Source: Steroidobacteraceae bacterium
Lineage (GTDB): Bacteria; Pseudomonadota; Gammaproteobacteria; Steroidobacterales; Steroidobacteraceae
NCBI GenBank assembly: GCA_035504115.1
Contig: DATJSL010000030.1
Location: 19,864-43,863 of the forward strand
Reading direction: 5' to 3'
Length of the DNA: 24,000 nucleotides
The notes below the pieces were generated by a model. It saw nothing but the letters and a program-made list of their open reading frames with translations. It searched no databases and was not told the DNA's origin. This document shows, one piece after another, positions 1-24,000 of the stretch (its first letter is position 1; each line of letters begins with the position of its first letter). A program made the translations under genes and the position numbers.

Positions 1-314
1 GCGCGTGCCGGATACGGCTCGCGGAAATACTCCGCCATGATCTTGTTGACCACGGCGAAATGCGACAGATCGGTGAGGAACACCGTCGCCTTCACCACGT
101 CGTCGAGGCCGGCGCCGGCCGCGATCACGATCGCCTTGAGGTTGCGAAACACCTGATGCACCTGCGCCTCGATCCCGCCGGCGACGACCTCCTTGGTGTT
201 CGGATCCAGTGGAATCTGGCCCGACACCCAGACCGTGTTGCCGACCCGGACCGCTTGCGAATAGACCCCGATGGCGGCCGGGGCGTCCGGGGTGGAAATG
301 ATCTGCTTGCCCAT
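1..314 (-). CDS. ridA: RidA/YjgF-family enamine/imine deaminase; the C-terminal end runs off the window
   Basis: Hand translation from the ATG at 314..312 gives [44 protein letters not shown]...[30 protein letters not shown]. This is collinear with E. coli RidA (APAAIGPY, SGQIP, FPAR). GGAGG lies about 10 nt upstream. The ORF is absent from the track because it is truncated. Its position downstream of spoT matches Pseudomonas. Confidence 0.85.
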
Positions 315-354
315 GATGCGTGTTCCTCCGTAGATGGTGCCCCGCCCGCGCTCC

Positions 355-2508
355 TCAGGCGAGCGTGCGGAACACTCGCTGCACGTCCGGCATGCGGCGT
401 ATGGTGCGCATGACGCGCGCCAGATGCTTGCGGTCGCGAACCTGCAGCTGGAATCTGAGCGAGGAGCTGTTGACGTCGCGCTCCTCCAGCGAGACCTGAT
501 CGATGTTGGTCTCGGTGCCGGCGATGCTGGACGCCACGGCCGCGAGAACTCCCACCCGGTTGTTGATGTCCAGCTGGATCTCCGAGGCGAAGGTGCGTCC
601 CTGGGTACCCTCCCAGGCCACCGACAGCCACTTGTCAGGCTGCTTGCGATATTCGGCGAGATTACCGCAATTCTGCCGATGGATCATCACGCCGCGGCCG
701 GCGGACAGATACGCCATGATGGGATCGTTCGGAATCGGAAAGCAGCAGCGCGCATAGGTGACCAGCAGCCCTTCGGTGCCGGCGATCATCAGCGGACCCG
801 AGTGCGCGCTGGTCTCGCCGTCGCCCGACGGCTGCAGATGCCGCGCCACCAGCGGCGCCAGCCGCTCGCCGAGGCCGATCTTCTCGAACAGCTCGTCGGC
901 ATCCTTGAGATTGAGCTCCTTCACCACGGCGTCGATGTCGGCCTGCGGGATCTTCTTCAAGCTCAGCGACAGCTCCTCCAGCGCGAGTCCGAGGAGCCGC
1001 CGCCCGAGCTCGATCGCGTCGCCGCGCTTCAAGTTCTTCAAGTACTGCCGGATGGCGGCGCGCGCCTTGGCGGTCACGAGAAAGCTCGACCAGGACGGAT
1101 TGGGCGTCGCGCCCTTGGCGGTGATGATTTCCACGGTCTGGCCGTTGCGCAGCGGCGTGCGCAGCGGCACGAGCCGCCGGTCGACCTTCGCGGCGACGCA
1201 TCGATTGCCGACGTCGGTATGAATCGCATAGGCGAAATCGACCGCCGTTGCGCCGGTCGGCAGCCTCAGGATCTTGCCCTTGGGGGTGAACACGTACACC
1301 TTGTCCGGGAACAGATCGACCTTGACGCTCTCCAGGAACTCCTCCGAGCTGCCGCCCTCCTGGATCTGCACCAGCCCCGCGAGCCACTCGCGCGCCCGGT
1401 CATGCTCGATGCCGCCGAAGGAGTCGCCCCCGGTCTTGTATTTCCAGTGCGCGGCGATGCCCGACTCGGCCACGCGGTGCATCTGCTCCGAGCGGATCTG
1501 CACCTCGATCGGCACGCCGTTCGGGCCGAACAGCGTGGTGTGCAGGGACTGATAGCCGTTGATGCGCGGGATGGCGATGTAGTCCTTGAAGCGCCCCGGC
1601 ATCGGCCGGTACACCCCGTGCACCAGCCCGAGCACCCGGTAGCAGGTGTCGACGCTGTCGACGATGATGCGAAAGCCGTAGACGTCGACCATCTCGTTCA
1701 GCGAGATGTGCTTGTTCTGCATCTTCTTGTAGATGCTGTAGAGGTGCTTTTCACGCCCTTCCACGTGCGCCGCGACGTCGGCTTTCTTGAGCGTGCTCTT
1801 GAAGGTGTCGGCGATCTTGCTCACGAACTGCTTCTGGTTGCCGCGTGCGCGCTTCAGCTCGCGCTCGAGCACGCGATATCGATAAGGATACAAGGCTCGG
1901 AAGCCGAGGTCCTCGAGCTCGAGCTTGACGGCGTACAGGCCGAGCCGCTCGGCGATGGGCGCATAGATCTCGAGCGTCTCGCGCGCGATGCGCCGCCGCT
2001 TCATCGGCGGCATGACTCCGAGCGTGCGCATGTTGTGCATGCGGTCGGCGAGCTTGACCATGATCACGCGAATGTCGCGCACCATCGCGAGCAGCATCTT
2101 GCGGAAGCTCTCGGCCTGCGCCTCCTGGCGGTTCTTGAACTGAATCTGGTCGAGTTTGCTCACGCCGTCGACCAGCTCGGCGACCACCTGGCCGAACATC
2201 GAGGCGATCTCCGCCTTGGCGGTCGGCGTGTCCTCGATCACGTCGTGCAGAATGGCGGCGACCAGGGTATCGGCGTCGAGCTTCAGGTCGGCGAGAATGT
2301 CCGCCACCGCGACCGGATGGGTGATGTACGGCTCGCCCGAGACGCGTTTCTGGCCTTGATGGCGCTCGGCGCCGAAGTCGTAGGCCTCGCGTACCCGCTC
2401 GACCTGGGCGGGCGGCAGGTAGCTCTCGAGCTTCTCTAGGAGCTCACTGATCCCGGTGGTGCGTCTTCCACTGGGTAGGAAACCGAGTATGGAAGACGCA
2501 TAGTCCAT
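355..2508 (-). CDS. spoT: Bifunctional (p)ppGpp synthetase/hydrolase SpoT/RelA family
   Basis: 717-aa ORF. It has the N-terminal HD hydrolase region ([28 protein letters not shown]), the RelA/SpoT synthetase core (GYQSLHTT), a TGS segment ([24 protein letters not shown]) and a C-terminal ACT-like domain. It sits in the classic gmk-rpoZ-spoT linkage. Confidence 0.95.
2461..2499 (-). other. Perfect 10-bp inverted repeat (GCGTCTTCCA / TGGAAGACGC, 19-nt loop) inside codons 4-16 of spoT
   Basis: Read directly: 2461-2470 GCGTCTTCCA is the exact reverse complement of 2490-2499 TGGAAGACGC. In the mRNA the stem starts 10 nt after the A of the spoT ATG (2508). Confidence 0.6.
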
Positions 2509-2527
2509 CGGTACCTAGCGGCGCGTA

Positions 2528-2806
2528 TCAGTCCCCTAGGCCAAGCTGCGGAGCGCGGAAGTCGGACGGAATCTCGAGCTCGGCCGCCGGTTGCGGGGCC
2601 GGCTCTTCGGGCTCTTCGAGCATTTCGAGCGTGATGTTTCCGGCGGCGATCTCGCGCAGCGCAACCACCGTCGGCTTGTCGTTCTCCCACTCGACGGTCG
2701 CCTCCGCGCCGTTCGCCAGCCGCCGCGCGCGCTTGGCGGCGAGCAGCACCAGATTGAAAAGGTTGGGCTCGTTCTGCAGGCAGTCTTCGACGGTGATCCG
2801 CGCCAT
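2528..2806 (-). CDS. rpoZ: DNA-directed RNA polymerase subunit omega
   Basis: 92-aa ORF beginning [30 protein letters not shown], the canonical RpoZ N-terminus. It lies between gmk and spoT. Confidence 0.95.
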
Positions 2807-2890
2807 GGCTCTTCGGGGTTTCGTTTAAGGGAGTAAAAGCATAGCAGGAAACGGGCCCCCCGGGCCAGCGCGGGCAGGCGCAAGCGCCGA

Positions 2891-3541
2891 TCAGGCCAGC
2901 AATTCCGCCGCCAGCCGCGCCACCTCCGGCCGGGTGGCTTTGAGGGCTGCCCCGTGCTCGCGCACGATGGCCTGAAAATCGCGCAAGGCATCGTCGAAGC
3001 GGTCGTTGATCACCACGTAGTCGAACTCGATCCAGTGCGCGATGTCGCGCTGCGCGTCCTCGAGACGGCGGCGAATGACCTCGGGCGAATCGGTGCTGCG
3101 GGCGGTAAGACGCTCCTCGAGGGCGCGACGCGTCGGGGGCAGGATGAAGACGCTGTGTGCGGCGGGCAGCCGCGCCCGCACCTGGCGCGCGCCCTGCCAG
3201 TCGATCTCGAGCAGCAGCAGCCGCCCCGCGGCGAGCGCATCGCGCACCGCCTTGAGCCCCGTGCCGTAGCAATTGTCGTACACCCGCGCGTGCTCGAGAA
3301 ACTCGCCGCGCGCCGCCATCCGCTCGAACTGCCGCGCCGTGATGAAGTGATAGTCCCGCCCGTCGATCTCGTTCGGCCGCGGCGCCCGGGTGGTGTAGGA
3401 GACGGAGAATCGCAGCCCGGGCTCGCGCTCCATGAGCGCCTTCACCAGGCTGGTCTTGCCGGCGCCCGAGGGAGCCGAAACCACGTACAGGCGGCCGGCC
3501 CTGCCGGCGCCCGCGGTTTGCTCGTTTGCGGCCGCCGGCAT
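2891..3541 (-). CDS. gmk: Guanylate kinase
   Basis: 216-aa ORF with the P-loop SAPSGAGKTSL and TTRAPRPNEIDGRDYHF, and Gmk-like length. It starts 5 nt after the yicC stop. Confidence 0.95.
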   Translation of the reverse strand: MPAAANEQTAGAGRAGRLYVVSAPSGAGKTSLVKALMEREPGLRFSVSYTTRAPRPNEIDGRDYHFITARQFERMAARGEFLEHARVYDNCYGTGLKAVRDALAAGRLLLLEIDWQGARQVRARLPAAHSVFILPPTRRALEERLTARSTDSPEVIRRRLEDAQRDIAHWIEFDYVVINDRFDDALRDFQAIVREHGAALKATRPEVARLAAELLA

Positions 3542-3546
3542 CGCGG

Positions 3547-4410
3547 CTACTCGACGTTCTGCACTTGCTCGCGCATCTGCTCGATCAGTACCTTCATGTC
3601 GACGGCCGCGCGCGTCGTCTCGATGTCCTGCGACTTGGAGGACAGCGTGTTCGCTTCGCGGTTCAGCTCCTGCATCAGGAAATCGAGGCGCCGTCCCGCC
3701 GGCTCATGGCCCGCGAAGGCCTTGCGCACCTCGGCGACGTGGCCGCGCAGCCGATCGATCTCCTCGTCGACGTCGAGCCGCTGCGCGAGGATGGCGAGCT
3801 CCTGCTCCAGGCGGTCGTGATCGGCGTCGCTGGTGAGCTGGGCGATGCGATCGAGGAGCTTGGCGCGCATGCGCGCGCGCACCTCCGGCAGGCGCTCCGA
3901 GACGCGCGCCGCGAAGTCGATCAGGCCCGCGCAGCGCTGCTCGAGCGCCTCGCGCAAGCGCGCGCCCTCGCTGTCGCGAAACCGCGCGAGCTCATCCAGC
4001 GCCTCGCCGAGCAGCGCCTGCGCCGCCGCGACCAGCGGTGCGCTGTCGCGCGCCTGATCCCGCAGCACGCCCGGCCAGCGCAGCAGGTCGAGTACCTCGA
4101 TGCGTGCGGCCGCGCCCGCCTGCGCCGCCGCCTGCTGTGCCCGCTGCGTCACGGCCGCGAGGAGCTCGGCGTCGACGTCCAGGGTGGTGGTCGTGGAGGC
4201 GGGGCGGAAATGCAGCGAGCACTCGACCTTGCCTCGGCGCACGGCGCCGGACACCGCCTGGCGAAATTCAGCCTCGGCGCAGCGAAACTCTTCGGGCAGC
4301 CGGCAGCCGATCTCCAGGTAGCGGTGATTGACCGTCTTCAGCTCCCACGCGAGCTGCCCCCACGGAAACTGGCGCTCGCGCCGCGCAAAGCCGGTCATGC
4401 TACGAATCAT
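3547..4410 (-). CDS. yicC: YicC-family stress-induced protein / endoribonuclease
   Basis: The track ORF extends to 4716, but the upstream 102 codons are Arg/Pro-rich junk. The ATG at 4410..4408 gives MIRSMTGFARRE...WELKTVNHRYLE, matching the E. coli YicC N-terminus (MIRSMTAYARRE...MRSVNQRYLE). The C-terminal ELNREANTLSSKS motif is typical of the family. Confidence 0.9.
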   Translation of the reverse strand: MIRSMTGFARRERQFPWGQLAWELKTVNHRYLEIGCRLPEEFRCAEAEFRQAVSGAVRRGKVECSLHFRPASTTTTLDVDAELLAAVTQRAQQAAAQAGAAARIEVLDLLRWPGVLRDQARDSAPLVAAAQALLGEALDELARFRDSEGARLREALEQRCAGLIDFAARVSERLPEVRARMRAKLLDRIAQLTSDADHDRLEQELAILAQRLDVDEEIDRLRGHVAEVRKAFAGHEPAGRRLDFLMQELNREANTLSSKSQDIETTRAAVDMKVLIEQMREQVQNVE

Positions 4411-4475
4411 AGGGTCTCGAGCCGAAATCGGCCATAATCGGCAGCCGAGTCTATCGAAGCCGGTAGGAGCTGTCA

Positions 4476-5222
4476 TTGCAGATCGAGACCGCGGATGTGA
4501 GCCTGATCGGCCACCGCGAGGAGAATCAGGATCGAGTCGCGGTGGCAGCCGGCGAGCATGCCGTACTGCTGGCGGTGATCGACGGCATGGGCGGTCATGC
4601 CGAGGGCGCGCGCGCGGCGGAAACGGCGCTGGCGACGCTCCTCGAGGCGTTCTGGCAGACGCCGCACCCGATATTCGATCCGCTCGGATTCCTGCATCTG
4701 TCTCTCGGGCGCGCACACGAGGAAGTCGTGAAGCTCGGCGTCGGTCTCGCGGTGGAGGCCCGCCCGCGCGCGACCTGCGCGGTATGCCTGGTGCAGGATT
4801 CGGCGGCTTACTGGGCGCACGTCGGCGACAGCCGCGTCTATCAGCTGCGCCAATCCCAGGTCCTCGAGCGCACGCGCGATCACAGCCACGTGGAGGTTCT
4901 GCTGCGCGAGGGACTCATCACCGAGGCCGAAGTACAAGGCCATCCGATGCGCAATTACGTCGAATGCTGTCTGGGAGGCGACGCGGCATTGCCCGAGATG
5001 AGCATCTCGAGCCGCCGGCGGCTGAAGGCGGGCGACGTTCTGCTGTTGTGTACCGACGGGGTGTGGGCGAATCTGCGCGACCAGGACTTCGTGCGCTTCG
5101 CGCAGTCCGCCGGCAAGCCCTTGCGCGACAGTCTCACCGATCTCGGCACCCAGGCGGTGGCCGCCGCGGCGCCTTACAGTGACAACGCCAGCGCCGCCGC
5201 GCTGCGCTGGCGGGCCGCATGA
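4476..5222 (+). CDS. PP2C/PPM-family Ser/Thr protein phosphatase (stand-alone)
   Basis: 248-aa ORF with PPM motifs [23 protein letters not shown] and SDNAS. It uses a TTG start at 4476 with GGTAGGAG ending 6 nt upstream. Its stop overlaps the rph start (ATGA at 5219-5222). Confidence 0.85.
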
Positions 5223-5938
5223 GCTTGCGTCCGAGCGGCCGCGAGCCGAATGAGCTCAGGCCCGTGAGCTTCGAGCGCGGCTATACCGCGCACGCCGAGG
5301 GCTCGGTGCTGGTGGGGTTCGGCGGGACCCGCGTGCTGTGCACGGCGAGCATCGAGGATGGCGTGCCGTCGTTCCTGCGCGGCTCCGCACAGGGCTGGGT
5401 GACCGCCGAGTACGGCATGCTGCCGAGGTCCACGCACACCCGCACGGCACGCGAGGCCGCGCGCGGCAAGCAGTCCGGCCGCACGCAGGAGATTCAGCGC
5501 CTGATCGGCCGCGCGCTGCGCGCCGTGCTCGATCTCAAGGCCCTCGGTGAGCGCACCGTGACCGTGGATTGCGACGTGCTGCAGGCGGACGGAGGCACCC
5601 GGACCGCCTCGATCACCGGCGGGTTCGTGGCGCTCGCCGACGCCGTCGATACCCTGCTCAAGAGGCGCGTGCTGGCGGTCAATCCCATCCATGGCCAGGT
5701 GGCGGCGGTGTCGGTGGGCATATACCGCGGCGTGCCGGTGCTCGATCTCGATTACGCCGAAGACTCGAACGCCGAGACCGACATGAACGTGGTGATGAAC
5801 TCGGGGGGCGGGTTCGTGGAAGTGCAGGGCACCGCGGAAGGCCACGCCTTTCGCCGCCACGAGCTCGATCGATTGCTGGACCTCGCTGCGCAGGGGATCG
5901 CGCGGCTGCACGCGGCGCAGCTGAGTGCCCGAGCCTAG
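5219..5938 (+). CDS. rph: Ribonuclease PH
   Basis: 239-aa ORF beginning [32 protein letters not shown], followed by [16 protein letters not shown] and LQADGGTR. These are canonical RNase PH motifs. Confidence 0.95.
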
Positions 5939-5948
5939 AGATCGCGGC

Positions 5949-6569
5949 GTGCGCGGCGCTGCCGCCGAACGCCAGACGCTGGTGATCGCGAGCGCGAATC
6001 CCGGCAAGCTGCGCGAGCTCGCAGAGCTGCTCGCGCAGCTGCCATTCGCGCTCGTCGGCCAGGCGGCGCTCGGGGTTGCCGCAGCCGAGGAGACCGGCGC
6101 GACGTTCGCGCAGAACGCACTGCTGAAAGCCCGGCACGCCGCCCGGTCAACGGGTCTCGCGGCCATCGCGGATGACTCGGGACTCGAGGTCGATGCGCTC
6201 GGCGGCGCGCCGGGAGTCCGCTCGGCGCGCTACGCGGGCGAGGGAGCGAGCGATGAGGCCAACAACGCCAAGCTCATCGCCGCGCTCGAGGGCCTTACGG
6301 GATCGGCGCGCCGGGCGCGCTACCGCTGCGCGCTGGTCTACGTCGACGGCCCTGCCGATCCTTCGCCTGTGTGCGCGCAGGGCGTGTGGGAGGGCCTCAT
6401 CCTGGCCGCGCCGCGCGGCGCGCGCGGCTTCGGGTACGACCCTTACTTCTGGCTGCCCGAGCTCGATGCGACCGCGGCCGAGCTCGAGCCCGCCGCGAAG
6501 AACCGGTTGAGCCACCGCGGCAAGGCCTTGCGGCTGCTGCGCGACAAGCTCGCCGTGCGGCCGCGATGA
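5949..6569 (+). CDS. rdgB: dITP/XTP pyrophosphatase (RdgB/HAM1 family)
   Basis: Motifs LVIASANPGKLRE, ADDSGLEVDAL, GFGYDPYFW and NRLSHRGKA. The start is ambiguous. GTG 5949 lies 11 nt after the rph stop, while GTG 5925 (the track ORF) overlaps rph by 14 nt. Confidence 0.88.
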   Translation: MRGAAAERQTLVIASANPGKLRELAELLAQLPFALVGQAALGVAAAEETGATFAQNALLKARHAARSTGLAAIADDSGLEVDALGGAPGVRSARYAGEGASDEANNAKLIAALEGLTGSARRARYRCALVYVDGPADPSPVCAQGVWEGLILAAPRGARGFGYDPYFWLPELDATAAELEPAAKNRLSHRGKALRLLRDKLAVRPR

Positions 6570-7720
6570 GCGCCGCGCCGTTGCCGCTCACTCTGTACGT
6601 GCACATGCCCTGGTGCGTACGCAAGTGCCCGTACTGCGACTTCAACTCCCACCAGCTCAAATCGGCAAAGCCCTCGGTGCGCTACATCGATGCGCTGCTC
6701 GCGGATCTCGAGGCCGAGCTGCCGCTGCTCGGCAGCCGGCCGATCGAGGCGGTCTTCTTCGGCGGAGGGACGCCGAGCCTGTTCGCGCCCGAGGAGTTCG
6801 CGCGGCTGCTCGCGGGAGTGCGGCAGCGGTGCGTGCTGGCGGACGGCGCCGAGGTGACGCTCGAGGCGAATCCCGGCACCATCGAGCGCGGCCGATTCGC
6901 CGGCTATCGGGCGGCGGGGATCAATCGCGTATCCCTCGGTGCACAGAGCTTTGCGCCCCATGCGCTCGAGCGCCTGGGACGCATCCATGCGCCCAGGGAC
7001 ACCCTCGCCGCGGTCGAGGAGTTGCGCGCGGCGGGGATCGGCAACTTCAATCTGGACCTCATGTATGCGCTGCCGGGGCAGACGTTCGAGGAGGCGCTCG
7101 AGGACATCCGCGTGGCCTGCGCGCTTGGGCCGGCGCACATCTCGCACTATCAGCTCACCCTCGAGCCGGGCACCGCCTTCCATGCCCGTCCACCGGCGTT
7201 GCCGGGCGAGGAGCTGGCATTTCGGATGCAGCGCGAGTGTCAGGAGCTGCTCGCCGCGCATGGCTTCGAGCAATACGAGGTATCCGCCTACGCCAAGCGC
7301 GGCGCGCGCTGCCGCCACAATCTCAACTACTGGCAGTTCGGCGACTATGTGGGCATCGGCGCGGGCGCACATGGCAAGCTGAGCGCCTCGCTCCCGGGCG
7401 GCGTGCTGCGCACCGAGAAGCCCCGCCAGCCAAGGAGCTATCAGGCGGCGGCCGTGGCGTGCGCGCCCGTCGGCGAGCGCCGGCCGGTGGCCGCGCGCGA
7501 GCTGCCTTTCGAGTTCATGCTCAACGCATTGCGCCTCAACGAAGGGTTCGCGTGCGGCGATTTCGAGTGCCGGACGGGCCTTTCGATGAGCGCGGTCGAG
7601 CCCGAGCTGCGCAAGGCGCAGGCGCGCAGCCTCGTCGAGATGACCGACCGCGGGGGATGGCGGGCCAGCGAGCTCGGATTCAGGTTCCTAAACGACCTGC
7701 AAGCCAGCTTCCTGCCCTAA
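6566..7720 (+). CDS. hemW: Radical SAM heme chaperone HemW (HemN-like, oxygen-independent coproporphyrinogen oxidase family)
   Basis: ATG 6566 overlaps the rdgB stop (ATGA). The product begins MSAAPLPLTLYVHMPWCVRKCPYCDFNSH, which carries the CxxxCxxC radical SAM cluster motif. Its length (384 aa) and rph-rdgB-hemW synteny fit HemW. The track ORF upstream of 6566 lies in-frame inside rdgB and is rejected. Confidence 0.9.
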   Translation: MSAAPLPLTLYVHMPWCVRKCPYCDFNSHQLKSAKPSVRYIDALLADLEAELPLLGSRPIEAVFFGGGTPSLFAPEEFARLLAGVRQRCVLADGAEVTLEANPGTIERGRFAGYRAAGINRVSLGAQSFAPHALERLGRIHAPRDTLAAVEELRAAGIGNFNLDLMYALPGQTFEEALEDIRVACALGPAHISHYQLTLEPGTAFHARPPALPGEELAFRMQRECQELLAAHGFEQYEVSAYAKRGARCRHNLNYWQFGDYVGIGAGAHGKLSASLPGGVLRTEKPRQPRSYQAAAVACAPVGERRPVAARELPFEFMLNALRLNEGFACGDFECRTGLSMSAVEPELRKAQARSLVEMTDRGGWRASELGFRFLNDLQASFLP

Positions 7721-7722
7721 GC

Positions 7723-7731
7723 TTATACACA
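7723..7731 (+). promoter_or_regulatory. Consensus DnaA box TTATACACA
   Basis: Exact match to TTATNCACA and, from memory, identical to the E. coli R2 sequence. It lies 3 nt after the hemW stop. Confidence 0.5.
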
Positions 7732-7800
7732 CGGGCGGTTGCGCCTCGACTGCAGCGGTACCTACAGCACATTGCGCCTACGTTAGGTCAGATGCCCGAT

Positions 7801-7872
7801 GTAACAATATGAAATTAATAATAAAACCAGCTTGTATATTTTTTGACCAAGTTAACATTTACTCGTATTTCA
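7801..7872. other. AT-rich island in a high-GC background; candidate DNA-unwinding or UP-element/promoter region
   Basis: Hand count gives 16 G/C in the 70 nt from 7801 to 7870 (about 23%). The island contains TTGACC (7843-7848), a 17-nt spacer and then TATTTC (7866-7871), preceded by an A/T tract. Confidence 0.5.
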
Positions 7873-7898
7873 GCAGTGTGAACGGCGCATGGCGCAGT

Positions 7899-7933
7899 CC
7901 GTCCACAGAGTTATCCACAGATATTGTGGAAAA
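7899..7933. promoter_or_regulatory. Cluster of DnaA-box-like 9-mers: CCGTCCACA (+), TTATCCACA (+, perfect), TTTTCCACA (-)
   Basis: 7911-7919 is TTATCCACA, the strongest E. coli-type box. 7925-7933 TGTGGAAAA is the reverse complement of TTTTCCACA (8/9). 7899-7907 is CCGTCCACA (6/9). TCCACA-GATAT-TGTGGA forms a perfect 6-bp palindrome. Confidence 0.5.
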
Positions 7934-8009
7934 AAGGGGCGCGCCAGCCCGGGCAGACAGCCTACCGCCGCGGCGCTTGTTGAGGGGCCTGCTTTAGGCT
8001 AAGGTACGC

Positions 8010-8070
8010 GGCCCTAAAGACGTAGGGCCATCGCATGGCGATGAGGCTCCTTGAAAACCCCGTTCGAGGA
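8010..8070 (+). promoter_or_regulatory. Structured 5' leader of rpmE (three hairpins), possible L31 autoregulatory leader
   Basis: Hairpins read directly: GGCCCTA-aagacg-TAGGGCC (8010-8029), GCCAT-cgc-ATGGC (8027-8039) and TCCTTGAA-aaccccg-TTCGAGGA (8048-8070, one G-U pair). All lie upstream of the rpmE ATG at 8107. Confidence 0.3.
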
Positions 8071-8106
8071 CCCATCGATTCTGCTCAAACGAGACTCGAG
8101 GTTTCC

Positions 8107-8322
8107 ATGAAGGCCGGCATCCATCCCGAATACCAGGACATCACCGTCACCTGCACCTGCGGCAACACGTTCAAGACCCGCTCGACCATCGGTCACGACC
8201 TGCAGGTCGAGGTGTGCTCGAACTGCCATCCGTTCTACACCGGCAAGCAGAAGATCGTCGACACGGGCGGCCGCGTCGACAAGTTCCGCAAGAAGTACGC
8301 GACCGCAGCCGCCAAGGCTTGA
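8107..8322 (+). CDS. rpmE: 50S ribosomal protein L31, Zn-binding (type A, four Cys)
   Basis: ATG 8107 gives [49 protein letters not shown]..., the canonical L31 sequence with CxC...CxxC. The 24 codons the track ORF adds upstream do not resemble L31. Confidence 0.95.
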
Positions 8323-8493
8323 CCGCGCCTCGCGCCGCTGTCGCCAGCCCGATCAAGCTGGCGCCTTGAGCTAGCGCCTGCGCCGCGTGCTTGCTGAGCG
8401 CGGCGCGCTGCGACCCACGCGCTTGATTCCGCAGGTCCGCCGTGCAAGGCTTCCGGGCCTCGTCAACGAACTGGCCGCAAATCGGTTACGCGT

Positions 8494-9786
8494 ATGAGCA
8501 CGAAATACGAGCTGAAGAACCTTTCCACCGGCAAGACCGCCGAGCTGCCGGCGCGCTCCGGCACGCTCGGCCCGGATTGTCTCGATATCTCGCATCTCAC
8601 TCGCGACCTCGGCGTGTTCACGTTCGATCCGGGCTTCATGGCCACGGCCAGCACGGAAAGCAAGATCACCTACATCGACGGCGATGCCGGCGTGCTGCTC
8701 TACCGCGGCTACCCGGTCGAGCAACTGGCCGAGAAGTCGAGCTTCCTCGAGGTCGCACACCTGCTCATCTACGGCATCCTCCCGGACAAGGCGCAGCTCA
8801 GCTCCTTCACCACATCGATCACGCGGCACACCATGGTGAACGAGCAGCTGCTGAGCTTTTTCGAGGGCTTCCATCACGACGCCCACCCGATGGCCATGGT
8901 CTCGGCCGTGGTGGCTTCGATGGCCGCCTTCTATCACGACACCACCGACATCGCCGACCCGCGCCACCGCGAGATCTTCGCTCATCGCATCGTCGCAAAG
9001 CTCCCGACGATCGCCGCGGCGGCCTACAAGCACACTCTCGGCCAGCCTTTCGTCTATCCGCGCAATGATCTGCGCTATTGCGCCAACATGCTCAACATGT
9101 TCTTCGCGGTGCCGTGCGAGCCCTACGCGATCGACCCGGTGGCGGCGGAAGCCATCGACCTGCTCTTCATCCTGCACGCCGATCACGAGCAAAATGCAAG
9201 CACATCGACCGTGCGCCTGGCCGGCAGCACCGGCGCCAACCCGTACGCCGCCATCTCATCGGGCGTATCCGCCCTCTGGGGGCCCGCGCACGGCGGTGCG
9301 AATGAGGCCGTGCTCAACATGCTCGATGGCATCGGGTCGGCCGCTCACATCGACAAGTTCCTGGCCCGTGTGAAGGACAAGTCCGACAGCGTGCGGCTCA
9401 TGGGCTTCGGCCACCGCGTCTACAAGAACTTCGACCCGCGCGCCAAGATCATCCGCGAGATGTGCTATCGGGTGCTCGAGAAGCTCGGCAAGGGCAACAA
9501 CCCCCTGTTCGATCTGGCGCTCAAGCTCGAGGAGATCGCGCTCAAGGACGAGTATTTCGTTTCGCGCAAGCTCTATCCCAACGTCGACTTCTATTCGGGC
9601 ATCATCTACAGCGCCCTCGGCATTCCACGCTCCATGTTCACGGTCTTGTTCGCGATTGCGCGCACCGCCGGCTGGGTCGCGCACTGGCAGGAAATGGTGT
9701 CCGACCCGCACATGCGGATCGGACGGCCGCGCCAGCTCTACACCGGCCCCACTCAGAGGGACTACCGCTCGATCGACAAGCGCTGA
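8494..9786 (+). CDS. gltA: Citrate synthase, type II (hexameric Gram-negative type)
   Basis: 430-aa ORF with [43 protein letters not shown] and [14 protein letters not shown], all hallmark GltA motifs. Confidence 0.95.
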
Positions 9787-9789
9787 ACG

Positions 9790-11502
9790 ATGCCGGCGAC
9801 CGTCACGCACCGTTCGCTCGCAGCCCTCGCCGCCGCCTCATTGCTGCTGTGCGCGCGCCTCGCAGCGGCGGCGCAGACGGCTCCGAGCGGCGCGGTCCCC
9901 GACGCGGCCGGCTCGGGGGCTGCGGCCGGCTCGGGGGCTGCGGCCGGCTCGGCCGCGGCGCCGGGCGAGCACACGCTGTGTTCGGAGCCTGACACCCGCG
10001 TCGCGCTCGGCAGCGCGCAATGGAACGGCTGGGGGCGGGGCCCGGACAACACGCGTTATCAGCCGGAGCCTGCGATCCGCGCCATGGATGTGCCGAAGCT
10101 CGCGCTGCGCTGGGCGTTCGGCTATTCAGGCGGTGCGGCGGCCGGACAGCCCACCGTCGTCGACGGCCGATTGTTCGTGGCGAGCGCCAGCGGCCGCGTG
10201 TATTCGCTGGATGCGAAAACCGGCTGCACCTACTGGACCTTCGATGCCCAGGCCGGGGTGCACACCGCCGTCTCGATCGCGGAGCTCGCGCCCCGCAAGA
10301 GTCCGCCGAAGATGCCGAAGGCGTCGAAGCGCAGGCGCGGCAGGCATCAGTTGATCGATGCGCACCTGGAGATGCCGAAGGCACCGAGCGCGGCCTTCTT
10401 CGGCGACGACAAGGGGGCCGTCTATGCGCTCGATGCCCAGACGGGCGCGCTCTTGTGGAAGACGCAGATCGACGAGCACCCGCTCGCGCGCATCGAGGGC
10501 TCACCCACGATCTATCTCGACCGGGTGTACGTCGGCGTCGGCTCGAGCGAGCCCGAGTCTGCCGCCGCGCCGGGCTACGCTTGCTGCTCGTTTCGCGGCA
10601 GCGTCGCGGCGCTCGACATCGTCAGCGGACACATCGAGTGGAAGACCTATCTGGTGAGCGGGGACCCCCAGCCGCTCGAGTCTGCCGCCGGGCCGCGATT
10701 TGGACCGGCCGGCGCCGCCATCGCGGATGCGCCCACGGTGGACGCGGCACGCGGCGTGGTCTATGTCGGAACGGGCGAGACATTCAATCCGAAGGCGCAG
10801 CCCCTGGCCGACGCCGTGGTCGCCCTCGATCTCACCGACGGCAAGCTGCGCTGGGCCAAGCAGCTCGCCGACGCCGGCGGCGAATCCTCGCCCATCGATG
10901 CTTCGCCGATCCTGCGCGCGATCGGCCCCGGCAAGCAGTCGCTTCTGGTCGGCGAGCGCTCCGGCGCGGTGTACGCCCTCGATCCCGACCGGGCGGGCGA
11001 GATCTTGTGGCAGATCAAGGGCCCGGGCGATGCCGCCGGCGGCGTCGCCTGGGGCGCGGCCGCGGATCATCGCAGCGTATTCGTGGCCCTCTCCGGCCTC
11101 GACGCCGAGCCGCCCAACCCTACCGGGAGCTTGACGGCGATCGACGTCAGGACGGGCGCGCGGCGCTGGCTGACCGCGGCACCGGATCCCGCGTGCAGCT
11201 GGGGTCGCGATCCGGCGTGCGTTCATGGACAGGCCCAGGCGGTCACGGTGATTCCCGGAGCCGCCTTCTGCGGCTCGCTGGACGGCCACTTGCGCGCGTA
11301 CTCGACTCTCGACGGCAAGGTTCTGTGGGATTACGACACCGCCAAGGATTTCACGACCGTGAATCACGTCAAGGCGGCCGGCGGCTCGCTCGATCGCGGC
11401 GGTCCCACGATCGTGAACGGCATGGTTTACCTCAATTCAGGCTCGGGTGGCCGGGGCCGAGCGGGCAACGTGCTGCTCGCCTTCTCGGTCGACGGCAAAT
11501 AG
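9790..11502 (+). CDS. Secreted PQQ-like beta-propeller repeat protein (quinoprotein / PVA-dehydrogenase-like, no cytochrome c domain seen)
   Basis: It has a signal-peptide-like N-terminus (LAALAAASLLLCARLAAAAQ). Propeller-blade motifs recur (GRVYSLDAKTGCTYW, GAVYALDAQTGALLW, VVALDLTDGKLRW, LTAIDVRTGARRW, LRAYSTLDGKVLW). A vicinal Cys-Cys is present (GYACCSF). No CxxCH heme motif is present. It starts 3 nt after the gltA stop. Confidence 0.75.
   Translation: MPATVTHRSLAALAAASLLLCARLAAAAQTAPSGAVPDAAGSGAAAGSGAAAGSAAAPGEHTLCSEPDTRVALGSAQWNGWGRGPDNTRYQPEPAIRAMDVPKLALRWAFGYSGGAAAGQPTVVDGRLFVASASGRVYSLDAKTGCTYWTFDAQAGVHTAVSIAELAPRKSPPKMPKASKRRRGRHQLIDAHLEMPKAPSAAFFGDDKGAVYALDAQTGALLWKTQIDEHPLARIEGSPTIYLDRVYVGVGSSEPESAAAPGYACCSFRGSVAALDIVSGHIEWKTYLVSGDPQPLESAAGPRFGPAGAAIADAPTVDAARGVVYVGTGETFNPKAQPLADAVVALDLTDGKLRWAKQLADAGGESSPIDASPILRAIGPGKQSLLVGERSGAVYALDPDRAGEILWQIKGPGDAAGGVAWGAAADHRSVFVALSGLDAEPPNPTGSLTAIDVRTGARRWLTAAPDPACSWGRDPACVHGQAQAVTVIPGAAFCGSLDGHLRAYSTLDGKVLWDYDTAKDFTTVNHVKAAGGSLDRGGPTIVNGMVYLNSGSGGRGRAGNVLLAFSVDGK
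9904..9952 (+). repeat. 18-bp tandem repeat GCGGCCGGCTCGGGGGCT, about 2.7 copies, encoding (AAGSGA)n after the signal peptide
   Basis: Read directly: 9904-9921 and 9922-9939 are identical, and a partial third copy spans 9940-9952. Confidence 0.85.
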
Positions 11503-11510
11503 GACAATAG

Positions 11511-13062
<1,552 letters not shown>

Positions 13063-13064
<2 letters not shown>

Positions 13065-13109
13065 GCGCAAGGCGCTCGCCCGGGCGGCGGCCGGCGCAGC
13101 GCGCTGCGC
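13063..13109. terminator. GC-rich palindromes between the convergent protease and bioA genes (candidate bidirectional terminator)
   Basis: GAGCGC-aag-GCGCTC (13063-13077) and GCGCAGC-gc-GCTGCGC (13094-13109). No U-tract follows, hence the low confidence. Confidence 0.3.
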
Positions 13110-13116
13110 GCGCGCC

Positions 13117-14370
13117 TCAGCCGAGCGTCTCGGCTGCGCTGCGTATCGCCCCGTACACCCGGTCGAGATCTTCCTCCGTGACGCAGTAGGGCGGCAGCAC
13201 GTAGATGGTGTTGCCCAGCGGCCGCAGCAGCACCTCGCCCGCCCGCCAGGAGGCGGTGAGCCGCGGTCCGACGGCAGCCAGATACCCGCGATCGGCCGTC
13301 TTCAGGTCCATCGCCACGATGGTCCCCGTCTGGCGCAGGTGCTCGAAGCGCTCATCGCCGCGCAGGCGCTCGAGCTGTGCGGACTGCAGGCGCACGAGAA
13401 CGGCGATGCGCTCGCGCACCGGCTCGGACTCCCACACCTCGAGATTGGCGAGCGCCGCCGCGCAGGCGATCGGGTTCGCGGTGAACGAGCTCGAATGGAA
13501 GAAGGTGCGACGCCGGTCCTCGGCATAGTGGGCCGCGAAGATCTCGGGGCGGCAGAGCGTCACGGCGAGGGGCAGCGCGCCACCGGTGAGCCCCTTGGAA
13601 TAGCATGCGATGTCCGGCGCGACGCCGGCCTGCTCGCAGGCGAATAAAGTGCCGGTCCTGCCCCAGCCCGTCATCACCTCATCGGCGATGAACAGCACGC
13701 CGTGACGCGCGCAGATGGCGCGCATGTCGGCGAGGAGCGAAGCGGGATACATGAGCATGCCGCCCGCGCCGAGCACGAGGGGCTCGATCAGCAGCGCAGC
13801 GGCCTCGCCGGTGCGGCAGTGGGCCTCGAGCGCCTCGAGCGTCGCACTCTCCCGGCCGGGCGCCGGAAAGGGAATGCGCGCCACCTCGAAGAGCAGCCGT
13901 TCGTACGCTTCGGTGAAGGCGCCGCGCTCGCCGACCGACATCGCGCCCACGGTATCGCCGTGGTAGCTGTGCTGCATCACGATGATACGGTGCCGGGGCT
14001 CGCCGCCGTGCCGCCAGTAACCGAGCGCCATCTTCAGCGCGACCTCGACGCTGGTCGATCCGCTGTCGGAGAAGAACACGTGCGCAAGACCCGGGGGCGC
14101 AACGGCGAGGAGCTTCTCGGCCAGCCGCTCCGCGGGCTCGTGGCTGTACTCGGCGAAGATGACCTGATCGAGCGTCTCGGCGGCCGTACGGATGGCGGCG
14201 ACGATGCGCGGATGCCGGTGCCCGTGGGTGATGACCCACCACGAGGAGATGGCGTCGATGATGCGCCGGCCGTCGGCGGTGATCAGGTAGGCACCCTCGG
14301 TGCGCAGCACTTTGGGAAAATCCGCGCGCAGCGCATGCTGCGTGAACGGGTGCCAGATGATCGAGCTCAC
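13117..14370 (-). CDS. bioA: Adenosylmethionine-8-amino-7-oxononanoate aminotransferase
   Basis: GTG at 14370..14368 gives [12 protein letters not shown]...[13 protein letters not shown]...[12 protein letters not shown] (PLP lysine context), 417 aa. The GTG overlaps the bioD TGA (GTGA). The track ORF continues to 15159 only because the frame stays open through bioD. Confidence 0.92.
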
Positions 14371-15107
14371 GGCGCGCCGGTCCCCGCCGCCCCCGCCGTG
14401 GCGCCCGTGGCCGCCCCCGCCGCCGCGGCGCCTGTGGCCGCCCCCGCCGCCGTGGCCCCTGTGGCCGCCGTCGCCGCGGGGTCGAGGAATTGCTCGCGGG
14501 CAAACGCTTGCGCGAAGGCCGCCGCGAGCGTGCCCGGTGTCAGCGGATCGAGATACGGCAAGCGGCCGAGCACCGGGACATCCCCGAGCGCGCCGATGAT
14601 GCGCTCGTTGTCCGCATGCGCATCGCCGATGAAGGCGATGCCGAGGAGGGGAATCGCCCGGCTGCGCAGCGCCTCGATCGACAGCAGCGTGTGGTTGATG
14701 GTTCCGAGCCGGGTCCGCGCGCACAGCACGACCGGCGCGCCCCAGCGCCGAAAGAGATCGACGAGGAGCATGTGCCGCGTGAGCGGCACCAAAAGGCCGC
14801 CCGCTCCCTCGACGATCAGCGTGCGGCCCGCCGCCGGCAGGGTGAGCCGCGCCGCATCGATCGCGACGCCGTCGATCTCGGCGGCGAGGTGCGGCGAGGC
14901 CGGGGTGCGCAACCGCCAGGCTTCCGGCAGGATGCGCTCGGCGGGCAGCTCCGCGAGGCGCTGCACCAGCGCCGAGTCGGTCTCCCCGGCGAGTCCGGAC
15001 TGCACCGGCTTCCAGTACGCGCCCTGCACAAGCCGCGTGAGGCCGGCGCAAAACACCGTCTTGCCGACGTCCGTATCGGTGCCTGTGACGATGATGCTCG
15101 CGCTCAT
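14367..15107 (-). CDS. bioD: Dethiobiotin synthetase with an unusual ~40-aa low-complexity C-terminal tail
   Basis: It begins [23 protein letters not shown] (P-loop GTDTxVGKT as in E. coli BioD), followed by [11 protein letters not shown] 15107 overlaps the bioF stop (ATGA). Confidence 0.9.
14379..14484 (-). repeat. Degenerate 27-bp tandem repeat, about 4 copies, encoding the Ala/Thr/Gly tail of BioD
   Basis: Plus-strand units CCCGTGGCCGCCCCCGCCGCCGCGGCG (14404-14430), CCTGTGGCCGCCCCCGCCGCCGTGGCC (14431-14457) and CCTGTGGCCGCCGTCGCCGCGGGGTCG (14458-14484), plus a partial copy at 14379-14403. On the minus strand they translate to [37 protein letters not shown]. Confidence 0.8.
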
Positions 15108-16246
15108 GGCGCGAGCAGCTCGGCGAGAGCGCCGAACAAGGCGTCGATCGCGGCCTCATCGACGTTCAGGGTCACCGAGATCCTGAGGCGCGCGGTGCCT
15201 TCGGGCACCGTCGGCGGGCGTACCGCGCGCACGTCGAACCCGCGCTCGCGCAGGGCGGTGGCGAGCGCGAGTGCGCGGCCATCCTCGCCCACGATCACCG
15301 GCAGGATCTGCGAGCCGCTCGGGTGCGCCGCGCCGCGCGCGCGCGCCGCCCGGGAGGCGGCGCCGACCAGATGCGCGAGCCGCCGGCGCCGCTCGGGCTC
15401 CTCCTTCAGGATGTCGAGCGCCTCGAGCGCGGCCGCGGCCATCAGCGGCGAAGGCGCCGTCGAATAGATGAACGGGCGGCAGCGATTGATCAGAAACTCG
15501 CACAGCACGCGCGGACCCGCGACCAGCGCACCGGCGCCGCCCAGCGCCTTGCCGCAGGTGTGCAGCGTGAGCACGTTCTCGCGCCCTTCGAGCTCTGCCG
15601 CGAGACCGCGCCCGTCCATCCCGTACACGCCCGTGGCATGCGCCTCGTCGATGAACAGCATGGCGTCGTGCCGGTCGGCGAGCGCGATCAGCTCATCGAG
15701 GGGCGCGCGATCGCCGTCCATGCTGTACAGGCTCTCGACCGCCATCCACACGCGCCCGCGGGCGCCGCTCCCGCGAAAGTCCTGGATCGCTTTCTCGAAG
15801 GCGGCGGGGTCGTTGTGGGCGGCGCAGGTGAACTGCGCGCGCCCGGCGCGCGCGCCCTCGTGGGCGCTGGCGTGAACCAGGGCATCGAGCACGACCAGAT
15901 CGTCCCGTTGCGGCAAGGTCGACAGGACGGCGTAGTTCGCGAAATAGCCGCTGCCGAAAAAAAGCGTGCGCTCGGCGCGGAAGAACGCAGCCGCCTTCGC
16001 CTCGAGCGCCTCGTGCTCGGGGGCGTTGCCGCGCAGCAGCCTCGAGCCGCCCGCGCCCACCGGGGTGCCGCGGGCAAGCGCGCTGGTCACCGCGGCCTTG
16101 AGGCGCGCACACGCGGCGAGACCCAGATAATCGTTGGACGTGAAATCGAGCCCCACGCGCGGCGCGAGCGAGCGCTTGCGGCTCTGGTCGGTCAGGGCGT
16201 CGAGCGCCGCCTGATAAGGAGCGAGGCCCGAGGCCCTCAAGGCCAC
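15104..16246 (-). CDS. bioF: 8-amino-7-oxononanoate synthase
   Basis: Motifs [17 protein letters not shown] and HTCGKALG (PLP lysine). The start is GTG 16246, or TTG 16240 which forms a TTGA overlap with the bioB stop. The track ORF start at 16369 lies inside bioB and is rejected. Confidence 0.9.
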
Positions 16247-17223
16247 GACGGTTCCAGCGGCTTCAATCCGAGGCGCCGGAACAGCGCGCCATCCTGATCC
16301 TCGCCCGGATTGCCCGCCGTGAGCAGCGTGTCGCCCACGAAGATCGAATTGGCGCCTGCGAAGAAGCACAGCGCTTGCAGCTCATCGCTCATCGCCGTGC
16401 GCCCCGCCGAGAGCCTCACCATGGAGGTCGGCATGAGGATGCGCGCCAGGGCGATGGTGCGCACGAACTCGATGGGGTCGAGCGGCGGCGCCTCGGCGAG
16501 CGGCGTGCCCGGGATGGGGATCAGCCGATTGATCGGCACGCTCTCGGGCGCAACGGGCAGGTTGGCGAGGGTCACCAGAAAGGACACCCGGTCGGCGGCG
16601 TCCTCGCCCATGCCGACGATACCGCCGCAGCACACCTTCATTCCCGAGTCGCGCACGTAACGCAGGGTCTTTAGCCGGTCGGTCCACGATCGGGTGGTCG
16701 CGACCTCGCCGTAATAGCGCTCCGACGTGTCGATGTTGTGGTTGTAGTAGTCCAGACCCGCCTCCTTCAGGCGCTGTGCGTCCTCGCGTCGCAGCATCCC
16801 GAGGGTCATGCAGGTCTCGAGCCCGAGCGATTTGACCGCGCCCACCATCTCGGTGAGGCGCTGCATGTCGCGCGGCTTCGGCGAGCGCCATGCCGCGCCC
16901 ATGCAGTAGCGCGTCGCGCCTGCATCCTTGGCCCTGCGCGCCTCGGCCACCACCTCGCCCACCTCCATGAGCTTGGTGGCCGCAAGGCCGGTCTGATGCC
17001 GCGCGGACTGGCTGCAGTAGCCGCAGTCCTCGGGGCATCCGCCCGTCTTGATGCTGAGCAGCTGGCTGCGCTGCACCGCGTTGGCATCGAAGTGCCGCCG
17101 GTGAATGGTATGGGCGCGAAACAGCAGATCCGCGAAGGGCGCCGCGTACAACGCCTGCGCTTCTTGCATCGACCAGGGCGTGCGCGGGCCGGACTCGGCC
17201 GGCGGGGTGCAGTCGGGACTCAT
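16237..17223 (-). CDS. bioB: Biotin synthase (radical SAM)
   Basis: 328-aa ORF with [17 protein letters not shown] (the CxxxCxxC motif) and MGAAWR. GGAGG overlaps the upstream TAG stop, 10 nt before the ATG. Confidence 0.95.
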
Positions 17224-17237
17224 CGATCCTGGGCCTC

Positions 17238-17849
17238 CTAGTTCGCATCCACGAGATCGGATACCTCGCGCGCATCGGCGCGCTTCATCGGCCGGCCGTC
17301 GACCGGCGAATACGGCGATTGGCGGATGCCGTCGATGGGAAACACCGTCGCATCGACCGTGCGGCCGCTCGCCTCGAAGCGCAGCGCGGGATAGTTGATG
17401 CTGCGCTCGGCATCCATCTTGACGCGCCGCTCGTAGAACTGGTGCGGCACGCCGATCTCGAGCAGGCGTATCGCCACGGACTCGGAGCGGTCGGCGAACA
17501 AATGCAGATTGATGTCGCTGTAATTGGTCGCCGTGCCGGTGAGCACCGAGCCCACCAGCCGCGGCTGAAACTCCTCCAAAAGCCGCATGGTGTGCAGGGC
17601 GATACGCCGCTGCTCCTTCAAGGTGTGCCCGTGGGAGTCGCCGCCGAAGAGGCGCTGATGGGCGCGCAGCGCCGCCTCGATCTCCACGTTCGAGGGCAGC
17701 ACCGAGACCTCGTGCACCCCGAGCCGGTCGGCGGCCTTGCGCTTGGCCTGAAGAAAGTCCTCGATGCCATGCTCGGCCATGATGCGTGCGGCTTCCTGAG
17801 CGAGCGCCCGCCGCAGATCCTCGGCGCGCTGCGAATACTTCTTGGGCAT
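17238..17849 (-). CDS. Conserved-looking hypothetical protein with a minimal nucleotidyltransferase (Pol-beta superfamily)-like motif
   Basis: The ORF has genome-typical GC3-rich codons. [21 protein letters not shown] resembles the hG[GS]x9-13[DE]h[DE]h NTase signature, but with DxN in place of DxD. The preferred start is ATG 17849 ([12 protein letters not shown]), 5 nt after the mrcA stop. The alternative ATG 17879 overlaps mrcA by 26 nt. No clear SD precedes either start. Confidence 0.55.
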
Positions 17850-17853
17850 ATGT

Positions 17854-20433
17854 CTAGAAGAGCGGTTTGTCGCCATCATTCAGCGGGTTCGTATTGTTCT
17901 GCCCCTCCGCGCTCTCGGGCTTGGGCAGATTGCCTTCGATGAATTTCTCCATGATGCCGTTCGGATTGTCGGCGCTCGCGAGCAACCCGGTATCCGGCGA
18001 GATGCGCACCGTGACGATGCCGTCGGGCATCGGTACCTTGTGCCGCGGCACGCCATCGAGCGCCTGGTGCATGAAGAATATCCAGGTCGGCAGCGCGGCG
18101 CGCGAGCCCTGCTCGAGCTCGCCCAGGGTGCGATCCTGGTCGAAGCCGGTCCACACCGTCGCGACCAAGTCGGCGTTGAAGCCCGAGAACCAGGCATCGT
18201 GCGCATCGTTGGTCGTCCCCGTCTTTCCCGCAATGTCATCCCGGCCGAGCACCAGGGCCCTTTGGCCGGTGCCGTGCTTGATCACGTCCGCCATCATGTC
18301 GGACAGCAAATAGGCGACCTGGGGACGGATGATTTGCGGCGCGAGATCCTTGGCCGGGATCAGTGATTTGCCGTCGGGCACCCCCTCGTCGAGCCAGCTC
18401 GCGCTCGCGGCCGCGGCATGCTGCGACGCGGCGCGCTGGACCCCGGGCGCATGCGCGGCCGGGGGCGGCGGATCGTCGCTCGAGCTGCGCTCGAGGGCGG
18501 CGGTGAGCCCGGCGCCGCCCGCGGGCGGCCGCCCGTCCGCGAGCGCCGCGTTCAGAGTGCTCGTCTGGTCGGCGGCGCACTGTGCGCAGGCGATGAGCGG
18601 CTCCGCCTGGTAGATCGGCTTGCCGGTCGCGTCCAGAATCCGATCGATGTAGTAGGGGGTGACGCGAAATCCCCCGTTCGCGAACGTCGCATAGCCGGTG
18701 GCCACTTGCAGCGGGGAGAGCTCCGCGGTCCCCAGGGCCATGGTGAGATCATCGGGCACCTGGGACTTGTCGAAACCGAAGCGAGTGACGTAATTGCGCG
18801 CGTATTCGACGCCGATGTCGCGCACCACGCGCACCGACACGAGGTTGCGCGAGTAGGCCAGCGCGTCGCGCAGGCGCACCGGCCCGTAGAATTCGTTGGT
18901 GTCCTCTTTCGGCCGCCAGCCCGTGTCGTTGCCGGCGGTATCGATCACGATGGGCGCATCGAGCACCACGGTCGCGGGCGTGTAGCCCTTGTCGAATGCG
19001 GCCGCGTAGATGAAGGGCTTGAACCCCGAGCCAGGCTGCCGCCGCGCCTGGGTGACGCGGTTGAACTTGCTCTGGAAGTAATCGAAGCCGCCCACCAGCG
19101 CGACCACCGCCCCATCCTTCGGGTCGAGCGCGACGAGCGCGCTCTGCGCCTCCGGCACTTGCACGAACTGCAGGGATTCCGGGGTATTGCCGACCGTGTA
19201 GATCACATCGCCCCGATGCAAGATCTCGGAGGCGTCCGTCGGCGAGCGGTCCACCTTCTCATCCGGCAGCTCGCGCCGCGCCCAGGACAGCTTCGCCCAG
19301 GGAAGCGTCACGTCGCCCAGATCCTTCACATGGATCTTCGCGCTTTTCTCCTCCACGCCGACGACGATGGCCGGCCGCAAGCCCCCGACCGCGGGCCGCT
19401 CCTCGAGCTCGGCATCCATCGCCGCATCGCTCGTCAGCTTCGAGGGGTCGACCTTGTCGGCCGCGCCCCGCCAGCCGTGGCGGCGGTCGTACTCCAGGAG
19501 TCCCGTGCGCAGCGACACCGTGGCCGCGGCCTGCAGGCGCGAGTCGATGGTGGTGAAAACCTGATAGCCCGCCGTATAGATGGCGTCCCCGTACTTCGCC
19601 TGCATCTCGTTGCGCACCATCTCGGCGACATAGGGCGCGTCGACCTCGATGGATGGGCCGTGCAGGCGGCTCTCCATCGGACTCGCCTTCGCCTGCTCGT
19701 ATTGCGCCTCGGTGATGTAGCCGAGATCGCGCATTCTCCCGAGCACGTGGGCGCGGCGCACGGTGGCGGCCTCGGGGTTGGCGACCGGGTTGACGGTGGA
19801 GGGCGCGGCGGGAATGCCGGCGAGCGTCGCCATCTCCGCGATGCTCAGCTGATCGAGGCTCTTGCCGAAGTAGACCTCGGCGGCGGCGGCCACGCCGTAG
19901 GCGCGCTGTCCCAGGAAGATCTTGTTGACGTAGAGCGAGAAGATCTCTTCCTTGGTGAATTCGCTCTCCATCAGCAGCGAGATGTAGACCTCGCTCATCT
20001 TGCGCTTCATGTCGCGCCGCGGGGTGAGGAACATGTCGCGCGCCACCTGCATGGTGATCGTGCTCGCCCCCTGGCTGATCCGGCCGGCCCGCGCATTGGC
20101 GAGCGCGGCGCGCAAGATGCCCTGCCAGTCGACCCCATGATGGCGGAAGAACCGGTCATCCTCCGTGGCGAGGAAGGCCTGCACCAGCTTCGGCGGCAGG
20201 TCCGAGTAGCGCACCGGGATGCGCCTTTGCTCCCCGATCGAGGCCATCAGGCGCCCGTCGCGGGTATAAATCCTCAGGGGAACCTGCAATTGCACGTCGC
20301 GCAGGGACTCGACGTCCGGCAAGGCGGGGCGCAAGTAGACATAAGCGCAGACGTTGGCGAACGCGATCAGCACGATTGCGCCCGCCAGGCATGCACAAAT
20401 TCGGGATATGAGAACCAGGTAACGTTTGGCCAC
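17854..20433 (-). CDS. mrcA: Penicillin-binding protein 1A (bifunctional glycosyltransferase/transpeptidase)
   Basis: 859-aa ORF with an N-terminal membrane anchor. GT51 motifs are present (ATEDDRFFRHHGVD, GASTITMQVARD, RKMSEVYISLLME). The transpeptidase motifs are SGFKP (SxxK) and KTGTTND. It uses a GTG start. Divergent arrangement with pilMNOPQ is classic ponA synteny. Confidence 0.95.
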   Translation of the reverse strand: MAKRYLVLISRICACLAGAIVLIAFANVCAYVYLRPALPDVESLRDVQLQVPLRIYTRDGRLMASIGEQRRIPVRYSDLPPKLVQAFLATEDDRFFRHHGVDWQGILRAALANARAGRISQGASTITMQVARDMFLTPRRDMKRKMSEVYISLLMESEFTKEEIFSLYVNKIFLGQRAYGVAAAAEVYFGKSLDQLSIAEMATLAGIPAAPSTVNPVANPEAATVRRAHVLGRMRDLGYITEAQYEQAKASPMESRLHGPSIEVDAPYVAEMVRNEMQAKYGDAIYTAGYQVFTTIDSRLQAAATVSLRTGLLEYDRRHGWRGAADKVDPSKLTSDAAMDAELEERPAVGGLRPAIVVGVEEKSAKIHVKDLGDVTLPWAKLSWARRELPDEKVDRSPTDASEILHRGDVIYTVGNTPESLQFVQVPEAQSALVALDPKDGAVVALVGGFDYFQSKFNRVTQARRQPGSGFKPFIYAAAFDKGYTPATVVLDAPIVIDTAGNDTGWRPKEDTNEFYGPVRLRDALAYSRNLVSVRVVRDIGVEYARNYVTRFGFDKSQVPDDLTMALGTAELSPLQVATGYATFANGGFRVTPYYIDRILDATGKPIYQAEPLIACAQCAADQTSTLNAALADGRPPAGGAGLTAALERSSSDDPPPPAAHAPGVQRAASQHAAAASASWLDEGVPDGKSLIPAKDLAPQIIRPQVAYLLSDMMADVIKHGTGQRALVLGRDDIAGKTGTTNDAHDAWFSGFNADLVATVWTGFDQDRTLGELEQGSRAALPTWIFFMHQALDGVPRHKVPMPDGIVTVRISPDTGLLASADNPNGIMEKFIEGNLPKPESAEGQNNTNPLNDGDKPLF

Positions 20434-20488
20434 AGCAAACCGCTCTAACTTATTGCGCCGGCGGACACAGGGCTGGCATATTACCGCG

Positions 20489-20579
20489 GCTTACAAAGGC
20501 ATACTCATCGAAAGATGAGGACGCAAAGCCACCGGTCTAAGGGTTCGAGGCCTAAGACAGCGGGGTTGCCAGACCAAGC
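20489..20579 (+). promoter_or_regulatory. c-di-GMP-I (GEMM) riboswitch aptamer, oriented toward pilM
   Basis: Read directly. The first hairpin is CTCATC-GAAA-GATGAG (20504-20519, GNRA tetraloop). It is immediately followed by GACGCAAAGCC (20520-20530). The second hairpin is GTCTAAGG/CCTAAGAC (20535-20542 / 20551-20558) with an A-A mismatch, giving a UAAGG/CCUAAG tetraloop-receptor-like motif. AGCGGGGTTGCC follows at 20559-20570. The closing helix is GGC/GCC (20498-20500 / 20568-20570) plus GCTT/AAGC (20489-20492 / 20576-20579). These blocks match, in order and spacing, the V. cholerae Vc2 aptamer as I recall it (..CAUUCGAAAGAGUGGGACGCAAAGCCUCCGGCCUAA...GUAGCGGGGUUACC..). Confidence 0.85.
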
Positions 20580-20653
20580 TTAACCAATCGCCTAGGGAGA
20601 GCAATAGGCGAGAAGAGGTCTGAATGGACGTTCTGATGGATTCATCGATTGCG

Positions 20654-20681
20654 CTGCGGGATCCGCGCAGTTCTCATTTTT
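20654..20681 (+). terminator. Terminator-like hairpin 1 in the pilM leader (CTGCG-ggatccg-CGCAG followed by TTCTCATTTTT)
   Basis: A 5-bp GC stem at 20654-20658 / 20666-20670 is followed by a U-rich tract (8 of 11 T). The short stem keeps confidence low. Confidence 0.3.
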
Positions 20682-20696
20682 GCGACATGCCGGCGC

Positions 20697-20737
20697 CTCA
20701 CGGTCATTACCGTGAGTCTCTTCACGTTCTCATTTAA
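20697..20737 (+). terminator. Terminator-like hairpin 2 in the pilM leader (CTCACGGT-catt-ACCGTGAG followed by TCTCTTCACGTTCTCATTT)
   Basis: A perfect 8-bp stem with a 4-nt loop (20697-20716) is followed by a pyrimidine/U-rich stretch. It lies 80-120 nt upstream of the pilM start. Confidence 0.4.
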
Positions 20738-20815
20738 CAGTTTTCGCTAACTTTGAGCATCTATGTCAGCGTCCCCCACCGCGCTCCAACGTGTTGAGCG
20801 AAAAGGAATATTCTA

Positions 20816-21880
20816 GTGTTCGCGCTAGGTAAACGTTACCGTCCGCTGCTGGGGCTGGACATCACCACCTCGTCGGTGAAGCTGATCGAGCTGACCATGT
20901 CGGGTGGGCAATACCGGGTCGAGTCCTATGCCGCGGAGCCGACCCCGCACAATGCCATCAACGAGAAGGTCATCGTCGACGCCGAAGCGGTCGGCGAGGC
21001 GATCCGCCGCGCCGTGAAGCGCTCCGGCGCGAAGAGCCGCCTCGCGGCCATCGCCATCTCCGGCGATGCCGCCATCACCAAGGTCATCCAGATGCCCAAG
21101 ACCCTCGGTGAGCACGAGCTCGAGGGCCAGGTCGAGATGCAGGCCGACCAGTACATCCCCTTCCCCATGGAGGAGGTGAGCTACGACTTCCAGGTCGTCG
21201 GCCCGTCCGAGAAGGACCCGGACATGCTCGACGTGCTGCTGGTGGCGACGCGCACCGAGAACGTCGAGCAGCGCCAGGCGGCGGTTCAGGCCTCGGGCTT
21301 GACGGCGCAGATCGTCGACGTCGAGGCGTTCGCCCTCGAGAACGCCTGCGCTCTGATGCGCCATCAGATGCCGGACGGCGGCATGGACCGCACCGTCGCG
21401 GTGGTCGATTTCGGCGCGAGCAGCACGACCTTCAGCGTGCTGCGCGACCTCAAGGTCGTCTACACCCGCGACTTCGCCTTCGGCGGCCAGCAGCTCACCG
21501 AGGAGATCATGCGCACCTACGGGCTGTCCATGGAGGAAGCGGGGCGCGCCAAGAAGGAAGGCGGATTGCCGAGCAACTATCAGCCCGAGGTCCTCGACCC
21601 GTTCATCGACGACATGACGCAGCAGGTGAGCCGCTCGCTGCAGTTCTACCTCGCCTCGGGCAGCGGCCGCTCGCAGCCGGACCAGATCCTCGTGTGCGGC
21701 GGCTGCGCCAACATACCCGGCGTCGCCGAGGTGATCTCCAGCCGCGTCGGCGTGGCCGCCGACAAGGGCGATCCGCTCGGCAACATGAAGGTGTCGTCGA
21801 AAGCCAAAGCGCAGGCGGTGAGCCGCGACGCAACGGCCTTGCTTACCGCCTGCGGCCTCGCGCTGCGCAGCTTCGACTGA
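20816..21880 (+). CDS. pilM: Type IV pilus assembly protein PilM (actin-like ATPase fold)
   Basis: GTG start with AAAAGGAA 8 nt upstream. VFALGKRYRPLLGLDITTSSVKLIEL...YAAEPTP...ADQYIPFPMEEVSYDFQV is collinear with P. aeruginosa PilM (LLGIDISSTSVKLLEL...ADQYIPYPLEEV). Confidence 0.93.
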   Translation: MFALGKRYRPLLGLDITTSSVKLIELTMSGGQYRVESYAAEPTPHNAINEKVIVDAEAVGEAIRRAVKRSGAKSRLAAIAISGDAAITKVIQMPKTLGEHELEGQVEMQADQYIPFPMEEVSYDFQVVGPSEKDPDMLDVLLVATRTENVEQRQAAVQASGLTAQIVDVEAFALENACALMRHQMPDGGMDRTVAVVDFGASSTTFSVLRDLKVVYTRDFAFGGQQLTEEIMRTYGLSMEEAGRAKKEGGLPSNYQPEVLDPFIDDMTQQVSRSLQFYLASGSGRSQPDQILVCGGCANIPGVAEVISSRVGVAADKGDPLGNMKVSSKAKAQAVSRDATALLTACGLALRSFD

Positions 21881-21888
21881 GGGGTGCC

Positions 21889-22476
21889 ATGCCGCGTATC
21901 AATCTACTTCCCCACCGCGAACAAGAGCGCAAGCGACGCCGCCGCGAATTCGGCGTCGCCGTGATCGGGGCGCTGCTCGCCGGTGCCGTCGTCGCCGGCG
22001 GAGCCAAGGTGGTCTATTCGACCTGGATCGACGCTCAGACCGAGAAGAACAACCTCCTGAAGAAGGAGATCGTGAAGCTCGATGCCGAGATCGCCGACAT
22101 CCAGGACCTCGAGACGCGCAAGCAGCGCCTGGTGGCGCGCATGGAGATCATCGACAAGCTGCAGCGCAAGCGTCCGGAAATCGTGCATCAGTTCGACGAG
22201 CTGGTGCGCACCGTGCCCGACGGCGTCTATCTGACCTCGATCAAGCAGAGCGGCAACAAGCTCGAGCTCAAGGGCGTGGCGCAATCGAGCACGCGCGTAT
22301 CGACCTTCATGCGCAACATCGACGCCTCGGCCTGGATGGATAACCCCGAGCTGCAGGTGGTGGAGACGGCCAAGGACTCGCCCACCGGCGGATCGAACTT
22401 CACCGTGTTCGCCAACACCGTGGGGGTCAATCTCGACGAAGGCGGCGAAACCACGGTCAAGAAGGCAGCAAAATGA
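21889..22476 (+). CDS. pilN: Type IV pilus assembly protein PilN
   Basis: ATG 21889 gives MPRINLLPHREQERKRRRREF followed by a TM helix, the canonical PilN N-terminus. The 65 codons the track ORF adds upstream lie inside pilM and are rejected. Confidence 0.9.
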   Translation: MPRINLLPHREQERKRRRREFGVAVIGALLAGAVVAGGAKVVYSTWIDAQTEKNNLLKKEIVKLDAEIADIQDLETRKQRLVARMEIIDKLQRKRPEIVHQFDELVRTVPDGVYLTSIKQSGNKLELKGVAQSSTRVSTFMRNIDASAWMDNPELQVVETAKDSPTGGSNFTVFANTVGVNLDEGGETTVKKAAK

Positions 22477-23120
22477 AGTTGCTCGAAGAGCTCAAATCGA
22501 TCGACCCGCGCGACCCCGGCCGCTGGCCGCTGGTGGTGCGCGGCTTCTTCGTCCTCGTGGTATTCGTCCTGTGCGCCGGATTCTTCACGTACATGTTCGT
22601 GTGGAACGAGGATCGGCCGGTGCTGCAGAAGGCCGAGGCGGACGAGCTCGATCTGCGCACGCAGTTCGAGAACAAGCAGCAGCGGGCCGTCAATCTCGAC
22701 GCCTACAAGGCGCAGCTCGCGGACATGGAGCGCTCCTTCGGCGCGATGCTGCGCCAGCTGCCCGGCAAGACCGAAGTGCCGAATCTGCTGGTCGACATCT
22801 CCCAGACCGGCCTCGCCGCGGGCCTGAGCGAGAAGCTGTTCCAGCCCGGTGCCGAGAAGAGCAACGGCTTCTACGCGGAGCTGCCCATCAAGATCAGGCT
22901 GGTCGGCTCCTACCATCAGTTCGGCGCCTTCGTCAGCGGCATCGCCGCTCTGCCGCGCATCGTCACGCTGCACGACATCCAGATCACTCCCGTCGACAGC
23001 AAGGTCGGCGGCTACGACAACCTGACCATGGATGTGACCGCCAAGACCTATCGGTACATCGAGGACGAGGGCGGCGCCAAGCCCGCTCCGAAGAAGAAGA
23101 CAAAAGGAGGCGCTTCGTGA
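22473..23120 (+). CDS. pilO: Type IV pilus assembly protein PilO
   Basis: ATGA overlap with the pilN stop. It has an N-terminal TM helix and a coiled-coil region, and its C-terminal half contains PILO-like motifs (LPGKTEVPNLLVDISQ, YHQFGAFVSGIAALPRIVTLHD). Confidence 0.9.
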   Translation: MKLLEELKSIDPRDPGRWPLVVRGFFVLVVFVLCAGFFTYMFVWNEDRPVLQKAEADELDLRTQFENKQQRAVNLDAYKAQLADMERSFGAMLRQLPGKTEVPNLLVDISQTGLAAGLSEKLFQPGAEKSNGFYAELPIKIRLVGSYHQFGAFVSGIAALPRIVTLHDIQITPVDSKVGGYDNLTMDVTAKTYRYIEDEGGAKPAPKKKTKGGAS

Positions 23121-23647
23121 ACTTGAGACCCAAGTCCCGCCGCGCCGCGGGCGTGCGCAGCGTCTGCGCGGTCGCGCTCGCAGGCTGCGTGATGGCGGGT
23201 TGCTCGGGCGGCCAGTCGGACCTGCAGCAGTGGATCGCGATGACCAAGAAGAAGCCCGGCGGCCGGATCCAGCCGCTGCCCGAGGTCAAGCCCTACGAGA
23301 GCTTCGTGTACAGCGCGAGCAATCTGCGCTCTCCGTTCCAGCCGGCCAGCCCGAACCTCGCCAACGGCGGCGTGCGGCCGACCGTGCGGCGCAACCGGGA
23401 GTTCCTGGAAAACTTCTCGCTCGACACGCTGAAGATGGTGGGCACGTTCAAGGTGGGAAACAGCTTCTATGGACTGGTGCAATCCAAGGACGGCCTGGTG
23501 CACAAGGTTCAGCCCGGCAACTACATGGGCCAGAACGACGGCAAGGTGACTGAGATTACGGCCAGCAAAATAAGCCTCATCGAGATCATACCGGACGGTC
23601 TCGGCGGCTACATCGAGCGACCGGCCTCATTGGCATTGACTGATTGA
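23117..23647 (+). CDS. pilP: Type IV pilus assembly lipoprotein PilP
   Basis: GTG 23117 forms a GTGA overlap with pilO, with AAAAGGAGG 6 nt upstream. It has the lipobox LAGC/MAGCS. The C-terminal beta domain (LKMVGTF..YGLVQSKDGLVHKVQPGNYMGQNDGKVTEIT) is typical of PilP. Confidence 0.85.
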   Translation: MNLRPKSRRAAGVRSVCAVALAGCVMAGCSGGQSDLQQWIAMTKKKPGGRIQPLPEVKPYESFVYSASNLRSPFQPASPNLANGGVRPTVRRNREFLENFSLDTLKMVGTFKVGNSFYGLVQSKDGLVHKVQPGNYMGQNDGKVTEITASKISLIEIIPDGLGGYIERPASLALTD

Positions 23648-23670
23648 TGGGGCCACAGGGAGAGCAACGC

Positions 23671-24000
23671 ATGAGCAGATTCAAGACACGAATGGCGATG
23701 ATCGGCGTAATGGCGCTCGCCGCATTATCGGTATTCGCCCCGAGGACCGAGGCGCAGGGCGCAGGCGCGCTCAAGCTCGAGTCCATCGACGTCCAGACGC
23801 TGTCCGGCCAGCAGGTCGAGCTCAAGCTCCACTTGAGCGGGCCGGCGAGCGAGCCCTTGCCGTTCACCATCGACAAGCCGGCGCGCATCGCGCTCGACCT
23901 CGCGAACACCTCGCTCGCGCTGCCCTCGCGCCGCATCGACGTGCGCTCCGGCGGCGTGGATTCCGTGCTTGCGGCCGAAGCGAACGGCCGCTCGCGCATC
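23671..24000 (+). CDS. pilQ: Type IV pilus secretin PilQ, N-terminal AMIN-domain part (runs off the window)
   Basis: Hand translation from ATG 23671 (AGGGAGAG upstream) gives MSRFKTRMAMIGVMALAALSVFAPRTEAQGAGALKLESIDVQTLSGQQVELKLHLSGPASEPLPFTIDKPARIALDL.... This reads as a signal peptide followed by an AMIN-like domain. Its position after pilP fits pilQ. Confidence 0.85.
   Translation, partial: MSRFKTRMAMIGVMALAALSVFAPRTEAQGAGALKLESIDVQTLSGQQVELKLHLSGPASEPLPFTIDKPARIALDLANTSLALPSRRIDVRSGGVDSVLAAEANGRSRI

Follow-up and report, generated by a model that had tools for sequence, protein, structure and literature searches.

A conserved, apparently non-origin DnaA-box module with a DARS-type core, paired around dnaA

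The hemW-rpmE spacer

The stretch of DNA analysed here (the window, 24,000 nucleotides in length) lies on contig C30 of a Steroidobacteraceae assembly of 4.85 Mb in 51 contigs with 67% G+C. Within it, a spacer of 386 bp separates hemW (6566-7720, plus strand; TIGR00539 HemW, 355.8 bits) from rpmE, which encodes ribosomal protein L31 (8107-8322, plus strand; TIGR00105 / NF000612). The ATG of hemW at 6566 overlaps the stop codon of rdgB, and hemW is the last gene of an rph-rdgB-hemW run. The spacer carries a distal DnaA box and, closer to rpmE, a compact core of further boxes. The distal box (box L, TTATACACA, 7723-7731, plus strand) is a perfect copy of TTATNCACA and has its first base 3 nt past the hemW stop codon. 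In the core, box III (CCGTCCACA, 7899-7907, plus strand) stands in tandem with box II (TTATCCACA, 7911-7919, plus strand), which has the full consensus, across a 3-bp gap (GAG). Box I (TTTTCCACA, 7925-7933, minus strand) is inverted, with CACA ends facing box II over a 5-bp gap (GATAT). Read on the minus strand the core is therefore box I, 5 bp, box II, 3 bp and box III, or 9-5-9-3-9. A preliminary description of this DNA had placed perfect boxes at the positions of box L and box II, an inverted box at that of box I and a weaker direct copy at that of box III, and every one of these is present where it was reported.

The same description held that two perfect boxes in one spacer were non-random, and this is upheld by the counts: TTATNCACA matches perfectly twice in the window where 0.03 matches are expected, two or more matches were seen in none of 100 shuffles, and the whole 4.85-Mb assembly holds 21 perfect DnaA boxes. 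When up to 1 mismatch per box was allowed, at least three boxes inside 500 bp were found only in the dnaA-dnaN spacer (contig C46) and in the hemW-rpmE spacer.

Between box L and the core lies an AT-rich island. The most AT-rich 70-nt stretch, at 7799-7868, has 16 G/C, in agreement with the 70-nt island of that composition reported earlier. The island is internal to the arrangement of boxes and does not flank a box array; it contains both an IHF-like and a Fis-like site. The IHF-consensus position (TTTCATATTGTTA, 7802-7814, minus strand) has 2 mismatches to WATCAANNNNTTR and an A/T tract on its 5' side, and because this copy's own site carries these mismatches we can only infer that IHF binds here. 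The Fis-like site (GTATATTTTTTGACC, 7834-7848) matches perfectly the consensus GnnYAnnnnnTRnnC as used by Kasho et al., a consensus that is degenerate and is here met with in an A/T-rich region. Measured from box II, the Fis-like site is at about -78, the IHF-like site at about -110 and the distal box (7723-7731) at -188.

Several candidate transcription signals were considered in the spacer. A UP-element promoter (TTGACC, 17 nt, TATTTC) had been proposed in the arm between box L and the core, but it fails a sigma-70 consensus scan, and its '-35' TTGACC is overlapped by the conserved Fis-consensus match at 7834-7848. A strict scan of 7600-8150 for sigma-70 promoters and terminators gave no match. 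A motif made up of a T-tract, (G/C)NCCAA, N13 and CG(A/T)A is found both here (window 7847-7868) and in the second copy described below, at equal distance, about 48-50 bp, from box III. As a promoter this T-tract/CCAA-N13-CGAAA motif is doubtful, its -10 positions being poor and its place coinciding with the Fis consensus; it may be a promoter element or a protein site. A putative proximal rpmE promoter (TTGTTG, 17 nt, TAAGGT; 7977-8005, plus strand), followed by the G+C-rich discriminator ACGCGGCC, lies downstream of the box core with its TAAGGT 67 bp past box I. This candidate also fails the strict consensus scan; a TAnnnT hexamer followed by a GCGCGGCCC-like sequence recurs at the place of the rpmE promoter in the aligned relatives.

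A small RNA or leader in the left half of the spacer was also considered and was dropped because an Rfam search of the spacer gave no family at the gathering threshold (chance-level matches only, at E up to 10) and RNA folding of 7715-7800 gave no signal (z = 0.79). The rpmE leader at 8010-8106 contains, after the TAnnnT hexamer and GCGCGGCCC, short blocks conserved in the genus (GGCGTGGCGAT..., ...CGATTCTGCC...GAGGTT before the ATG). This leader may be autoregulatory; no Rfam L31 leader family matches it. Elsewhere in the window, a c-di-GMP-I riboswitch is present at 20488-20573 (81.3 bits).

Conservation, a second copy and wider distribution

Conservation of the boxes in related genomes had been set as a test in the preliminary description. 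The spacers upstream of rpmE were compared in 30 genomes, the source genome included, from 17 families of the same order, and 29 of the 30 keep the layout box III, 3 bp, box II, 5 bp, box I. In the spacers that keep it the gaps differ in sequence (GATAT, GTTAT, AGAGT, GGAAA and others) but never in length, and the gap between boxes III and II is 3 bp in 29/30. The box columns are near-invariant, the CCACA half of box III included, and box II is a perfect TTATCCACA in 28/30 spacers. Upstream of box II, at 187-194 bp, 28 of the 30 also have a perfect TTATNCACA oriented like box II. The IHF consensus (no more than 1 mismatch) is found on the minus strand at -109 to -114, with its 5' A/T tract, in 21/29 rpmE modules, and no other position is enriched for it. 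The Fis consensus is perfect at -78 in 23/29. Across the order, the pattern TTATCCACA-N5-TGTGGA occurs in 59 of 81 genomes, and the reversed-pattern control in none (0/81).

The source genome contains only one other opposed box pair with a 5-bp gap, at 121196-121230 of contig C50. This pair belongs to a paralogous module (C50:121196-121405, minus strand; locus L223:2697-2906) that directly precedes priA, a gene identified by its PriA domains. On its other side an ECF sigma-factor gene diverges from the module. Its distal box is TTACGCACA, 185-188 bp from box II, its box III is TTCTCAACA, with a T-tract/CCAA motif about 60 bp ahead of it, and its IHF consensus is at -113/-114, where the source genome has a perfect AATCAATCGGTTA. 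At -109 to -114, on the same strand, the IHF consensus with no more than 1 mismatch is present in 20/26 priA modules. All four parts of the rpmE module thus recur in the priA module at matching distances, and the direct alignment of the source genome's two modules displays their parallel layout. It is conserved in all of the recovered loci of the genus (24/24) and in further families.

The core is found well beyond the order. An exact-pattern scan for the triad of boxes in one genome per prokaryotic species returned at least 120 loci, where an estimated handful would be expected by chance (19 specified bases, about 1.2e12 positions). Among the matches listed, nearly all triads are in Beta- and Gammaproteobacteria, and none adjoins dnaA or dnaN. 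In Woeseiaceae, Steroidobacteraceae and other Gammaproteobacteria the neighbours, among the matches listed, are rpmE, gltA and rdgB. Betaproteobacterial triads (L040, L050, L073) adjoin an exbB/tolQ-like gene, with xseA on the opposite side in two of the three (L050, L073), and in a Pseudomonas the triad adjoins rmuC. Two Oxalobacteraceae loci (L086, L115) have two triads each, about 400 bp apart, and the pair in L115 (Noviherbaspirillum) lies before priA. It may be observed that when uvrB and mutH of E. coli and rmuC of Pseudomonas are counted in, many of the neighbours of triads are DNA repair or replication genes.

From the matches listed, 116 modules of diverse Beta- and Gammaproteobacteria could be oriented. 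The IHF consensus (no more than 1 mismatch) falls at -112 to -109 in 61 of these 116, with no other bin enriched, and about half have a box on the same strand at -176 to -192. The Fis consensus at -78 is perfect in 39/116 and within 1 mismatch in 76/116, the background bin frequencies being 0.7% and 4.6%.

These distances bear on a reading of the boxes as a purely transcriptional DnaA operator, by which the expression of rpmE and priA would be coupled to the level of DnaA without effect on its nucleotide state. Both modules point towards the downstream gene, and in the priA copy box I abuts the Shine-Dalgarno sequence of priA, so that transcription must cross the core. Precedents can be found in E. 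coli, in which tandem double DnaA boxes regulate polA, nrdA and purH (Stringer et al. 2024, PMC11317965) and DARS1 is itself upstream of uvrB. However, the spacing within the module is fixed while the core stands anywhere between 98 and 210 bp from the rpmE start, and in other lineages the module precedes unrelated genes (xseA/exbB-like, rmuC, priA). A rigidly spaced distal box and IHF site exceed what an operator needs, and the operator sites of E. coli have no inverted box I. An operator and nothing else is accordingly a rather improbable account. Transcription into rpmE and priA is nevertheless likely to be affected secondarily: the priA copy is located within the leader of priA, and the promoter-like TAAGGT of rpmE comes 67 bp after box I.

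Placement around dnaA and host factors

Since consensus DnaA boxes, a tract of 23% G+C and an IHF-like site are also found at replication origins, and since origins away from dnaA exist, as in E. coli, a chromosomal origin or second origin had to be considered. In the source genome dnaA is on a contig other than C30, namely C46, and has its own box cluster and AT-rich tract. The dnaA-dnaN spacer (C46:34493-34715; locus L224:2494-2716) contains TTATCCACA, ATATCCACA, GGATCCACA and TCATCCACA together with an AT-rich tract by the dnaN start, and is likely to be oriC of this genome. GC skew on C30, on C46 and in the same-genus genome G002 is so weak and noisy that no origin can be placed from it, and for that reason skew placement was taken from two complete relatives of other families, G032 and G107. 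In G032 (4.7 Mb) the sign of the skew changes from negative (0 to 2.18 Mb) to positive (2.40 to 4.58 Mb); the cumulative minimum at about 2.40 Mb is beside dnaA (2.386 Mb), and the rpmE module at 2.5476-2.5478 Mb is about 150 kb inside a uniformly positive arm. In G107 (3.57 Mb, one contig) the minimum at 780 kb is at dnaA (780,915-782,225), 88 kb from the rpmE module (868.3-868.5 kb), and the priA module is at 679.9-680.1 kb.

It follows from the position of the skew minimum at dnaA in both complete relatives that the hemW-rpmE box cluster is not the replication origin, as far as sequence can tell. Several other features speak against an origin. The dnaA-dnaN spacer has a cluster and AT-rich tract of its own, and the module is present twice per genome. 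Its AT tract is between the boxes, where it is occupied by the conserved IHF-like and Fis-like sites, rather than beside a one-directional box array, and the flanking genes are co-oriented. We regard an origin as highly improbable. The oriC option raised in the preliminary description is thus not borne out, since the skew minimum is 88 kb (G107) and about 150 kb (G032) away from the rpmE module and there are two module copies per genome, and its judgement that a non-origin role was at least as likely agrees with these minima. The check on the skew minimum that it had proposed could be made in part: in two complete relatives the minimum is at dnaA and away from the module, and in the source genus itself the skew is too weak to tell. 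A more general caution for annotation is that oriC may be wrongly assigned to clusters of consensus DnaA boxes that contain an AT-rich tract.

The two copies of the module are arranged around dnaA. G107, G083, G043, G089 and G085 (families f16, f19 and f4) have an opposed-pair locus on either side of dnaA at a distance of 87-115 kb; among these five, the adjoining genes were confirmed for both loci in G107 only. In the same-genus genomes G002, G007 and G022 the rpmE module is 92-97 kb away from dnaA, and the priA module 116-151 kb. In all eight relatives with both copies on one contig, then, dnaA is between the modules and about 90-150 kb from each. In G107 and G002, the two in which orientation was read, both modules are on the strand of dnaA. 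G032 is an exception, with rpmE and priA both on one side of dnaA; no box cluster was seen before priA in that genome. Taken together, and at the level of sequence, these comparisons show a conserved, rigidly spaced, non-origin module made up of a DARS-type core, an IHF-like site, a Fis-like site and a distal box, and paired around dnaA.

The source genome encodes Fis (102.5 bits against a cut-off of 99), IHF-alpha (ihfA) and Hda (contig C44; 235.5 bits against a cut-off of 194.8), and with these three encoded both RIDA-type production of ADP-DnaA and the cofactors of DARS2 are plausible. A model of DiaA gave no match in the source genome, which in an assembly that is 87% complete does not imply absence. 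A further Bac_DnaA match on contig C9, considered as Hda, was rejected, the gene being IS21 IstB. Contig C9 has this helper ATPase gene, an istB of the IS21 family, at its start (C9:688-1413; locus L280).

The DnaA of the source genome is 63% identical to that of E. coli. Gln208 of E. coli DnaA, at the head-to-head interface, is needed specifically for DARS-dependent release of ADP (PMC6868365). In the seven DnaAs of the order that were aligned this residue is Ser in the source protein and Ser or Gly in the six relatives. The interface residues V211, L214, F239, K243, R285 and L290 are kept in 7/7, and Q215 in 6/7, G007 having Arg. With no Gln at position 208 the module was not filed as a proven DARS.

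A possible role and comparison with E. coli systems

The reading that we favour, as somewhat the more probable on our analysis, is that 7723-7933 is a DARS2-type, non-origin module for the assembly of DnaA and IHF that would tune the activity of DnaA through ADP release, possibly by way of a variant interface. DnaA would occupy the consensus box II and recruit partners to boxes I and III, and IHF would bend the AT-rich centre and so bring DnaA bound at the distal box beside the core. A loop that joins DnaA-bound ends has been proposed in the literature for DARS2, datA and oriC, and the position of the IHF site, about halfway from the distal box to the core, would fit such a loop. The complex would then shift DnaA from one activity state to another; if E. 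coli DARS2 is taken as a guide, this would most likely mean that ADP-DnaA releases ADP and ATP-DnaA is regenerated. Both copies would be replicated soon after initiation, and their dosage would in this way be coupled to origin firing.

Two observations speak against the mechanism known from E. coli: the modules lie near the origin, and residue 208 of DnaA is Ser or Gly where E. coli has Gln. At about 2-3% of the chromosome from the origin the module is better suited to be a post-initiation sink, following the logic of datA, than a pre-initiation activator, and E. coli DARS2 moved next to oriC disturbs timing (PMC5742627). On these grounds a negative element like datA has to be weighed, which would titrate DnaA or, with IHF, promote the hydrolysis of DnaA-ATP, and the early duplication of which would lower initiation potential. 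Like datA, the module is a non-origin cluster of DnaA boxes with an IHF site between boxes, in the origin-proximal part of the chromosome. Both copies are about 90-150 kb from dnaA/oriC and would double within minutes of firing, and the genome has no strong box clusters besides the two modules and the dnaA-dnaN spacer. The absence of Gln208 from the host DnaA also fits this account. Against it, the geometry of the core is that of DARS, and the distances from the core to the IHF site and to the distal box resemble those in DARS2. E. coli datA has an opposed pair with a gap of 3 bp, not 5, and other boxes spread over about 250 bp, and it lacks the I-5-II-3-III triad, so the datA-like architecture that had also been suggested for this spacer does not fit its layout. 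We consider a datA-like element unlikely.

The favoured DARS2-type reading can be extended beyond the source genome. Non-coding control of the DnaA nucleotide cycle by DARS1, DARS2 and datA has been reported from E. coli and species close to it (Enterobacterales, Vibrio, Shewanella, Aeromonas), and conservation of the DARS core has been reported for eight species, among Enterobacterales, Vibrio, Photorhabdus, Shewanella and Aeromonas, at the uvrB and mutH positions. The retention of the core geometry and of a near-equal IHF distance across an unrelated order and many Betaproteobacteria suggests that a DARS-type device may be old and widespread. More tentatively, it is possible that the order and many Beta- and Gammaproteobacteria carry an older form of DARS2, composed of core, Fis-like site, IHF site and distal box, and that in the order this form is present as a co-oriented pair on either side of oriC/dnaA at about 100 kb, working with a DnaA that is without Gln208. 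If this is true, the dosage of the module doubles within minutes of initiation, and either ADP is released through a head-to-head interface unlike that of the E. coli model or the triad has a function other than reactivation. DARS-type control would then be a general proteobacterial mechanism and not a speciality of the relatives of E. coli. The paired placement by the origin and the missing Gln208 provide handles on the generality of the head-to-head model and on whether position sets the sign of the effect.

The comparison with E. coli K-12 begins with the cores. It has been reported that boxes I and II of DARS are opposed across a 5-bp space, that box II of DARS1 has the full consensus and that box III is head-to-tail with box II (Sugiyama et al. 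2019, PMC6868365). As measured here, the DARS1 core is TTATCCACT n5 TGTGGATAA n3 TGTGTATTA, and the DARS2 core is TTATTCACC n5 followed on the other strand by CTATCCACA and TTCTTCACA with a 3-bp gap; both are 9-5-9-3-9. The preliminary description had remarked that the head-to-head pair recalls DARS, and the likeness proves to be closer than that: the module has exactly the spacing of both E. coli cores, and a distal box, an IHF-like site and a Fis-like site accompany it, each at a fixed distance. The flanks of the module (hemW/rpmE; priA) differ from the positions of DARS upstream of uvrB or mutH, and the priA-rpmE spacer of E. coli has no DARS core.

E. coli DARS2, in the rppH/ygdT-mutH spacer, has the same core, with box I inverted, 5 bp, box II, 3 bp and box III. 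In the orientation of the module it has IHF consensus positions at -99 (minus) and -83, a perfect Fis consensus at -137 and box V, inverted, at -197. It therefore shares with the module its overall span, a same-strand IHF consensus, at -99 in E. coli against -109 to -114 in the module, an additional DnaA box of consensus type at about 190-197 bp, a Fis consensus in the regulatory arm and an intergenic, non-origin position. The order of the parts differs, being core, Fis-like, IHF and box in the module and core, IHF, Fis and box in E. coli: the Fis-like site is on the core side of the IHF site (-78) in the former and beyond it (-137) in the latter, where activation of DARS2 requires Fis sites so placed. 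The distal box is oriented as box II in the module but is inverted in E. coli. The module also differs in its neighbours, which are hemW and rpmE and not mutH, in its position about 2-3% of the chromosome from oriC where E. coli DARS2 is mid-replichore, and in a host DnaA that has Ser or Gly where that of E. coli has Gln208.

E. coli DARS1, in the bioD-uvrB spacer, has the identical 9-5-9-3-9 core with a full-consensus box II and, like the module, is upstream of a gene whose transcription it could affect. ADP release by DARS1 in vitro proceeds without added IHF or Fis (PMC5742627). At the module positions DARS1 was found to have neither an IHF consensus (up to 1 mismatch) nor a distal box, whereas the module has both at fixed spacing.

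The tandem double boxes of E. coli at polA, purH and nrdA resemble boxes III and II of the module in being a pair with a 3-bp gap, often of the form ...CACAgagTTATCCACAg. They differ from it in that no inverted third box is found at gaps of 2-7 bp, whereas in the module the inverted box I follows 5 bp downstream. As the double boxes at polA, purH and nrdA lack it, it is the inverted box I that sets the module apart from ordinary strong DnaA sites.

Follow-up and report, generated by a model that had tools for sequence, protein, structure and literature searches.

The locus described here belongs to a Steroidobacteraceae bacterium, an uncultured gammaproteobacterium from soil, and raises the question of whether its type IV pilus alignment/secretin operon is controlled by an RNA sensor of c-di-GMP, and if so which transcripts of the operon that sensor can reach. 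In the 24-kb window, by which we mean the whole stretch of DNA analysed, mrcA (encoding PBP1A; 17854–20433, minus strand) is divergent from pilMNOPQ on the plus strand, which comprises pilM (20816–21880, with a GTG start), pilN (21877–22476), pilO (22473–23120), pilP (23117–23647) and the 5′ part of pilQ (23650 to the window end at 23999). Pfam matches to PilM_2 (5e-126), PilN (4e-25), PilO (2e-53) and PilP (5e-48), and to the AMIN domain at the N-terminus of PilQ (2e-6), agree with the gene assignments of the earlier note that drew attention to this region. Its description of the mrcA/pilM spacer as unusually long and low in GC was equally accurate: the spacer is 382 bp at ~0.55 GC, against 0.66–0.68 in the flanks. 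For comparison we used 80 orthologous Steroidobacteraceae loci, in 79 of which loss of the aptamer was assessable; the PilM homologue search matched only relatives of at least 87% identity, so that the range covered is within the Steroidobacteraceae.

An Rfam cmscan of the whole window returned a single match, the c-di-GMP-I (GEMM-I) aptamer RF01051 at 20488–20573 on the plus strand, which covers model positions 1–87 of 87; its score of 81.3 bits (E = 7.3e-15) exceeds the gathering score of 35. This is the plus-strand match above gathering that the earlier note had predicted for the spacer, a few bases away from its proposed span of 20489–20579, and each class I sequence block that it had listed is present in its place on the pilM strand: a GAAA-capped hairpin 1 (CUCAUC-GAAA-GAUGAG, 20504–20519), then GACGCAAAGCC, the second hairpin with its receptor, and AGCGGGGUUGCC. 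The GNRA-tetraloop hairpin 1 and the second hairpin, GGUCUAAGG…CCUAAGAC with its receptor-type internal loop, align to the RF01051 consensus structure. Judged on these sequence features, the element is almost certainly a genuine c-di-GMP-I aptamer. It shares the plus strand with pilM, a downstream gene of the environment/membrane/motility type, and lies within its leader, 243 nt 5′ of the gene. The 36 intact orthologous copies retain all the aptamer helices, so the expected conservation in relatives was borne out, whilst compensation proved sparse, with only three pairs changed on both sides; variation within the family is too low for strong covariation to be obtainable. A closing helix had also been claimed. 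The pairing is present, at the ends of the interval 20489–20579, but this helix (P1) is weak, amounting only to GCUU (20489–92) with AAGC (20576–79). Orthologues with a 5′ GCUU have the 3′ AAGC in 15 of 16 cases, and those with a 5′ GGUU, for which a GGUUA:UAACC alternative pairing is possible, in 9 of 21, an association that is not corrected for shared ancestry. The variant model RF03167 (c-di-GMP-I-GGC; consensus GACGCGAA), in which the A47 position is G, does not describe the window, where that position is A (GACGCAAA). Thirteen orthologues score best to RF03167 (59–64 bits; gathering 59), and we rejected variant status for them as well, since they have A at the A47 position and the assignment is driven by a divergent distal hairpin.

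The proposal that the aptamer feeds directly into pilMNOPQ requires more qualification. The aptamer is indeed upstream of the operon and on the same strand, but a conserved promoter with a CRP/Clp/Vfr-type site intervenes (20711–20753, plus strand), predicted from conservation and geometry and expected to be independent of the riboswitch. It comprises a palindrome, CGTGA-N6-TCACG, at 20711–26 and a −10 element, TAACTT, at 20748–53 (with a TAAGTT variant); by our own count, the site is centred at about −41.5 from a predicted start at ~20760, which would fit a class II CRP-family-dependent promoter, with the site in place of the −35, if TAACTT/TAAGTT is the −10. GTGA-N6-TCAC is found in 77 of the 80 loci, 104–113 nt ahead of where pilM starts; its half-sites do not vary while its spacer does, and it occurs also in loci where the aptamer has been deleted; the promoter as a whole is kept in 16 of the 17 assessable loci with a decayed or deleted aptamer. 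Within the 24-kb window the motif is unique (expected 0.16; present in 16 of 100 shuffles). The site agrees at 8 of 10 half-site positions with the CRP/Vfr consensus TGTGA-N6-TCACA, some orthologues having TGTGA, and in Lysobacter the pilMNOPQ promoter is bound by Clp (PMC8246147). No CRP, Clp or Vfr gene is found in the 24-kb window. A terminator scan had marked 20711–26 as a second terminator, a reading we rejected: the invariant palindrome with its variable spacer, the fixed distance to pilM (77/80 loci) and the conserved −10 argue for a protein site and a promoter. Proximal pilM expression is probably under the control of a CRP-family regulator. As pilM is separated from the riboswitch by this promoter, only transcripts initiated further upstream carry the aptamer, and the riboswitch would be one of two inputs to pilMNOPQ.

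A putative promoter for the transcript bearing the riboswitch is suggested by conservation at 20453–20482 on the plus strand. It consists of TTGCGC (20453–58), an 18-nt spacer and CATATT (20477–82), and its predicted start at ~20488–20490 coincides with where the aptamer match begins, giving a pilMNOPQ leader of ~330 nt. TTGC and (G)CATATTAC are retained in nearly all orthologues, across a spacer of 14–18 nt and variable sequence; the candidate matches the consensus at 7 of 12 positions, which is below the promoter-scan threshold.

Downstream of the aptamer, two further helices are supported by pairing in the orthologues. H1 (CAGACC 20570–75 with GGUCUG 20617–22) begins one base after C20569, the equivalent of Vc2 C92, and encloses the hairpin H2 (UCGCCUA 20588–94 with UAGGCGA 20605–11); H1 and P1 cross topologically. 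Across 32 leaders H1 is 100% paired and H2 87% paired with three pairs changed on both sides, and the platform helices have 84% of cells paired against 25–44% in slid controls. In distant orthologues the H1 sequence is swapped for CCGGAACG:CGUUCCGG with the helix retained, and in another subgroup (subgroup 2) H1 is extended into an anti-aptamer pairing with GGGGUUGCCG that is favoured by 14–25 kcal/mol. The H1/H2 module has a folding energy of −18.6 kcal/mol. In the window's own subgroup the aptamer, H1/H2 and a terminator-like hairpin further downstream (H3) coexist, and thermodynamic folding of this subgroup gave no classical terminator/antiterminator competition. Two other pairings in the predicted folds were rejected: CUCAUUUUU in the U-tract with GAAAGAUGAG in the aptamer, which belongs to the minimum free energy fold of the window and is not maintained when one of the two strands changes, and a 5′ CCGCGGC with the 5′ arm of the hairpin, which is not conserved in orthologues.

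The 3′ strand of H1 also bears on translation. An SD-like GAGG (20615–18), half of it within H1, lies 5 nt ahead of an AUG at 20624, which opens a leader ORF of 37 codons (20624–20737, plus strand). This frame crosses H3 (20653–20671) and the adjoining U-tract UUCUCAUUUUU, which ends at 20681, and stops at a conserved ATTTAA that is flanked on one side by the palindrome for protein binding and on the other by the −10 of the proximal promoter. All 46 distinct leaders of the close group have an ATG 5–10 nt past the GAGG and a frame that is open through the hairpin. Stop-free frames make up 56 of 63 ATG frames against 43 of 75 other frames (odds ratio ~6, p ~5e-5, uncorrected for shared ancestry); the test was run over a common interval, as a conserved TGA in GGTCTGAA otherwise biases openness. 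We rejected a conserved small protein as the explanation, since the orthologues vary among three frames and stops, and the apparent similarity of the leader peptides follows from nucleotide conservation. The ORF is absent in the distant subgroups L074/77/78 and L060-71.

Considering these elements together, we think the locus is probably best explained by a riboswitch that heads a long pilMNOPQ leader and works by translation-coupled read-through. The weak upstream promoter would initiate transcription at ~20489, and the 3′ tail of the aptamer would then pair either in P1 (GCUU:AAGC), closing the ligand-bound fold, or in H1 (CAGACC:GGUCUG), which would hide half of the GAGG. Given the choice between H1 and P1 and the buried GAGG, ligand occupancy could set the translation of the leader ORF, and because that ORF spans the hairpin and U-tract at 20653–20681, translation could in turn decide between termination, whether intrinsic or by Rho, and read-through into pilM. 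Our guess is that c-di-GMP favours P1, so that H1 opens, the ORF is translated and read-through follows (ON). The parts of this scheme differ in strength. An action of the aptamer in cis on pilMNOPQ read-through is reasonably likely, whilst the coupling through the leader ORF is a tentative suggestion that we hold to be somewhat doubtful. Were the coupling granted, we would lean slightly towards the ON direction, which agrees with the Geobacter pilM and Clostridioides difficile pilA1 switches. An unlikely extension is that pilMNOPQ integrates c-di-GMP twice, through the RNA attenuation-like gate and through a Clp-type c-di-GMP-responsive regulator at the proximal promoter. If true, such a double input would allow a multi-threshold response comparable to that of Vc2/tfoY, and the repeated loss of the RNA arm would make the family a natural series of riboswitch erosion.

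The hairpin that the leader ORF crosses admits a different reading, in which the riboswitch belongs to a separate RNA of ~190 nt ending at 20653–20681, with c-di-GMP-dependent abundance or stability, and pilMNOPQ is expressed essentially from the proximal promoter only. H3 (−9.4 kcal/mol), which the terminator scan had called, folds in free and aptamer-enforced models alike; in the window H3 and UUCUCAUUUUU resemble a competent intrinsic terminator, and a complete promoter lies downstream of H3. There is precedent in Vibrio cholerae, where c-di-GMP stabilises sRNAs that contain Vc2 and riboswitch-independent transcripts arise from tfoY promoters on the downstream side of Vc2 (bioRxiv 10.1101/617340). 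Among the orthologues H3 is 78% paired, with four pairs changed on both sides; in many of them the stem register differs, and in most the U-tract is poor (…CACUUUGCC), which suggests leaky termination. Moreover, the conserved SD-AUG and the frame held open across the hairpin fit a pure sRNA poorly, and no trans target is evident. We regard a separate short RNA as unlikely, and prefer cis control of read-through into pilM.

Cis control presupposes that the platform still transmits binding, and the pattern of loss among relatives bears on this. The aptamer reaches the RF01051 gathering score in 62 of the 80 orthologous loci, at the same position and on the same strand; in 17 of the 79 assessable loci, about one fifth, it has been lost or eroded at the same place with the rest of the leader kept, four further loci score only 35–53 bits, and the receptor is absent from the aptamer in a subset of orthologues. 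The aptamer is thus dispensable in some lineages, and it could be an intact relic in the window, with pilMNOPQ controlled by the proximal promoter only. The lack of a competing fold in the window's subgroup is in keeping with such a relic, as is the example of Bc1, which binds c-di-GMP without changing downstream expression (PMC11218506). The copy in the window, however, has a score of 81 bits and none of its core positions is broken, and in ~45 orthologues the aptamer is nearly invariant whilst the adjoining spacer has diverged to ~75% identity, which points to purifying selection, in the window's lineage, for the aptamer together with H1 and the GAGG-AUG. A relic is accordingly quite improbable, more so than a separate short RNA, and a riboswitch that acts on pilMNOPQ read-through remains our preferred reading.

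The ligand of this riboswitch is predicted from the contact positions. In Vc2, c-di-GMP is contacted by G20, A47 and C92 (PMC5888326; PMC6140456), and alignment to the RF01051 model places G20498, A20525 and C20569 at the equivalent positions, all three of which are invariant in the 36 intact orthologous copies. Riboswitches for cGAMP have A at the Vc2 G20 position (PMC6140456), and the adenine that marks GEMM-Ib (A14 in Gs1761; PMC6140456) was found neither in the window nor in any of the 36 intact orthologues, which all have G at this specificity position. The triad thus predicts c-di-GMP as the ligand. That the aptamer senses 3′,3′-cGAMP, as the Geobacter pilM riboswitch does, is very improbable, for although the gene context is identical to that of the Geobacter GEMM-Ib pilM riboswitch (PMC9262584, PMC6456294) and the Rfam model does not split GEMM-I from GEMM-Ib, wild-type Vc2, which has G20, is selective against cGAMP, with a KD of 10 µM compared with a picomolar KD for c-di-GMP (PMC6140456).

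The Geobacter systems also bear on novelty. The earlier note had presented RNA-level control of pilMNOPQ as uncharacterised wiring, a claim that is not supported: the Geobacter metallireducens pilM riboswitch has already been dissected as a transcriptional ON-switch of the GEMM-I family (PMC9262584), and in G. sulfurreducens the pilMNOP operon is among the genes controlled by GEMM-Ib riboswitches (PMC6456294). These share with the present locus the GEMM-I fold, a position in the pilM/pilMNOP leader on the same strand and a cyclic-dinucleotide ligand. They differ in having A at the specificity position and binding cGAMP, where we find G and predict c-di-GMP, and in their compact platform of ~100 nt in all, with a terminator overlapping the aptamer P1 strand. 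Here pilM is ~240 nt further on, there is no aptamer-overlapping terminator, and H1/H2, the SD-AUG and a promoter intervene. The hosts differ too, being Desulfuromonadota for Geobacter and Gammaproteobacteria for the Steroidobacteraceae. What appears to be new is a version for c-di-GMP, rather than cGAMP, in a gammaproteobacterial family and with an unusual platform.

Parts of this arrangement are known elsewhere. Vc2/tfoY of V. cholerae likewise has a long intergenic leader with a c-di-GMP-specific class I aptamer, whose contacts are G20, A47 and C92, and promoters on both sides of it, which leaves only a part of the transcripts under riboswitch control (bioRxiv 10.1101/617340), as we propose here. 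Its downstream promoters respond to c-di-GMP through VpsR, in contrast to the CRP-family-type site of the present locus, and Vc2 works at the level of translation and RNA stability on tfoY, whereas the predicted target here is pilMNOPQ. In L. enzymogenes, Clp binds c-di-GMP and directly binds and activates the pilMNOPQ promoter (PMC8246147); the palindrome is also present here, but the Clp/Vfr/CRP systems (L. enzymogenes Clp, Pseudomonas Vfr) are without a leader riboswitch, and our site is deduced from conservation and geometry. The C. difficile pilA1 switch, to which the earlier note had pointed, similarly places type IV pilus genes under a c-di-GMP riboswitch, albeit with an unrelated class II aptamer upstream of a pilin gene in a Gram-positive host, as opposed to a class I aptamer and the alignment/secretin operon. 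The Bacillus thuringiensis Bc1 riboswitch resembles the present one in its class I aptamer, long platform with hairpin/U-tract elements and transcription-factor site in the platform DNA (PMC11218506), but has two canonical terminators that are bound by Zur, where we find a single terminator-like hairpin together with a leader ORF and a promoter of CRP type.

The locus would extend riboswitch control of the pilus alignment/secretin operon, described in Geobacter with cGAMP, to a gammaproteobacterial family that is widespread in soil and peat and for which c-di-GMP is the predicted ligand. For relatives of Xanthomonas and Lysobacter, where c-di-GMP control of pili is regarded as protein-based, it indicates that an RNA sensor can sit atop a CRP/Clp-type promoter. 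The long platform, with H1/H2, the SD-AUG and a leader ORF across the hairpin, offers a testable alternative to compact terminator switches, and the many eroded copies are a natural experiment on riboswitch loss. We see it as a real riboswitch that is modestly new, opening no new class of mechanism and resolving no long-standing question.

Two minor observations concern the region around the predicted upstream start. A candidate long-range helix between 20480–90 and 20698–20708 is 78% paired with some double-sided changes, but we treat it as doubtful: G·U pairs (91) are about as frequent as A·C mismatches (72) across 74 loci, both its strands overlap elements conserved for other reasons and its 5′ strand would precede the predicted start. 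The ATATTA block in the upstream promoter candidate could, instead or additionally, serve on the minus strand as the −10 element (TAATAT) of mrcA.

The 382-bp region between the divergent mrcA and pilMNOPQ genes carries a c-di-GMP-I riboswitch aptamer. When the whole window was searched by cmscan against Rfam 15, the sole match was RF01051 (c-di-GMP-I) at 20488–20573 on the plus strand, scoring 81.3 bits (gathering score 35; E = 7.3e-15) with model positions 1–87 of 87 aligned. The aptamer shows all the sequence-level features of RF01051, and its identity is settled by this independent model; a chance match is excluded by the E-value and by conservation. The earlier note had proposed the aptamer from its sequence blocks, all of which are found in the window, and the Rfam search bears the proposal out decisively. 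Its account of the locus also holds: domain annotation places a PBP1A gene (mrcA; transglycosylase, OB and transpeptidase domains) at 17854–20433 on the minus strand and pilM (PF11104, 5e-126) from 20816 on the plus strand, followed 3′ on that strand by pilN, pilO, pilP and the N-terminus of pilQ (PilN, PilO and PilP domains, and an AMIN domain for PilQ). The GC content of the spacer is indeed reduced, at ~0.55 versus 0.66–0.68 in the flanks.

Explicit pair counts in the 32 closest leaders support three helices 3′ of the aptamer. H1 (CAGACC 20570–75 with GGUCUG 20617–22) is paired in 100% of cells and nearly invariant, with no both-side changes; H2, inside H1 (20588–94 with 20605–11), is paired in 87% with three such changes, and H3 (20653–71), with UUCUCAUUUUU directly 3′ of it in the window, in 78% with four. 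Together 84% of cells are paired, versus 25–44% in slid controls. The first base of H1 is one position past the equivalent of the ligand-contact nucleotide C92. P1, the short helix closing the aptamer (GCUU 20489–92 with AAGC 20576–79), has associative support, AAGC being kept in 15/16 cases with 5′ GCUU versus 9/21 with GGUU. Its 3′ strand sits within the H1 loop, so that P1 crosses H1 and the two must exclude each other or form a pseudoknot. In thermodynamic folds of the window leader the aptamer coexists with both H1/H2 (−18.6 kcal/mol) and H3 (−9.4 kcal/mol), and no simple terminator/antiterminator pair appears. Distant orthologues have swapped the H1 sequence while retaining the helix (CCGGAACG:CGUUCCGG), and in another subgroup a downstream strand, CGGCARCC[CC], reaches into the aptamer's own GGGGUUGCCG, making it a classical anti-aptamer; free folds favour this pairing by 14–25 kcal/mol.

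The 3′ strand of H1 also overlaps a Shine-Dalgarno-like GAGG (20615–18). Five nucleotides past it, the AUG at 20624 opens a 37-codon ORF (20624–20737) spanning H3 and the U-tract. An ATG lies 5–10 nt 3′ of GAGG in 46/46 distinct close-group leaders, its place shifting between GAATGG and GGATGA, and 56/63 frames that have the ATG stay open across the hairpin versus 43/75 other frames (odds ratio ~6, p ~5e-5, not corrected for phylogeny). A conserved protein was rejected as an explanation, the orthologues showing three frames and three different stops. These observations hint at an attenuation-like arrangement of leader ORF and H3 but do not prove it. Distant subgroups lack the GAGG–ATG leader ORF, so platforms vary within the family. 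One orthologous leader (L045) is ~65 nt longer through tandem copies (about four) of a hairpin-containing unit, CTCAATCRCYACGGATTGYCGYAG, between aptamer and palindrome (locus ~300–500), with the leader ORF open across all copies (62 codons).

The best-conserved block of the spacer is not the riboswitch but GATTAyCGTGAGTAnnnTCACGTTCnATTTAACAGTTTCTTGCTAAGTTTG (20703–20755), as seen when orthologous leaders are set side by side. Its palindrome, GTGA-N6-TCAC, is present in 77/80 loci, 104–113 nt 5′ of the pilM start, with invariant half-sites and a variable spacer; palindrome and −10 were noted together, ~105–110 nt 5′ of pilM, in all loci except L033, L036 and L078. The motif occurs once in the 24-kb window (expected 0.16; a match in 16/100 shuffles), where it reads CGTGA-N6-TCACG, and it matches the CRP/Vfr consensus TGTGA-N6-TCACA. 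A hexamer 3′ of it (TAACTT/TAAGTT, often preceded by TG) puts the site centre at about −41.5 by our own count, a spacing that corresponds to class II activator-dependent promoter geometry. In Lysobacter enzymogenes the CRP-family protein Clp, which binds c-di-GMP, directly binds and activates the pilMNOPQ promoter (PMC8246147). Given this precedent and the conservation, consensus match and geometry of the palindrome, 20711–20753 is probably a proximal promoter of CRP/Clp/Vfr type for pilM, placed between the riboswitch and the gene. A ‘second terminator’ called at the palindrome by a simple scan was rejected, the site being read as promoter. Transcripts starting at the proximal promoter could not carry the aptamer. 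The aptamer does lie 5′ of pilMNOPQ on the same strand, as had been claimed, but the intervening promoter qualifies the idea that it feeds ‘directly’ into the operon.

Conservation of both hexamers around a variable spacer suggests an upstream promoter, TTGCGC-N18-CATATT (20453–82, plus strand), which is weak by consensus and was not called by the promoter scan. The mrcA start is a GTG at 20433 on the minus strand; the conserved ATATTA block reads TAATAT on that strand (20434–20484 region) and could be the mrcA −10, in which case the divergent promoters would overlap back to back. A direct repeat, ATTACCG, occurs at both ends of the riboswitch-plus-platform segment (20480–20486 and 20705–20711), with partly complementary bases beside it (CCGCGG… / …CACGGT); it could mark the two strands of a long-range RNA helix, have served as substrate for recombination in the observed deletions, or simply come from promoter elements that coincide.

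We propose that a genuine c-di-GMP-I riboswitch is carried on the upstream-promoter transcript and modulates read-through into pilMNOPQ, with the CRP/Clp-type promoter acting in parallel and independently of it. Under the attenuation-like scheme, the ligand state of the aptamer would tip the balance between P1 and H1 and so control how easily ribosomes reach the leader ORF; whether they translate across H3 would then determine termination or read-through. We lean towards an ON switch, as in Geobacter pilM and C. difficile pilA1. In G. metallireducens the pilM riboswitch serves as a model of transcriptional ON switching (PMC9262584; PMC10118264), but the Geobacter switch is compact and its terminator overlaps the aptamer, whereas the window leader has no comparable simple pair. 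Alternatively, the product may be a riboswitch-bearing short RNA terminating at H3, for which the Vc2 sRNAs provide a precedent.

Conservation was followed in 80 loci from a PilM scan with one genome per GTDB species (PilM 87–98% identical), nearly all metagenome-assembled genomes from soil, peat and bog samples labelled Steroidobacteraceae or Gammaproteobacteria, which assigns the window to an uncultured representative of Steroidobacteraceae. Rfam scans of all 80 place the aptamer at or above the gathering score in 62/80, at the same position and strand. All helices are retained in the 36 distinct intact copies, where most substitutions alter one side of a pair to give G·U and broken pairs are almost nil. 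On the test for compensatory changes proposed in the earlier note, helix retention is clear, but only three pairs are altered on both sides; we attribute this weak covariation to the youth of the family. Nothing in the comparison contradicts the predicted fold, and in the window's lineage the aptamer is under clear constraint, being nearly invariant versus ~75–85% identity in the rest of the spacer.

Among the 18 loci without a match one is truncated, and the other 17 have aptamers either point-mutated or partly deleted (L015, L029–31, L041, L048, L075/76) or cleanly deleted (L022/23, L055/57, L059/62, L072/73, L079). The upstream ATATTAC block is kept in 17/17 of these, and the proximal promoter in all save L029; the deletions differ in extent while flanking leader elements stay. 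Beyond these 17, four more copies score just 35–53 bits. As the most distant PilM relatives (L074, L077, L078, L080) have the aptamer, its presence is ancestral, and its erosion or loss in 17 loci therefore points to several independent losses inside one family. This erosion, together with the Bc1 precedent, would also suit an aptamer that binds ligand but has ceased to regulate.

The predicted ligand is c-di-GMP. In Vc2, the c-di-GMP-I riboswitch of the Vibrio cholerae tfoY leader, one guanine of the ligand is read by G20 and the other is paired with C92, while A47 provides a further contact (PMC5888326; PMC6140456). Alignment to RF01051 gives G20498, A20525 and C20569 as the equivalents, invariant in the 36 intact copies. 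Sensing of cGAMP is contradicted by the G at the specificity position, since cGAMP-sensing GEMM-Ib RNAs have adenine there and wild-type Vc2 strongly disfavours cGAMP (PMC6140456). The window aptamer lacks both the nucleotide that defines GEMM-Ib and the one that defines the GGC variant. RF03167 (c-di-GMP-I-GGC) is the best-scoring model for 13 orthologues, but its consensus has GACGCGAA versus GACGCAAA in these RNAs; GGC-variant status was rejected, the assignment being due to divergence of their distal hairpin and not to a change in the binding site. The low-scoring copy in L011 (~2670–2758; 45 bits) reads GACGCGAAGCC, with GAAT replacing the GAAA loop and G at the A47 position, and is the sole orthologue with a true ‘GGC’ binding-site signature.

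The layout has a parallel in V. cholerae tfoY: transcripts that start upstream of Vc2 are under riboswitch control, and those from promoters inside or 3′ of it are riboswitch-independent and driven by a c-di-GMP-responsive factor. RNA-level control of pilMNOPQ is not the uncharacterised wiring it was taken for: pilM is already known to be riboswitch-controlled in G. metallireducens (PMC9262584; PMC10118264), and GEMM-Ib regulons of G. sulfurreducens include pilMNOP (PMC6456294). In an incomplete coverage of the literature, no paper connecting Steroidobacteraceae pili with a riboswitch came up, and no report of a c-di-GMP-specific class I riboswitch before a gammaproteobacterial pilMNOPQ. The side findings, namely the dual-promoter layout, the long leader-ORF platform and the repeated aptamer loss, are of moderate interest.

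The chromosomal surroundings are ordinary. A full-length bifunctional RelA/SpoT homologue (355–2508, minus strand; HD, RelA_SpoT, TGS and ACT domains) at the left end of the window is followed by yicC, a hemN-like radical SAM gene, citrate synthase, a PQQ/BamB-like beta-propeller, a DegP-like protease and two aminotransferases; no c-di-GMP enzymes and no crp/clp gene were found among the window ORFs scanned. The pilM start codon is GTG, preceded by the Shine-Dalgarno sequence AAAAGGAA, and 4-nt stop/start overlaps typical of translational coupling join pilM/pilN (21877–21880), pilN/pilO (22473–22476) and pilO/pilP (23117–23120).
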